A stretch of DNA of 64,000 nt from Chloroflexota bacterium. GTDB taxonomy: Bacteria > Chloroflexota > Dehalococcoidia > UBA2979. The first letter of the stretch is position 1, and each line of letters begins with the position of its first letter. The notes beneath the pieces are model-generated. The model was not told where the DNA came from. It saw nothing but the letters and a program-made list of their open reading frames with translations, and made no database searches. Positions 1 through 64,000 of this stretch are shown here, in pieces. The DNA is taken from the NCBI GenBank assembly GCA_016875635.1, contig VGPD01000002.1, positions 13,090-77,089 on the forward strand, in the 5' to 3' direction. Position numbers and translations under genes: made by a program.

Positions 1-1
1 C

Positions 2-400
2 GAGTCCTTTCCGCCGTCGGTCCTGCCCTCGATCCTCCCGGGCGCCGACTGGTTCGTGGTCGCGTGTCCGCTGACGGACGAAACGCGCGGGCTGGTGGAC
101 TCGGGCCTACTGGCGGCGCTGCCTCGGGGCGCTCACCTCCTGAACCTCGCGCGCGGTGCGGTCGTCGTTGAGCCAGCATTGATCGAGGCATTGCAGACGG
201 GGCACCTTGGTGGCGCGTATGTAGATGTTGCCTCGCAGGAGCCGCTTCCGCCGGAGTATCCGCTGTGGGATGCCCCCAACCTGATTCTGAGTCCCCACAA
301 CGCCGCGATTTCGGCGAGTTATCCAGCGGCTTCCGCTGAATGCTTCTTCGCCAATTTTAGTCGGTGGCGTCGGGGTGAGCCGCTCGAAGGACTCGCCTGA
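2..400 (+). CDS. D-isomer-specific 2-hydroxyacid dehydrogenase, C-terminal part (5' end outside window)
   Basis: Frame is open from the window start. Motifs ...ACPLTDETRGL...LNLARGAVV...GAYVDV..EP match the NAD-binding/catalytic end of the PGDH/glyoxylate-reductase family. Confidence 0.6.
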   Translation, partial: ESFPPSVLPSILPGADWFVVACPLTDETRGLVDSGLLAALPRGAHLLNLARGAVVVEPALIEALQTGHLGGAYVDVASQEPLPPEYPLWDAPNLILSPHNAAISASYPAASAECFFANFSRWRRGEPLEGLA

Positions 401-512
401 ACCGCGGAAGAGCCGCAAGCGGAGGCCTGATCCCCATCGATCCAACGTCCGTCATGTTCGTCCAGTGGTGATCACTGTTCAGGCGCAGCGCGCCTGCAAT
501 GCGCTCCTCTCG

Positions 513-1055
513 TCAATCTATCGGAAAGCGGTCGCGGATCGGCTGCGCGGGCACCCCGCCGACGATTGAGTAAGATGGGACGTCCTTCGTGACCACGGCC
601 CCGGCTGCGATGACCGCACCATGGCCCACGGTCACGCCCGGCAGCAGGATGGCGCCGTGCCCGATCCACACGTCATGACCCACGGTGACATGGTCCGCTC
701 GACGCCAGTCAAAGAACGCCTCGTCGTCCACCTTGTCGAAGCCGTACTGGATCCGCCGGTAGGTCATGTGATGCTGGCTCGCGCGCCACATCGCATGATT
801 CGGTGCGTTGATCCGGACGTGGCTGGCTACTGAGCAGAACTTGCCGACGGTCGCGTACAGCACCTGGCAGTGGTCGACGAGGTATGAATAGTCGCCCACG
901 GAAGACTCGACGATCGAGGTCTTCTCGCCGATCTGCGTCCATGCCCCGAGGGTCGCGTCCACAATCCGGGCGGTCGGATGGACGACGGGCTCCAGGCCGA
1001 GCATCAGCTTGGGGCTCGCCGGCGCGGCACTCAGTCCTGCAGATTCAACGGCCAT
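513..1055 (-). CDS. hexapeptide-repeat (left-handed beta-helix) acetyltransferase, Vat/xenobiotic acetyltransferase-like
   Basis: Repeated [LIV]G-x4 hexapeptides ([31 protein letters not shown]). Start taken at the internal ATG (MAVESAGL), not the ORF-track start. Confidence 0.6.
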
Positions 1056-1110
1056 CCCGCGGCTCCCGTCTCCCGCGTCGGCGGGTGATGAGAACACGCT
1101 AGTGACGAGG

Positions 1111-1162
1111 CGTTAGCGCATCGTTAGCGAGAAATGCTCGAGACGCTTATTCACCGTTAACG
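1111..1162. promoter_or_regulatory. direct repeat CGTTAGCG-n3-CGTTAGCG plus palindrome CGTTAACG upstream of the acetyltransferase gene
   Basis: Read directly in a lower-GC intergenic stretch, 1111-1118 and 1122-1129 (11-bp register) and 1155-1162. Candidate operator. Confidence 0.25.
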
Positions 1163-1474
1163 CAGGCGGTGCAGCATGTCAGTAGATGAGTACCACAACG
1201 ATGACCTTCTTACCTCTTCACCTGTTCACAGTGCGACACCGAGTTTGATGTTGCGCGGTCTGAGGACGAGCTTTCCCGTCCGGTGACCTGCCCGGTCGAC
1301 GGTGCGGTCGCACGCCGCGCGTACGGTCCTCCTTCGGCCACTCCGCGTACCGCCGCGCACCGCCCTACTCCTTCGTGGGGTGGCTACCTTCACGACCACG
1401 GACCCGGTACAGAGATGCACTGGCACGGCCCGAGCAGTCCCGGCTCGGCCTAGCCAGCGTCCGAGGCGGGCGCG

Positions 1475-1870
1475 TCAGCGCGACGCCGTCAGCTTCAGGC
1501 CCAGCGCACGTTCGAGCCGCCCGGAGAGGGCGGCCAGTGGCGCGCCATCGATCTCGACGTCGAATCGCACGGATCCGTCCTTCAGGCGCCAGGTGAGCGG
1601 TGCAGCGTGCGGGCTGACCCGACGCTGCATCTCGTCGGCTGCTGCCAGGAGGGCGCCCGCGCGCGTGATCGGCGCGCGGTCGGCGGGCGACAGGAGCGGG
1701 CGGTAGGCGGACACCGGGTCGTACTTTTCCGAGTCCGCCTGCCGGACGATTGCGCAGATCAGGGCAAGTTCTCGATGCGACCACCCGGGGAGCCCGTACG
1801 CGATTGCGAGGGCTTCGGTGTGGCGGTGGCGGTTGTAATAGTCCACGCCCCGCCCCAGGTCCAGAAGCAT
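1475..1870 (-). pseudogene. Ppx/GppA exopolyphosphatase C-terminal (HD-like) domain remnant overlapping the 3' end of ppk
   Basis: MLLDLGRGVDYYNRHRHTEALAIAYGLPGWSHRELALICAIV resembles the Ppx region LLHDIG..HHKHSAYII..LPGFSxRE. The N-terminal ~300 aa actin-like ATPase domain is absent. It overlaps ppk by about 110 nt in another frame. Confidence 0.4.
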
Positions 1871-3864
1871 CGGCGGCGATCGGCGAGCAGCATCTCGAGC
1901 GTCCTGAGCAGTCCGTTGCGGAGCGAGGGGTGTTTGATGGGGGTGAGCACCTCGATCCGTTCGTCGAGGTTGCGCTTCATCAGGTCCGCGCTGCCGATGA
2001 AGATCTCTGGATGGCCGTCGTTCTCGAAGTAGTACGCGCGTGAGTGCTCCAGGAAGCGGCCGATGATGCTGATCACGCGGATCCGCTCGCTGAGGCCAGG
2101 CACGCCCGGCCTCAGCCGGCATATCCCGCGCACAATCAGGTCCACCTGGACGCCGGCCTGGCCGGCCCGGTACAGCAGCCGGGTGAAGTCACGGTCTTCC
2201 AGCGCGTTCATCTTGAAGATGATCCGGGCGGGCCGTCCGGCCCGTGCCGCCTCGATCTCACGTTCGACGCGGCGCTCCAACTCCGTGCGCAGGTTGATCG
2301 GTGCGACGAGCAGTTCGCGGGTGTCGAACCCTTCAGACATCCCCGTGAGGTGGTTGAAGACGCGCAGGAGGTCGCTGCAGATCGTGGGGTCAGAGGTGAA
2401 CAGGCCCAGGTCGGTGTAGACGCGCGCCGTGCGGGAGTTGTAGTTCCCGGTCCCGATGTGGCCGTACATCACGACCCCATTGACCTCCTCGCGCACCACG
2501 AGTGTGATCTTGCTGTGGACCTTCCGCCCGGGGTCCCCATAGCCAACGTGGATGCCTGCCTCCTCCAGCCGTCGTGCCCACTCGATGTTGTTCTCCTCGT
2601 CGAGGCGGGCGGTCAGTTCCACGAGCACCGCGACCTGCTTCCCGCGGGTGGAGGCCTCGATGAGCGACTGCAGGATCGGCGAGTCAGGGGATGTGCGGTA
2701 GGTCGTGTGTTTGATGGCGAGTACCTGCGGGTCGAGTGACGCTTCTTCGATGAAACGTGCGACCGTCGCATCGAACGACTCGTACGGGTGGTGCACCAGC
2801 ATGTCCTCGGACTGCAACGCCGCGAAAAACGCCGGCCGGTCCGTCAGGTTCGTGAATGCTGGCGGTATGGCCGGCGTTGTGAGGTGGAACGTCGCGTCGG
2901 CGAGCGGCAGACCGGCGACCTGGTGCAGGTCGACGAGGCCGAGCGGGCCGGTGCACTGGACGACATCGCCTCGCCCGAGGTCCAATTCTTCCAACAGCAG
3001 CTCTTCGCGTTCCGGGGTCAGCGCCACCGTGACTTCAAGGCTGACCGCCTCAGCCAGTCGGCGGCGCCTGACCTCCCGCTCGATCAGTTCGAGAAGGTCT
3101 TCGGCGGCTTCTCCGGGCGTCCCGAGTTCGATGCTCCTGAGCGCTCGCAGCATGCTGTGTTCGATGATCTCGACGCCGGGAAACAGCACGTTGAGGTGGG
3201 CGCCGATGAGGTCCTCGAGCAGGACGAACCGCATGTCGCCCGCCTCGACGAAACGGGGCCGGTTCTGCGGGACCTTCACCCGTGCGAACCGGTCGGTGCC
3301 CGTGCGCGGATCACGTAACCAGAGGGCAAGGGAGAGGCTGTTCGCGGAGATGAACGGGAAGGGGTGGGCAGGGTCGACGACCAGAGGGGTCAGCACCGGA
3401 TACACGGAGGTCATGAAGTAGTCGGTCAGCGACGCCCGCGCGGCGGGGTCGAGCGAGCCGAACGTGACAACGCGCACTCCGCGTGCTTCGAGCGCTGGTA
3501 CGAGCGTGCCGTGCCAACAGGCCTCGATCTCACGCCGCTGTGCGGCGCACCGCGCCGCGACCAGGGCGGACTGCTCCGCGATGCTGAGCCCATCGACCGT
3601 CAGGTGTCCGGGGTTCGTCCGCAGAATCTGCTTCAGCCAGGCGACCCGCTTCGAATAAAACTCATCGAGGTTGCTCGACGTAATCGCAAGGAACCGGACG
3701 CGCTCAAGCAGCGGGTTCCGCGGATCACAGGCCTCAGCGAGGACGCGGTCGTTGAAGTCGAGCCACGATAGTTCGCGGTTCTCGTAGAGGGAGATGTCAT
3801 CGAGGTCGACCGGCGGCGGGGCCGTCTCCGCATCGGGGGTTTGTTCAGTACCCATTCCATGCAC
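1759..3864 (-). CDS. ppk: polyphosphate kinase 1
   Basis: 701 aa. N-terminal LYxNRELSWLxFNxRVL, PLD-like HxK motifs (KVHSKITLV...), and a C-terminal LEHSRAYYF...GSADLMKRNLDERIEV. Confidence 0.9.
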   Translation of the reverse strand: MHGMGTEQTPDAETAPPPVDLDDISLYENRELSWLDFNDRVLAEACDPRNPLLERVRFLAITSSNLDEFYSKRVAWLKQILRTNPGHLTVDGLSIAEQSALVAARCAAQRREIEACWHGTLVPALEARGVRVVTFGSLDPAARASLTDYFMTSVYPVLTPLVVDPAHPFPFISANSLSLALWLRDPRTGTDRFARVKVPQNRPRFVEAGDMRFVLLEDLIGAHLNVLFPGVEIIEHSMLRALRSIELGTPGEAAEDLLELIEREVRRRRLAEAVSLEVTVALTPEREELLLEELDLGRGDVVQCTGPLGLVDLHQVAGLPLADATFHLTTPAIPPAFTNLTDRPAFFAALQSEDMLVHHPYESFDATVARFIEEASLDPQVLAIKHTTYRTSPDSPILQSLIEASTRGKQVAVLVELTARLDEENNIEWARRLEEAGIHVGYGDPGRKVHSKITLVVREEVNGVVMYGHIGTGNYNSRTARVYTDLGLFTSDPTICSDLLRVFNHLTGMSEGFDTRELLVAPINLRTELERRVEREIEAARAGRPARIIFKMNALEDRDFTRLLYRAGQAGVQVDLIVRGICRLRPGVPGLSERIRVISIIGRFLEHSRAYYFENDGHPEIFIGSADLMKRNLDERIEVLTPIKHPSLRNGLLRTLEMLLADRRRCFWTWGGAWTITTATATPKPSQSRTGSPGGRIENLP

Positions 3865-4014
3865 CGTAGACGGAGATTGTCAACGCCTGCGGATGTGCTC
3901 TTTGCCTCAATCTATGTATACGGATAATCCTATTTGGTGTTCAGTCCTGATCTTGTCTCGACCACTCATCCGTCCCGTGATAACACTGCCCGAATTGTTT
4001 GCTAGGGGGGTCAC

Positions 4015-5301
4015 ATGAGTACCGGTCCGCTCGCTGGCGTCCGGATTCTCGAATTCTCACAGATTGTCGCCGGCCCATTCGCGGGGGTGGCGCTCGCCCA
4101 GCTGGGGGCGGATGTGGTGAAGGTGGAGCCGCTCGAGGGAGAGGGGCGCCGTAACACTGGCGCTGTCGTCCCGAACGAGGGCAAGTACTTCCAGTCGTTG
4201 AACATCGGGAAGCGCAGCCTGACGGTGGACCTCTCGCGGCCCGAGGGGCAGGCGCTAATCCACCAGATCATCCCGACATTCGACGTGGTGATCTCGAACT
4301 ACCGCGTGGGTGTGCCGAAGAAGTTGAATATCGACTACGACACGCTCTCCAAACTGCGGCCGGGGCTGATCTACGCCACGATCACGGGATTCGGGGAGAA
4401 GGGCCCGTATGCGACGCGCGCCGGGTCGGACATTGTCGCGCAGGCATACAGCGGTTTGATGGCCGCGGAGGGGAAGGTGGACGAGTACGGCTCGCCGGCC
4501 TCGATTTCCAGCACGACGATGGCGGACCGCGGCACCGGCCTGGCGGCGGCGATGGGGATCATCGCGGCTCTGTACCACCGCGCCACCACGGGCGAGGGGC
4601 AGGAGATCAACGTGTCGCTGATCCAGACGGCGCTGGAGCTGCTCTCCGACAAGGTGATGCGTGAGCCGGTGCAGGACGCCACCCTCCGCGACCCGGTCGT
4701 CGCGCAACTGGTCGAGCGGCGGAACGCCGGCGCCTCGTATCAGGAGTTGCTCGATATCCGGAAAGGTGCGCTCCGCGGGCGCACCGCGCAGCGGCTGTAT
4801 TACGGCGGGTACGGCACGGCCAATGGTGCGCTCGTCCTCGGCGCGCTGACGAAGCAGAACCGCGTGCAGATCCGCGAGATCATCGGGATGACGGATGACC
4901 TCGACGACCCGGACTACGACAGCAACGCCCCCGGCGCGGCCGAACGCTTCGAGGCGTGGCACGAGAAAGTCCAGGCGATCCTGATGACGAAGACGGCGAA
5001 GGAGTGGGTGGCGCTCCTGCTCGCCAACGGCGTCCCGGCGAGCGAGGTGAACATCGCCGAGGAGATGTCCGAGGATCCGCACGTCGTGGCGACGGGGATG
5101 ATGGTGGACCTGGTCCACCCGATCACCGGGCCGCAGAAAGTCGTCGGTCCGCTGGTGAAAATGTCCGCGACGCCGACCGGTGTGCAGCGGTCCGCGCCGC
5201 CGCTGGGCTACCACTCGCGCGAGGTGCTCGCCGAGGCGGGGCTGCCCGATGGGGAGATCGCGACGCTCATCGAGATGGGTGTCGTCGGCGACCACAGCTA
5301 G
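4015..5301 (+). CDS. CoA-transferase family III protein (CaiB/BaiF/formyl-CoA transferase-like)
   Basis: N-terminal LAGVRILEFSQIVAGPFAGVALAQLGADVVKVEP is the signature opening of family III CoA transferases. 428 aa. Confidence 0.85.
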   Translation: MSTGPLAGVRILEFSQIVAGPFAGVALAQLGADVVKVEPLEGEGRRNTGAVVPNEGKYFQSLNIGKRSLTVDLSRPEGQALIHQIIPTFDVVISNYRVGVPKKLNIDYDTLSKLRPGLIYATITGFGEKGPYATRAGSDIVAQAYSGLMAAEGKVDEYGSPASISSTTMADRGTGLAAAMGIIAALYHRATTGEGQEINVSLIQTALELLSDKVMREPVQDATLRDPVVAQLVERRNAGASYQELLDIRKGALRGRTAQRLYYGGYGTANGALVLGALTKQNRVQIREIIGMTDDLDDPDYDSNAPGAAERFEAWHEKVQAILMTKTAKEWVALLLANGVPASEVNIAEEMSEDPHVVATGMMVDLVHPITGPQKVVGPLVKMSATPTGVQRSAPPLGYHSREVLAEAGLPDGEIATLIEMGVVGDHS

Positions 5302-5330
5302 GGGACGAGGACGCATCCGTCCCCACGCCG

Positions 5331-5358
5331 GAACGGCCCCGTGAAGGGGCCGTTTTGC
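5331..5358 (+). terminator. GC-rich hairpin followed by a T-run downstream of the CoA-transferase gene
   Basis: acggcccc-gtgaa-ggggccgt followed by tttgcg. A second hairpin, ggggacg...cgtcccc, lies immediately upstream (5302-5326). Confidence 0.5.
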
Positions 5359-5554
5359 GTGCAGCGGCTCGGAGACGATCGGAGCCAGAGCGGCGATCGG
5401 ATCTGGTGGAGGCCGCGTTGGTAGCAGGGCTGTGTGCCGTCCTTCGGGTGACAGGAAACCGTCAGGGTTGGCTAAAGCGGAGGATTAGTCGCTGTCCCGT
5501 CTTGTCTCTACGTCAGTGCGCAGGCAGGATCCACCCCTGCGCGCGGGGGGATTC

Positions 5555-5746
5555 ATGGACGTGTCCAACAGCACCGACGTGTTTCTGCGAGCGATGGTCT
5601 CGCAGGCACCGGTCTACATCGTGGCGATCGACGGCGAGGGGCGCTTCGTCAGGCTCGAAGGCGATCTGGTGCGAAGGATGGGGATCGACCCGGAGCGAGC
5701 GATCGGGGCATCGGCGTTCGATTACCTGCAGGTGTGCCGGTCCTAG
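5555..5746 (+). CDS. short PAS-like fragment ORF (possible remnant)
   Basis: MDVSNSTDVFLRAMVSQAPVYIVAIDGEGRFVRLEGDLVRRMGIDPERAIGASAFDYL looks like the N-terminal half of a PAS fold. Too short for a full domain, and it overlaps the 3' end of the SARP gene. Confidence 0.25.
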   Translation: MDVSNSTDVFLRAMVSQAPVYIVAIDGEGRFVRLEGDLVRRMGIDPERAIGASAFDYLQVCRS

Positions 5747-6942
5747 ACCGCTGTGAGCGCCTCCATGAGTGCCCGCTCGACCACGGCGGAAGGCTGCGCC
5801 CCCACCTCGCTCCTCAGGATGCGGCGGTAGTCCTCGTACTGCCGGCGTGCGTCCGTTCGCCGTCCCAGGTGGCCGTAATAGGTGATCAGCGCGACCTGGA
5901 ACTGCTCCTGGAGCGGGTCAGATTGCAACGCGCGTTCGCAGCATTCCACGCTCTGCTCGATGGCGCCGCGCACGGCGAAGGAGACGGCTGCCCGCGCGAG
6001 CAGGTCGTGGTAGAGCCGGCGCAGCCGGCGGTGGTGCGCGGTGGCCCACGCGCCGAAATCCTCTCCGGCGGCGAAGTCACCGCGGTACAGCGCGAGTGCG
6101 TCCTCGATGGCGGACGGAGATCCGACGCCGTCGCCGGCGCGAAGCGCAGCATGCGCACGGGTTTCGAAATCCACCGCGTCAATACGCAGCGTGGGAGTTT
6201 CATCGAGCACGTACATGGTGCCCTGACGCCGCAGCGGGACGTCCGGGCCGGCCGAGTTGAGCAGTTGCCGCAGGCCGTGGAGGAGTACGCGGAGCCGGGG
6301 GCCTGAGAGATCGATCGACTCGTCCGGCCAGAGATCCTCCGCGATCCAGTCGCGTTGCGCGCCGCCCGGACCGGCGATCGCGAGGTAGGCGAGCAATTCA
6401 AGCACCCGCCGCCGTGGTGGCATCGGCAGCGGGACGCCACCGGCGAGGAGTGCCACCGGGCCGAGCAGGCGGATGTCCAGGGTGGCGTTGGCCGGGGCGG
6501 TTGCTCCGCGGACGTGGATCGTGACGAGCGCGACCTCGCCTCCGGCCTCGCGGGACGGGGCGGCGATGACCGAGCCGCTGATCGGGATGCGACGGCCGTC
6601 GCGTGTCTGCCATTCGGCCCACGGGAGCGGCACAGGTTCATGTCGCACCAGCGCGTCGTAGACCGGACAGTCGACGGTCTGGCAGAGGCACTGCCCGTCG
6701 GGCAGGCCCGCGCCCATCAGTTCGTCGCAGGCGCGCCCCAGAATCTGGTCTTCCGGGATGCCCATGAGGTTCCGTGCGGCCTCGTTGGCGGCCAGGACGC
6801 GCTGCCCGGCGCCCACCACAAACGCGGCGTCCGCCGTGAGGTTCACCAGGTCGCTCAGCCTCATGGGAGTCCCATTCAAGGCAATCTGCTGTAACTGGGA
6901 TGTAACTCCCGACTCAGGGTGACCGGAAGTGACCAACGTCAC
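5743..6942 (-). CDS. SARP-family transcriptional regulator with N-terminal Cys-rich PAS-like sensor domain (PAS + OmpR-type wHTH + BTAD)
   Basis: LLGPVALLAGGVPLPMPPRRRVLELLAYLAIAGPGGAQRDWIAEDLWPDE is a SARP winged-helix. ALALYRGDFAAG...PLQEQFQVALITYYGHLGRRTDARRQYEDYRRILRSEVGAQPS is a BTAD. The N-terminal region has C-x13-C-x-C-x4-C. The track start is GTG at 6942; an ATG at 6864 is the alternative. Confidence 0.75.
   Translation of the reverse strand: MTLVTSGHPESGVTSQLQQIALNGTPMRLSDLVNLTADAAFVVGAGQRVLAANEAARNLMGIPEDQILGRACDELMGAGLPDGQCLCQTVDCPVYDALVRHEPVPLPWAEWQTRDGRRIPISGSVIAAPSREAGGEVALVTIHVRGATAPANATLDIRLLGPVALLAGGVPLPMPPRRRVLELLAYLAIAGPGGAQRDWIAEDLWPDESIDLSGPRLRVLLHGLRQLLNSAGPDVPLRRQGTMYVLDETPTLRIDAVDFETRAHAALRAGDGVGSPSAIEDALALYRGDFAAGEDFGAWATAHHRRLRRLYHDLLARAAVSFAVRGAIEQSVECCERALQSDPLQEQFQVALITYYGHLGRRTDARRQYEDYRRILRSEVGAQPSAVVERALMEALTAV
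6890..6907 (+). promoter_or_regulatory. tandem heptamer direct repeat TGTAACT-GGGA-TGTAACT (SARP-box-like, 11-bp periodicity)
   Basis: Read directly. It lies in the extreme 5' region or leader of the SARP gene, on the opposite strand. Confidence 0.4.
6929..6942. promoter_or_regulatory. 14-bp palindrome GTGACCAACGTCAC (candidate operator) at the SARP gene start
   Basis: Perfect inverted repeat GTGAC/GTCAC with a 4-bp spacer. A third GTGAC copy sits 7 bp upstream. Confidence 0.3.
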
Positions 6943-7044
6943 GCAGACGGATGTCTCCTGGCCCTCATTTCCGCCCGGCCGCCCGACGAATATGGCGGCG
7001 AATTCAAGTTAGGCGCTCAGATTGGTGGATGCGGTCGGCGGCGC

Positions 7045-7062
7045 TGTAACTGACGAGTAACT
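7045..7062 (+). promoter_or_regulatory. tandem heptamer direct repeat TGTAACT-GACG-AGTAACT (SARP-box-like), about 8 bp upstream of a -10-like GAGAAT, in front of the molybdoenzyme operon
   Basis: Read directly. The 7+4+7 architecture is the same as in known SARP binding sites. GAGAAT is at 7072-7077, and the alpha-subunit ATG is at 7147. Confidence 0.45.
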
Positions 7063-7146
7063 CGCAAGGGGGAGAATCCACGCAGATCGCGCATGCGGTC
7101 ACAAGCGCAAAGCGTACCGGTGTGGACGGAATCTGGAGCACGCCCG

Positions 7147-10100
7147 ATGAATGACCAGGCTCGGCTGCCTCGACGGTCGTTTCTGAAGCGCGCGGCGGCG
7201 ATCGGCGCTGGGGTCGCCCTTGCGGACGCACTGGCGTTCGAGCCGTGGCATCTGGAGGCGAGCGATCCGGTCACGGTGACGGAGCCGCTGAAGATCTACC
7301 CGGACCGGAAGTGGGAGAGCGTCTACCGCGACCTCTGGAAGCCCGACAGTTCGTACGTCTTCACCTGCGCCCCGAATGACACGCACGACTGTCTCCTGAG
7401 CGCCCAGGTGAAGAACGGCGTGGTCGTGCGCATTGCCCCGACCTACGGGTACGGGAAGGCGAAGGACCGGAACGGCAACGGCGCCTCCCACCGGTGGGAT
7501 CCGCGCGCCTGCCAGAAGGGCCTCGCGCTGGCGCGGAAGTTCTACGGCGACCGGCGGGTGAAGGGGCCGATGATCCGCAAGGGCTTCAAGGAGTGGGCGG
7601 ACGCGGGCTTCCCGCGCGAGGCCGACACTGGCAAACCGAAGATGGACACCTCGAAGCGCGGCGAGGACTCGTGGCTCAAGTTGCCCTGGGATGAGGCGTA
7701 CGCGTACGCGGCGAAGGCCTACCAGAACATCGCCACCACGTACTCAGGCGACAAGGGGGCACAGTTCCTGCAGAAGCAGGGCTACGACCCCGACATGATC
7801 AGCGCGATGTCCGGCGCCGGGACGCGCGCCCTGAAGATCCGCGGCGGCATGCCGTTGCTGGGGATCGGGCGCATCTTCGGCTTCTACCGCCACGCGAATA
7901 CGCTGGCGCTGCTGGACGACAGCATCCGGAAGGTGGGCAAGGACGCGGCGCTGGGCGCACGCGGGTGGGACAACTACTCGTGGCACACCGACCTGCCGCC
8001 GGGCCACCCGATGGTCACCGGCCACCAGACATTCGAGTTCGACCTGTTCGCGCCGGAGTATGCCGACCTGGTGGTCATGTTCGGCATGAACTGGATCTCG
8101 ACGAAGATGCCGGACGGGCACTGGTTGGCCGAGGCCCGGATGAAGGGCACGCGCCTGATCACGGTGACCACGGACTACCAGTCCACCTCCAACCGGGCGG
8201 ACGAGGTCATCATGATCCGCCCCGGCACGGACGCGGCGCTCGCGCTCTCCTGCTCCCAGTACATCATCGCGAACCGGTTGTACGACGAGGCTGCGGTCAA
8301 GCGGACGACGGACCTGCCGTTGCTGATCCGCATGGACACGAAGAAGTTGCTCTCCGCGTCGGACCTGGTGTCCGGGTATCAAGCGGCGACACTCACGAAC
8401 TACGTGACGATGCTGCCGACTGGCCAGTCGATGCCGACGCCGACGCAGCAAGCGACGATGTACCTGACGCCCGAGCAGCGCGCAGAGTGGGGTGACTTCG
8501 TCGTCTGGGACGCCCGCACCAGCCGTGCCGTGCCTGTGACACGCGACCAGGTGGGCGACAAGTTCACGACCGACCCGGCGCTTGAGGGCGAATTCGAGGT
8601 GACGCTGGCCAACGGCCAGAAGGTCAAGGCACGCACCGTCTTCTCACTGGTCAGGCAGTACCTGGACGACAACTTCACGCCGGCCGTGGCCTCCGAGGTC
8701 ACCTGGGCGCCGCAGGCCGCGATCGAGGGGCTGGCGAAGCAGATTGCGAAGGCGAAGCAGAAGACCCTGCTGCCGCACGGGATGGGGCCCAACCACTTCT
8801 TCAACGCCCACCTGAAGGACCGCGCGATCTTCCTGCTCGCGGCATTGACCGACAACATCGGCCACATCGGTGGAAATGTCGGTTCGTACGCAGGGAACTA
8901 CCGCGGCTCGGTGTTCAACGGGATCCCCCAGTTCATCCAGGAGAACCCGTTCGATCTGGAGCTCGACCCCACGAAGCCGGCCCGGCAGAAGGGCTACTAC
9001 AAGAGCGAGTCCGCCCACTACTACAACTACGGCGACCGACCACTGCGGGTCGGGAACAAGAACTTCACGGGCAAGTCGCACATGCCGTCGCCCACGAAGT
9101 TGATCCACGTCGGCAACTCCAACTCGCTGCTGGGGAACGCGAAGTGGCACCACGATGTCGTCCACAACACGCTGCCGAGGATCGAAGCGATCTTCGTGAA
9201 CGAGTGGTGGTGGACGGCCTCCTGTGAGTACGCGGACATCGTGTTCGGGGTGGACTCGTGGGCGGAGCACAAGTTCGTGGACGCGTCCGCGTCCTGCACC
9301 AACCCGTTCCTGCACATCTACCCGCGCTCGCCCCTGAAGCGGATCTTCGACACGCGCTCCGACTACGAGGTGCTGGCGGGGGTAGGGAAGGCGCTGGGCG
9401 CGCTCACCAATGACCAGCGCTTTGTGGACGCGTGGAAGTTCATCCACGAAGGGAAGTCGGAGGTCTACCTCCAGCGCATCTTCAACGCCTCCACGACCGC
9501 CCGCGGCTACGACGTCCTCGACCTGGAGGCGAAGGCCCAGCAGGGGATCCCGGCGCTGATGAATTTCCGCACCTACCCCCGTCAGGGTGGCTGGGAACAG
9601 CGGAACGAGAGCAAGCCGCAATACACGAAGACGGGCCGGCTGGAGTTTTACCGGGACGAGGCGGAATTCATCGAGCACGGGGAGAACCTGCCGGTGTTCC
9701 GCGAGCCGATCGACTCCACGTTCCACGAACCGAACGTGATCCACGGGAAGCCACACCCGATGCTCGCGCCGAGCGGGCCGGAGGTGTACGGGCTGAAAGT
9801 GGACGACCTCTCCGCGGAGGCGCGCCAGGTGCGCAACGTGGTGAAGTCGTGGTCGGAGTTGAAGGTCACGAAGCACCCGCTGACCAACAAGGATCCGAAC
9901 TTCAAGTTCATCTTCATCACGCCGAAGTACCGACACGGCGCGCACACGACGCCGGTCGACCTCGACTGGATCTCGATGCTGTTCGGCCCGTACGGGGACA
10001 TCCGGCGGCAGGACAAGCGCGCCCCGTGGGTGGGTGAGGGGTACATCGAGATCCACCCGAAGGACGCGAAGGCATTCGGCATCGAGGACGGTGACTACGT

Positions 10101-10620
10101 CTGGTTCGACGCCGACCCGGAGGACCGCCCGTACCGCGGGTGGAAAAAGGACGACCCGTACTACAAGGTGGCCCGCGGCATGGCACGGGCCCGGTACCAG
10201 GCCTCGTTGCAGCCCGGCGTCACGCGCATGTGGTTCCACATGTACGTCGCGACGAAGGGCTCGGTGAAGGGGCAGGCGACACGTCCCGACGGGCTGGCGA
10301 AGAGCCCCGAGACGAACTACCAGGCGATGTTCCGCTCCGGCAGCCACCAGAGCGGTACGCGCGCCTGGCTCGGGCCCACGCTGCAAACCGAGACCATGGC
10401 CCGCAAGCCGTACTTCGGGCAGTTGATGGGGAAGGGGTTCGAGGGGGACGTCCACTCGGTGGTCGGTGCTCCCAAGGAGTCCTTCATCAAGATCGAGCGT
10501 GCCGAAGAGGGCGCGGTGGGCGGCAAGGGCCTGTGGCTCCCCGCGAAGGAAGGACTGCGTCCGACCTACGAGTCCGACGCGATGAAGAAGTACCTGAGCG
10601 GCGCGTTCTTCAGCGCGTAG
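7147..10620 (+). CDS. Tat-exported molybdopterin oxidoreductase alpha subunit, NarG-like (type II DMSO reductase family; NxrA/pNarG-like), unknown substrate
   Basis: Twin-arginine motif [14 protein letters not shown]. The N-terminus aligns residue by residue with E. coli NarG FS0 (NarG THGVNCTGSCSWKIYVKNG versus here [19 protein letters not shown]), then RAC.KG and PMIRKG as in NarG. Start is preferred at ATG 7147 (GGAG 8 nt upstream) rather than the track start 7093. 1157 aa. Confidence 0.85.
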
Positions 10621-10659
10621 CCCTACGCCCCCGCGGGGGCACTGGAAGGGAACGGCCCG

Positions 10660-11790
10660 ATGCCTGACGTCTTCAACTGGCAGCTCGACCGTCCGATGAA
10701 GTACCAGTACGAGGAGGCGCGACCCCAGAAGCAGATCGCGTGGATCTTCGACACGAACAAGTGCATCGCGTGCCAGACCTGCACCATTGCGTGCAAATCC
10801 ACCTGGACCTCCGGCAGCGGCCAGGAGTACATGCTCTGGAACAACGTGGAGACGAAGCCGTTTGGCTTCTTCCCCACAGGCTGGGACGTGAAGCTCCTGG
10901 AGATCATGGGCCCGGACGCCTGGAAGGACGGGAAGTTCGCCGGCCAGACCGTCTTCGAGTCCGCGCCAGCCGCGGAGCGGGTGAAGGGCCACCTGTTCGA
11001 CGCCGACCACTGGTCCCACCCGAACCTGGGTGAGGACGAGCCGGCAGGCGAGGCGGCACGCGGGACACACATCGACAAGCTGCCGCACGACATGTGGTTC
11101 TCCTACCTCGCGCGGATCTGCAACCACTGCACCTATCCCGCCTGTCTTGCGGCCTGTCCGCGGCAGGCGATCTACAAGCGGCCGGAGGACGGCATCGTCC
11201 TCGTCGACCAGGAGCGCTGTCGCGGCTATCAGGAGTGCGCGAGCGCCTGCCCGTACAAGAAGACGATGTACAACGAGGACACGCGGGTCACGGAGAAGTG
11301 CATCGCCTGCTACCCGAAGATCGAGCAGGGGCTGCAGCCGCAGTGCGTCACCTCCTGTATCGGGAGGATCCGCCTCGCGGGTTTCATCAGCCCTCCGGGC
11401 AAGATCGACCCGAAGAACCCGATCGACTATCTGGTGAAGGTGAAGAAGGTCGCGCTGCCGCTGTACCCGCAGTCCGGCACCGAGCCGAACGTCTACTACA
11501 TCCCGCCGGTCCACTCGAAGCGCGAGTACCTCCGCCAGATGTTCGGCCCGGGCGTGGATGTCGCCGTCGACACCTACCTGAAGACCAAGGAAGACCCGCA
11601 GATGCTGGGCCTGTTCATGCTCTTCGGGTCGACCGAACGGATCATCCGGCAGTTCGAAGTGAAGGGCAGCATGGCGATCGGATACGACGAGACGGGGAAG
11701 GAGCTGGTGAGCGTCCCCGTCACGGAACCCAGCGTGGTGCGTGAATACTTCGACCGGGTGAACCAGACGTACGTCCACAACATCACCTAG
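10660..11790 (+). CDS. iron-sulfur beta subunit, NarH/NxrB/EbdB-like (four Cys clusters)
   Basis: QIAWIFDTNKCIACQTCTIACK, CNHCTYPACLAACP, CRGYQECASACP and CIACYPK...CVTSCIGRIR. 376 aa, shorter than NarH. Confidence 0.85.
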   Translation: MPDVFNWQLDRPMKYQYEEARPQKQIAWIFDTNKCIACQTCTIACKSTWTSGSGQEYMLWNNVETKPFGFFPTGWDVKLLEIMGPDAWKDGKFAGQTVFESAPAAERVKGHLFDADHWSHPNLGEDEPAGEAARGTHIDKLPHDMWFSYLARICNHCTYPACLAACPRQAIYKRPEDGIVLVDQERCRGYQECASACPYKKTMYNEDTRVTEKCIACYPKIEQGLQPQCVTSCIGRIRLAGFISPPGKIDPKNPIDYLVKVKKVALPLYPQSGTEPNVYYIPPVHSKREYLRQMFGPGVDVAVDTYLKTKEDPQMLGLFMLFGSTERIIRQFEVKGSMAIGYDETGKELVSVPVTEPSVVREYFDRVNQTYVHNIT

Positions 11791-11834
11791 CGCATCGGCA
11801 GTGATCGCGGACTCGACAGAGCGGAGTCGGAACC

Positions 11835-12779
11835 ATGGCAACAGATTCAGATGGGCCGGCTGGCACGCAGCAGAGTGAGACAACGGCAGAGGTCGGCCGG
11901 CGACAGTTCCTCAAGCGCGCCGGCGCCGCGGCCGCTGCGGGGACAGTCGGCGCCGGCGTCATCGGCTATGCGGCGACGAACAAGCGAGGCGCGGCGAAGT
12001 CCCTCGTCTGCGGCTACCGCGCTGGCGACCTGCCGGTTGTTGATCCGGCAAGCGCGGTCTGGACGCGGCGGTCCGCGTTCAAAGTGACCATGCTGGTCCA
12101 GAACATCGCGACGCCGCATGCTCCGGCGCTGGTCGTGCCGACCCTGAAAGTGCGGGCGCTTCACAACGGCACGCAGATCGCCTTTCACCTCGAGTGGGCG
12201 GACAACTCGAAAGACGAATTGAGCGGCCTCGCACGGTTCAACGACGCGGTCGCAGTGCAACTGGCGGCAGATTTCGCGAAGGAGGCGGCGACCGGGGTGA
12301 CCATGGGGGCGGTGGACAACCCCGTGCATATCCTGCAGTGGAAGGCCTCCTGGCAGTCGGACCTGGACAGCGGTCAGAAAACCTCGAAGGACATCTGGCC
12401 GAACATCTACAACGACGTGCGTCCGGAGCAACTGATGCCGGTCGACCAGGCGAAGAGCTGGTACCCCGGCTGGGCGGTCGGAAACCCGCTCTCACAGCGG
12501 GACAAGAAGTCTCCGGTGGAAGAGATGGTCGCCGTCGGGTTTGGGACGCTCACGACACACAAAGAGCAGGAGGCTGTGGGGAAGGGCATCCACGATCGCA
12601 ACCGCTGGCGCGTCGTGATCGCAATGCCGATGAAGGGGAACGGCGCCAACAAGGCGCAGGTGACGCCTGGGCAGACCCGCCAGATCGCCTTCGCCGTCTG
12701 GGACGGCGGTGAGGATCAACGCGGCTCTCGCAAGCAGTACGCCCTCTGGGTGCCGATGGAAGTGGAGGCCGTCGCATGA
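11835..12779 (+). CDS. putative heme-b gamma subunit (EbdC/DdhC/NxrC-like, EB_dh family) with its own Tat signal
   Basis: RRQFLKRAGAAAAAGTVGAGVIGYAA twin-arginine signal. Its size and position after the beta gene match gamma subunits of type II enzymes. No CxxCH motif. Confidence 0.5.
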   Translation: MATDSDGPAGTQQSETTAEVGRRQFLKRAGAAAAAGTVGAGVIGYAATNKRGAAKSLVCGYRAGDLPVVDPASAVWTRRSAFKVTMLVQNIATPHAPALVVPTLKVRALHNGTQIAFHLEWADNSKDELSGLARFNDAVAVQLAADFAKEAATGVTMGAVDNPVHILQWKASWQSDLDSGQKTSKDIWPNIYNDVRPEQLMPVDQAKSWYPGWAVGNPLSQRDKKSPVEEMVAVGFGTLTTHKEQEAVGKGIHDRNRWRVVIAMPMKGNGANKAQVTPGQTRQIAFAVWDGGEDQRGSRKQYALWVPMEVEAVA

Positions 12780-13552
12780 CCACCGCAACGCAGTCGCTTC
12801 CCCTGCAGGCCGCCATCTTCCGCTCTGCGCTGTACGAGACGCTCGCGCTCAGTTTCGCCTACCCCACACCTCATCTCGGTGAGCGGCTCGAAGACGCCAT
12901 CGCCGACCTGCTTGAATTGCCTGAGGTCGCCGAGGCTGGTTACGCCGACGACCTGATGCGCATGCGCGACGCGTTGGCCGCGTCTTCGACGGACGTGCTC
13001 GCCATGGAGCACAACCATCTGTTCGAGCATTCGACGTTCTGTTCACCGTATGAGACCGAGTACGAGCCGGACCCGTTCGCGAAGGCGCGCCAGCTGGCGG
13101 ACATCGCCGGCTTCTACACCGCCTTCGGGATGTCCGTGTCCACGATGCGGCCCACGTTGCAGGACTTCCTTGGCACGGAGCTCGAGTTCATGTCGTTCCT
13201 GGCGCGGAAAGAGGCGTACGCCGCGGCGCGCAATTGGAGGCATCGCCGGCAGGTGACGGTGGACGCCGAACGTGCGTTCCTGCACGACCACCTCGGGCGG
13301 TGGGAGAAGGCGGTCTGCAAGGACGTCACGGACCACACGGCGATGGAAGCCGGCATGAACAGCGCGGCCCCGTTCTTTGGCGCCGTCGCCTCGCTGTGCG
13401 TCCGGTTCGTGGAGGACGAGCTCCGCCGCTTTGGCACGAAGCCGCTGCGTCTCACTCAGCGGATGGTCGGCAACGAAGAACCTGTCGCCTGTCCGTTCGC
13501 GAGCGCCGCCGCCGAGGACGAGCTCGAACCGCTTGACCCGGTCGAGGATTAG
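12776..13552 (+). CDS. TorD/NarJ-family redox-enzyme maturation chaperone (delta subunit)
   Basis: ATGA overlap with the gamma gene. Acidic all-alpha protein with EHNHLFE, GFYTAFG and FLARKEAY motifs typical of NarJ/TorD/EbdD-like chaperones. Confidence 0.65.
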   Translation: MTTATQSLPLQAAIFRSALYETLALSFAYPTPHLGERLEDAIADLLELPEVAEAGYADDLMRMRDALAASSTDVLAMEHNHLFEHSTFCSPYETEYEPDPFAKARQLADIAGFYTAFGMSVSTMRPTLQDFLGTELEFMSFLARKEAYAAARNWRHRRQVTVDAERAFLHDHLGRWEKAVCKDVTDHTAMEAGMNSAAPFFGAVASLCVRFVEDELRRFGTKPLRLTQRMVGNEEPVACPFASAAAEDELEPLDPVED

Positions 13553-13569
13553 AGGTCTCCGAGGAGGAT

Positions 13570-14211
13570 GTGATGGTCACCGTGCAACGTACGGCCGGCC
13601 CGGCCGCCGCTCCTTCGACCACGCAGAGTGATGCGGAGTGGCTGACGGGTGTCTATGCGCGCTCTGCACAACGGCATGAACGCCTCTGTCCTCGGCAGGT
13701 CCTCGGTGTGCGCATGGGACTCGCGGCCGCGGAGGCGCTCGGCGTCGATCCGCGTGCGTCCGGGAAGGCACTCTACATCTTCGCAGAGACGGACGGCTGT
13801 TTCGCGGACGGTGTGGAGGCGGCCACCGGCTGTTCCATGGGGCACCGGAACATGCGACTGATGGACTACGGCCGAGTCGCGATCGTCGCGGTGCACATCG
13901 AGTCGGGTGCCGCGGTCCGCATATCCCCTGCGCCTGGCGTGCGTGAGGCTGCGTCGGCGTACGCGCCGGACGAGTCTCGGCGGTACTACCAGCAGCTGGA
14001 GGGTTACCAGGCGATGCCGGATGCGGATCTCCTCCGCATCCGCCCGGTGAGCCTGCGCGTCGACCTCGCCGCGTTGCTCGGTCGGAAGGGCTTGCGGGTC
14101 GACTGCGACCGCTGCGGGGAGGAGGTCCTCAATGGCCGCCAGCACCTCGAATCTGGCCGCCCGGTCTGCCAGGGATGCACAGGCGGGGCGTTCTACTCCG
14201 CGATGAGCTGA
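13570..14211 (+). CDS. FmdE-family protein with C-terminal zinc ribbon
   Basis: QVLGVRMGLAAAEALG...ETDGCFADGVEAATGCSMGHRNMRLMDYGRVAIVAV matches the FmdE domain. A C-terminal CDRCGEEV...CQGC is present. A GAGGAGG RBS precedes the gene. Confidence 0.6.
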   Translation: MMVTVQRTAGPAAAPSTTQSDAEWLTGVYARSAQRHERLCPRQVLGVRMGLAAAEALGVDPRASGKALYIFAETDGCFADGVEAATGCSMGHRNMRLMDYGRVAIVAVHIESGAAVRISPAPGVREAASAYAPDESRRYYQQLEGYQAMPDADLLRIRPVSLRVDLAALLGRKGLRVDCDRCGEEVLNGRQHLESGRPVCQGCTGGAFYSAMS

Positions 14212-14605
14212 AGCGTCCGTTCGAACTGAGCCCTTGTCTTTGCCTGTGAGTCGGGGATGAACGACCGGTCATGATTCCCATCCGGAACGCCGGTGGGGCC
14301 ATCGTCTGGACGATCTCGGGCCGGCTGACAGGTGGGAACCACCAAGGCGCGCCGGCAAGTAATTCTTTTGCACTGGGCCTTTACAGAGAGGTTCCGGCAC
14401 CCTCCGGGGCCTTTCTGTACGCATGTGCCATGGCGTGCCTAGCGGGAAGGTGGGGTAGGCCCGAGGTCGCGTTCCGGGGCGGGCGCTGCTAGGATGGGGG
14501 CAACACACGCCGAGGGCGCCGCATGGCGCCGGCCTCCCGCAACCGGGACAGACCACACCGCGCAGCGCGAAGACGCGCGCGGGACCTCCAATCCGAAGGA
14601 ACCAT

Positions 14606-17128
14606 GTGACTCCAGCTTTCCGCAGCCTGCTTAAGAAGGTTCTCGGCGCCACGCCCGAGGACGGTGATTCAGCCGCCTCCGCCCCTCCTCCGCCCGCCCA
14701 GTACGATCTAGGCGGCGATGACCGCCCTGACACGGCGCCTCGTGCTGACGACGGCGATGATGCCGACGGCGATGATGGCTCGCCACGTCGCCGTCGCGGT
14801 CGTCGAGGCGGTCGCAATCGTCGCAAACACTCCGAAGACGAGGCAGCCGATCCGGTAGCCGCTTCCACCCCACCCGCCGCCCGACCGGCTACGCGCCCGG
14901 CCACCGCCTTGGCCTCGCGTTCCATCGTGATCGCGCGTCGCCGCCCGGCGGGCACGCCCGCCCCGGTCGTCGCACCCGCGGAGACGCGCTCGTACGGGTG
15001 GGGTCGTCGGGTGGACGGTGACGACGCCCGCGACGGCGACCGTGGCCGCCGCGGTAACCGTCGCGTGGTCCGATCTCGCGACCAGCAGCACGAGCCGCCC
15101 CTCCCGGAAGACGTTGCGTTTCGGTCGCCGCCCGAGGGAGGCGACCGGACGATCTTCCCGGGGCGCCGTCGTCGTCCACAGGTCATCCGCGAGGATGAGC
15201 GCGTGCTGCTCGCGGGGCCGCGGAGCCTCGGTGGGTGGATCGAACACGACATTCCGCTGCAGCCGTACGAGGCCTACCTGCCGCGTCCGTATGCGGTCGC
15301 TGTCGCCCTCGGCGTGCACGACCCCTTTGCCCTAGTCACGCCGCAAGGTGTGGCAGTGGACCCCGACCTGGTGCCAGCGGTCGACCCGCAGGCGATCGCC
15401 CTCGAGGTAGAGGCGATCACCGAGGCTGCGCTGGCGCCGGCAGAAGCCGATGGCACTTCGCCGGCCGGCGAAGGCGAAGGTGCGCAGAAACGTCGCCGTC
15501 GTGGACGCCGTGGCGGGCGTAACCGCCGCCGCAGTGCTGACGGCGTCTCGTTCGACGGCGCGACGGACGAAATCGATGCCGCCGTTGACGAGATCACGAG
15601 TGCGGTGGGCCTCGAAGAAGGCGCACCTGCAGTGAGCGAGTTCGACGCGATCGAGACGCTGGCGCCCGCCACGGTCGATGCGAGTGTCCATGTCGTGCCA
15701 CATCAGGCAGCGGCGCCGGAGATCGAGCGCATTGCCGTGACGCCAGAGCGTGGTCGTGTACCTGATGAAGATGACCGGCCGCGTGTTGAACGAAGGCGCA
15801 GCACTCGGACACGAAGCGCCGACGCCACATCGGTCCGTGCGGAGGCGACTGCCGCGTCCGAGGCGGCTCCCGCGCAGGCGCCTGAGGCGCGAACGGCCAC
15901 ACGTCGGGCACGGCCTGCGACGGCCACCGCCGACCCGTCAACGTACCCGCAGGCGTTTGTCGGGCTGGGCGCCACGGAGCGGACGCTTCCGGCGCTGGCC
16001 TCGTTCGGATTCCAGACCCCGACGCCGATCCAGGAGCAGGCGATCCCTGCCCTCATGGGTGGCCGCGACGTGGTGGGCATCGCGAAGACCGGTTCGGGCA
16101 AGACCGTCGCGTTCGGCGTGCCGATGGTAGAGAAACTGGACGCCGACCTCGGCGAAGTGCAGGGCATCGTGCTGGTGCCGACGCGTGAACTCGCGCAGCA
16201 GGTCCTTGAGGTGCTCCAGCTGCTGGCCGCCCCGCGCGGCATGCAGGCGATCGGCCTGCTGGGCGGGCACGCGATCCGGAACGACCTCCAGGCCCTGGAA
16301 CGCCGCCCGCAGATCGTCGTGGGGACGCCCGGACGGATCATCGACCACCTGCAGCGCGGCACCCTCTCGCTCCGCCTGGTGACGTATGCCGTGCTCGACG
16401 AGGCCGACCAGATGCTGGACATCGGCTTCCTGCCGGACATTCGCCGCATCCTGAGCCGCACTCCGAAGCGACGCCAGACCGCGCTGTTCTCCGCGACGAT
16501 GCCCGGGAGCATCCGGCGGTTGATCTGGCAGTTCATGTCCGACACTCAGCAGGTCGCGGTCGACGCGGAGTCGACGCCGGTGGAGTCGATCGAGCAGATC
16601 TACTTCGAGGTCGCCCATCGCGACAAAGCGGCGGGTCTGCGCGAGCTGATCGAGCGCGAGCTGAAGGGGCGCACGCTGGTCTTCTGCAAGACGAAGCGCG
16701 CGGTAGATATGCTGGAGGCGAACCTCTCGCGCATGGGTGTCCGCGTCGGTGCGTTGCATGGCGACATGGACCAGCGCCACCGTGACCACGTCATCGCCGA
16801 CTTCCGCTCGGGTGCGCTCGACGTCCTCGTGGCGACGAATGTGGCGGCGCGCGGGCTGGACATCCCGGAGATCACCCACGTCCTCAATTTCGACGTCCCC
16901 CAGAACCCCGAGGAGTACGTCCACCGGATCGGCCGGACCGGCCGCGCCGGCCGGGAGGGCAAAGCGATCACATTCGTCTCCGAGTGGGACATGGCCGAGT
17001 TCGACGCGATCCGTGCCGAGTTCGGTGACCGCCTCCACGAAGAGCGGTTGGACCTCTACCGCCCTCGTACCCCTCTCCGCTCTGCTTCTCTGGAGACGGA
17101 TTCCGGGGCAGCCCCCGCCGCTGATTAG
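14606..17128 (+). CDS. DEAD-box ATP-dependent RNA helicase with ~420-aa disordered Arg/Asp/Ala/Pro-rich N-terminal extension
   Basis: Q-motif (FGFQTPTPIQEQAIP), Walker A AKTGSGKT, DEAD (VLDEADQM), SAT, HRIGRTGRAG. GTG start at 14606 with an AAGGA RBS. The N-terminal repeat RRRRGRRGGRNRR occurs twice. Confidence 0.8.
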   Translation: MTPAFRSLLKKVLGATPEDGDSAASAPPPPAQYDLGGDDRPDTAPRADDGDDADGDDGSPRRRRGRRGGRNRRKHSEDEAADPVAASTPPAARPATRPATALASRSIVIARRRPAGTPAPVVAPAETRSYGWGRRVDGDDARDGDRGRRGNRRVVRSRDQQHEPPLPEDVAFRSPPEGGDRTIFPGRRRRPQVIREDERVLLAGPRSLGGWIEHDIPLQPYEAYLPRPYAVAVALGVHDPFALVTPQGVAVDPDLVPAVDPQAIALEVEAITEAALAPAEADGTSPAGEGEGAQKRRRRGRRGGRNRRRSADGVSFDGATDEIDAAVDEITSAVGLEEGAPAVSEFDAIETLAPATVDASVHVVPHQAAAPEIERIAVTPERGRVPDEDDRPRVERRRSTRTRSADATSVRAEATAASEAAPAQAPEARTATRRARPATATADPSTYPQAFVGLGATERTLPALASFGFQTPTPIQEQAIPALMGGRDVVGIAKTGSGKTVAFGVPMVEKLDADLGEVQGIVLVPTRELAQQVLEVLQLLAAPRGMQAIGLLGGHAIRNDLQALERRPQIVVGTPGRIIDHLQRGTLSLRLVTYAVLDEADQMLDIGFLPDIRRILSRTPKRRQTALFSATMPGSIRRLIWQFMSDTQQVAVDAESTPVESIEQIYFEVAHRDKAAGLRELIERELKGRTLVFCKTKRAVDMLEANLSRMGVRVGALHGDMDQRHRDHVIADFRSGALDVLVATNVAARGLDIPEITHVLNFDVPQNPEEYVHRIGRTGRAGREGKAITFVSEWDMAEFDAIRAEFGDRLHEERLDLYRPRTPLRSASLETDSGAAPAAD

Positions 17129-17236
17129 TCCTCGCCGGGAAATCCCCTGCGAGCTTGCGCGCGTACACTACGGGCACCTGGGCGCGCCATGGCGTCGGGA
17201 TCAGAGCGGCGCGTGCCGCCGGCTGGGGGGTAAGGC

Positions 17237-18233
17237 GATGCGGCGACTCTCGATTGGCGTGAACTGGCAGGGCGCGTTCGACCTCAACGAGGTGATCGAA
17301 CAGGCGAAAGTCGCCGACGACGCCGGGGTCGAACTGCTCTCGATCGCGGAGGCATGGGGACGGGACGCGCTCACGCTGCTCGCAGTGCTGGCGCGGGAGA
17401 CGTCTCGCATCAAACTCGGCACGTCAATCGTCAACATCTTCTCGCGGACGCCGGCGGCGCTGGCGCAGCATTTCGCGACGCTGGACGAACTCTCAGGCGG
17501 TCGCATGTTGATCGGCCTCGGTTCCTCGGGGCCGAATGTCATCGAGCACTTCCACGGGATGCCGTTCGACCGGCCGCTGCAGCGGACTCGCGAGTACATC
17601 GAGATCATCAACATGATCATGGCCGAGCAGCCGCTGAACTACAACGGCAAGATCTTCAAGCTGGAGCGCGGGTTCACCCTGCGCTTCAAGCCGGTACGTC
17701 CGCACATCCCGATCCACATCGCTTCGATCACACCGAAGAGTCTGCAGCAGACCGCGCGGCTGGCGGACGGCTGGATCCCGATCTTCCTGCCGAAGCCGCA
17801 GTGGAAGCCGCAGCTCGACGCGTTCTACTCGATGGTGGATGCAGCCGGCCGCCAGCGCTCTGAGGTGGACGTGCGGAACCCCAGTGCCGTGGTCGTCTCG
17901 GAGAACCGCGAGGCGGTAAAGGCGGCCGAGGCGGGTAACGCAGCGTTCTATATTGCGCGCATGGGCGACTTCTACTATGAGCACTTTTCCCGCATGGGGT
18001 ACGCCGACGAGGCGAACGCGGTGCGACGCGCGTGGGCGGACGGCGGTTCCGCCGCCGGCGCTGCCGCGCTCCCGCGTGACCTGGTGGAGGACCTGAGCAC
18101 CGTCGGCTCGGTGGACGAGTGCGTCGACGCACTCGAAGAGGCGCGAGAGGCCGGCTTCACGCTCCACGGTGTGAGCGTGCACGAGCGCGACCCGAAGAAG
18201 CGGTACGAGATCTACCGGCGCCTCGTCGGGTAG
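17237..18233 (+). CDS. LLM-class (luciferase-like) flavin/F420-dependent oxidoreductase
   Basis: TIM-barrel LLM signatures (LLSIAEAWG, RIKLGTSIVNI, GRMLIGLGSSGP). Start at internal ATG 17237, 331 aa. Confidence 0.7.
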
Positions 18234-18290
18234 TCCTGGCGGGATGCCTGACGTCCTGATCCCGGCCTCCCTTCACGAGCCGGCGCGGCG

Positions 18291-18764
18291 ATGCGAGGCG
18301 ATCGGTTGACGGCGACGGAGACACGCGCGGCGCTGGCGAGGGTGTTGCAGTCGGCGGCGGTGGCCGGCGATTTGTCGACGGCGATCCGGCAGCACGTCTC
18401 ACCGTCGATCGTGGTGCATATGCCGAACGGCGAGGTGGGCCAGGGGCAGGGTGCCGTCGCGTTCCTGGATGAGGGTTATGCGGCGTTCCCGGACCTGACG
18501 CTGACGTTCGAGAGTCTCGACGACCGTGCGGCGGCGCAGTTCACGATGGAAGGCACCCACACCGGGCCATTCCGGGGCTTCCTCCCGACCGGGAAGGTCG
18601 TCCACCTGCCCATCTGTCTGATCGCCAGGGTGGAGGCGGGCCTCATCGCGGAGATCTGGTATTACGCAAATCTCTACGCGCCTCTGGTGGACACGCTGAT
18701 GCCGCTACCTGACTCGCCCCCGAGCATGTCAGGTAGCGCTGTTTCCGGCATAGTGGACGGGTGA
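18291..18764 (+). CDS. SnoaL-like / NTF2-fold protein (ester-cyclase-like), paralog 1
   Basis: Conserved FTMEGTHTGPFRGFLPTGK...WYYANLYAPL. Tandem paralog of the next gene. Confidence 0.5.
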   Translation: MRGDRLTATETRAALARVLQSAAVAGDLSTAIRQHVSPSIVVHMPNGEVGQGQGAVAFLDEGYAAFPDLTLTFESLDDRAAAQFTMEGTHTGPFRGFLPTGKVVHLPICLIARVEAGLIAEIWYYANLYAPLVDTLMPLPDSPPSMSGSAVSGIVDG

Positions 18765-19192
18765 GTACCGAAGCGACCCGTGCGGTCGTCCTCCAGATGC
18801 TGCAGGAAGCCAGAGTCACAGGCGACCTGGCGTCAGCCGTCCGGACCCATGCGGGTTCGGGCTTCGTGATTCATCTGGCGAATGGCGAGAGTGGCGGGAT
18901 CGAGTTTGCCGCCGCCGCCGCCCGCGAGATGTACGAGGCGTTCCCGGACGTTGCACTGACACTCGAGGGCTTCCTCGCCGAGGGCGACCGTTCAGTCGTC
19001 CAATTCGTCATGAACGGGACACACACGGGCAGTCTCCGCGGCTTCGCGCCGACCGGAAAGACGGTCAGCATTCCGATCGCGCTTGGCCTCGGCGTGGAGG
19101 GCTCTCAGCTCGCCGAGGTCTGGCTCTACGCCAATCTGTTCGCCCCTCTGATTGCGACCTACGCCGAATCGCATTCGGAAGAGGCGGGGTAG
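18761..19192 (+). CDS. SnoaL-like / NTF2-fold protein (ester-cyclase-like), paralog 2
   Basis: FVMNGTHTGSLRGFAPTGK...WLYANLFAPL. 4-nt overlap with paralog 1. Confidence 0.5.
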   Translation: MSTEATRAVVLQMLQEARVTGDLASAVRTHAGSGFVIHLANGESGGIEFAAAAAREMYEAFPDVALTLEGFLAEGDRSVVQFVMNGTHTGSLRGFAPTGKTVSIPIALGLGVEGSQLAEVWLYANLFAPLIATYAESHSEEAG

Positions 19193-19200
19193 TCCAGACC

Positions 19201-20460
19201 ATGTCGTCTGTCCTTCGCCATGATCCTGGCGCGGCGATGCGCCTGCCGGCGTTTCGCGCATACGTGATCTCTCGCGCGACGAGCGGAGCGGCGATGACGA
19301 TTGTCCAAGCGGTCATCGCTTGGCAGGTGTACGAGATTTCAGGGTCGACCCTCCAGCTGGGCATGATTGGCCTCGTGCGGTTCGTGCCGGCGCTCGGCGT
19401 CAGCCTGATCGGCGGCGCGGCGGCCGACGTGTACGACCGGCGTCGGATCATCCTGCTGGCGCAGGCCGCACCGCTTCTCGCGACGCTGGTCGTCATCGCT
19501 GCGATCGCGAGTGGCGAGGTGTCCCTGTTGCTCCTCTACGCCGTGGTGCTGGTGTCCGGCCTCGCGTCATCGTTCGAGAACCCGGCGCGCCAGGCGTTGC
19601 TGCCGCAGATCGTCCCGCGCGAGGCCTTCACGAACGCGATCACGGTGAACTCCACCGTGCAGTCGCTCTCGTTCGTCACCGGCCCCACCATGGCCGGTTT
19701 CCTGATCGGCTGGAGCGGCGAGGGTGCGGCGTATCTCGCGTCGGCGGGGTGCACGTTGGTCGCCGTGGTTTCGATGTTGTTTGTCCGCGGTGTTGCGCCA
19801 TCCACGGCCCGCGGGCGGGTGACGTGGGAGATGATTCGGGAGGGCGTCTCCTTCGTCCGGCACCGTCCTGTGCTCCTGGGCGCGATGACGCTCGACATGT
19901 TCGCGGTGATCCTGGGCGGCGCGAAGGCGCTGCTGCCGGTGTATGCGACCGACATTCTCCACGTCGGCGCGGTGGGGTACGGCGTCCTCTCAGGCTCGCT
20001 GGAGGTCGGCGCGCTGCTGATGTCCGGGGTGATGATCTGGCTTCCACCGGTCCGCCAGACCGGCCGGGTGCTGCTCGCCTCGGTGGCGGCGTTTGGTCTC
20101 GCCACGATCGCCTTCGGCCTGTCGCGGTCGTTCCCAGTGGCGGTGGTGGCGTACGCGCTGGTCGGAATGTCCGACCAGGTGAGCGTTGTGATGCGCCAGA
20201 CGACGATCCAGCTGGCGACGCCTGACGCACTGCGCGGGCGCGTGACCGCCGTGAACGCTGTGTTCATCTCCGCGTCCAACCAGCTGGGGATGGTGGAGTC
20301 CGGCCTGGTCGCGGCGGTGGCCGGTGCGACGTTCGCGGTGGTCTCCGGCGGCGCGGGATGCATCGCCATCGTCGCGCTGATGGCCGCCCGCGTGCCGTCG
20401 TTGCGCCGGTACCGGACAGACGCTTCCGAGGGTGGCACGGAGACGATGGCGGCGGGCTAG
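19201..20460 (+). CDS. MFS transporter (EntS/efflux-like)
   Basis: About 12 predicted TM helices, and a GxLaDrxdRRrilL-type MFS motif (AADVYDRRRIIL). Confidence 0.75.
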   Translation: MSSVLRHDPGAAMRLPAFRAYVISRATSGAAMTIVQAVIAWQVYEISGSTLQLGMIGLVRFVPALGVSLIGGAAADVYDRRRIILLAQAAPLLATLVVIAAIASGEVSLLLLYAVVLVSGLASSFENPARQALLPQIVPREAFTNAITVNSTVQSLSFVTGPTMAGFLIGWSGEGAAYLASAGCTLVAVVSMLFVRGVAPSTARGRVTWEMIREGVSFVRHRPVLLGAMTLDMFAVILGGAKALLPVYATDILHVGAVGYGVLSGSLEVGALLMSGVMIWLPPVRQTGRVLLASVAAFGLATIAFGLSRSFPVAVVAYALVGMSDQVSVVMRQTTIQLATPDALRGRVTAVNAVFISASNQLGMVESGLVAAVAGATFAVVSGGAGCIAIVALMAARVPSLRRYRTDASEGGTETMAAG

Positions 20461-22202
20461 GCGTCTGGCCCGTCTGCGGCCGCGACGCCGGTCGGGCGTT
20501 CGTCCCGATCATTCCGATGGCGTAACCGTTCGACGACCGCGCCGGCGGCGCTGGCGGCCTTTGCAGCCTGCCCGACAGCCGCCTCGCGTGCCTCGTCGAG
20601 GCGGGGGAGCGATTCGCCGATGACCTCGCCGAGGTTGCGGAGCGCGTGGAACGGGCCGCCTAGTGGGACGCCGATGCTGTTCAGACGCGCCTCGCGGCGC
20701 TGACGGCGCTGGCTGCCCTTGCCCCGCATCGCCTCGGCAAGCGCACGGCGTACGGCGGGGCGCATGAGGCGGACCGCCGCCGTCGGATCCGTGTGCGCGC
20801 CACCCGGGGGCTCCGCGATCAGGCTGTCCACGACGCCGAGCGTGAGGAGGTCCGCTGCCGCGACGCCCAACGCCTCGGCGACCTCCGGTGCACGGGAGCG
20901 GTCGCGGTAGAGGATCGCGGCGGCACCCTCCGGCGACGTGATCGCGTACATCGCATTTTGCTGCATGAGTACGCGGTCGGCCCAGGTGAGCGCCAGCGCT
21001 CCGCCGGACCCGCCTTCGCCGATCACGACGGCGACGGTCGGCGTGGTGAGCGACGCCATCGTCGCGAGGCAGTCCGAGATCGTGCCCGCGAGGCCCGCTT
21101 CCTCGTCGGCAATGCCATCGTGCGCACCCGGGGTGTCGACAAAAGTGACCAATGGCAGGCGCAGTCGCTCCGCGAGCAGCATCAGCCGCTTCGCCTTGCG
21201 ATAGCCGGCGGGCGAGACCCGTCCGTCATGCCGCTCGCCCTCGATCGAGAGGTCGCCGCGCTCCTGGCCGATCAACACCACGTTCGTGTCACCGATGCGG
21301 CCGAGGCCGCCGACGAGCGCGGGGTCGTCCACGCCGCTCCGGTCACCGCGGAGCGGGAAGAAGTCAGTGGCCAGCGCCTGGATGTAATGCAGGGCGCGTG
21401 GGCGCCCCTCGTGGCGGGCCCGCGCGACTGTGGCCCAGCCGCGTTCTAGGTTGCGCGCCTCCACCACGTTCGGGAGCGTATCGAGGTCTGGCGGACTGGT
21501 CGGGCGCAGCAGGTCAAGGGCGGTGATGAGCGCGTGGCGCAGCCCCTCGCGCGGTGCGACAAGGTCGACCAGGCCACGCTCATAGAGGTCTTCGGCGTAC
21601 AGCGTCTCGCGCTCCTCGCCAGTGTCGTGGACGGCGCGGACGCGCGGGCCCGCGAAGCCGATGAGCGCACCCGCCTCGGCGACCAGGATGTCGCCCTGGG
21701 TGCCGTAGGAAGCGAATACGCCACCGGTGGTGGGGTTCGCGAGCAGAGTCACCATCGGCACGCCGGCCTCGTGCAGCCGCTGCGCGGCGGCGGCGGTCTT
21801 CGCCATCTGCAGGAGGGCGACCATGCCCTCCTGCATGCGGGCGCCCCCGGAGCAGGTCACGGCGAGGAACGGGGTCTTCGCCTCGCGGGCGCGTTCCATC
21901 GCATGCGCCACGCGTTCGCCGACGGCGTACCCCATGGAGCCACCGATGAAGCGGAAGTCGGAGACGGCGACGACGACCGGGAGGCCGCCGATGTGCGCTG
22001 CGCCGGTGAGCACGGCCTCTTTGCCGCCCGACTGCTCGCGGGCTTCCTTCACCCGCTCGACGTACGGCCTCGAATCCTCGAAGTGAAGCGGGTCGGGCGT
22101 GCCGATGCCGGCGAACTCCTCCGAGAACGAGCCTTCGTCGAAGAGCAGGTCTACCCACTCGCGTGCTGAGATCGAGGGTGCCGGAGCAGGGATTTCGGCC
22201 AC
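20457..22202 (-). CDS. accDA: fused acetyl-CoA carboxylase carboxyltransferase beta-alpha (AccD-AccA) lacking the AccD zinc ribbon
   Basis: The N-terminal half aligns with AccD (AREWVDLLFDEGSF...AVSDFRFIGGSMG...MQEGMVALLQMAKT). The C-terminal half aligns with AccA (GRPRALHYIQ...RIGDTNVVLIGQERG...YRKAKRLMLLAERLRLPLVTFVDTPGA). Start chosen at the GTG with GGAGG RBS; upstream ORF-track residues are low-complexity. Confidence 0.75.
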   Translation of the reverse strand: MAEIPAPAPSISAREWVDLLFDEGSFSEEFAGIGTPDPLHFEDSRPYVERVKEAREQSGGKEAVLTGAAHIGGLPVVVAVSDFRFIGGSMGYAVGERVAHAMERAREAKTPFLAVTCSGGARMQEGMVALLQMAKTAAAAQRLHEAGVPMVTLLANPTTGGVFASYGTQGDILVAEAGALIGFAGPRVRAVHDTGEERETLYAEDLYERGLVDLVAPREGLRHALITALDLLRPTSPPDLDTLPNVVEARNLERGWATVARARHEGRPRALHYIQALATDFFPLRGDRSGVDDPALVGGLGRIGDTNVVLIGQERGDLSIEGERHDGRVSPAGYRKAKRLMLLAERLRLPLVTFVDTPGAHDGIADEEAGLAGTISDCLATMASLTTPTVAVVIGEGGSGGALALTWADRVLMQQNAMYAITSPEGAAAILYRDRSRAPEVAEALGVAAADLLTLGVVDSLIAEPPGGAHTDPTAAVRLMRPAVRRALAEAMRGKGSQRRQRREARLNSIGVPLGGPFHALRNLGEVIGESLPRLDEAREAAVGQAAKAASAAGAVVERLRHRNDRDERPTGVAAADGPDA

Positions 22203-22317
22203 GTGCAGGCCTCCATTCGGTGGCGTCCGAGAAGCCACACCCGGACACATATCCATTGTAGGCACAGCGGGTGCCGCCTTTGTACGGGGCGTCACTGATC
22301 CCCCGGGTCGGGGGTGC

Positions 22318-23202
22318 CTACGAGCGTGTTGTCCGAGATGGTGGAGGGCCGAAGAAGGCGCGGACGGCGTCGACCGTCTGGGCGGTCTGGTTGTGATGGA
22401 CCCAGTGACCAGCGTTCGGAATGGTGACAGTGCGTGAGTCGGGGAAATACTCGTCCAGCGGGCGGTTGTTGATCTTGCTCTGGTGCGGGTGCGAACTGCC
22501 ACCGATCAGGTGCAGGACGGGCGCGCGGACTTCCCGCCAAGCGGCAGCCAGGTCCTCGCGGGTGAGTTCCGGCAGAGGGCGGGACCGCACCCACTGGTCG
22601 AACTTCCACATGTAGCCGCCGTCGACCTTGCGCGTGCCCCAGCGGGCGAGGTGTTCTGCCAGTTCCAGCGTCAGCGAGCGGTTGGCCGCGCGCACGCGGG
22701 CGACGGTGTCCTCGAAGGTCGGGAAGACGCGCGGCGTCTGGTGTTCCCAGGAGCGAAGGTCGCTCGCCCACCAGCGGAAGCGCTGGGGCGCCAGCGGGCG
22801 CGGGTTGTCCTCCAGCCGCGCGCCCGCGCCCTCGATCGAGACGATGCGGTCAAATTTCTCCGGGAAGAGCCCCGCCGTGAGCAGGGTGATCTCGCCGCCG
22901 AAGGAGTGGGAGATGACGCGCACCGGGCCGCCGACGACGTCGATCAGCGCGAGCAGGTCCAGCATGTGCTCGGTGATGCCGTAGAGACTGCCGGTGGCCC
23001 ACTCCGAGTCGCCGTGACCGCGCAGGTCGCATGCGACAACGCGGTACCCGTCTGCGAACGGCTCGGCGATGCGGTCCCAGCTGCGTGCGTGGTCGCGGCC
23101 GCCGTGCATCAGGATGAGCGGCGGTGCGTCCGCGGCACCCCATGCCCAGTAGGACAGCCGCAGTCGCTGCGACTCGTAGAACTGCTGCTCCGGCTCCGCC
23201 AC
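22318..23202 (-). CDS. alpha/beta-fold hydrolase
   Basis: LILMHGGRDHARSWD...HSFGG nucleophile elbow. GTG start at 23202. The upstream part of the 768-aa ORF is antisense to the divergent gene. Confidence 0.6.
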   Translation of the reverse strand: MAEPEQQFYESQRLRLSYWAWGAADAPPLILMHGGRDHARSWDRIAEPFADGYRVVACDLRGHGDSEWATGSLYGITEHMLDLLALIDVVGGPVRVISHSFGGEITLLTAGLFPEKFDRIVSIEGAGARLEDNPRPLAPQRFRWWASDLRSWEHQTPRVFPTFEDTVARVRAANRSLTLELAEHLARWGTRKVDGGYMWKFDQWVRSRPLPELTREDLAAAWREVRAPVLHLIGGSSHPHQSKINNRPLDEYFPDSRTVTIPNAGHWVHHNQTAQTVDAVRAFFGPPPSRTTRS

Positions 23203-23298
23203 CAGCCACTCCAAACACCTCGGCCGGAGCGTACCACCGAGGCCGCCCGCGTTCCGGGGCGCGTTGCCATCGCGTGCGTGCGCTCGTACCGTCGCATC

Positions 23299-24912
23299 GT
23301 GACACCCGAGGAACTCGCCGCTCTGCCCGAGTACGTCCGCGCGCTGCTGCGCCCGGAGGCGTTTCCGCACCGGCCCTCCGAAGTTACGCTGGTGCAGACG
23401 CACCTCTCGTACGTCTTCCTGGCGGGCGACCTGGTCTACAAGACGAAGAAGCCGGTGGATTTCGGGTTCGTCCAGCAGCTGGACCTGGCGACACGGGAAC
23501 AATTCTGCCGCAACGAGGTCACGCTGAACCGCCGCCTCGCACCGGATGTCTACCTCGATGTCGTGGCGGTGGTGCGGCGTCCCGACGGCTCGATAGCCAC
23601 CGACGTCTCGCCGTCCGACGGTGAGGTCGTCGAGTGGGCGGTGAAGATGCGGCGGTTGCCGGAGGGGGCAACGCTGGATGTGCTGGTGCGCGAGGGGCGC
23701 GCGCCGTACGACATCGCCGGGCGGCTCGTCGCGCGCCTCGTCCCGTTCCACGATGCGGCGCGAAGTGCGACGCCCGACCCGGCGTTCGCCGGAGCGGCGG
23801 GCGTGCGTGCGTGGTGGACGCGTGAGTCCGGCGAGGCAGCGGGGTTCGTCGGCTCGACCTGGCGCGAGGACGATGCCGGCGCGTTGCGCGCGTTCGTCGC
23901 CGAGACGCTGGATCGAGAAGCGGCCGTCTTCGACGAGCGGCTCGCTGCGGGGCGGGTGGTCGAGGGCCATGGCGACCTGCAGGCGAAGCATGTGTACGTG
24001 CTGGGCCCGCGCGTCTCCGACATCGTGATCGTGGACTGCATCGAGTTCAGCGAGTGGTTCCAGTTCCGCTACCAGGACGTGGGGTACGACCTTGCGTTCC
24101 TCGCGATGGACCTGGAGGCGCAGGGCGACCGGACGCTCGCGGACGAACTGGTGGGTCGCTACCTCGCCTCTACGCAGGACGAGACGCTGCCGCTGCTCCA
24201 GCCGCTGCACCGCGCGTTCCGTGCCTTCGTCCGCGGCAAGGTGGAATCGATCGGCGCGCACGCGGCGGAGGTGCCGGCGGAGCAGCGCGCCGCCCTGGCC
24301 GATTCCGCAGCGCGCTACTTCCGCCTGGCCTCGTCGTACGCGGAACGGCGGGCGGCACCGTGTCTCGTCGTCCTCTGCGGCCCGTCCGGTACCGGGAAGT
24401 CGACGATCGGCGGCGCGCTTGCCTCGCGGATCGGGGCGGTGATGATCTCGTCGGACGCCGTGCGCAAAAGCCTTTCCGGGGTCGACCCGCACACGCGGGT
24501 GCCGGAGGCGTACCGCGCCGGCCTGTATTCGCTGGAAGTGACTCAACGGACGTACGAGGAGATGCGCCACCGGGCTGCGTCCCATCTGGCGGCGGGCCAC
24601 CCCGTGGTCCTGGACGCCACGCACAGCCGCACGGAGGACCGCGTCGCCGCTGTCGCCATCGCACGCTCCGCGGGCGTGCCGGTGCTCCTCGTGGCCCTCA
24701 CGCTGAGCGACGACGCGGCGCTGGCGCGGATCGAGCAGCGCCAGGCGGGGACGTTGACGACCTCGGACGCCACGCCCGAGGTATACCGGCGGCAGGTGGA
24801 GCAGTTCGAGCCGCCGCGGCCGTCCGAGGGGCAGCTACTGAACGTGGACGCGGCGGACGATGTCTTCGCCTTGGTGGAGCGAATTGCGGAAGGGCTTCCC
24901 GCCCGCCGCTGA
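23299..24912 (+). CDS. bifunctional aminoglycoside-phosphotransferase-like kinase / P-loop (AAA_33-type) ATP-binding protein
   Basis: APH-like N-terminal region (LVQTHLSYVFLAGDLVYKTKKP..., HGDLQAKHV). C-terminal LCGPSGTGKSTIG P-loop kinase domain. Confidence 0.55.
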   Translation: MTPEELAALPEYVRALLRPEAFPHRPSEVTLVQTHLSYVFLAGDLVYKTKKPVDFGFVQQLDLATREQFCRNEVTLNRRLAPDVYLDVVAVVRRPDGSIATDVSPSDGEVVEWAVKMRRLPEGATLDVLVREGRAPYDIAGRLVARLVPFHDAARSATPDPAFAGAAGVRAWWTRESGEAAGFVGSTWREDDAGALRAFVAETLDREAAVFDERLAAGRVVEGHGDLQAKHVYVLGPRVSDIVIVDCIEFSEWFQFRYQDVGYDLAFLAMDLEAQGDRTLADELVGRYLASTQDETLPLLQPLHRAFRAFVRGKVESIGAHAAEVPAEQRAALADSAARYFRLASSYAERRAAPCLVVLCGPSGTGKSTIGGALASRIGAVMISSDAVRKSLSGVDPHTRVPEAYRAGLYSLEVTQRTYEEMRHRAASHLAAGHPVVLDATHSRTEDRVAAVAIARSAGVPVLLVALTLSDDAALARIEQRQAGTLTTSDATPEVYRRQVEQFEPPRPSEGQLLNVDAADDVFALVERIAEGLPARR

Positions 24913-25043
24913 CGGGCAGGCCCCAGAGGAACCCCCAAACGTCCCGCCGCCGGAGGGACGTCCGACCTGACGGTCGTCGTCCTCGCTCGTTATCGTGGAG
25001 GTCGTCCGGCGCCTCCTGGCGGCGGGCGAGGCAGGAGGGCACG

Positions 25044-25274
25044 ATGAGCATGTTCCGCTGGGTGGGTCAGGGCATCGTGAGGCGGATCGGGGACGCCACC
25101 CGGATGCTTCCCTTTGCGCTCCCTGACCGGGCGCCAGGCGGTCCGATCAGGGTCGAGCCGACGCGTCGTGCCGGGCCGCCGTCCAGGCGCTCAACCGGTG
25201 ACCAGCCAGGGATGAAGCCGCAGCACCACGTTCACCCGTCCGATGACGAGGCCCGCCGCCAGGACAAGGGGTAA
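25044..25274 (+). CDS. small hypothetical protein (76 aa) with strong SD
   Basis: AGGAGGG 6 nt upstream of the ATG. It is the only ORF in a 430-bp intergenic region. No recognisable domain. Confidence 0.25.
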   Translation: MSMFRWVGQGIVRRIGDATRMLPFALPDRAPGGPIRVEPTRRAGPPSRRSTGDQPGMKPQHHVHPSDDEARRQDKG

Positions 25275-25342
25275 CCGGCCTCTCCCGGTGAGGGTTGCTG
25301 GTGGTGTAGCCTCGCGCCCGGCGTCCCTGTTAGACGCCGTGG

Positions 25343-26509
25343 GTGCGAGGAGCGTACGTGCCTGAGAGTCTGCCTCCCGACCTCGTCACTTTGCGTGATC
25401 GCGTCAGTGCGTTCATCGACGAGGATCTTCGCCCGATCGAGCAGGGCATTGCCCCAGACGCTCCTGCGCCCGCCGATGTCCGACAGCGTGTCCGTGCGCG
25501 TTCAAAGGAGATCGGTCTGTTTGGGATGACGCAGCCACGCGCGTTCGGTGGCAGCGAGGCGGGGCCGCTGGCGATGGTGGTCGCACGGGAAACACTGGCC
25601 GCTGGAAACAGCAGTCTGGCGCGTTACGTGTTTGGCCCTGGCCCCGGGATGCTGGCACGCGCGGAGGGGGACCTTCGCACTCGCTACCTCGAACCGGTGA
25701 TGCGTGGCGAGGCCCAGGGTGCGTTCGCCTTTACCGAACCGAGCGGGCCCGGCGCCTCCGACCGCGCGACGTGGGCGAAGCGTGACGGCGGCGCGTTCAT
25801 CGTCACCGGCCGCAAGGTGTTCGTCTCCGGTGGCGCGACGGCCGACTTCTACCAGGTGCTCGTGAATGTTGAAGAGGACGCATCCGGCCCCGGTGGTCCG
25901 GCGATGCTCTTCGTCGACCGCGGGACACCGGGCGTGACCATCGAGCGTTCGTTCGAGAGCATCGACGGTGGCGGGCACGTTGAGCTGCGCTTTAACGCGG
26001 CGCGGGTGCCTCAGTCGAATGTCCTGGGTGCGGTGGGCGAAGGCATCCCTCGCGCCATGGTGAACATCAACGAGGAGCGTGTGGAGTCCGCGGCATCCGC
26101 GTGCGGTATCGCGCTGTGGACGGTCGAGTACGTCACGCGACATATCACCCAGGGGCACCGCGCTGGCGGCCGCCTCGGCGACCGCGAAGGCGTGCGACTC
26201 CGTTACAGCGACCTGCGGATCGAGACGTACGCCGCGCGGGCGATGCTCTACCGGACGGCGCGCCTGCTCGATACGGGCGACGACGCGATCAACGAGGCGG
26301 CCGCCGCAAAGGTCTTCTGCACGGAGGTCGCTGGCCGCGTGGTGGACGGCGCGGTGCAACTGGTGGGCGGACAGGCGCTGATCGTGGGCCATCCCCTGGA
26401 GCGACTCTACCGTCGAGTACGCTCCATGCGCCTGGCCGGTGGTGCCAGCGACATCCTACGCCTGAACATCGCGCGGGGGGTCATCGAGTTCAACGCGGGA
26501 CGGCTGTAA
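25343..26509 (+). CDS. acyl-CoA dehydrogenase
   Basis: ACAD N-terminal, middle and C-terminal signatures (GAFAFTEPSGPGASD, C-terminal ...GGQALIVGHPLERLYRRVRSMRLAGGASDI). Confidence 0.8.
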   Translation: MRGAYVPESLPPDLVTLRDRVSAFIDEDLRPIEQGIAPDAPAPADVRQRVRARSKEIGLFGMTQPRAFGGSEAGPLAMVVARETLAAGNSSLARYVFGPGPGMLARAEGDLRTRYLEPVMRGEAQGAFAFTEPSGPGASDRATWAKRDGGAFIVTGRKVFVSGGATADFYQVLVNVEEDASGPGGPAMLFVDRGTPGVTIERSFESIDGGGHVELRFNAARVPQSNVLGAVGEGIPRAMVNINEERVESAASACGIALWTVEYVTRHITQGHRAGGRLGDREGVRLRYSDLRIETYAARAMLYRTARLLDTGDDAINEAAAAKVFCTEVAGRVVDGAVQLVGGQALIVGHPLERLYRRVRSMRLAGGASDILRLNIARGVIEFNAGRL

Positions 26510-26519
26510 CCGCCCGTGC

Positions 26520-27149
26520 GTGAGGGGGTTGAGGATGCCGGGACCGTGGCGCTACTGCCCGAACTGTTCGATGCCATTGACCATGAAGATGGAAGGCGGC
26601 CGTGAACGGATCGCCTGTGCCGACGAGGACTGTGGCTTCATCCACTTTGGGAACTTCTCCATCGGCTGCGCGGGCGTCGTGATCCGCGACGACAAGGCGT
26701 TGATCATCCAGCGTGGCATTGAGCCGTTCCGCGGGTCGTGGCAGATCCCCGGAGGGTACGTCGAGGCCGACGAGCCGATCCTCGAGGCCGTCGAACGCGA
26801 GGTCCGCGAAGAGTCCGGGGTGATCGCGAAGGTGCGCGACGTCGTCGGGTTCCGCCATTCCGTCGGAGGGTCCATCGGCGGCCCGGCAACGAATATCTAC
26901 CTCGTGTTCCGGCTTGACTACCTTTCCGGTGAGCCGTCGGATGCGGACTCCGAGGTGATGGGTGCTGGCTTCTTCACGCTGGAGGAGATGGAGCAGATCC
27001 CCGGCGTGCAGGGGCTCTCGAAGTGGGCGATCCTGAAGGCGATGGAGGCTGACACCAGTCCAGGCCTGGCCCCCGATCGTCTCGGCGGGCCGCAGCGTCC
27101 CGGCTTCTCCGTCTTCGGCCTCGGCGGGATGGGGTTCGAGCAGGCATAG
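26520..27149 (+). CDS. NUDIX hydrolase with N-terminal zinc ribbon (NudC-like)
   Basis: CPNC...C..C followed by Nudix box GGYVEADEPILEAVEREVREESG. Confidence 0.6.
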   Translation: MRGLRMPGPWRYCPNCSMPLTMKMEGGRERIACADEDCGFIHFGNFSIGCAGVVIRDDKALIIQRGIEPFRGSWQIPGGYVEADEPILEAVEREVREESGVIAKVRDVVGFRHSVGGSIGGPATNIYLVFRLDYLSGEPSDADSEVMGAGFFTLEEMEQIPGVQGLSKWAILKAMEADTSPGLAPDRLGGPQRPGFSVFGLGGMGFEQA

Positions 27150-27153
27150 CGGG

Positions 27154-27531
27154 GTGGGGGCAACGATGGCTGGCACGACACCGAGCGAGACGCTGAAGGC
27201 ATGGGCGCGCGCGAACGTCGCCGCCGACATGGCGACGTGGGGGACGCTCGTGACCGACGGGTTTACCTACGTCCACAGCAACTCAAACTTCGAGACGAAG
27301 CAGCAGGTGATTGATGCGTTCGCCGCCGGACGCCGTTATCACGGCTGGGACATCGGGGAGATGGAAGAGCGAGCGTACGCGGGCTGCACGATCCTCACCG
27401 GGACTGCCGCGCTCACCGTGGGGCGGGTGGATGCGCCGAGCGTCCTCAACATCCGGTTCACCTCGACGGCGGTTCCGGACGGCAGCGGCTGGCGCCTGGC
27501 GGCGCTCCAGACGACGCGGCTGCCGGACTAA
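27154..27531 (+). CDS. NTF2-like (DUF4440/SnoaL-like) small protein
   Basis: Size and conserved W/Y/D positions of the NTF2 fold. Weak call. Confidence 0.4.
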   Translation: MGATMAGTTPSETLKAWARANVAADMATWGTLVTDGFTYVHSNSNFETKQQVIDAFAAGRRYHGWDIGEMEERAYAGCTILTGTAALTVGRVDAPSVLNIRFTSTAVPDGSGWRLAALQTTRLPD

Positions 27532-27540
27532 GCGCGAGGA

Positions 27541-28092
27541 CTAGACCTCGTTGCGCATGTAGGCGGTCGCGAGCGAGTCGGCGTACTCGTTCCAGAGCGA
27601 GCCGTCGTGCGCCTTGATCCACTGGAGCCGCACGAGCGGACGTTCCCGTACGAGACGCCACGCCTCCTGCACCATCTCGAGGTTCTTCACTTCCCCGTCA
27701 CGGCGCTTCCAGCCGTTGCGTTCCCAGCCGGCAGCCCACTGCGTGAGCGTGTTCACGACGAGCTGTGAGTCCGTGTACACGTCCATCGGCTCCTCCGGCC
27801 CGAGCATGTTGAGGGCGACGATCATCGCCGTGAACTCCATGCGGTTGTTCGTCGTGTGCGGCTCGTGCCCGTGGTCCTGTGCCAGGATGTCGCCGTCCAT
27901 CACGTAGACGACGCCCCAGCCTCCCGGCCCCGGGTTGCCCGAACAGGAGCCGTCTGTGAACACACCTGTCCGGGGTCCAGCGGTGTAGCGGTCGAGCACC
28001 TGGGCGACGGTCAGCGTGGTGGCGGGCGGCCCGTTGCGCCGCCCGCCGCCACTGCCTCGATAGGATGCCGGGCGGCCGCCATATCTAATCAA
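27541..28092 (-). CDS. rnhA: ribonuclease HI
   Basis: FTDGSCSGNPGPGGWGVV...TNNRMEFTAMIVAL...YTDSQLVV...WIKAHDGSLWNEYADSLA. Has an RG-rich ~35-aa N-terminal extension, so the start is uncertain. Confidence 0.85.
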   Translation of the reverse strand: MIRYGGRPASYRGSGGGRRNGPPATTLTVAQVLDRYTAGPRTGVFTDGSCSGNPGPGGWGVVYVMDGDILAQDHGHEPHTTNNRMEFTAMIVALNMLGPEEPMDVYTDSQLVVNTLTQWAAGWERNGWKRRDGEVKNLEMVQEAWRLVRERPLVRLQWIKAHDGSLWNEYADSLATAYMRNEV

Positions 28093-29698
28093 GCGAGACG
28101 CCGTTGTAGAGCATTTCAGGGTCGCCCTCGAAGACGTCGCTCCGGAGGTCGGCGACCACGACGATGGGTCGATCCGAGACGATGACGACGCTCCCCACCC
28201 AGTTGTCCGGCAATGAGCGCTCGTCCCGCGGATGGAACGTGCGTGAACCCTCCACCGGGACGGAGGTGTCCGGGAACAGCCCGCGGGGGAACTGCTTCGA
28301 GTAGTAGACGATGTAGGCGTAGGTCGTGGAACCGTCGAACGAGGCGACCCGGAACGATGAGTTCCAGCCGCTGCGCCCCCCGAACGGGCCGTAGTTCTTG
28401 TTGATCACCGGCAGGACCACCTGGCGCGACGACTCCGATGGGGTGAAGCCCCGGTAGTCGGAGAGCGAACCAGTCGACGAGAGACGCTGGACGATGACGG
28501 TGATCGGCTCGACCGACTGGATGCGGACGCTCCCCGTGAACGACGAGGGCAGCGCGCGGTCCGCCGGGAGACATCCGAGGGTCGTGGGCTGCGACTGGTC
28601 GCAGGTCATCGAGCCGAAGACGGTCACCTTGCTTTCGATGGAGATCTGCGCGCCGCTGCCATCTCGCCCCTCAAAGCGGAGGGTGACCTCGTTCGGTGCG
28701 CCGGGCGTGGCACTGAACATGCGGAATCGAGTCGTGTACGAGGCACCGGCCTCGGACGTCGCCCGGTCGACCATCGGCAGGAGCACCACGCGGCTTGCCT
28801 CGTCGGAGGACAGTGCGCGGTACGTCGATAGACCGGCACGGACGCGGTCGCGCGTGTCCACCGCGACCGAGAGCTGCTGGATGCCGGCCGCCACGCCGCC
28901 CGAGGCCGGCTGCGTGCGGACGATGGCGGCCCCATCGAACCCGAACGGCGCGGCCATCGATGTCTCGTCGCGCAGCATCGAGGCTCGCGGCGCGAGGTAT
29001 TCGCCGCCGCTGGGACAGTTGCTGGTGGAGCTCGTGGGGTCGGTCGCGGCGGGAGAGAGGCTGCCGACGGCGTAGTACATGATCTGGACGCAGGCCGGAG
29101 TGTCCTTGCTCGTGTTCTCGATCGAAATGCGCGAGACCAGCGAGGCGGTGTTCGTGACCCAGGGCAGGTAGTGGCGGTCCGCGCCGGAGCCGAGGCGCAG
29201 CGAGTCACCGCCCAGTTGCAGCGTGCCGTCCGGCCGGATCAGGTCGCGCGCCAGCATCGCGACGAACGGTTGATCGCCGACCAGGTAGCCGGAACCGCGG
29301 TACCCCCTGGGGAGGGCGTCGAGGGTCTGCTGGAAGAAGGAGCGGCCAGAGCCGGGGGAGATGGCGTCGCAGACGCCGGCCTTCGGACAGCCATCCTTCG
29401 CGGCCTGCGTCCCGTTCGGCTGATAGAAGGTGAGGTCGAGCGTGACCGGCTGCGTGCCGACGTTCTGGACGCGTAGCCAGGAGTTCTCCTCGGCCAGTCG
29501 CGCCTGCTGTGCGACACCCCGGTCCGGTGCGAGGGCGGCGACCGCGAGGGCGGCGACCAGCACCAGCGCAGTGGCGGCACGTCGGACGGTTATCGGGCGC
29601 AAGGGGCGAAGCAGCACGCGCGTCAGCCCTCGGCGCAGCAGCACCGGCACAGTGGCTTGCCTTCCCTCCCCCGCCGAAGATCGATGATAACCGTGCAT
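28085..29698 (-). CDS. secreted/membrane-anchored protein with 3-4 internal repeats of a ~130-aa beta-rich module, unknown function
   Basis: N-terminal hydrophobic anchor (AATALVLVAALAVAALAP). Recurring motif blocks LRVQNVGTQPVTLDLTFYQPNG, SRISIENTSKDTPACVQIMYY, VRIQSVEPITVIVQRL and SVVIVSDRPIVVVADLRS. Confidence 0.45.
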   Translation of the reverse strand: MHGYHRSSAGEGRQATVPVLLRRGLTRVLLRPLRPITVRRAATALVLVAALAVAALAPDRGVAQQARLAEENSWLRVQNVGTQPVTLDLTFYQPNGTQAAKDGCPKAGVCDAISPGSGRSFFQQTLDALPRGYRGSGYLVGDQPFVAMLARDLIRPDGTLQLGGDSLRLGSGADRHYLPWVTNTASLVSRISIENTSKDTPACVQIMYYAVGSLSPAATDPTSSTSNCPSGGEYLAPRASMLRDETSMAAPFGFDGAAIVRTQPASGGVAAGIQQLSVAVDTRDRVRAGLSTYRALSSDEASRVVLLPMVDRATSEAGASYTTRFRMFSATPGAPNEVTLRFEGRDGSGAQISIESKVTVFGSMTCDQSQPTTLGCLPADRALPSSFTGSVRIQSVEPITVIVQRLSSTGSLSDYRGFTPSESSRQVVLPVINKNYGPFGGRSGWNSSFRVASFDGSTTYAYIVYYSKQFPRGLFPDTSVPVEGSRTFHPRDERSLPDNWVGSVVIVSDRPIVVVADLRSDVFEGDPEMLYNGVSLD

Positions 29699-29820
29699 CC
29701 GGATTCGCGGCGACGTGGGCGGCGCTCTCCCGCAACCCCGGAGTCGCTCCTCGCGCTTGCGGGGAGGGCGGTGCTACCCTCGCCCTCCGGGCCAGCCGAG
29801 GTCGCCTCGCCGCCTGTCCT

Positions 29821-29897
29821 CGGGGTGTAGCTCAGCTTGGCAGAGCGCTTCGTTCGGGACGAAGAGGTCCCCGGTTCAAATCCGGGCACCCCGACCA
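29821..29897 (+). tRNA. tRNA-Pro (anticodon CGG)
   Basis: Cloverleaf folded by hand: acceptor CGGGGTG/CACCCCG, D-arm GCTC..GAGC, anticodon stem CTTCG/CGAAG with loop TTCGGGA, T-arm CCCGG-TTCAAAT-CCGGG, discriminator A, CCA. Confidence 0.85.
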
Positions 29898-29958
29898 TCA
29901 CTTCCCGCCTCCTGTCGATCCGAATCCAGTAGCCCCCGCCTCGGGGTACCATGCCCGT

Positions 29959-31176
29959 ATGCCTGACGCTCTGCGGCCCCGCATTCTCATTACCCGCTCC
30001 GATGATTCCGAGGAGCGCTGGGAGAACTACGCCGACCGCGTCCGAGCCGCCGGAGGCGAGCCGATCCCCTTCGATGTCGCGCTCTATCAGCGTGGCGACG
30101 TGTCCCCTGCCCACGACGGGCTCGTCCTGACGGGTGGCGCCGATGTCGACCCCGCGCGGTACGGGGAGCCGCCCCACGAGCGGCTGGGCGACCTCGTTCC
30201 CGCCCGCGACGAGGCCGAGTTCACGCTCGTACGGGCGGCGCTCGCGGATGGGCGTCCGCTGCTGGCGATCTGCCGCGGGATGCAGGTGATGAATGTCGCC
30301 TCGGGTGGCTCCCTCCACCAGCACCTCGATGAACGAGAGCCGCACCGGAGCCGCCGCGGGGCTGACGGCGTGACCATCGATTCCGGCTGGCATGGCGTCG
30401 AGGTGGTCGGCGGCACGCTGCTGTCACGCGTCACGAAGGCGGCTCACCTGCGCGTGAACTCGCGCCACCATCAGGCGGTGACGCGTGCGCGCCTCGCGCC
30501 GGGCCTCGTCGCCTCCGGTATGACCTCGGAAGGTGGCTTCGAGGTGGTGGAGGCGATCGAGGCGCCACATCATCCGTTTGCGCTGGGCGTGCAGTGGCAC
30601 CCGGAGCGCTCGGATATGGCGGCGACCCCGGCGCTGCGCGCCGGCTCAGGGGCGCTGTTCGAGTCGTTTCTGAACGCCTGTGCCGCAGGCCGCGCGACGC
30701 CCGAGTCCCCGTTTCTCTACTTCGGCTATGGGTCGAGCATGGACGCTGACCGGATGCGTCAGACGGCGCCGCACGCGCGCCTCATCGGTCCCGCCCGGCT
30801 CGCTGACCACGCCCTCGCGTTCTCGATCGAGTCGAAGAACACCTGGCACGGCGGGGTGGCGGACATCTTGCCCTCGCCCGGGGACGAGGTCTGGGGCGCC
30901 CTGTGGGTGCTGTCCCCGGAGGAGTCGCAGGCGCTCGACGAGCACGAGGGGGTGTTCCGAGAGCCCTCCGCCTACCGCCGGGTGACGGTGGAGGTGACGA
31001 CGCCTGCCGGCGACCATGTGCGCTGTCGCTCGTACCAGGTCGTCGCACCGGATCCCCGGACGCCGCTCCCCTCGAAAGCGTTTAAGGAGACGTTGCTCCG
31101 GGGGGCGCGGACGGTAGGCCTTCCTGCCGCCTATGTCGCCCGTCTGGCGGCGCTCCCGGACAACGGGCGGGCGTAA
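29959..31176 (+). CDS. fusion of class-I glutamine amidotransferase-like gamma-glutamyl hydrolase (PuuD/peptidase C26) and gamma-glutamyl cyclotransferase (GGCT/AIG2-like) domains
   Basis: N-terminal LAICRGMQVMNVASGGSL...VNSRHHQAV...GVQWHPE. C-terminal FLYFGYGSSMDADRM...GALWVLSPEESQALDEHEG...YRRVTVEV. The track ORF start (29509) runs through the tRNA and was trimmed to ATG 29959. Confidence 0.6.
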   Translation: MPDALRPRILITRSDDSEERWENYADRVRAAGGEPIPFDVALYQRGDVSPAHDGLVLTGGADVDPARYGEPPHERLGDLVPARDEAEFTLVRAALADGRPLLAICRGMQVMNVASGGSLHQHLDEREPHRSRRGADGVTIDSGWHGVEVVGGTLLSRVTKAAHLRVNSRHHQAVTRARLAPGLVASGMTSEGGFEVVEAIEAPHHPFALGVQWHPERSDMAATPALRAGSGALFESFLNACAAGRATPESPFLYFGYGSSMDADRMRQTAPHARLIGPARLADHALAFSIESKNTWHGGVADILPSPGDEVWGALWVLSPEESQALDEHEGVFREPSAYRRVTVEVTTPAGDHVRCRSYQVVAPDPRTPLPSKAFKETLLRGARTVGLPAAYVARLAALPDNGRA

Positions 31177-31272
31177 ACTCTCCGACCGAACGTTTCGACA
31201 TCCGTGACGTTAGAATCGCCAAGCACCGGCGGCAGTGCGACAGAGATGGCATCGCATGGCACGTAGCTCATC

Positions 31273-31635
31273 ATGAACCCTCGTTTGGCACGCGTGTTGG
31301 CAGCTGCTTCGGCTGCCGTCCTTGGTCTGGCCCTTACCGCTCCTGTTATGGCCGCCCTCGATCCACGCGGCGGTGCGCTTCTGGACGGGGCTTTCCAGCA
31401 GGCAACTTCCACACCCACACCGACCGCCTCTCCCGGCCGGGGCCCGGACGGACGCGGGCCCGAGAACGCCCCGGGCCGCCAGTCCGCGACACCGACGGGG
31501 AGCGCGACCCCGACGACCGGACGTGACCGTGCGAAGACGCCACCCACGCTGCCCCCCAATGCTTCGGAGCGCGCCCGCACCGTGGTACAGGCGGTCTTTG
31601 AGCGCAACCAGCAGGTACGCGATCTGTTTGCCTAG
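31273..31635 (+). CDS. small secreted Thr/Pro-rich protein (signal peptide)
   Basis: MNPRLARVLAAASAAVLGLALTAPVMAA signal peptide, then low-complexity TPTPT tracts. It ends at a TAG immediately followed by an ATG. Confidence 0.3.
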   Translation: MNPRLARVLAAASAAVLGLALTAPVMAALDPRGGALLDGAFQQATSTPTPTASPGRGPDGRGPENAPGRQSATPTGSATPTTGRDRAKTPPTLPPNASERARTVVQAVFERNQQVRDLFA

Positions 31636-31914
31636 ATGCGCGCCGCCCGCGGCCTCCCGCCCGTCGGAGCGGACGAGGACGTGACGGACGAGTTCGCGAG
31701 GAATGCGAAGCAAAAGCGCACCGGCGACACCGTCGTTGACCCCAAGGCGCTGACTGCGGAACAGCGAGAGCAGTTCCAGACGCAATTGCGCGCCATCATG
31801 GCAGCCTTCGCCGAGACCTTGCGCCAGTCCGCCGGCACGACGGCAGACGGGGCGGCCACGCCGACTCCGACGCCCACGACGACCGTTTCACCGACGGCGA
31901 CGCCGACGCCGTAA
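31636..31914 (+). CDS. small Thr/Pro-rich ORF, possibly the continuation of the previous ORF
   Basis: Same composition (TPTPTPTTTVSPTATPTP). Starts 0 nt after the TAG of the previous ORF. Confidence 0.25.
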   Translation: MRAARGLPPVGADEDVTDEFARNAKQKRTGDTVVDPKALTAEQREQFQTQLRAIMAAFAETLRQSAGTTADGAATPTPTPTTTVSPTATPTP

Positions 31915-31924
31915 GGGGGCCCTC

Positions 31925-32413
31925 ATGCGCCGTCATCTGCTCGTTTCCGCAGTGCTGATCGCTTCGCTTAATTCGGCCTGCGGGTCGGACGATTCTCCGG
32001 CGAAATCCACCGCGACCGCGGCCCCCGCAGCCTCGTCCGCCACGGCGGCCAGCGGCGGGACATACGCTGCCGACGCGCGCATCCTTCTGGGCGATCTCGC
32101 TGTTGCGCAGCGCGGGCTCGCTGACGCCATTGCCGGTGGTGCGCCCCTGTCGGACGCCTGGAAACAGGCGGTCACGGCCCGTGTGTCGGCGTTCGGGGAT
32201 ATCGAGGCACGGGCGCAGAAGCTGACGCCACCGCCGGGCCAGCAGGCCGCGCAGGCCCAATTGCTCCTGGCCATCCGGCGCTCTCGCGAGGCCGCGGACA
32301 CCATTGCCACGGCCGTCGCCGAGGGCAACGTCTCGATGCTGGAGCGGGCGAACGCGATCCTGGCGGACGCGGCGTTCCAGACGGCGGCGGCAGTTGCCGC
32401 CATGCCTCGGTAG
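31925..32413 (+). CDS. putative lipoprotein
   Basis: Signal peptide with lipobox LNSAC, followed by an Ala-rich helical region. Confidence 0.4.
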   Translation: MRRHLLVSAVLIASLNSACGSDDSPAKSTATAAPAASSATAASGGTYAADARILLGDLAVAQRGLADAIAGGAPLSDAWKQAVTARVSAFGDIEARAQKLTPPPGQQAAQAQLLLAIRRSREAADTIATAVAEGNVSMLERANAILADAAFQTAAAVAAMPR

Positions 32414-32603
32414 GACGGCAACTACCGCCCTCAGAGGTGCTCCGAATCGCGGGCTTCGTCTCCGGATGAGGCTGTTCTTCGATTGGGAGGGGACCGATCG
32501 GGTGCCCTCAACGGGTCGTTCGGAAAGCCTGTCGCTGGTAGAATCTGAGGCCTAACAACCCCTCCGCACGACTCCCCCGTCGGACCCCCGCGAAGGGCGC
32601 CTT

Positions 32604-35168
<2,565 letters not shown>

Positions 35169-35204
35169 TCCCGCGTACAGTCGCCGCAGACGGGCGGTAG
35201 CGAC

Positions 35205-36227
35205 ATGGCCGGTCATGACGTCGGCGGTCTCGGCGAATTCACGCTGATTGACCGCATCATCGCGCGCCTGGGGGACGCGGCGGCGCATGATCTCGTCGTC
35301 CCTCCAGGCGACGATGCGGCCGCGTGGCGGACGGGCCCGGGCCTCACGGTCGCAACGATCGACGCGCTCGTGGAGGGCACGCACTGGCGTGCCGACACGA
35401 TGGCTTACGGCGACGTGGGCTGGCGCGCAGTCACGGCGAACGCCAGCGACCTCGCGGCGATGGGCGCCGACCCGCAATACCTGCTCATCGCTACGACGTT
35501 CGGGCCGGCCTTCACCATCGACGACCTCGACGCGTTGATCGAGGGCATCGCCGAGTCGTGCCGCCTCCACGGTGTGCGCGTCGCGGGCGGCGACGTCGTG
35601 CGCGGCCCGGCGACGTCGATCAGCATCGCCGCGTACGGCCGGATCGAGGGCGGCACGGCAGACGCTCCGTTGCTGCGCCGTTCGCGCGCGCGCGCGGGCG
35701 ACTTCGTCGCCGTTTCGGGCACGCCCGGCGCCTCCGCCGCGGGGCTCGCGGTGATCGAGGCGGGGCGGGAGGTGGAGGTCGGTGTGGAGATGCTGCTGCT
35801 GGCTCACCGCCGGCCAGTGGCGCGCGTCGCGCTGGGGCAGGACGCAGCGGCGGCCGGGTTGCGCTGCGCGATGGATGTCTCCGACGGACTGCTCCAGGAC
35901 CTTGGCCACATCGCAGCAGCCTCGGAGGTCGGGATCGAACTGGCGGCGGCATCGCTGCCGCTGCACCCGGCGGCGGTGGCGGCGCTGGGGGTGCGGGCGG
36001 CGCTCGACCTTGCGCTCGGGGGCGGGGAGGACTTCGAGCTCGTCCTCACCGGGCCGCGGGAGGCGCTCGTCCGGCTGGATACGCCGGAGGTGCCCGTGAC
36101 GCTGATCGGTCGTGTCGTCCCCGACCACCCCGGCGAGGTGGTCGTCTGGGGCGAGGACGGCGAGGTGTATGAGCCACCACGGCGTGGCTGGGACCAGACG
36201 CGCGACTCTGGCGAGCGGCGCACGTAA
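35205..36227 (+). CDS. thiL: thiamine-monophosphate kinase
   Basis: GEFTLIDRI...PPGDDAA...ATIDALVEGTHW...DLAAMGA; AIR-synthase-related fold. Confidence 0.75.
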   Translation: MAGHDVGGLGEFTLIDRIIARLGDAAAHDLVVPPGDDAAAWRTGPGLTVATIDALVEGTHWRADTMAYGDVGWRAVTANASDLAAMGADPQYLLIATTFGPAFTIDDLDALIEGIAESCRLHGVRVAGGDVVRGPATSISIAAYGRIEGGTADAPLLRRSRARAGDFVAVSGTPGASAAGLAVIEAGREVEVGVEMLLLAHRRPVARVALGQDAAAAGLRCAMDVSDGLLQDLGHIAAASEVGIELAAASLPLHPAAVAALGVRAALDLALGGGEDFELVLTGPREALVRLDTPEVPVTLIGRVVPDHPGEVVVWGEDGEVYEPPRRGWDQTRDSGERRT

Positions 36228-36247
36228 CCTCGTCCCATGAGGCACCA

Positions 36248-36727
36248 ATGAGCACCGCCAATCGGATGACCCGCGTCACCACGGGCGCCGCGCAGACGCG
36301 CGCCCTCGGCCGCCGTCTGTCCAGGATGCTGCGCGCGGGTGACGTGGTGCTGTTGCAAGGGACGCTGGGCGCGGGGAAGACGGCATTCGCGCAGGGGGTC
36401 GGGCAGGGGCTGAAAGTAGAGACTGCGGTCACCAGCCCTACGTTCGTCCTGATGGCCCGCCACGATGGCCCGCTCCGCCTGTACCACGCCGACCTGTATC
36501 GCCTCACCGACCCGTCCGAGGTGGCCGACCTTCATCTGATCGAGGAAGCCCGCGACGGCGTCCTCCTTGTCGAGTGGCCGGAGCGGGGGATGGAGGGGCT
36601 TCCGGGGGAGCATCTCCTCGTCACCCTCGAAATGGTCGAGGGCGAACCGAAGCACCGCCGGATCACGATCGCCTCCCGGGGGAGCCGCTACGACCGGGTA
36701 CTGGACGGGCTGGGCGCGCGTGGTTAG
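36248..36727 (+). CDS. tsaE: tRNA threonylcarbamoyladenosine biosynthesis protein TsaE
   Basis: P-loop GTLGAGKTAFAQG and conserved VTSPTFVLMARH..LYHADLYRL. Confidence 0.75.
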   Translation: MSTANRMTRVTTGAAQTRALGRRLSRMLRAGDVVLLQGTLGAGKTAFAQGVGQGLKVETAVTSPTFVLMARHDGPLRLYHADLYRLTDPSEVADLHLIEEARDGVLLVEWPERGMEGLPGEHLLVTLEMVEGEPKHRRITIASRGSRYDRVLDGLGARG

Positions 36728-37406
36728 CCACCGATACGACCTCGGAATCGACACGGCTGCGGACGACGCCTCACTAGCGCTGCTGGAGGGCGACCGTGTG
36801 GTCGCCGAGCACGCGTGGCACGTCGAGACCACCATGTCGCTCGAGCTGCTGGATGCCCTCGATGCGTTGCTGACGCGTGCTGGAGTCACGCGGCCGGAGA
36901 TCGCGCGCATCGCGGTGTGTGCCGGGCCAGGACAGTACGGTGGTCTACGGACGGGTATCGCATCGGCACAGGGTCTCGCGCTGGGTCTCGGCATCCCTCT
37001 GGCGGGTGTTGGTCGGCTGGAGGCGGATGCCTGGCCACACCTCGTCGAGGGCGGCCCGGTCGTCATCGCTGTCCACGACGCCGGTCCGGAGGCCGTCGCC
37101 TGGGCCGGGTACGCCCCGGGCGCCGCCGGTGGGTTGCCTTCGGTCTACGCCGAGCCGCACATCGCCCGCCCGGCGGACGTGGTGAGGGACGCCCCCCAGC
37201 CCGCCATCTGGGTGGGGGAGATGACCGGGGCGTTGCGGGACGTGCGAGACATTGCGAGCCGCGGGGGAGACACTGATGCGCGGGCCGTGGCGCGTGCGGC
37301 GCACCTGGTGCGGATCGCGCGGGCCCGCGACCTCTTCGGGGATCCAGGCGCAGTGGACGCGGTCTATCTTCGCCCGCCCTCGATCACTCCGCCGAGGCAG
37401 CGATAG
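36719..37406 (+). CDS. tsaB: tRNA threonylcarbamoyladenosine biosynthesis protein TsaB
   Basis: YeaZ-like LGIDTAADDASLALLEGDRVVAEH...IAVCAGPGQYGGLRTGIASAQGLA. GTG start overlaps the tsaE stop. Confidence 0.65.
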
Positions 37407-37438
37407 CAGTCGAACGAGACACGGAAGAGAGCATCACC

Positions 37439-37891
37439 ATGGAACGCACGCTCGTCCTCATCAAGCCGGACGCGATGCAGCGCGGTCTGGCGTTCGAGAT
37501 CCTCAAGCGGTTCGAGCAGCGCGGCCTGAAGATCGTCGCGCTGCGTCTGGTGCAGGCTGACCAGGCGACCGCCGCCGAGCACTACGCCGAGCACGTGGGG
37601 AAGCCGTTCTACAACGGGCTGATCGAGTACATCACCGCCTGCCCGATCGTTGCGGCGGTCTTCGAAGGCACGGGCGCGGTCGCTGCCTGTCGCCAGACGA
37701 TGGGTTCCACGAAGCCGGTTGAGGCGAACCCCGGCACCATCCGTCACGACTTCGGCCTGGAGATCGGGCGGAACCTCGTCCACGGCTCCGCGAACCTCGA
37801 TGACGCCGCGCGCGAAGTCGGCATCTGGTTCCGCGGCCTGCCGGTCCTCGACTGGAAGCGCGCGACGGACGGCTGGGTCTTCGAGCAGTAG
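37439..37891 (+). CDS. ndk: nucleoside diphosphate kinase
   Basis: MERTLVLIKPDAMQRGL..., catalytic NLVHGS, 150 aa. Confidence 0.9.
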   Translation: MERTLVLIKPDAMQRGLAFEILKRFEQRGLKIVALRLVQADQATAAEHYAEHVGKPFYNGLIEYITACPIVAAVFEGTGAVAACRQTMGSTKPVEANPGTIRHDFGLEIGRNLVHGSANLDDAAREVGIWFRGLPVLDWKRATDGWVFEQ

Positions 37892-37913
37892 CCCTTCCCG
37901 TTGCGAGGTTTCT

Positions 37914-38660
37914 ATGCCTGACGCTGCACCGCCGGCCGTCGAGTCCGCCAGCAAGCGATTCCGCACGGTCGAGGTGCGACGCGTTGAGCGTGTGACGCTG
38001 AAGGCGGTGAGGATCACGCTGGGCGGCGATGCCCTCGAAGGCTTCGGGACACCGCTGCTGGGCGGCCACATCAAGGTGATGCTGCCGGGCACCGACCAGG
38101 TGCGGGCCTATACGCCGCGTCGTTTCGACGCCGGCCGCCTCGAGATTGAGATCGAGGTCATTCTCCACGGTGACAGCCCCGGCTCCCGCTGGGCGACCGC
38201 CGCGAAGCCGGGCGACGTCGTCGACCTGCGCGGACCAGGCGGGCGAGGCCATACGGTCGACCCCGGTGCGTCGTGGCACCTCCTGGCGGGCGATGCCTGC
38301 GCCCTTCCCGCGATCGGGATGGTGCTGGAGGCGCTCCCCGCCACGGCGCGCGCCATCGTGATCGCCGAGGTGGATGACGCCTCCGAGGAGCGGCCGCTCC
38401 CGAGCCTCGCCGAGGTGCAAGCATGGTGGGTGCGCTCCGGGGAAGTCCCCGGCCAGGCTCTCGAGACGGCTGTGCGCTCGATCGAGTTGCCCGAGGGCGC
38501 GGGCCAGGTCTTTCTTGCCTGCGAGTCCGGCGTCATGCGGCGCATCCGTCAGCACCTGATCGACGCACGTGGGCTTGAACCCGCCTCGCTGCACACGCGG
38601 GGCTACTGGAAGGCCGGCATCGTGAACTATCCCGACCACGACTACGGTCAGGACGACTAA
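37914..38660 (+). CDS. siderophore-interacting protein (SIP/ViuB-like FAD-binding ferric reductase)
   Basis: FAD_binding_9-like RAYTPRRFD and GPGGRGH, and a SIP C-terminal domain. Start at internal ATG 37914. Confidence 0.55.
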   Translation: MPDAAPPAVESASKRFRTVEVRRVERVTLKAVRITLGGDALEGFGTPLLGGHIKVMLPGTDQVRAYTPRRFDAGRLEIEIEVILHGDSPGSRWATAAKPGDVVDLRGPGGRGHTVDPGASWHLLAGDACALPAIGMVLEALPATARAIVIAEVDDASEERPLPSLAEVQAWWVRSGEVPGQALETAVRSIELPEGAGQVFLACESGVMRRIRQHLIDARGLEPASLHTRGYWKAGIVNYPDHDYGQDD

Positions 38661-38777
38661 CCGCTATCGTCCGTCGACGGTTTGAGTTGCTGCTGTCTCC
38701 TGATCTGCAACCCGGGTGCTGCATGGTTCGGCGCATCCACCGGTGATCCCACGCAGGGTCGCCATTACGCTGCCTTG

Positions 38778-40088
38778 ATGAATTCGCGCGCCACGCTGCT
38801 CTCGGCGGCTATTGTCGCGGTCGTGCTGGGAGCGCTGTACGGCTGGACCGTCGCTCCGACGATCGCGGTGCTCCACGGCACGGTGGACAGCGCCGAACTC
38901 GTCTCCGTCGCGGCGGTCCTTGGCGTGGCGCACCCCTCGGGTGAGGCCGTATGGCTGCCGCTGGGGCGTCTTGCGCTGGAGATCATCCCGGCGAGTGAAC
39001 CCGCGTTGCGGACGAACCTGTTGTCGGTTGGGCTGATGGCGGTGGCCGGGGCGCTGGTCGCGGTCGCCGCGCGTCAATGGCGGTCGGAGACACCCTGGTG
39101 GGGAGCGTCGGCTGCCGGTCTGTTGTTCGGCCTCGCACCGGTGGTGTGGGCGCAGGCGATCGTCACAGAGGTATATGCGTTGCAGGCGGCCCTGGCGGGG
39201 CTCGCGCTCGTGCTGGGGGCCAGCGCAGCCGAGGGCTGGCGGTGGCGCCCGTTTGCGTTCGTCCTCGGACTGCTGGTGATGAGCCAGCTCATCGGCCTCG
39301 CACTCGTGGCCCCGCTCGCCGCTGTCGCATTCGTGGGCTCACGAGGAATGCGGGCCCGCGAGTCAGCATGGTGTGCGGGGTTCTTCGTTCTTCCGCTGCT
39401 CTATGCCATGGCGTACCTGTGGTTGCGCTCCGATGCCGCGATCGCGTGGGGTGACACGGGCTCCGCGCGCGGACTGGTGGACCATCTCATGGGTGGGATC
39501 TCCCGGGATGCGCTCGAACGGTCGCCGCGTGCTGTGGCCTCCGCCGTGCCGGAGACGATGCGGAGCGTGCTTCGTCAGTTCCCACCGCCGGTGTGGCTGT
39601 TGCTCATCCCCGGGACGTTAGCCCTCGTGCGGGCGCGCGCCGACCTGGCGCTCGTGCTGGGGGTGTGGTTGCTGCTGCTCATCGTCTTCATCTCCTCCTA
39701 CCTCTCGGAGGGCCGCGAGGACTATTTGCAGGGCACCACGATGCCGTTGGCGCTGGTCGCGGGGTGGGGTTGCGTGTCTGTCTGGGAATGGGTCGTGAGG
39801 TACCTCACGGACCGATGGCCGCGGGTGGCCCTCGGTGTCGTCGTGGTCGGGCTGCTTGCCTGGTGGGCGGTGTGGGTAGGGCACGACGCCTCATTGCGTG
39901 GCGACACCACGCTGGTGGCAGAGGCACGCGCGGTGCTGGCCGGGGTTTCTGAGGACGGCCGTGTGGACACGTCGAGTGATCGGGAGACGTTCCCCCTGTG
40001 GTATGTCACCACCGTCCTCCACGAACGTCCGGATGTGACGGTGGTGGACACGCGGTCCATCGTGCCTCCGGTGGGGCCGCGCCACTAG
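38778..40088 (+). CDS. polytopic membrane protein, GT-C-like (DUF2723/ArnT-like putative glycosyltransferase)
   Basis: About 10 TM helices with a periplasmic loop. Weak family assignment. Confidence 0.4.
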   Translation: MNSRATLLSAAIVAVVLGALYGWTVAPTIAVLHGTVDSAELVSVAAVLGVAHPSGEAVWLPLGRLALEIIPASEPALRTNLLSVGLMAVAGALVAVAARQWRSETPWWGASAAGLLFGLAPVVWAQAIVTEVYALQAALAGLALVLGASAAEGWRWRPFAFVLGLLVMSQLIGLALVAPLAAVAFVGSRGMRARESAWCAGFFVLPLLYAMAYLWLRSDAAIAWGDTGSARGLVDHLMGGISRDALERSPRAVASAVPETMRSVLRQFPPPVWLLLIPGTLALVRARADLALVLGVWLLLLIVFISSYLSEGREDYLQGTTMPLALVAGWGCVSVWEWVVRYLTDRWPRVALGVVVVGLLAWWAVWVGHDASLRGDTTLVAEARAVLAGVSEDGRVDTSSDRETFPLWYVTTVLHERPDVTVVDTRSIVPPVGPRH

Positions 40089-40252
40089 TCTCTGTTGGCC
40101 GTGGGGAGGCGGTTGAGCGCTTCGAGGAACGCGTTCTGCACCGAGTGCCGGGCGTCGCTCGATCGTCAGCAGTGCGAGGTTGCGAGGCCGGGTCGGTCAT
40201 CTGGCGGCGCTATGGACTGGATGCCGTCCATGAAAGCGTTCCGGGCGAGGGA

Positions 40253-40423
40253 CTACAGACGGAGCCGGGTTTTGCCGTCCGCAGGCTGGTCTTCCTCGGC
40301 ACCGTATCCCCAACCGTACTGGTGATAGTGGTCATGAGCGGCGTCCCGGGTGCCCACTCGGTTCAGCACGAGTCCGGCGATCGGACGGCCCGTCTGAGCG
40401 AGCTCCGTGGTTGTTTCCAGCAG
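40253..40423 (-). pseudogene. in-frame continuation of the BY-kinase encoding the conserved C-terminal region and tyrosine cluster
   Basis: Directly after the TAA, the same frame reads LLETTTELAQTGRPIAGLVLNRVGTRDAAHDHYHQYGWGYGAEED... This aligns with the BY-kinase C-terminus (GxVLNxV...YGYGY). Confidence 0.5.
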
Positions 40424-41647
40424 TTAGCCGATCCGCGTCTTCCCGGCGCGCGCCACGATCACCAGCCCGTCTGAGAGCATGCCGAGGACCGAGGCGTCGG
40501 TGACCACCAGCGCGGGCGGCGAGTCCATCAACACCACATCGAATCGGTCGCGCAGCCCGTCGAGGATTTCCCGCATGCGCGCGGACCCGAGTAATTCGGA
40601 TGGGTTGGGCGTCATCGGGCCGGATGGGAGCACTGTGACGTTCGTGTACAACGAGCGGACGAGCAGGCGGCCGACGTCCCGCTCGCGGGCCAGCAGGAGG
40701 GTCGTGAGTCCTGTTGCGTTGTCGATGCCGAATACCTTGTGCATCGTTGGGCGGCGCAGATCCGTGTCGACCACGCAGACGCGGTGTCCGGCAAGCCCGA
40801 ACACAATGGCGAGGTTCGCGGTGGTCGTCGTCTTGCCCTCGCCCAGGCCAGGCGAGGTGATGAGGACGAGACGGCGGTCTTGGCCGAGGTTGATTGCGTA
40901 GGAGAGGTTCGTCCGGGCCGCCCGGTATGCCTCGGCGATCGTGGACCGCGGCCGGTTCGCGGCCTGCAGCTGTTCCCGCGCGTTGCGCAGCCGCCCGAAC
41001 TGTTCGATGCGGGCCAGGATCGGGAGGCCGGTCTGCTCTAGGGCTTTCTCTCCGGACTTCACCGTGTCATCGAGGTATTCGATGACCGTGACGATGACGG
41101 TGGCAGCGAGGGCGAACAGAACCATCCCCAGCGCAGTATTCAGGAGAAGGCGCTGCGAGACCGGGCTACCTGATGGGAGCGCTTCCTCGACGACGGACAC
41201 CTGCCCCGGGCGGCTGGTGAGGGCCGCCTCATTCGACGAGATGAACGCCCGGGCCACGGTGTTCGAGATCCGCGCCGCGAGTTCGGGACTCGACGCCCGG
41301 GCAGTCACGACCAGCAGCTGGGTGCCGCGCGGGTTCGTGACGTTGAGGCGAATCGCGAGTCCGGTCGCGTCGAACGGGAGGTTGCCGTCCTGGATCGACC
41401 GGTCGAGCACCGGGCGGAGCGTGACCAGACGCGAGAACGTGTTAGCCAGCCGTTCTGCCGTTTGCAGGTCATTCAGTTGGACAACGCCCTCGCCCTGACG
41501 CTGGACGACGAGGAGGGTTGTCCGCGCCTCGTAGGAAGGGGTGATCCGGGTGGAGATCAGGTAGGTCGCCACGCCACCCAGGACGGCGGCGCTGATCACC
41601 AGCCACCACCAGCGGCGGCCGATTCGGAGGGACTGTTCGAGGTCCAT
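40424..41647 (-). CDS. polysaccharide co-polymerase / BY-kinase (Wzz + CpsD-like tyrosine autokinase), truncated before the Tyr-cluster tail by an in-frame TAA
   Basis: N-terminal TM and Wzz region. Walker A GLGEGKTTT, A' VVDTDLRRP, B DVVLMDSPP. It stops after ...ARAGKTRIG. Confidence 0.7.
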   Translation of the reverse strand: MDLEQSLRIGRRWWWLVISAAVLGGVATYLISTRITPSYEARTTLLVVQRQGEGVVQLNDLQTAERLANTFSRLVTLRPVLDRSIQDGNLPFDATGLAIRLNVTNPRGTQLLVVTARASSPELAARISNTVARAFISSNEAALTSRPGQVSVVEEALPSGSPVSQRLLLNTALGMVLFALAATVIVTVIEYLDDTVKSGEKALEQTGLPILARIEQFGRLRNAREQLQAANRPRSTIAEAYRAARTNLSYAINLGQDRRLVLITSPGLGEGKTTTTANLAIVFGLAGHRVCVVDTDLRRPTMHKVFGIDNATGLTTLLLARERDVGRLLVRSLYTNVTVLPSGPMTPNPSELLGSARMREILDGLRDRFDVVLMDSPPALVVTDASVLGMLSDGLVIVARAGKTRIG

Positions 41648-41846
41648 TACCCAATGATTCTCGCATTCCCGCTGAAATTCGTCATTTCAATTAATCGCCG
41701 TGACGGACTATTAGATTCACGCAAAGGCTCGGTTGCTGGTCATTCGGGGCTCCTCCGGCTGCCGGCGACAGCTCGAAGGAGTGAGCGGGACTCGAACGGC
41801 ATGGAGACATGGTCCGATGTGTCGGGCGAGCCGTGTCTTGTCCGAG

Positions 41847-42716
41847 CTAGTTCAGGTGGATGATGCCATCGATGACGGTAACGGCGTGCCCGCCGATCTC
41901 GACTTTCTCCGGGCTACGCACAATGACCGCGATGCGAGCGTCCCGGCCCATCTGCCGTCCCTGAGGTGCGACGTACGAACGTCCGGTGCGCGAGAGCAGG
42001 CCGGTCGCACCGAGGTAGGCTCCGAGCGCCGCGTTACAGGAGCCGCATGCTGGGTCCTCGGGCACGCCGGCGGCCGGCGCCCACGTCCGGAGATGCACCC
42101 GCTCGGCTGCATCCATGCGTGTGTCGATGGTGAACGCAGAGATGCCGATCGCGCCGGCGGCGGCGCTCATCATGCTCACAGCGGCGAGGTCGGGGGTCGC
42201 GCCGGAAAGGGCTTCGATGCTCGGGACCTGGACGATGAGCCACACCGGCCCGACGTCCACCAGGGCCGGTGCCGGGTCAGCTTCGATGGGCGCTCCGATC
42301 GCGGACGACAGTCGCGCGAGGTCGACATCGACGCGCCGGACCGACGGCTTCGGCGCGCGCGCGAAGATCCGGCCATCCGGCTCGGTATGGAGGTCGATCA
42401 TCCCGGCGGTGCATTCCTGGGTGAGGCGGCCGGCGCGTGGCGTCACCAGGCCGGCCTCGATGGCGGCGTGCGCCGAACCGATGGTGGGATGGCCGGCGAA
42501 GGGCAGTTCGCTCAGCGGGGTGAAGATCCGCAGGCGGTAGTCGGCGTGTTCCGAGGGCAGGATGAACGTGGTTTCCGAGAGGTTGGTCCACCGCGCGACG
42601 GCCTGCATCTCCCCGGTGTTCAGCCCAGAACCGTCCAGGATGACGGCGACCGGGTTGCCGAGGAACGGGACCTGCGTGAACACGTCGACCTGCTTGAACG
42701 CGACGTCACGCGGCAT
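41847..42716 (-). CDS. PhzF-family isomerase
   Basis: MPRDVAFKQVDVFTQVPFLGNPVAVILDGSG... is the typical PhzF opening. 289 aa. Confidence 0.7.
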   Translation of the reverse strand: MPRDVAFKQVDVFTQVPFLGNPVAVILDGSGLNTGEMQAVARWTNLSETTFILPSEHADYRLRIFTPLSELPFAGHPTIGSAHAAIEAGLVTPRAGRLTQECTAGMIDLHTEPDGRIFARAPKPSVRRVDVDLARLSSAIGAPIEADPAPALVDVGPVWLIVQVPSIEALSGATPDLAAVSMMSAAAGAIGISAFTIDTRMDAAERVHLRTWAPAAGVPEDPACGSCNAALGAYLGATGLLSRTGRSYVAPQGRQMGRDARIAVIVRSPEKVEIGGHAVTVIDGIIHLN

Positions 42717-42852
42717 CGTCAGTCCCTGTCCCGTGGGGCGAACTGGAAGGAGGGGAGCCTAGCATGCAGCGGGGGACGGGAGCCTGGGACAGCGACCGTA
42801 CAGAGGGGCTCAGATACGCTGCGTACTGGCAGGTTGCGACGACGGAGGCGGA

Positions 42853-43785
42853 GTGAGCACAGGCTGGAAAGTCGGCATCGGCACGGTGATTGTGGTCGTC
42901 ACCATGACGGTGGGGATGTGGTTCACGATCGCCTACATCTCGGCGGATGCGATCCTGAACCCATCGCCGCCCCGTGAGCTCCCGTTCCTGGCGGAGCAGA
43001 TGTTCGCCGCCCAGGCGGTGGAGTTTCCTGCTCGTGACGGCGTGAGGATCGGTGCGCTGTGGGTCCCCACGGTGGCGCCGGCGGGTTCTGAACTGGTACA
43101 GACGCGCCGCCCGACCATCATCCTGCTCCATGGCTACGGGGAGACCCGGGAGACACTGCTGCCACAGGCCGAGTTGATCGTGAATGCCGGATTCAATGCA
43201 TTGCTCGTGGACTTCCGCGGGCACGGGACCTCCGCCGGTGGAGTGGCTGCACTGGGGACACTGGACGCGAATGACGTGCTGGGGGCGGTGGACTATCTGG
43301 TAACCCGGCCGGATGTCGAGACCAGCCGGATCGGCGTCCAGGGGGTCTCGATGGGCGCGGCGGCCGGTGTCATCGCCGCGGCGCAGGATCCGCGAATGCG
43401 TGCGGTCATCGCCGAGGAGCCGGTCTCGTCCCTGCGTGACGCCGTGTGGACGGCGTACCGTGACCGTCTGAGCCTGCCGGCGTTCCTGTTCCGCGACATC
43501 ACGCTGTGGCTGGTTGAGCGCCGCCTGGGCGAGCCGCTCTCAGCTGTGTCGCCCGCCGAGGCGGCCGCACGGTTGACCCCCCGCCCCCTGCTTGTGATCG
43601 ACCATGCGAGCGAGGCGCCGGTGGAGCCGGGCGGGGCCGAGCGGCTGCTCAATGCGGCGGGTGACCCGAAGGAACTGTGGGTTGCACCCGAATTCAAGCA
43701 GACCAGTGAGGGCTCCCCGGTCTCGCCCGCCTACGCGACCAAGGTCCTGACGTTCTGGCGCGCGTCGTTCGGGCTGCAGCGGTAG
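42853..43785 (+). CDS. alpha/beta hydrolase (S9/dienelactone-hydrolase-like) with N-terminal TM anchor
   Basis: HGYGETRE, GVSMGAAAG nucleophile motif, and a C-terminal D/H pair. Confidence 0.6.
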   Translation: MSTGWKVGIGTVIVVVTMTVGMWFTIAYISADAILNPSPPRELPFLAEQMFAAQAVEFPARDGVRIGALWVPTVAPAGSELVQTRRPTIILLHGYGETRETLLPQAELIVNAGFNALLVDFRGHGTSAGGVAALGTLDANDVLGAVDYLVTRPDVETSRIGVQGVSMGAAAGVIAAAQDPRMRAVIAEEPVSSLRDAVWTAYRDRLSLPAFLFRDITLWLVERRLGEPLSAVSPAEAAARLTPRPLLVIDHASEAPVEPGGAERLLNAAGDPKELWVAPEFKQTSEGSPVSPAYATKVLTFWRASFGLQR

Positions 43786-43801
43786 CGGGCGGTCGGGGCG
43801 G

Positions 43802-44827
43802 CTACTTCAGGGTCTCGCGGATCGCGGTCTGCAACTCCGGGTAGTCCATGATCCCTTCAAACTTCGCGGTGATGATGCCGTCTCGCCCTACGACGAAGAT
43901 CATCGGCTCCGCGAGCAGTTTCCATTCCTCCACGGCGGGTACCGTCTCCAGTTTGCCGCCCCGCGCCTTCGCGATGTCGTACGGTTCGATGTGCAGGACG
44001 TTGATCTGATCTTTGAATTCGTTCCACGCGGGGGTCACAACCTGATCAAGCACCGGTCCGCAGAACCGGGTCTGGCAGAACGCCGGTGTGACGAACGCGA
44101 CCACCGTCGGCTTCCCGCTCGTGATCGCCTGCGCCACCGTCAGACGATGTAGTTCTGGGTTCGGTGTGAGGGAGGTGTCCACCTCGTCGACGCTCTTCAC
44201 GTCGGCGAGTGTGAGCTGCTTGCTTGCGGGGGCCGGATCGCCAATGCGAGGCTCCCGTGTCCGTTCCTGCACCACGAACACGAGACGCAGTCCCGAGTAC
44301 GTCTTCTCCTTCGTCTTCACATCCAGCGAGACGCCCCAGAAGCCGGCCCGGTCGAAATCGACCAGCGACGTGTAGACCGTGCTGTCGTGCCCGATGTGGA
44401 GATCGCCCAGATCGGTCGAGGGGGCACGCGGGATGCGAGAGACGAGGACGCCTCCGAGCCGGGAGACACCGATGCCTTTCAACGTATGCGGCAGGAGCGG
44501 TGCCTCACCCACACGTTTCGGGTTCTTCGGCTCGCCCTCCGGTTCCTTGTCGAGGTGGTAGAAGGTGGCTGTGACCTGGGCGTTCGTGATGAACTCCTGG
44601 TTGTCATCGAACAGCGCCAGCGAGAGGCGGTTCTTCCCGACTCCGAGGTTCGAGTTGACGATGATCGGGGCGAACGGTACTTCGGCGACCGTCTGCTCGA
44701 GGCTTCGCGCGTCCCATTTCTCCTCACCACCGCCGCTGCAGGCCCCCGCGATCAGGGAGCTGATGAGAGTGAGTGCGACGATGGTCAGCAGGGCGGCGTG
44801 GGGAAAGCCTCGGTGGGGGCGGTGCAT
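43802..44827 (-). CDS. lipoprotein with C-terminal thioredoxin-like (SCO/TlpA-like) domain
   Basis: Lipobox IAGAC. C-terminal VVAFVTPAFCQTRFCGPV (C-x4-C) lies in a thioredoxin-like beta-alpha-beta context. Start at internal ATG (MHRPHRG). Confidence 0.45.
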   Translation of the reverse strand: MHRPHRGFPHAALLTIVALTLISSLIAGACSGGGEEKWDARSLEQTVAEVPFAPIIVNSNLGVGKNRLSLALFDDNQEFITNAQVTATFYHLDKEPEGEPKNPKRVGEAPLLPHTLKGIGVSRLGGVLVSRIPRAPSTDLGDLHIGHDSTVYTSLVDFDRAGFWGVSLDVKTKEKTYSGLRLVFVVQERTREPRIGDPAPASKQLTLADVKSVDEVDTSLTPNPELHRLTVAQAITSGKPTVVAFVTPAFCQTRFCGPVLDQVVTPAWNEFKDQINVLHIEPYDIAKARGGKLETVPAVEEWKLLAEPMIFVVGRDGIITAKFEGIMDYPELQTAIRETLK

Positions 44828-44888
44828 GGTCAGCCTCTCGTCGGTGGGTGATCCCAGCATCCCCCGGGGTGGCTGGGCGGGCAAGGCC

Positions 44889-45884
44889 CTACCGGGCGTG
44901 CGGCTGGCGCGCCATGAGGGCCACTTCCTCCGAGTCACCGTAGACGAACAGCCGGTCACCCCGGCGTAGCGTCACATCGCCGTGGGGGCCCACTGTGAAG
45001 CCCTCGCCTTCCCGCTCCATACCCAGTACGTGCACTGCGGTGGCCTCGGCCGCCAGGGCCTCGAGCGTCCGCCCCGCCACGCCCCAGGGGGCGTCTTCCA
45101 CGACGACTTCCGCGAGGACATGGCCGCCGCCCGCCTCGATGGTGGTGATGCGGTCGACGAATTGGACCAGGGCGGGTTGCACGGCGGCGAGGGCCATCCG
45201 CCGTCCGCCGATCTGGTATGGCGAGACGACACTGTCCGCGCCGGCAGTCTTGAGCCGTCGCTCGGCTGAGTCGGAACCCGCCCGGGCCACGATGAAGAGG
45301 CCCGGGTTCAGCGCTCGGGCTGTCAGCACGATGTACGTGTTCTGCACGTCCGAGTCCGCCGCCGCGATCAACGTCCGGGCGCGCTCGATCCCGGCGTCAC
45401 GCAGCGTCGTCTCGTGCGTGGCGTCGCCGACCACGGTTGCGACGTGCGTCCCGGAGATCGAGGCGATCGCGGCCGTGTCCACGTCGACCACGACGTGATG
45501 GACGTTCCGGGCGGCCAGCATGTCCGCGGTCTCACGTCCGACCCGACCGAAGCCACAGATGATGACGTGGTCTTTCATCCGTCGCACCTTTCCACGATTC
45601 CGCCGCAATCCAAAGGCGTCGGCGACGCCGCCGACGATGACCGTCTCCACCTCGACCGTGACGACATAGAACAGGACACCGACGCCGACCAGCAGGTACG
45701 CGATCGTGAACGCTCGCCCGCTCGCGTCCAGCGGCCGTACCTCACCGTATCCGACGGTGGTGATGGAGATGACGGCCATGAACAGGCCGTCCTCGAACCC
45801 GAACCCCTCGACGATGCCGTACCAGACGGTCCCGACGACGACGACCGCGAGCAGCAGGGCGCCAAGGAAGATCGGGCGTCGCAC
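44889..45884 (-). CDS. potassium channel with RCK (TrkA-N/TrkA-C) domains
   Basis: Two TM helices flanking a selectivity filter TTVGYGE. A Rossmann GFGRVG follows, then a TrkA-C-like C-terminal domain. Confidence 0.7.
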   Translation of the reverse strand: MRRPIFLGALLLAVVVVGTVWYGIVEGFGFEDGLFMAVISITTVGYGEVRPLDASGRAFTIAYLLVGVGVLFYVVTVEVETVIVGGVADAFGLRRNRGKVRRMKDHVIICGFGRVGRETADMLAARNVHHVVVDVDTAAIASISGTHVATVVGDATHETTLRDAGIERARTLIAAADSDVQNTYIVLTARALNPGLFIVARAGSDSAERRLKTAGADSVVSPYQIGGRRMALAAVQPALVQFVDRITTIEAGGGHVLAEVVVEDAPWGVAGRTLEALAAEATAVHVLGMEREGEGFTVGPHGDVTLRRGDRLFVYGDSEEVALMARQPHAR

Positions 45885-45931
45885 GAGGGCGAGTCTCCGT
45901 CCGTAGCGGCTGTGAGGCGGCGGTGGCCCGG

Positions 45932-48259
45932 CTACCGCCCCGTCAGGTGCTTACGCTTGTGTGCGACGTAGTCGACCAACAGGTATTCGCCGAGCTTCTC
46001 GGGAGTGGTGTAGAAGACACGACCGCCGTTGATCTTCGCCAACTGGTTCACGAACTCCTTGAGGTAGTAGTTCCGGTCCAGCATGAACGTGTTGATCGTG
46101 ATCTCCTGCTGGGTCACGCGCTTCACGGCCTTCAGCGTCTCCCGGATCGTGACCGGGCTCGGCGGATAGGCGAACTGCGAGCGCCCGTTCTCGAGATGGG
46201 CCGTCGGTTCGCCATCCGAGATCATCAGGATCTGCTTCGTGCCGATTCGGTGTCTCGCGAGCAGCCGCTCTGCCAGCATCAGGGCGTGGTGCATGTTCGT
46301 GCCCAGCACGCTCTCGTCCCAGCGGACGTAGGGCAGTTCGTGCGGCTTCAACTCCCGTGCGTAGGCGGAGAAACCAATGATGTAGAGCGAGTCCTTCGGG
46401 TACTGGGCTTTGATCAAGTTCTGCAACGCCAGCGCGACCTTCTTCGCCGCCTGGAACGAACCACGCAGCGCCATCGACCAGGAGAGGTCGACCATCAGGA
46501 CGGTGGTCGTGGTCGTCACCAGCTCGCTGCGGTTGATCTCAAAGTCGTCCGGGCTCAGCTTGACCGGCGTGCCGGTGCCACCGCGCTCGATGGCGTTCAT
46601 CAGCGTCTTGCGCATGTCCAGGTGGAATGGGTCGCCGAACTCGTACGGCTTCGACTCGTCCAGGCGCTCGCCGTGGCGGCCAGACTCCGGGGCCGGGTGA
46701 TTGCCGAGTCCCTGCTTCTTCAACTGCTTGTAGATCTCGCCGAGGGCGGACTGGCCGATCATCCGCGTCCCCCGTGGCGTGAGCTTCCACTCGTCACCCT
46801 CACGGCGGACGTAACCGGCCTGTTCGAGGACCTCGAGCAGCTTCTTCAGCTCCTCGAACTGCTCGGCGGAGTCGTCGCCCAGCAGCTCGCGCAGCTGGGC
46901 GATGTCGACGGTGTCGAGGTCGCCGGTGTACTGGGCGCGCTCGAGGTCGTTCTCCAGGTCGTCCATGTTGTGCATCTCATTCATGAGACGCATCGCCTGT
47001 TCGAGGCCGACCTCTTCATCGCCGCGGAATGGGTAGGAGGAGGGATCGCCGCGGTTCGGGTTCAGGAACTCGAGGTTCTGGGCGAGCTGTGAAATCTCAT
47101 CCTCAAGCTCGGGGTCGCCGAGGTGCTGGGCGAGCATGTCCTGGAGCTGCTGGCGGTGGTCGCCGGGCATGCTGGCCATCAGCGACTGCATCGCCTGCAT
47201 CTGGGCCTGCATCTGCGCCATGAGTTCTTCGAGCGACTGCGGCGGGTTGTCGCCAAACATGTCGCCGAATTGCTCCATGAACGAGTCGAAGTCCGGTTCT
47301 TGCCCGCGCATCTTTTGCGCCAGCATGTCGTTCAGCGCGCGGACCATGTCCTTCATGCGCTGTTTGTCGCCGTCGGACATCTCCTCAACCATCTTCTGGA
47401 CATCTTTGAAGAACTGGCCGGTCATCGCCTGGCGCAACTGGTCGACGAGCTCCTGGAACTTGTGCTGCGCCTCCGGGTTCAGGAACTCGTAGTCATGGAG
47501 CGCCTTCATCTGGCCAGGCGCGTCGCCGGGGAGGTCTTCCAGGAATTGCTGCTTCCGCTCCGCGATCCGCTGGAGCATCTCGCGGAACTGCTGCTCCGGG
47601 TCGCCGCCACCCGAGGGCTGACCGCTGCTGGACTCGGTGCCGCCGGCGTCGCCGGGCTGCGCGTCCTGACCGGGCTGTGACCCTTGCTGGCGCTGTCCCT
47701 GCTGCCCGCGCTGCCCCATCGGAGACGGGCGGTCGCCCTGGCCGGGTTGGCCGTCGTCCGTCGCGTCCTCGCCGCCGTCCGCACCTTCGCTGGCCTGTTG
47801 CTGACCGCGCTCGCCCCGCTGTCCCTGAGGCGACTGCTGTCCGCGTTGTCCCTGCTGCTGCTCGCCGCGCGGGCCGCCGTCCTGCTGGTCAGCGTTGGGC
47901 TGGGTCTCGTCCTGTGCCCCCTGGGGCTGTTCGCCGGCCAGACGGTCCTGCAGCGTGTCGCGCTCCATCTGGAGGATCTCCTCCAGCTGGCGCTTGATGT
48001 CCTCCATCACTCCGCCCAGGTCGAACTGGTCGAGGCGTTCGCGGCGCTGCTGTCGGAGTTCTTGTAGCAGGTCGCGCAGACCCTGCATGCGGTCGCCCTG
48101 CTGGTTGCGCATCCCGCGCTGCATCAGGTTCCGCAGGGCGTGCTGCAGGTCGCCGAAGTTCATGATGTCGTCGGAGAGGGCCTCGATCACCTTGTCGGCG
48201 TCGAGTCCGGGGATCGACTGCGTGCCATCCCATTCGCTGTACCGGTACGCCAGCGGCAT
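45932..48259 (-). CDS. VWA-domain protein with long Gln/Gly/acidic disordered linker
   Basis: C-terminal VWA (VLMVDLSWSM...ISDGEPT, MIDAS-like DxSxS). Central QG-rich low-complexity stretch of about 150 aa. Confidence 0.6.
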   Translation of the reverse strand: MPLAYRYSEWDGTQSIPGLDADKVIEALSDDIMNFGDLQHALRNLMQRGMRNQQGDRMQGLRDLLQELRQQRRERLDQFDLGGVMEDIKRQLEEILQMERDTLQDRLAGEQPQGAQDETQPNADQQDGGPRGEQQQGQRGQQSPQGQRGERGQQQASEGADGGEDATDDGQPGQGDRPSPMGQRGQQGQRQQGSQPGQDAQPGDAGGTESSSGQPSGGGDPEQQFREMLQRIAERKQQFLEDLPGDAPGQMKALHDYEFLNPEAQHKFQELVDQLRQAMTGQFFKDVQKMVEEMSDGDKQRMKDMVRALNDMLAQKMRGQEPDFDSFMEQFGDMFGDNPPQSLEELMAQMQAQMQAMQSLMASMPGDHRQQLQDMLAQHLGDPELEDEISQLAQNLEFLNPNRGDPSSYPFRGDEEVGLEQAMRLMNEMHNMDDLENDLERAQYTGDLDTVDIAQLRELLGDDSAEQFEELKKLLEVLEQAGYVRREGDEWKLTPRGTRMIGQSALGEIYKQLKKQGLGNHPAPESGRHGERLDESKPYEFGDPFHLDMRKTLMNAIERGGTGTPVKLSPDDFEINRSELVTTTTTVLMVDLSWSMALRGSFQAAKKVALALQNLIKAQYPKDSLYIIGFSAYARELKPHELPYVRWDESVLGTNMHHALMLAERLLARHRIGTKQILMISDGEPTAHLENGRSQFAYPPSPVTIRETLKAVKRVTQQEITINTFMLDRNYYLKEFVNQLAKINGGRVFYTTPEKLGEYLLVDYVAHKRKHLTGR

Positions 48260-48287
48260 TTGCCGACTCGCTTCCCGCGCGCCGCGA

Positions 48288-49688
48288 CTACCCGCGGTAG
48301 AGCGCCTGCCCCGTCGACTTGTCCTTGTTCAATCGCTTGTTGAGGTGGAGCCCTTCGAGGATGAACTCGATGGCGGAAGCCTGCACTTCAGGGCGTTCGT
48401 CGCGCGTGATCTCGCCCACCAGTGGGGCCAGTCCGTCGATCTCCTTCAAGAGCCGCTGGTACTCGCCTGCGCGCATCACCTCGCCGACCTCGACGTGGCG
48501 TCCTGAGCGGAACGATTCGACGACGGCCTCGGTGTCGGCGTCACCCATGACGCGATTGAACGTGGCGACGATCGCGCCCTGGATCAGGCGGTCGAGGATC
48601 TGCTCGTCCTTGCCCTCTTCGACCGTCTCGAACTCCACCTTGCCCTGCAAGGCGGGGATGATGAACGGCAGGTCAGAGATGCGAGGCACGACCACGCTGT
48701 CGCCAAGGCGGATTGCCCGGCGCATCGCGTTCGCGATGAGCGCCTCGTAGTTCGCGACGGAGGCGCGGACGGAGACGCCGGAGCGCTGGCTGATGTCCGG
48801 GGAGCGGCGCGCCAAGCGGGAGATTTCTGCGATGATCTGCTTCATGAACTCTGGGACGACCACGGGGAACTCGCCGCCGACCAGCCCGGTGGTCTCGGCC
48901 TCCATGATCGCGATCTCGTGCTCAATGGTCCGTGGGTAGTGTGTCCGGATCTGGGAACCGTAGCGGTCCTTCAGAGGCGTGATAATCCGGCCTCGGTTGG
49001 TGTAGTCCTCGGGGTTCGCCGTCGCGACGACGAGGACGTCCAGCGGCAGGCGCACCTTGTGGCCTCGGATCTGGACGTCGCGCTCCTCCATCACATTGAG
49101 CAGGCCGACCTGGATGCGCTCCTGGAGGTCAGGCAACTCGTTGATGGCGAAGATGCCGCGGTTGGTGTGCGGGATCAGGCCATAGTGGATCGTCAGCTCG
49201 TCGGACAGGTAGCGGCCTTCCGCCACCTTGATCGGGTCGATCTCGCCGATGAGGTCAGCGATCGTGATGTCCGGGGTGGCGAGTTTTTCGCCGTAGCGCT
49301 CGGAACGATGCATCCATTCGATCGGGGTCTGGTCCCCCTTCTCCGCGACAATCGCCTGCGCCGCAGGCGTCATCGGGTTGAACGGGTCCTCCGGGATTTC
49401 GCATCCCTCGATGATCGGCGTCCACTCGTCGAGGAGCGAGGTCAGAGCGCGGATGATGCGCGACTTCGCCTGGCCGCGCTCGCCCAGCAGGATGATGTCC
49501 TGCCCGCTGAGGATCGCGTTCTCCAGTTGTGGGAGGACGGTCTCCTCGTACCCGACGATGCCGGGGAATCGGTCCTCCCCGCTGCGGATGCGCGCGATGA
49601 GATTGTTTCGCATCTCCTCACGCACCGGCAGGACGCGAACGCCCGCCGCCTTCAATGCACCGAGGGTGGCTGGTCGTTCATTCGCCAA
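48288..49688 (-). CDS. ChlI/MoxR-like AAA+ ATPase
   Basis: Walker A GERGQAKS, Walker B/sensor (IFAINELPD, VVATANPED). About 30 nt from the VWA gene on the same strand. Confidence 0.6.
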   Translation of the reverse strand: MANERPATLGALKAAGVRVLPVREEMRNNLIARIRSGEDRFPGIVGYEETVLPQLENAILSGQDIILLGERGQAKSRIIRALTSLLDEWTPIIEGCEIPEDPFNPMTPAAQAIVAEKGDQTPIEWMHRSERYGEKLATPDITIADLIGEIDPIKVAEGRYLSDELTIHYGLIPHTNRGIFAINELPDLQERIQVGLLNVMEERDVQIRGHKVRLPLDVLVVATANPEDYTNRGRIITPLKDRYGSQIRTHYPRTIEHEIAIMEAETTGLVGGEFPVVVPEFMKQIIAEISRLARRSPDISQRSGVSVRASVANYEALIANAMRRAIRLGDSVVVPRISDLPFIIPALQGKVEFETVEEGKDEQILDRLIQGAIVATFNRVMGDADTEAVVESFRSGRHVEVGEVMRAGEYQRLLKEIDGLAPLVGEITRDERPEVQASAIEFILEGLHLNKRLNKDKSTGQALYRG

Positions 49689-49899
49689 GGTCGTGTTCCC
49701 TCCGCCGCTCCGCAGGCCGTCAGTATAGCCGTCTGTCGAGTGCCGTCTGCGTCGGGCACGCCCGGTCGCAACCGGACCCGGCGCATCGAGAGGTGCGGCC
49801 GTGGCGCGTTCACAGAACCGGACGCCTTGAGGCGATCGAAAGGCCCCTGCGTTCGGCAGAGGCCTCGATGGAGGAGTTGCCCACCGCTGGGGCGGGGGA

Positions 49900-50220
49900 T
49901 TACATCGCTGCTTCGGCGAGTTCCCCGACCGGGATGCGGTCGCGCAATTGCTCCACGGCCCGGCCGAGCAGGGAGTTGCGGACGACGATCACGTCCGGCA
50001 ACTCAAGCAAGTCGCCGAGTGAGACGTTCAACGCGGACGCCACGCCCATCAGCGTGGAGAGCGGCATGTCGCGTTTGCCGTTCTCGTAATTGGACAGCGA
50101 TGCCTGGGTAATGCCGGCCCGTCGGGCAACATCAGCCTGGGACAGTTCGCGGCGCAGGCGCCATTCTCGGATATTCACGCCGACGTCGCAGCGCAGGGCG
50201 ATGCGGGATGTGTCATTCAT
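49900..50220 (-). CDS. XRE-family helix-turn-helix transcriptional regulator
   Basis: LRRELSQADVARRAGITQASLSNYENGKR is an HTH_3 motif. Confidence 0.6.
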   Translation of the reverse strand: MNDTSRIALRCDVGVNIREWRLRRELSQADVARRAGITQASLSNYENGKRDMPLSTLMGVASALNVSLGDLLELPDVIVVRNSLLGRAVEQLRDRIPVGELAEAAM

Positions 50221-50402
50221 CGTCGTGTCCTCAGTGCCCGTGGAGGGCCGCGCTGCCGTTTGCTGGATGCTCGGAAACCGATATCAGAGTGACGGAATGA
50301 TGGCCTATGCGCGACGCCGTTGCAAGCCCCCCTCCGTACGGAAGTCGGGACGGATTTACGTTTGCCAGACGGTTGTCAGATTCGGGCGGCCGGTTCGAAT
50401 GG

Positions 50403-51122
50403 TCAGGGTTGGATCTGGATGACGGCCTGGCGCCCCACTTTCAGCACCCAGTCGGCTCCATCGTCGGCGACGTTGAACCAGATGTCGCGGTGCAGTCCAT
50501 GGACCAGGTTGCCCGTGTCATGGCAAACGTATTCGCGCTGTTCCGGGTCGCCTTCGATGCGGAACCGCTGGCCGAGGTAGGCGATGTCGCACGCAGCGGC
50601 GCCGGGCCGTACGACGGAGCCATCACGCATGTGGCCACAGAATCCGCCCCCGTCTCCAATGACGGCGGCGTTCCGCCCGGCCTCGCAGTAGTAATACGAC
50701 AGCGTGACCCCGATCCGGTCGCCTTCCCGAAGAGGAGGCACGGTGACCCGGGCGACGTCGGCGGACGGAGCCCCGGTGCGCGAGGCCTCGAAGGGCTGGG
50801 CGCTGGCCGGGATGACGGACGGTATTGGTTCCGCACGCTCGGTGCGGACGAAGGGGGAGCGCAGTTCTCCCGGGGCGGTGGGGAGCATGGAGGCGGCGGC
50901 GCTGGTTGCTCCGCTGACGGACGCAGGCGGGCGCACGCCGACTGCGAAGGCGGCGACCCCGATCGCCAGGGCGACAGCGAAACCGCTGCCCGCAGCGACT
51001 GCTGCGCGCACCAGCACACGCCGCAGCGCGCGAACCATCGAACCGCGAATCTTCCCCGCCATCCCGTCGAGTATGTCAGCCGAACCCGTCAGGGAACGCG
51101 GAGGCGGGGTGAACTTATCCAC
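50403..51122 (-). CDS. membrane-anchored 3D-domain (MltA/RlpA-like DPBB) protein
   Basis: C-terminal YYCEAGRNAAVIGDGGGFCGHMRDGSVV...DIAYLGQRFRIEGD...VCHDTGN matches the 3D domain. N-terminal TM helix. Confidence 0.5.
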   Translation of the reverse strand: MDKFTPPPRSLTGSADILDGMAGKIRGSMVRALRRVLVRAAVAAGSGFAVALAIGVAAFAVGVRPPASVSGATSAAASMLPTAPGELRSPFVRTERAEPIPSVIPASAQPFEASRTGAPSADVARVTVPPLREGDRIGVTLSYYYCEAGRNAAVIGDGGGFCGHMRDGSVVRPGAAACDIAYLGQRFRIEGDPEQREYVCHDTGNLVHGLHRDIWFNVADDGADWVLKVGRQAVIQIQP

Positions 51123-51253
51123 ACGTCATCCACAGACCAGTGCTCTCGAATCTGAGCGAACGAACATAACGTGTGTCTCCAGGTTCTTCCCGCTGCGGGC
51201 TTTCATGTAATGGGGGGCACGCGGATGTGTGCATACGTTGACCGAGGATCGCG

Positions 51254-51720
51254 ATGGCCCTCCATCCGTCGATGCCGCGCGATGAAGTTGTCGCCAACCT
51301 GACCGCAGGCGCGATTGTCGGCGTGGTCGCGATCCCCCTCTCGATCACCCTCGCGGTGGCGGTCGGAGTCTCACCGATCAGTGGCCTCAATACAGCGGCC
51401 TTCGCCGGTGCGGTGGCCTCGATCGTCGGTGGCTCCCGTTTCAGCATCACCGTCCGACGGCGGCGCTCGTCCCACTGCTCGCCCACGCGGTGCTGCAGTA
51501 CGGGATCGAGATCCTTCAGCTGCTTGGCGTGATGACGTGGGGGCACGGATCGTGCTCACCGACGTGCAGCCCGAGGTGCTTCAGGCGCTGCGTCGCTTCG
51601 GGATCATCGACCTGGTCGGCGTGGATGCCGTGTTCGCGCGGGCGGAGGATGCCGTGTCGGCCCTCACCGGGGCAGCGCACGCGGATACCGGCGTGGCTGG
51701 CGCCTTACGCGCTGGTCGGG
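51254..51720 (+). pseudogene. SulP-family anion transporter remnant (N-terminal TM1 fragment and C-terminal STAS fragment; middle about 400 aa missing, frames broken)
   Basis: Frame 1 carries LTAGAIVGVVAIPLSITLAVAVGVSPISGL..AG.VASIVGGSRF (SulP N-terminus). Frame 3 carries ARIVLTDVQPEVLQALRRFGIIDLVG (STAS C-terminus). Confidence 0.5.
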
Positions 51721-51722
51721 CG

Positions 51723-53069
51723 CTAGCCCAGCAGTCCCTCGACGCGCAGGTCGGCGACCGCGGCCTCGAAGGCGCGCACGGTGTCTTCGACTTCACGCTC
51801 GCCGTGTGTGCTGGAGATCATCCCGCCGTTGCCCATCAGGTCCACGCCGTGGTTGTAAAGCGCCTGGCGAAGCGGACGCGTCAGCGCGGGTTCAATGCCA
51901 CGCGGCTCCTCGGCGGCGTCCCACTCGACATCTGTCGGGAAGGGTGCGGGAGCGCCGAGATTCAGGTGCCACATCGAGGAGACCGCCCACGCGGAGCCGG
52001 GGACGGACTGGCGGCGGAAGAGGTCGTTCAGCCCGTGGACGAGTTGTTCGGCGGTGACGTCGGCGCGTTCGCACTCGCCGCCCGCGGCGATCAGGCGGAG
52101 CGCGGTCAGGCCGGCGGCGGCGCACACCGGGTTCGCGTTGAACGTCCCCTGGTGGCTGATCCGCTGCTTCCCGTTCCATTCGATGTCGCCCTCGCGCAGT
52201 TCGAGGTACTCGAGGATATCCGCCCGCCCGACGACCGCTCCGCCGGGGAGCCCCCCCGCCACGATCTTCGCGATGGACGAGAGGTCCGGCATGATGCCAT
52301 ACCGCTCCTGCGCGCCGCCTGGCGCCATACGGAAGCCGGTGATCACCTCATCCATGATGAACAGCGTGCCCATCTCCTTCGTGAGCCGTCGTGCCTCGCG
52401 CAGGTACGAGGGCGAGAGCGGGTGCGTGCCCCAGTGCGCCCCCGTCGGTTCGAGGATCACCGCGGCGACGTCGCGGCTGCGCAGCGCGTCTTCCAGCGCC
52501 TTCACGTCGCCCGCCGGGACGATCGTGAGCGCGTCGTAGAACCCCTCGGGTACTCCGACCGAGGGGTGGTGCTGGTCCTCGCCGATGAGCCGGCCGACCA
52601 CGAGGTCGTTCCAGCCGTGGAAGTGCTCTTCCAGCTTCACCACGCGCTCGCGGCCGGTGAACGCGCGCGCGAGGCGGAGCGCCATCATCGTCGCCTCGGT
52701 GCCGCTCGCCGTGAACCTCACCCGCTCGGCGCACGGCACCATGTCGATCACCTGGCGGCCCCATGCGACTTCGAGGTCGTGGGAAGAGCCGAAGTGCGTC
52801 CCCCGCTCCAGTGCCTCACGGATCGCGGCGACGACCTCGGGCCGGTTGTGGCCGAGCAGCAGGGCGCCGTGCCCGCCGATGTAGTCCACGTACTCGTTGC
52901 CGTCGACGTCCCACTTGCGCGGCCCGGCGGCGCGCTGCACGTAGATCGGGAACGGCTGGAAGGCGCGAGCGTCGTGCGTGACGCCGGACGGGAAGACGCC
53001 GGCCGCCTGCGCCGCGAGCTTGCTGGAGCCGCGGTGCATCGCTTCGTACGTCTCAAGGATCGAAGACAT
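51723..53069 (-). CDS. class-III (PLP-dependent) aminotransferase, glutamate-1-semialdehyde aminomutase-like
   Basis: GGHGALLLGHN, FIMDEVITGFR, and a conserved PLP-lysine region. 448 aa. Confidence 0.65.
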   Translation of the reverse strand: MSSILETYEAMHRGSSKLAAQAAGVFPSGVTHDARAFQPFPIYVQRAAGPRKWDVDGNEYVDYIGGHGALLLGHNRPEVVAAIREALERGTHFGSSHDLEVAWGRQVIDMVPCAERVRFTASGTEATMMALRLARAFTGRERVVKLEEHFHGWNDLVVGRLIGEDQHHPSVGVPEGFYDALTIVPAGDVKALEDALRSRDVAAVILEPTGAHWGTHPLSPSYLREARRLTKEMGTLFIMDEVITGFRMAPGGAQERYGIMPDLSSIAKIVAGGLPGGAVVGRADILEYLELREGDIEWNGKQRISHQGTFNANPVCAAAGLTALRLIAAGGECERADVTAEQLVHGLNDLFRRQSVPGSAWAVSSMWHLNLGAPAPFPTDVEWDAAEEPRGIEPALTRPLRQALYNHGVDLMGNGGMISSTHGEREVEDTVRAFEAAVADLRVEGLLG

Positions 53070-53154
53070 GGGCTGCGCCCTCCGTCACCGGCCCGCGCCG
53101 GGGCTCATCAGTGTCGCCGCCCCCGCCCCACCGAGGCAAGCGGAACGCGGGGCG

Positions 53155-53985
53155 CTAATCGATCAGTTGGTCTCGCGTTACTTCGACCTCATCGAGAAAT
53201 GCGCGGACGGTCGTGTTCCACTCCGCCGGGCGCTCGAAATAGGTCGAGTGGCCGGCATCGCGCAGGAGGTGGAAGCGAGAGCCGGGGGTCAGGTCGTGCG
53301 AGATCCGGATCAGGTCCGGAGGCATGACGCGGTCGTGTTCGCCGACGATCCAGAGGATCGGCAGGCCGCTCTCGACGAGCCTCGACGCCGTCGAGCCGCG
53401 GTAGTTCACCATCCGCCCGGTGGGGGCGAGGAAGTCGCGCTCGCGCTTCGGGTTGAGCGCTCGGACGCGGGCGTACAGGTACGCCATCGCCGGGTCTTCC
53501 TGCGCGAATCCGTCCTTCAGCGCGCGGCGCAGCAGCGAACCGGCCAGCGTCCCGTCCGCCTCCAACTCCACCTTTCGCGCTCGGTAGCGGTCGTCCACGC
53601 ACCCGGCGTTCGTGCCGGAGAAGACCAGCGAGGCGAACCGTCCCGGCTCGCGCGAGAGCAGTCCGAAGGCGCTGCGCCCGCCCATCGAGTGCGCCACGAA
53701 GTGGACGCGCTCGACGGCCAGGTGTTCCAGCAGCGCACGGATGTCCGGGCCGAACGCCACCCGCCCGGGGCCTTCATCGATGTCTGGCGAGCGGCCGAAG
53801 GCGCGGTGGTCGAAGGTGATGACGGGGTAGACCTCGGCGAGGGCGGGCACCTGTTGCCACCAGGACATCGCGTTTCCGCCAGCACCGTGCGCGAGCAGCA
53901 CGGGCGTGCGCGAGGTCTCGGACGGCTTCGGGCCGTGCGTCTCGTAGTACAGGCGGAAGCCGTCAGCGAGGTCGAGGTGCGGCAC
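53155..53985 (-). CDS. alpha/beta hydrolase (enol-lactonase-like)
   Basis: VLLAHGAGGN and HSMGG nucleophile elbow. 276 aa. Confidence 0.6.
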   Translation of the reverse strand: MPHLDLADGFRLYYETHGPKPSETSRTPVLLAHGAGGNAMSWWQQVPALAEVYPVITFDHRAFGRSPDIDEGPGRVAFGPDIRALLEHLAVERVHFVAHSMGGRSAFGLLSREPGRFASLVFSGTNAGCVDDRYRARKVELEADGTLAGSLLRRALKDGFAQEDPAMAYLYARVRALNPKRERDFLAPTGRMVNYRGSTASRLVESGLPILWIVGEHDRVMPPDLIRISHDLTPGSRFHLLRDAGHSTYFERPAEWNTTVRAFLDEVEVTRDQLID

Positions 53986-54475
53986 GTTCGACCATCCCTC
54001 CGTCCCACGGCTCCCCCGTGGCGTTGCTGATCGCGCTCAACATGTCCTCGACGTCGCCCCGGAGTTTCTCATCCGGGTCGAGGGCCAGCGCGCGCAGGAA
54101 GAGCGTCTTCGCCGCGGCGTAGTGTCGCGCTGCGTCGCCGTCGACCGGCTGATGCGCCCGCTTCGGCCGTCGCAGCTCCTCCGCGACGAACTCGGTACAC
54201 CACCCGGCTGAGTAGAGGACGTACGGGTCTGCCGGGGAGGCTTCGACGGCACGTCCGAGGACAGCGAGCCCGTCCGCGAACCGTCGCCTCCGCGTGACCA
54301 GTGTCTGCCCGAGGTAGGAGAGCGCCTCGCCGAACTCCGGCCACCGCGCCACCACGGCCTGTGCCACTTCGAGCGCCGCATCGATCTCTCCCGCCGCATG
54401 CAGGTCCATCGCCGCACGGAACGCGGCGCGGGCCTCGGGCGGGAAGTCAGGAGGGACATCGCGCGGCTCGGGCAT
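53963..54475 (-). CDS. TPR-like repeat protein
   Basis: Helical repeats. The ORF-track 5' part was trimmed because it runs antisense through the tRNA-Arg gene. Start at ATG (MPEPRD). Confidence 0.35.
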   Translation of the reverse strand: MPEPRDVPPDFPPEARAAFRAAMDLHAAGEIDAALEVAQAVVARWPEFGEALSYLGQTLVTRRRRFADGLAVLGRAVEASPADPYVLYSAGWCTEFVAEELRRPKRAHQPVDGDAARHYAAAKTLFLRALALDPDEKLRGDVEDMLSAISNATGEPWDGGMVERAAPRPR

Positions 54476-54519
54476 GCCTCGATGATACGCAACGCGCGAG
54501 GCGGCTAAACTGTCAGCAT

Positions 54520-54595
54520 GCGCCGGTAGCTCAGGGGATAGAGCAATAGTCTTCGGAACTATCGGTCGGGGGTTCGAATCCCTCCCGGCGCACCA
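54520..54595 (+). tRNA. tRNA-Arg (anticodon TCG)
   Basis: Hand-folded cloverleaf: acceptor GCGCCGG/CCGGCGC, D-arm GCTC..GAGC, anticodon stem ATAGT/ACTAT with loop CTTCGGA, T-arm GGGGG-TTCGAAT-CCCTC, discriminator A, CCA. Confidence 0.75.
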
Positions 54596-54649
54596 TGCAC
54601 ACCAAGTGAGGCCACTCGTATGCTGCCCTCGTATCCGGGGAGGCTGTCG

Positions 54650-55444
54650 ATGTCTGGTTCTCGGCGCTTGGCACGTTAGCTCGTTCTCCTGACGCTCGCC
54701 GCCGCACTGGGACTGGGGCGGAGCGCCCATGCCCAGGAGCCGCCCGTCCAGACGACCCAGGTCCCGGGTTCGCTGAGCACCAGCGGGAGCTACAACGCGA
54801 AGGTCAGCACCTCAAGCTCCGGGTTCTTTGAGCGAGCAGGGACCTATTCAGCCAGTGTCTCCTTCACCGCTGCGGTCTCGGTGTCCGGCGTCAACGTCCA
54901 GGTGCCCAGCGGAAGCTACCAGGCGACCGGGCCATTCACCGCCACCGTCAGTGCACCAGGTGTCGCACCGTTCGTCGTCACCGGGACGTACAACGCCGGG
55001 GGGACCTTCGCGGCGGGGACCTTCGTGAGCTCCGGTCAGTGGACCGTGACCTCGGGGGGAGCCGCGTCCGGCTCCCACAGCGGAGGAGGCACGTACAACC
55101 TGTCCACGATGACGGTGGCCGCGAACGGGCAGTACGTCGGTGCGGCTGCTGGGCCAGCACACGGACGGGCGTGTCGCCGCTCTCACGCTCACGATGCCGG
55201 CTGGGGGCCCAGTTCGGGCGCGCTGGGCGACCTCCAGGTCGAGGCCCGACGTGTGGAGCCTGCGCGGCGCGCCGGGTTCCCACCGCCCGAGTCCTACGTG
55301 CTCGACCTCCGCTTCAGCACCCCGTCGAGTTCGTCGACGCTCTCGGGAGTTCGAGGCCGCGTGACCATCGGGCCGATGTACCCGGTGATGCGAGCCGACC
55401 AGCCCTGTCCCGATCAGCCCTACCGCGCGCTCCTCATCGTGTGA
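54650..55444 (+). pseudogene. secreted Gly/Ser/Thr-rich repeat protein with an in-frame TAG inside its signal peptide
   Basis: GGGGAGG RBS, then ATG MSGSRRLAR-TAG-LVLLTLAAALGLGRSAHA/QEPP..., followed by GSY.A.V..G(T)Y repeats. Possible additional frame problems near 55150. Confidence 0.35.
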
Positions 55445-55945
55445 GACGCGGTTGGCAGCTAGGTCGCGCGAATCGAGCCGGCGGTCGATGGTGCCTACGC
55501 GCTCCCGCTCTCGCGGGGTTCGTATCTGATGGCGCTGCTGTCGCCACCGGTGTCGCGTTTGCCGTGGGCCCCACGCGGGCGTTCGATGTGCAGTCATCGG
55601 TGTGGACAGTGTTGGACGTCGCTTTCGACAGCGGGATTCGATAACGAACGTGGTGCGGTGAGATCCCCAGGAGATTCAGCCGGGGACAGCGGACATAACG
55701 ATCATATGTTCTGGCAATAGCCCCGGGGGTATTGCGCTGGCGGTCGTAAGGCGGCACGATCTCACCATTGTTTGAGGCAGACGCCAAAACTCGCGGCGCA
55801 TGGGCGTCCCGAGTACGGGGGAACCAACTACTGGGGCGTAACGGTCGGAGCCGGTGAATCCGGGGACGACAGTGCGGGACCTCCACCCGTAGCCCGTCAG
55901 CTCACCTCGTCGGCGTAAGGAGGAACCCCGGAGAGGGTTCCGCCG

Positions 55946-57748
55946 TTGATTAATTTTCCTGCTTTGGGTGTGCCATTGCGTGCCCGGGGCGATCAGCCTG
56001 CCACCACCACGCCGCCCTTGGGTCCCAGTTCGCCGACATGGTGGCGGGTGAGCGACGCGATCCCGTTCATCCTGTCGGTGGCGTTGGCCTCTTCGGTATT
56101 CTGGGCGCCCTGGACGCAAACGACCGCGGCGATCCTCGCGATCTCCCTCACCGTGTTCTTCATCTACTGGGTAATCCGTTCGTACTCGGTGGGCATCGCG
56201 GTGTGGGTTGGCCTGCGGCGCATCCGGGAGTGGACCGCCACGGACTGGCACGGCAAGTACGAGGCGTGGTCGCGCTCACACGCGGACGCGCCGGCATGGG
56301 ACTGGCCGCGCCATCTCGTCATCGTGCCCAACTACAAGGAGCACGAGGAAGGGCTGGCGCGCACGCTTCGGTCACTGGCGACCCAGGCGAACGCGCGGCA
56401 GGTCGTCGTTGTCCTTGCCATGGAGGCGCGCGAGGCAGAGGCGGCAGGCAAGTCAGAGCGGCTCATCGCCCAGTTCCAGGGCGCGTTCGCCGGTATTTAC
56501 GCGACCTTCCACCCGGCCGGGCTCCCCGGCGAGCTCGCCGGCAAGGGCTCCAACGAGGCGTGGGCCGCCCGTGAGATGTACACGCGTCTCATTGAGCGCG
56601 ACGGTGACGACCTCGGTCGGTACACGGTCACATCGTGCGACGCGGACGCTGTCTTCCATCCCCGGCACTTTGTGGCCCTCAACTACCGGTTTCTCGCGGC
56701 GGCGGATCGCTACCGGACGTTCTGGCAGCCGACCATCTTCAACTCGAACAACATCTGGGACATCCCCTCGCCGTTGCGGATCCCGGACGGGCTCTCTGGC
56801 ATCAACCGCACCGCGAACCTGGTGCTCCCATTCGCCGTGAAGTTCCCGACCTCGTGCTACTCTCTCTCGTGGTCGATGCTGCATGAGATCGACTACTGGG
56901 ATGAAGAAGTCATCCCCGAGGACTGGCACGTCTACCTGAAAGCGTGCTTCACCCTGGGTGACCGTGTGGGTGTCGACCCGATCTTTATCCCGCTGGGCAA
57001 CGACTGCGTTCTGGCGCCGGGCGGGACGTGGGCCACGCTGAAAGCGCACTACGAGCAGTCGAAGCGTCACGCCTGGGGCGCCAGTGACATCACCTACGCG
57101 TGGAACGCGACCTTCCGTCGCGGGCCGCTGTCAGTGGGCAGGCGATTGATCCTTGCCCTGGCCCTGACGAAGACGCACGTCTTCTGGGTAGCGCAGTGGT
57201 ACATCGTCACGCTGGGTATCCTTGTCCCGGCCAAGATGTCGGGCACCTTCGGTGCATCGATGCCGCTCTGGTGGACGCACAAGGCGTTCAACATCCCGGG
57301 CCCCGGCTGGCACCCCGAGAACGTGGCGCATGTCGACAGGTGGCTCGCATTCGACAAGTCAGGCGTTGTCGAGCCGAGCATGTGGCTGAACTTCAACGGG
57401 CTGCTGATCGCCGTCTGCCTGCTGCCGCTGATCGCACTGATCGTCTTCGAAACCCGGACCCGTCCCGCGCGGCCGGACTGGGTGACGGGATGGGGTCTGT
57501 TACGACAGTACGTGATGTGGCCGGCGATGGGCGTGATCACGTTCTTCTGGGCGAGCATGCCCGCTCTGCACGCCCAGTGGCGTCTCGCTGCCGGGAAAGG
57601 CCTCGTCTACAAGGTGGCCGAGAAAGGTACCCGCCAGATGGCGGCTGCCGCGGAGGCAGCGCATCACGCGGCGACCGCATCGCATGACAACGCGCTCGCC
57701 CGACATCTTGAACCCGTCGAGGCACTGGTGGTGGAGGCTCGCCCATGA
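55946..57748 (+). CDS. membrane-integrated family-2 glycosyltransferase (processive synthase-like)
   Basis: VIVPNYKEHEE, DAD, and Q-x2-RW-like AHYEQSKRHAWG. Multiple TM helices on both sides of the catalytic domain. Confidence 0.65.
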   Translation: MINFPALGVPLRARGDQPATTTPPLGPSSPTWWRVSDAIPFILSVALASSVFWAPWTQTTAAILAISLTVFFIYWVIRSYSVGIAVWVGLRRIREWTATDWHGKYEAWSRSHADAPAWDWPRHLVIVPNYKEHEEGLARTLRSLATQANARQVVVVLAMEAREAEAAGKSERLIAQFQGAFAGIYATFHPAGLPGELAGKGSNEAWAAREMYTRLIERDGDDLGRYTVTSCDADAVFHPRHFVALNYRFLAAADRYRTFWQPTIFNSNNIWDIPSPLRIPDGLSGINRTANLVLPFAVKFPTSCYSLSWSMLHEIDYWDEEVIPEDWHVYLKACFTLGDRVGVDPIFIPLGNDCVLAPGGTWATLKAHYEQSKRHAWGASDITYAWNATFRRGPLSVGRRLILALALTKTHVFWVAQWYIVTLGILVPAKMSGTFGASMPLWWTHKAFNIPGPGWHPENVAHVDRWLAFDKSGVVEPSMWLNFNGLLIAVCLLPLIALIVFETRTRPARPDWVTGWGLLRQYVMWPAMGVITFFWASMPALHAQWRLAAGKGLVYKVAEKGTRQMAAAAEAAHHAATASHDNALARHLEPVEALVVEARP

Positions 57749-58059
57749 CGACTCTGACTCAGCTCGAATGGCGGACGATGGCGGACGACCACCGCTACCT
57801 GATCCGGGACATGGCGCTCGGGGACACGACGATCTCCGAGACCATCCTTCACCCGATGCAGAGCACGAAGGGGCACTCTCACCCGTGGCCGGAGGTGTAC
57901 CTCTGCAACTCGGGCGAGGGCATTCTGTATCTGGATCATGACGCCGGTCACCCACTGGTACCGGGCTCGCGGTACGTCATCCCCGGGGGCGTGCATCATC
58001 GCGTGTCGACGGTGACGGGCGTGACATTCACCTGTGTATTCGAAGGACCGCGCCGCTAA
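57745..58059 (+). CDS. cupin-domain protein
   Basis: Metal-binding HSHPWPEVY...G and HH motifs. ATGA overlap with the GT2 gene. Confidence 0.5.
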   Translation: MTTLTQLEWRTMADDHRYLIRDMALGDTTISETILHPMQSTKGHSHPWPEVYLCNSGEGILYLDHDAGHPLVPGSRYVIPGGVHHRVSTVTGVTFTCVFEGPRR

Positions 58060-58224
58060 CGCGCCTGAGCGTCCAGAGTGGCCCGGGGCCCGCCGCATGG
58101 CGGGCCTCTTCGTACACCAGCGCAGCAGACGTACCTCGCGCTCGTGGGGAGATTTGACCGGGCGAGGCCGCCCGACTCTTCACGGCGTGGACTTCACCCG
58201 TTATCCTCCGCCTAGGCGGGTGGG

Positions 58225-59820
58225 GTGGGAGTACTGGCTGTGACGCTCGCCATGCCGCGTTTCCGGTCTGCGTCTACTCGTGCGTGCACCTCGATGCGAC
58301 GCGTGGCCGGAGCCTCCCTGCTTTCGCTCTTCTTGGGCCTTCTACCGCCCGTGCTCACCGCCTCCGCTGACGGGCCGGATCTCGTGCGCGCGCAGAGCGC
58401 CCTGGTCGTCGCGAACCGCGATCCGTTGCCTGCCGGCTCGATCGCGGTCGTCCGCGCGGATGGCGACTGTCTGCGGGTACGCCCCGAGGCGAGTCTGACC
58501 GGGGCGCCGCTCGCGTGTGTCCCCAGCGGTAGCGTCGCGACGGTCCTGCCCCTGACACGCGATGCCGACGGCTATCGGTGGCAACTCGTCACGACGAGTG
58601 GGTTCACAGGCTGGGTGGCCGATGTCTACCTCGCTCCATTCGGCGGTCCGGCGTCTCCATCGTCGAGTGGTGGCACTTCCGGCGGCCCTCCCGTAGCCGC
58701 GTCGCCTCCCGGGGCGGCTGCCTGCATCAGGAGCATTGCTCCCGTGAAGCCGGGACTGAACACGTCGCTGTCGCCGACGGGCCTGAACCTCGCGCTCTGG
58801 GGCGGCGGCACGATGAATGCGCTGGCCACGGCGACCGAAGCCCAGGGCTGCAGGATCACAGCGATCTACGCGAACCGACCGAGCGACGGATCGCTCGTCC
58901 CGTACCTGGTTGGGGTGCCGGATTTCGTGAACGCGGAGTGGCAGTCGGTGTTTGCCGGCGGGCGCATCCCGGCGGGGACGGCGCTGATGTTGATCTGTGG
59001 GGCCACGGGGACGCAGGCCATGGTGTCCGTCCCATCGCCAGAGCCGACCGCGCCGGCCCCCCGAAAGATCGGCCTGAAGCCGGCGCCACTGGTGAGTGCC
59101 GCGGCTGTCGCGATCGTCGACGGCGACTCGGGTGCGCTGCTGTATGACAAGAACGCGAATACCCCGCGGCCTCCGGCCAGCCTGACGAAGATCGCGACGG
59201 CGATCCTGGCGGTCGAGGGGACTGAGCTGGCCTCCGGCGTCACGGTCGACGTGGACGGCCCGCGCATGGCCGCGCGGGACGGCAGCAGCATCATGGGCCT
59301 GCGTCCGGGCGACTGTTACACCAAGGCCGACCTGCTGTACGGACTCATGCTTCCCTCCGGTAACGATGCCGCTGTCGCCATCGCGAAGTATGAGGCCGGG
59401 AGTGAGGCGGCCTTTGTCACGCAGATGAACACGCTGGTGCGCCGGCTCGGGCTGACGGGCACGCTGTTCACCGACCCGCACGGGCTCGGCTCTCCGCAAC
59501 ACCGGAGCACCGCGTACGACCTGGCGATGATGGCGCGGTATGGGATGACCCTGCCGCAGTTCCGGGAGGTAGTGGGAGCACCGCTGCGGACGACCGGTGG
59601 CTCACGCAGTATCCCGCTGTACAACACGAATGCATTGCTTCAGCGCTACCCGGGTGCCGATGGCGTGAAGACCGGATTCACCGAGGAAGCCGGTCGCACG
59701 ATCGTGGTGTCGGCGGTCCGTAACGGCCACCGGGTCTTCGTTGCCCTGCTCGACGACCAGAACCGCGAGGATAGCGCAGTGACCCTCCTGGACTGGGTGT
59801 TCCAGAATTACCAGTGGTAG
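58225..59820 (+). CDS. D-alanyl-D-alanine carboxypeptidase (peptidase S11) with N-terminal SH3b-like domain
   Basis: SLTK (SxxK), SGN, and a C-terminal KTG-like region. The N-terminus has a signal peptide and an SH3b-like region. Confidence 0.75.
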   Translation: MGVLAVTLAMPRFRSASTRACTSMRRVAGASLLSLFLGLLPPVLTASADGPDLVRAQSALVVANRDPLPAGSIAVVRADGDCLRVRPEASLTGAPLACVPSGSVATVLPLTRDADGYRWQLVTTSGFTGWVADVYLAPFGGPASPSSSGGTSGGPPVAASPPGAAACIRSIAPVKPGLNTSLSPTGLNLALWGGGTMNALATATEAQGCRITAIYANRPSDGSLVPYLVGVPDFVNAEWQSVFAGGRIPAGTALMLICGATGTQAMVSVPSPEPTAPAPRKIGLKPAPLVSAAAVAIVDGDSGALLYDKNANTPRPPASLTKIATAILAVEGTELASGVTVDVDGPRMAARDGSSIMGLRPGDCYTKADLLYGLMLPSGNDAAVAIAKYEAGSEAAFVTQMNTLVRRLGLTGTLFTDPHGLGSPQHRSTAYDLAMMARYGMTLPQFREVVGAPLRTTGGSRSIPLYNTNALLQRYPGADGVKTGFTEEAGRTIVVSAVRNGHRVFVALLDDQNREDSAVTLLDWVFQNYQW

Positions 59821-59850
59821 AGGCGGGGCCGGTTTCTGGATCCGCGGGCG

Positions 59851-60216
59851 CTAGGCCCGTTCCACCCGCTCCAGGGGGACGACGAAGAGCACCGCGCCGC
59901 CGATCCGGACGTCCACCGTGCCTGTATTTGGCATCTCCAGTTCGTCCGCGAATGGCAGACTGGCAAGGGCCATTGGTTCGAGGACCTCGGGGAACTCGCG
60001 GTACAGGAGCGCGGTCAGCTCGGGCACCCGGGACTCATGGATCGCGCTGAATACGGTGGCTGAGCCACGGCGGAGAAAGCCGCCGGAGGATCCGACGCGT
60101 GTGGCGCCGAGATCCAGTGTTCCGAGGGCGGCAATCAGCCGGTCACCATCCCCGTCCGGGACGATAATGACGCAGAGCTTGTTGGCCTGCGGTTCGGTCC
60201 GGTGTGGAGTGGTCAC
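59851..60216 (-). CDS. DarA/PstA-like (DUF970, PII-like) putative cyclic-di-AMP receptor
   Basis: KLCVIIVPDGDGDRLIAALGTLDLGATRVGSSGGFLRRGSATVF matches the DUF970 core. GTG start with GAGGAGG RBS. The ORF-track N-terminus is an Arg-rich artefact. Confidence 0.55.
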   Translation of the reverse strand: MTTPHRTEPQANKLCVIIVPDGDGDRLIAALGTLDLGATRVGSSGGFLRRGSATVFSAIHESRVPELTALLYREFPEVLEPMALASLPFADELEMPNTGTVDVRIGGAVLFVVPLERVERA

Positions 60217-60238
60217 GGGGGTGCCTCCTCGGCCTTCG

Positions 60239-60754
60239 CTAGTCCTGCGCCGGGAACTCTGCGCGGACGCGTGCGTCCTTCTCTTCGACAGCGGTCGCCA
60301 GCGCCGCCTGCGCGCTCGCGATCTTCGACGCCAGCGCCGGATCATGCGCACCCAGTATCCGCACGGCCAAGAGCCCCGCGTTCCTCGCGTTCCCGATGGC
60401 GACCGTCGCGACCGGGATGCCGGCCGGCATCTGCACGATCGAGAGGAGTGAGTCGAGGCCGTCGAGGGTGGCGAGCGGGACCGGTACGCCGACCACGGGA
60501 AGTGTGGTGAGAGACGCCGTCATGCCGGGCAGGTGGGCGGCTCCACCTGCGCCTGCGATGATCACCCTGAGGCCACGCGCCGCAGCGGACTGCGCGTACT
60601 CCACCATGCCGAGCGGTGTCCGATGCGCGGAGATCACCCGGACCTCGTGGGGCACGCCGTACTCAGACAGCACGTCGGCGGCAGCCCGCATGGTCGGGAG
60701 GTCGGAGTCGCTGCCCATAATGATTCCGACGATTGGGGTGATGGACTGGGTCAT
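60239..60754 (-). CDS. purE: N5-carboxyaminoimidazole ribonucleotide mutase
   Basis: [15 protein letters not shown]...VISAHRTP...[14 protein letters not shown]. Confidence 0.9.
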
Positions 60755-61929
60755 GAATTTCTCCCGTCGGGCGACTGCGCCCTCGGCCTGCGCCCCGTGA
60801 GCAGGGCCGCAGCGCGGACGGCGCGGGCGCGCGTTTCATCGGCGTCCGTCCCCCAGGCGTTCACATGACCGACCTTACGCCCCGGCCGTACTTCCTTGCC
60901 GTAGAGGTGCGGGTGGACGCCGCCGGGGAGTGCGATGGCGGAGGGCACGCGCGGCGCCAGGCTCTCACGGTCCTCCCCGAGCAGGTTCGCCATCACCACA
61001 TACGGTGTGAGCAGGTCCGTGGGCCCCAGGGGCCAGTCGAGGACCGCGCGCAGGTGGTTCTCGAACTGTGACGTGGCGCACGCGTCCATGCTGAAATGTC
61101 CGGAGTTGTGCGGGCGCGTGGCGACCTCGTTGATGACGAGGCCACCGTCGACCATGAACAGTTCAGTCGCGAACACACCTGTGACATCGATCAGTTCGGC
61201 GATCTGCAGGCCGATCCGGCGCGCGTCATCGGCGATGCCCGCAGGGACATCCGCTGGCGCGATGACCTCGTGGCAGATGCCGTCACGCTGCACGGTCTCA
61301 ACGATCGGGTAGACAGCGCATTCCCCGCCGGGACGGCGCGCGACGAGGACGGCGAGCTCGCGCTGGATCGGGACAAGCGCCTCAACGAGCAGGGGTGTGC
61401 CTCTCGCGGCTGCATCGCGCACGAGGTCAGCGGCCGCCGTCCAGTCATTCAGGATCCAGACGCCGCGGCCGTCGTACCCGCCGCGCTGTGCTTTGGCCAC
61501 GACGGGCCAGCCGTGGGTCCCGGCAAACGCGACGATATCGTCGACGGTCAGGACCTCGAGGAAGGACGGGACGGGGAGGCCGGCGCGCGCGAATTCCGTG
61601 CGCTGGTGCAGCTTGTCCTTCGCGAAACGGAGGGCACGGGCTCCTGGCCGCACGATCCCGCCGGCCGCCTCGATGGCTTCGAGGGCGTCGTCATCGACGA
61701 GTTCGTGGTCGAGCGTGACGACGTCACAACGGGCGGCAAACGCAATGAGGTCGGCACGAGAGTCAGGCGAACCGAGATCGACAACGGGGCAGACGCGGGC
61801 AGCGGATTCGTCCGGTCGTTCCGCGAGGACGCGCACGCCGACGCCGAGCGCAATCGCCGCCTGGTAGGTCATCCGCGCGAGTTGTCCCGCACCGACGATG
61901 CCCACAACCGGGAATCCGTCTGGCGTCAC
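60751..61929 (-). CDS. purK: N5-carboxyaminoimidazole ribonucleotide synthase
   Basis: ATP-grasp protein immediately upstream of purE with a 4-nt overlap. [13 protein letters not shown]-terminus. Confidence 0.8.
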
Positions 61930-62255
61930 GGTCGCTCCTCACACGGTCCGGCCCGGCTTCGATTCTAGCGTCCGCCTCGGAAGCGGGCATTCGGAGGGAG
62001 GATGCCGTCATGCTCCTGTGGCGAGGGCACTCGGCTTCGATGGGAGTCGGGGCGGCTGGACTGGCCACGAGTTTCTGGCACGGTTAACGTCGCGATTCGC
62101 TTCGGACGGGATCACCGCGCCGCCTCGCGAGGATCACCTGGCCGATCGGCCTATCTCAACCCGGAGGCGCTGGCGCTCTCGATCAACCGAGGTTTGCGTG
62201 AGGACGCGCGCGCGGTGGTGGAGCATCTCGCGGCGCGCGCGCCCTCGGTGGGCGA

Positions 62256-62516
62256 TTAGACGATCGCGTTCGCCTCCTCGGCCTTCCGGAGCGCCTCCGT
62301 GACTGCGGCCACTAGGGCACGCGCGGAAGTCGCATCGAGTTCCACCGCTACGCGTTCGCCAACGACATCGCTCAAGAAGTCGATGTTCAGCGCGTGTTCA
62401 TCATTCAACCGGACGGGATGGTCGTAGGACACCAGCGCCGTCTTCATGTTGAACCAGCCGCGCTCGCCCTTGCCGGCGCCGGTAATCGGGGTCTGTTCGA
62501 CGATGTTCGTGCACAT
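62256..62516 (-). CDS. small conserved hypothetical protein (86 aa)
   Basis: GGAGGGA RBS. MCTNIVEQTPITGAGKGERGWFN...YDHP...EHALNIDFL resembles a small actinobacterial DUF family. Function unknown. Confidence 0.4.
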   Translation of the reverse strand: MCTNIVEQTPITGAGKGERGWFNMKTALVSYDHPVRLNDEHALNIDFLSDVVGERVAVELDATSARALVAAVTEALRKAEEANAIV

Positions 62517-62536
62517 GACGTGTCTCCCTCCGCGGT

Positions 62537-63307
62537 CTACGCGAGGTGCTGCTCGAAGAACGCCCAGACTTTGCTCCACCCGTCCATTGCCTGTTCCTGG
62601 CGATAGGCCGCGCGGTCGTAGTAGAAGAAGCCGTGCCCGGCACCGTCGTAGCGGTGGAATTCGTACTGCTGCCCATGCTGTTTGAGCGCCGCCTCATGCT
62701 GGTCGACCTGCTCCGGGGTCGGCGCGCGGTCCTCGTTGCCGAAGATGCCAAGCAGCGGAATGTTGAGGCTCGGGGTCAGGTCGACCGGCGAGACCGGGCG
62801 CTTGTCGTTCAGGTCTTCCGGCCGAGCCACGACGCCGCCGCCCCAGAGGTCGGCGACAGCGGCGAACTGGTCGCTCTGGCAGGCGGTGAGGTACGCGTGA
62901 CGGCCCCCGGAGCAGGTGCCGATCACCCCAATCTTCCCGTTCGAATTGCCCGCGGCCTTCAGGTAGCGGGCTGACGCCTCGACGTCAGCCACCACCTGCG
63001 CGTCCGGCACTCCACCGGCGCCACGCACCATCACCATCACATCTTCGATTGTACCGTGGCCCACCCGCTCGTACAGGTTCGGGCAGATGGCGGCGTAACC
63101 ACGGCGGGCGAAGCGGAGCGTCGCCTCCTTGTACCAGTCGTCCCACCCGGGTGCGTGGTGGATGAGGACAACACCCGGGACGGGGCCAGATGCGGTCGGG
63201 CGGGCGTAGTAGGCGCGGATCGGATCGCCGTTCTGGCCGGTCACCATCACGGTCTCGGCGACGAGGCCTTCCTGCTGGTCAGTGCGATATGGCATGGGTT
63301 CCTCCAT
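62537..63307 (-). CDS. dienelactone hydrolase family protein
   Basis: VVLIHHAPGWDDWYKEATLRFARRGYAAICPNLY and GTCSGGRHAY nucleophile. Confidence 0.7.
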   Translation of the reverse strand: MEEPMPYRTDQQEGLVAETVMVTGQNGDPIRAYYARPTASGPVPGVVLIHHAPGWDDWYKEATLRFARRGYAAICPNLYERVGHGTIEDVMVMVRGAGGVPDAQVVADVEASARYLKAAGNSNGKIGVIGTCSGGRHAYLTACQSDQFAAVADLWGGGVVARPEDLNDKRPVSPVDLTPSLNIPLLGIFGNEDRAPTPEQVDQHEAALKQHGQQYEFHRYDGAGHGFFYYDRAAYRQEQAMDGWSKVWAFFEQHLA

Positions 63308-63412
63308 GGATGCATGGCGAGTGTCGGGCGCGGGCCCGGAGACCGCGTGACAGCATACCCGGCGTCCGGCCGGGCCTGCGGCTGAGGGTCGTGGTCGTTT
63401 CCGAGGCCCGGG

Positions 63413-64000
63413 CTAGGCCGAGTTGTCCCAGAAGTGGGTGTGCGCGGCAGGTGCCACATTCAACGCGTCGTAGAGCGGCCGCACCGTCGGGGTGGCGCCT
63501 TCTACGGCATGCTCCATCGCCCCCTGCCAGTACTGCTGGAGCGGGTTGAGGGCGTCCGCGTCGAAGCGGGCCTCCTGCATCTGGAAGGAGCCCCGCCTGT
63601 AGAGCACCGTGTCGACGGGGTAGTCGACGTCCGACGCGCTCGTGCGGGTCGCGTCGAACGAGAGCAGGCCCACTCGCAATGCTTCGAACAGGCCCTGGTC
63701 ATGCCGCCAGACACGGTCGAGGATCGGTTTTCCGTATCGCGACTCACCGATGATCACGTACGGGGCGCCGGTGCGGACCTCGACCCAGTTGCCTTCCGGA
63801 TAGATGAGATAGAGGCGATGTTGATCGTCCCCCTCGAGCTGTCCGCCAAAGATGCAGTGCAGGTCGAAGTAGAGGCCACCCTCCATGAGCCACTGAAGGT
63901 CCTCGCGGCGGACACGCCGCAGTTCCTCCGCCAAGACATTGGCCGCCATGTACATCTTCTTGAGCTCACCTGACGAGGACTGCAGGCGTTCCTCGAAGTA
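63413..64000 (-). CDS. proteasome-type (Ntn-hydrolase, COG3484-like) protease, N-terminus beyond window end
   Basis: Frame is open to the window edge. Conserved core LYLIYPEGNWVE...PYVIIGESRYGKPILD. Confidence 0.5.
   Translation of the reverse strand, partial: YFEERLQSSSGELKKMYMAANVLAEELRRVRREDLQWLMEGGLYFDLHCIFGGQLEGDDQHRLYLIYPEGNWVEVRTGAPYVIIGESRYGKPILDRVWRHDQGLFEALRVGLLSFDATRTSASDVDYPVDTVLYRRGSFQMQEARFDADALNPLQQYWQGAMEHAVEGATPTVRPLYDALNVAPAAHTHFWDNSA

Follow-up and report, generated by a model that had tools for sequence, protein, structure and literature searches.

The window, that is, the whole stretch of 64,000 nucleotides of DNA that was analysed, contains a kinase gene on the minus strand (41647→40253) which is interrupted by an in-frame TAA at 40426-40424, codon 408. 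From its ATG at 41647 down to position 40424, the minus-strand ORF encodes 407 aa, the C-terminal end being ...VIVARAGKTRIG, followed directly by the TAA. This truncated CDS (40424-41647) specifies a Wzz/PCP region, two predicted transmembrane (TM) helices and then a shortened BY-kinase P-loop domain. Past the TAA, the frame is open for 56 more codons (LLETTTELAQTGRPIAGLVLNRVGTRDAAHDHYHQYGWGYGAEEDQPADGKTRLRL) until a TAG is reached at 40255-40253. The untranslated in-frame remnant (codons 409-464, 40256-40423, minus strand) contains neither indels nor additional stops and corresponds to the last helix, the last beta-strand, an Asn-Arg pair, a tyrosine cluster and a short acidic end. Judged from the alignments, a frame that can still be aligned beyond the stop is far beyond chance. 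The interruption of a BY-kinase by an in-frame TAA, on which the original prediction was based, agrees with the ORF and with family alignments read through the stop. That the stop occupies a single aligned residue was also seen in phmmer alignments to CapA/CapB chimeras, which cross it and have Glu at this place in CapB. At NCBI, the 407-aa product is recorded from a 97-kb contig as MBM4409859.1, 'MAG: polysaccharide biosynthesis tyrosine autokinase [Chloroflexi bacterium]'.

The gene convergent to the kinase gene (38682-40088, plus strand) is a candidate for a TMEM260-like membrane glycosyltransferase of the GT-C type, and this synteny is kept in the sister strains described below. It is the only glycan-related gene adjoining the kinase. 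The other neighbours between 32.6 and 48.3 kb are gyrA, an AIR-synthase-related gene, a TsaB-like gene, and genes for a siderophore-interacting protein, a PhzF-like protein, an alpha/beta hydrolase, an unassigned protein, a TrkA-type K+ channel and a VWA protein. A polysaccharide synthesis or export cluster, recognizable by a phosphatase, Wza/Wzx/Wzy or glycosyltransferases, was not detected around the kinase in this region. Likewise, a tblastn search within the window for a second BY-kinase copy, which might compensate for the interrupted one, yielded none. No Pfam family matched the ORF of 385 aa at 43802-44959 (minus strand) at E <= 0.001; in sister strain L083 its counterpart, called with 341 aa, is likewise found beside the hydrolase gene.

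Stop codon usage in the window is dominated by TAG, with about 26-27 TAG, 9-10 TGA and 4-5 TAA among roughly 40 GC3-supported ORFs. The same tendency is apparent in the nearest relatives (L001, L011, L007, L083). At about 67% GC, TGA is normally the dominant stop codon, which makes the dominance of TAG unusual.

Domain structure and family assignment

When the stop was read as X, the NCBIfam model TIGR01007 matched over its full length (1-204/204) at residues 239-445 (E = 3e-47) with a score of 160.7 bits, compared to a curated cut-off of 108.05. Pfam searches performed in the same way placed a Wzz domain at residues 8-86 (PF02706, 33.3 bits, cut-off 25.5) and AAA_31/CbiA/ParA matches at residues 260-440. 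A match to TIGR01006 at residues 8-217 remained below its cut-off. In the structural model, long helices at 3-33 and 167-194 flank the N-terminal Wzz region, and two TM helices are predicted. The designation as a BY-kinase in the original prediction could be refined from model score and motifs to a PCP2-type kinase with a fused Wzz domain. Scores against the Wzc/Etk equivalogs NF008568 and NF007350 were 138-140 bits and did not reach the cut-offs of 1068-1248; the gene is related to Wzc and Etk, but is an orthologue of neither.

The motifs by which BY-kinases are recognized are all contained in the 407-aa product. Walker A, the P-loop, is intact (GLGEGKTTT, residues 267-275, 40823-40849, minus strand), with G267, G269, G271, K272 and T273-275 invariant. 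The same holds for Walker A' (VCVVDTDLRRP, residues 290-300, 40748-40780, minus strand), in which D294, D296 and R298 are invariant in orthologues, and for the extended Walker B motif (VVLMDSPPA, residues 371-379, 40511-40537, minus strand), in which D375, P377 and P378 are invariant. Two other defining features of the family are lacking because of the stop. The tyrosine cluster, the substrate of autophosphorylation, is absent from the translated product, Y441, Y444 and Y448 being encoded past the TAA only; it was part of the ancestral gene and is still part of the intact sister alleles. The complete nucleotide-binding fold, including the adenine-contacting Asn-Arg pair, is also missing from the product, as its final elements fall after the stop.

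Origin of the stop codon

The closest genome loci were found in MAGs of Dehalococcoidia/Chloroflexota. An intact 464-aa allele with 94% protein identity is located on two Logan contigs, L081 (SRR23217744) and L083 (SRR29729390), both with the same synteny as the window, the PhzF-like gene upstream and the TMEM260-like gene convergent downstream. At the DNA level, L081 is 94.7% identical to the window over 3.5 kb, and L083 about 96%. Codon 408 is GAA in both contigs and TAA in the window, a difference of one coding-strand G-to-T transversion; plus-strand position 40426 is occupied by A in the window and by C in the sister strains, in which the codon specifies Glu. Among aligned orthologues with 65-94% identity and 464-494 aa, a sense codon (E, A or G) is present at 408 in 18 out of 18, and none of the other complete homologues within the best 120 is truncated at this point. 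Compared with the corresponding part of the intact genes in the two sister strains, the tail has a DNA identity of 96-98%. Sliding-window identity to the sisters ranges from 87% to 100% with an unremarkable tail, and neither a local conservation anomaly nor recombination was detected near the stop.

The comparison with closest relatives that had been advised with the original prediction is therefore available, and it agrees with the nonsense mutation suggested there: sister strains and the 18 orthologues carry a sense codon and specify a full-length protein, and GAA in the sisters together with E, A or G in the orthologues supports TAA as the derived state. With a probability of roughly 0.8, the TAA is a real strain-specific nonsense mutation, Glu408 to stop, in a Wzz-fused BY-kinase of an uncultured Chloroflexota (Dehalococcoidia-like) population. 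The stop is an ordinary strain-specific gene disruption in an already known family.

Elements removed from the kinase

An AlphaFold2 model was obtained for the intact sister allele P0001 with a 30-sequence alignment (mean pLDDT 82). In this model, residues 406-417 form a helix and residues 423-431 the last beta-strand (pLDDT about 87-89 in each case), while residues 434-464 are disordered. The stop at 408 consequently interrupts the last helix at its beginning. The codons for N429-R430 (40358-40363, minus strand), the counterparts of CapB N211/R212, are situated past the stop, and the pair is hence missing from the product. In the phmmer alignment, the 'LNR' motif of CapB is aligned with L428-N429-R430; N429 is invariant and R430 at least 90% conserved in the orthologue alignment. 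In CapB, N211 contacts N6 and N7 of adenine, R212 is involved in stacking on adenine and in a ribose contact, and helix alpha10 participates in an octamer contact (PMC2422856). The degenerate tyrosine cluster Y441-H-Q-Y444-G-W-G-Y448 (40304-40327, minus strand), with three Tyr, is also found past the stop.

The position of the TAA 'exactly before' the tyrosine cluster, as originally described, had to be corrected: it is 33 codons upstream of Y441, and about 30 structured residues lie in between. A kinase locked in one regulatory state, the consequence originally envisaged, does not fit either, as the last helix, the last strand and N429/R430 are lost in addition. Since fold elements and the adenine-binding pair are removed, a kinase-dead or unstable protein is predicted instead of a state-locked kinase, and lost ATP binding or folding would be more likely than an active, constitutively unphosphorylated protein. 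The 407-aa product retains the Wzz/PCP domain with its two TM helices as well as the three Walker motifs (A, A' and B), and lacks the last helix and strand of the P-loop fold, the Asn-Arg pair holding adenine, and all acceptor tyrosines. The stop itself, its ancestral state, its recurrence in a second assembly and the set of lost elements are observations; from the CapB structural data we infer loss of activity or stability, and further a possible phenotype. Most likely, the product would be kinase-dead, and possibly unstable or misfolded, on an intact Wzz/TM module. The gene is likely an incipient pseudogene or, at best, codes for a kinase-less chain-length-determinant protein.

These results are of little significance beyond annotation. 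The NCBI label 'tyrosine autokinase' for MBM4409859.1 ignores the absent acceptor tyrosines and the partial ATP site, and the annotation should read truncated or likely pseudogene. If the allele were fixed in the population, the strain would probably differ from its sisters in the regulation of extracellular polysaccharide.

The C-terminus of the whole clade has further peculiarities. According to the alignment with outgroups, the TAG at 40253-40255 (minus strand) is the normal gene terminus in the clade formed by L081, L083 and the window itself. Its aligned counterpart is CAG (Gln) in the nearest outgroups, L001 and L011, which continue for about 25 aa past this position (...QDL...PTGTxE), and the codons after the TAG of the clade are still alignable (xLAR). 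On the basis of this alignment, the clade-shared TAG is itself an older nonsense truncation. The region of the tyrosine cluster (40304-40339, minus strand) reads HDHYHQYGWGY clade-wide, intact sisters included, as opposed to GYYYYYQYGRGY in outgroup orthologues. Three clustered Tyr are thus replaced by His, Asp and His in the clade, and three acceptor tyrosines are left.

Age of the mutation and constraint

Compared with L083, codons 409-464 of the remnant contain four nonsynonymous and no synonymous differences, whereas in codons 230-407 of the kinase domain four nonsynonymous and 11 synonymous differences were counted. For these small counts, a one-sided Fisher test calculated by hand gave p about 0.02. 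All four replacements in the remnant distinguish the window from both sisters. Two of them, A411E and G437A, affect positions that are identical in 18 out of 18 other close orthologues; the other two, K459 and T460, are within a variable linker. As a weak hint from the sequence comparison, these changes would fit a remnant that is no longer translated or under selection, that is, relaxed constraint. Of the tail described originally as fully preserved, the reading frame is indeed free of indels and stops, but the amino acid sequence has acquired the four window-specific replacements.

Decay of the whole gene was also considered. Polarised substitutions gave N:S ratios of 13:11 for the branch leading to the window and 8:8 for the sister branch. 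In an alignment of 29 broader orthologues, 138 columns reach a conservation of at least 90%; deviations from these were counted at three columns in the window and at three to four in the intact sisters, P165Q being the sole window-specific deviation. No difference can be claimed from these values, and since the window deviates no more often than its sisters, there is no evidence for whole-gene decay. The nonsense event is fairly recent relative to the sister-strain divergence of roughly 5%, which is why the 56 downstream codons are still in frame.

P165Q is accompanied by P167L, also window-specific, and both are located directly before the second TM helix (codons 165-167, 41147-41155, minus strand). 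P165 is conserved without exception in 30 orthologues with identities down to 43%, the intact sister allele P0001 among them.

Alternative explanations

The absence of decay in the 5' part could alternatively indicate that the truncated protein is functional and the truncation adaptive, giving rise to a kinase-less Wzz/PCP co-polymerase or to an altered amount or chain length of polysaccharide. PCP proteins without kinase domains exist, and in capsule variants of pathogens the polysaccharide is altered by mutations in wzc. Relative to the sister alleles, damaging changes are not in excess in the 5' 407 codons, and the earlier CAG to TAG shortening in the clade, together with the replacement of three clustered Tyr, suggests that the regulatory tail is evolutionarily labile. 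The recency of the event, however, accounts equally well for the absence of decay. Moreover, the cut is not a clean deletion of a domain but is placed inside the P-loop fold with loss of a core strand and a helix, which usually destabilises the domain, and the allele is known from one sample only. An adaptive truncation is therefore regarded as unlikely.

An extended version of this idea would regard the TAA as the most recent event in a step-by-step erosion, under selection, of the phospho-regulatory C-terminus within this clade of Chloroflexota. The series would begin with the shared CAG-to-TAG change, by which the extension of about 25 aa was lost, continue with the replacement of the three clustered Tyr and end with the TAA; a kinase-fused PCP would then be turning into a kinase-less Wzz-like co-polymerase in nature. 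Such a course of events is considered very doubtful.

An artefact was the second explanation offered in the original prediction. In this case, an error in sequencing, consensus or binning would have produced the TAA, and the organism would really encode an intact 464-aa kinase. The source is a metagenome-assembled genome, the TAA allele has been seen in just one cluster member and one sample, the rest of the tail is intact, and G-to-T is a known oxidative library artefact. On the other hand, a Logan contig assembled from SRR7990526 agrees with the window at every one of 5748 bp, those of the TAA among them. This contig of 7.8 kb differs from the 97-kb MAG contig in its boundaries and was produced by a different assembler. 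An artefact of assembly or polishing is excluded by this independent re-assembly. Both are assembled contigs that may derive from the same reads, so that a read-level error or a minority allele of a mixed population might still lie behind the TAA; to this extent the artefact explanation is weakened, but part of it stands. Oxidative errors, however, occur at low read fractions and should not win the consensus twice, and an isolated base-calling error would not explain four window-specific replacements in the tail with zero synonymous changes. Altogether, an artefact is judged to be very improbable. An exact-pattern scan of JGI metagenome contigs found neither allele, and a literature search on the run accession gave no match.

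Hardly credible is programmed expression across the stop, either by read-through or recoding of the TAA to give the full-length kinase or by separate translation of the tail to give a split kinase. The tail frame is open and alignable, and the stop is found in the context TAA-C, which is not the strongest stop context in E. coli. Nevertheless, TAA terminates four other GC3-supported ORFs in the window, and as an ordinary terminator there it makes recoding unlikely; the stop is missing from the sister strains and from all orthologues, and a conserved recoding site is consequently not present. For a split kinase, neither ATG, GTG nor TTG is available after the stop before V427, no Shine-Dalgarno-like sequence is positioned for V427, and a fragment starting at this residue would be without the helix.

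The window was also scanned for other same-frame ORF pairs separated by one stop, which could have pointed to stop reassignment or an error-ridden assembly. Two pairs were detected, 7054-10620 with 10621-11790 and 63413-64000 with 62537-63412. Both consist of ordinary adjacent genes, the downstream ORF having its own start in each case. As these adjacencies are ordinary and TAA is used normally, nothing indicates recoding or a generally damaged assembly. The first pair (7054-11790, plus strand) consists of two long ORFs with a single TAG between them, the second starting with MPDVFNWQ... and containing a Cys-rich CIACQTCTIACK motif. Their sequences suggest a molybdopterin oxidoreductase operon, with one ORF for the large and one for the iron-sulfur subunit, and not an interrupted gene.

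Comparison with known systems

Among proteins of solved structure, CapA/CapB of Staphylococcus aureus (PDB 2ved, 3bfv, 4jlv), a BY-kinase with a separate transmembrane activator, gave the best match. In phmmer searches, the chimeras 4jlv, 4jmp and 3bfv were aligned to residues 192-445 of the query with E = 3e-43 to 8e-38. CapB and the Chloroflexota kinase have in common the three Walker motifs (A, A' and B), the juxtamembrane activator segment, the LNR motif for adenine binding and a tyrosine tail at the C-terminus. The systems differ in that the Wzz-like membrane module and the kinase form a single polypeptide here and that the tyrosine cluster is reduced to three Tyr; in the window strain, the stop additionally takes away the last helix and strand together with the LNR motif and the tail.

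Wzc/Etk of Escherichia coli and Klebsiella (PCP2a BY-kinases; PDB 7nhr, 3la6, 3cio) matched residues 142-453 with E about 1e-34. They have the fused arrangement in common with the kinase described here, in which two TM helices enclose a PCP domain on the periplasmic or extracellular side and the kinase follows in the cytoplasm. The extracytoplasmic domain, however, comprises about 130 residues here compared to about 400 in Wzc/Etk, and adjoining wza, wzb or glycosyltransferase operon genes are lacking.

The orthologues in Dehalococcoidia/Chloroflexota MAGs (P0001, P0003-P0026; L001-L011, L081, L083) show 65-94% full-length identity and the same domain order, and the nearest ones have their neighbours in common with the window, the PhzF-like gene upstream and the convergent TMEM260-like gene downstream. 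In contrast to the window allele, all of them specify a full-length protein of 464-494 aa and have a sense codon at 408, and those outside the immediate clade possess a richer tyrosine cluster (YYYYY-QY) and about 25 extra aa at the C-terminus. By its sequence, the interrupted kinase is closest to CapB-type kinases, with a fused architecture as in Wzc-type proteins.
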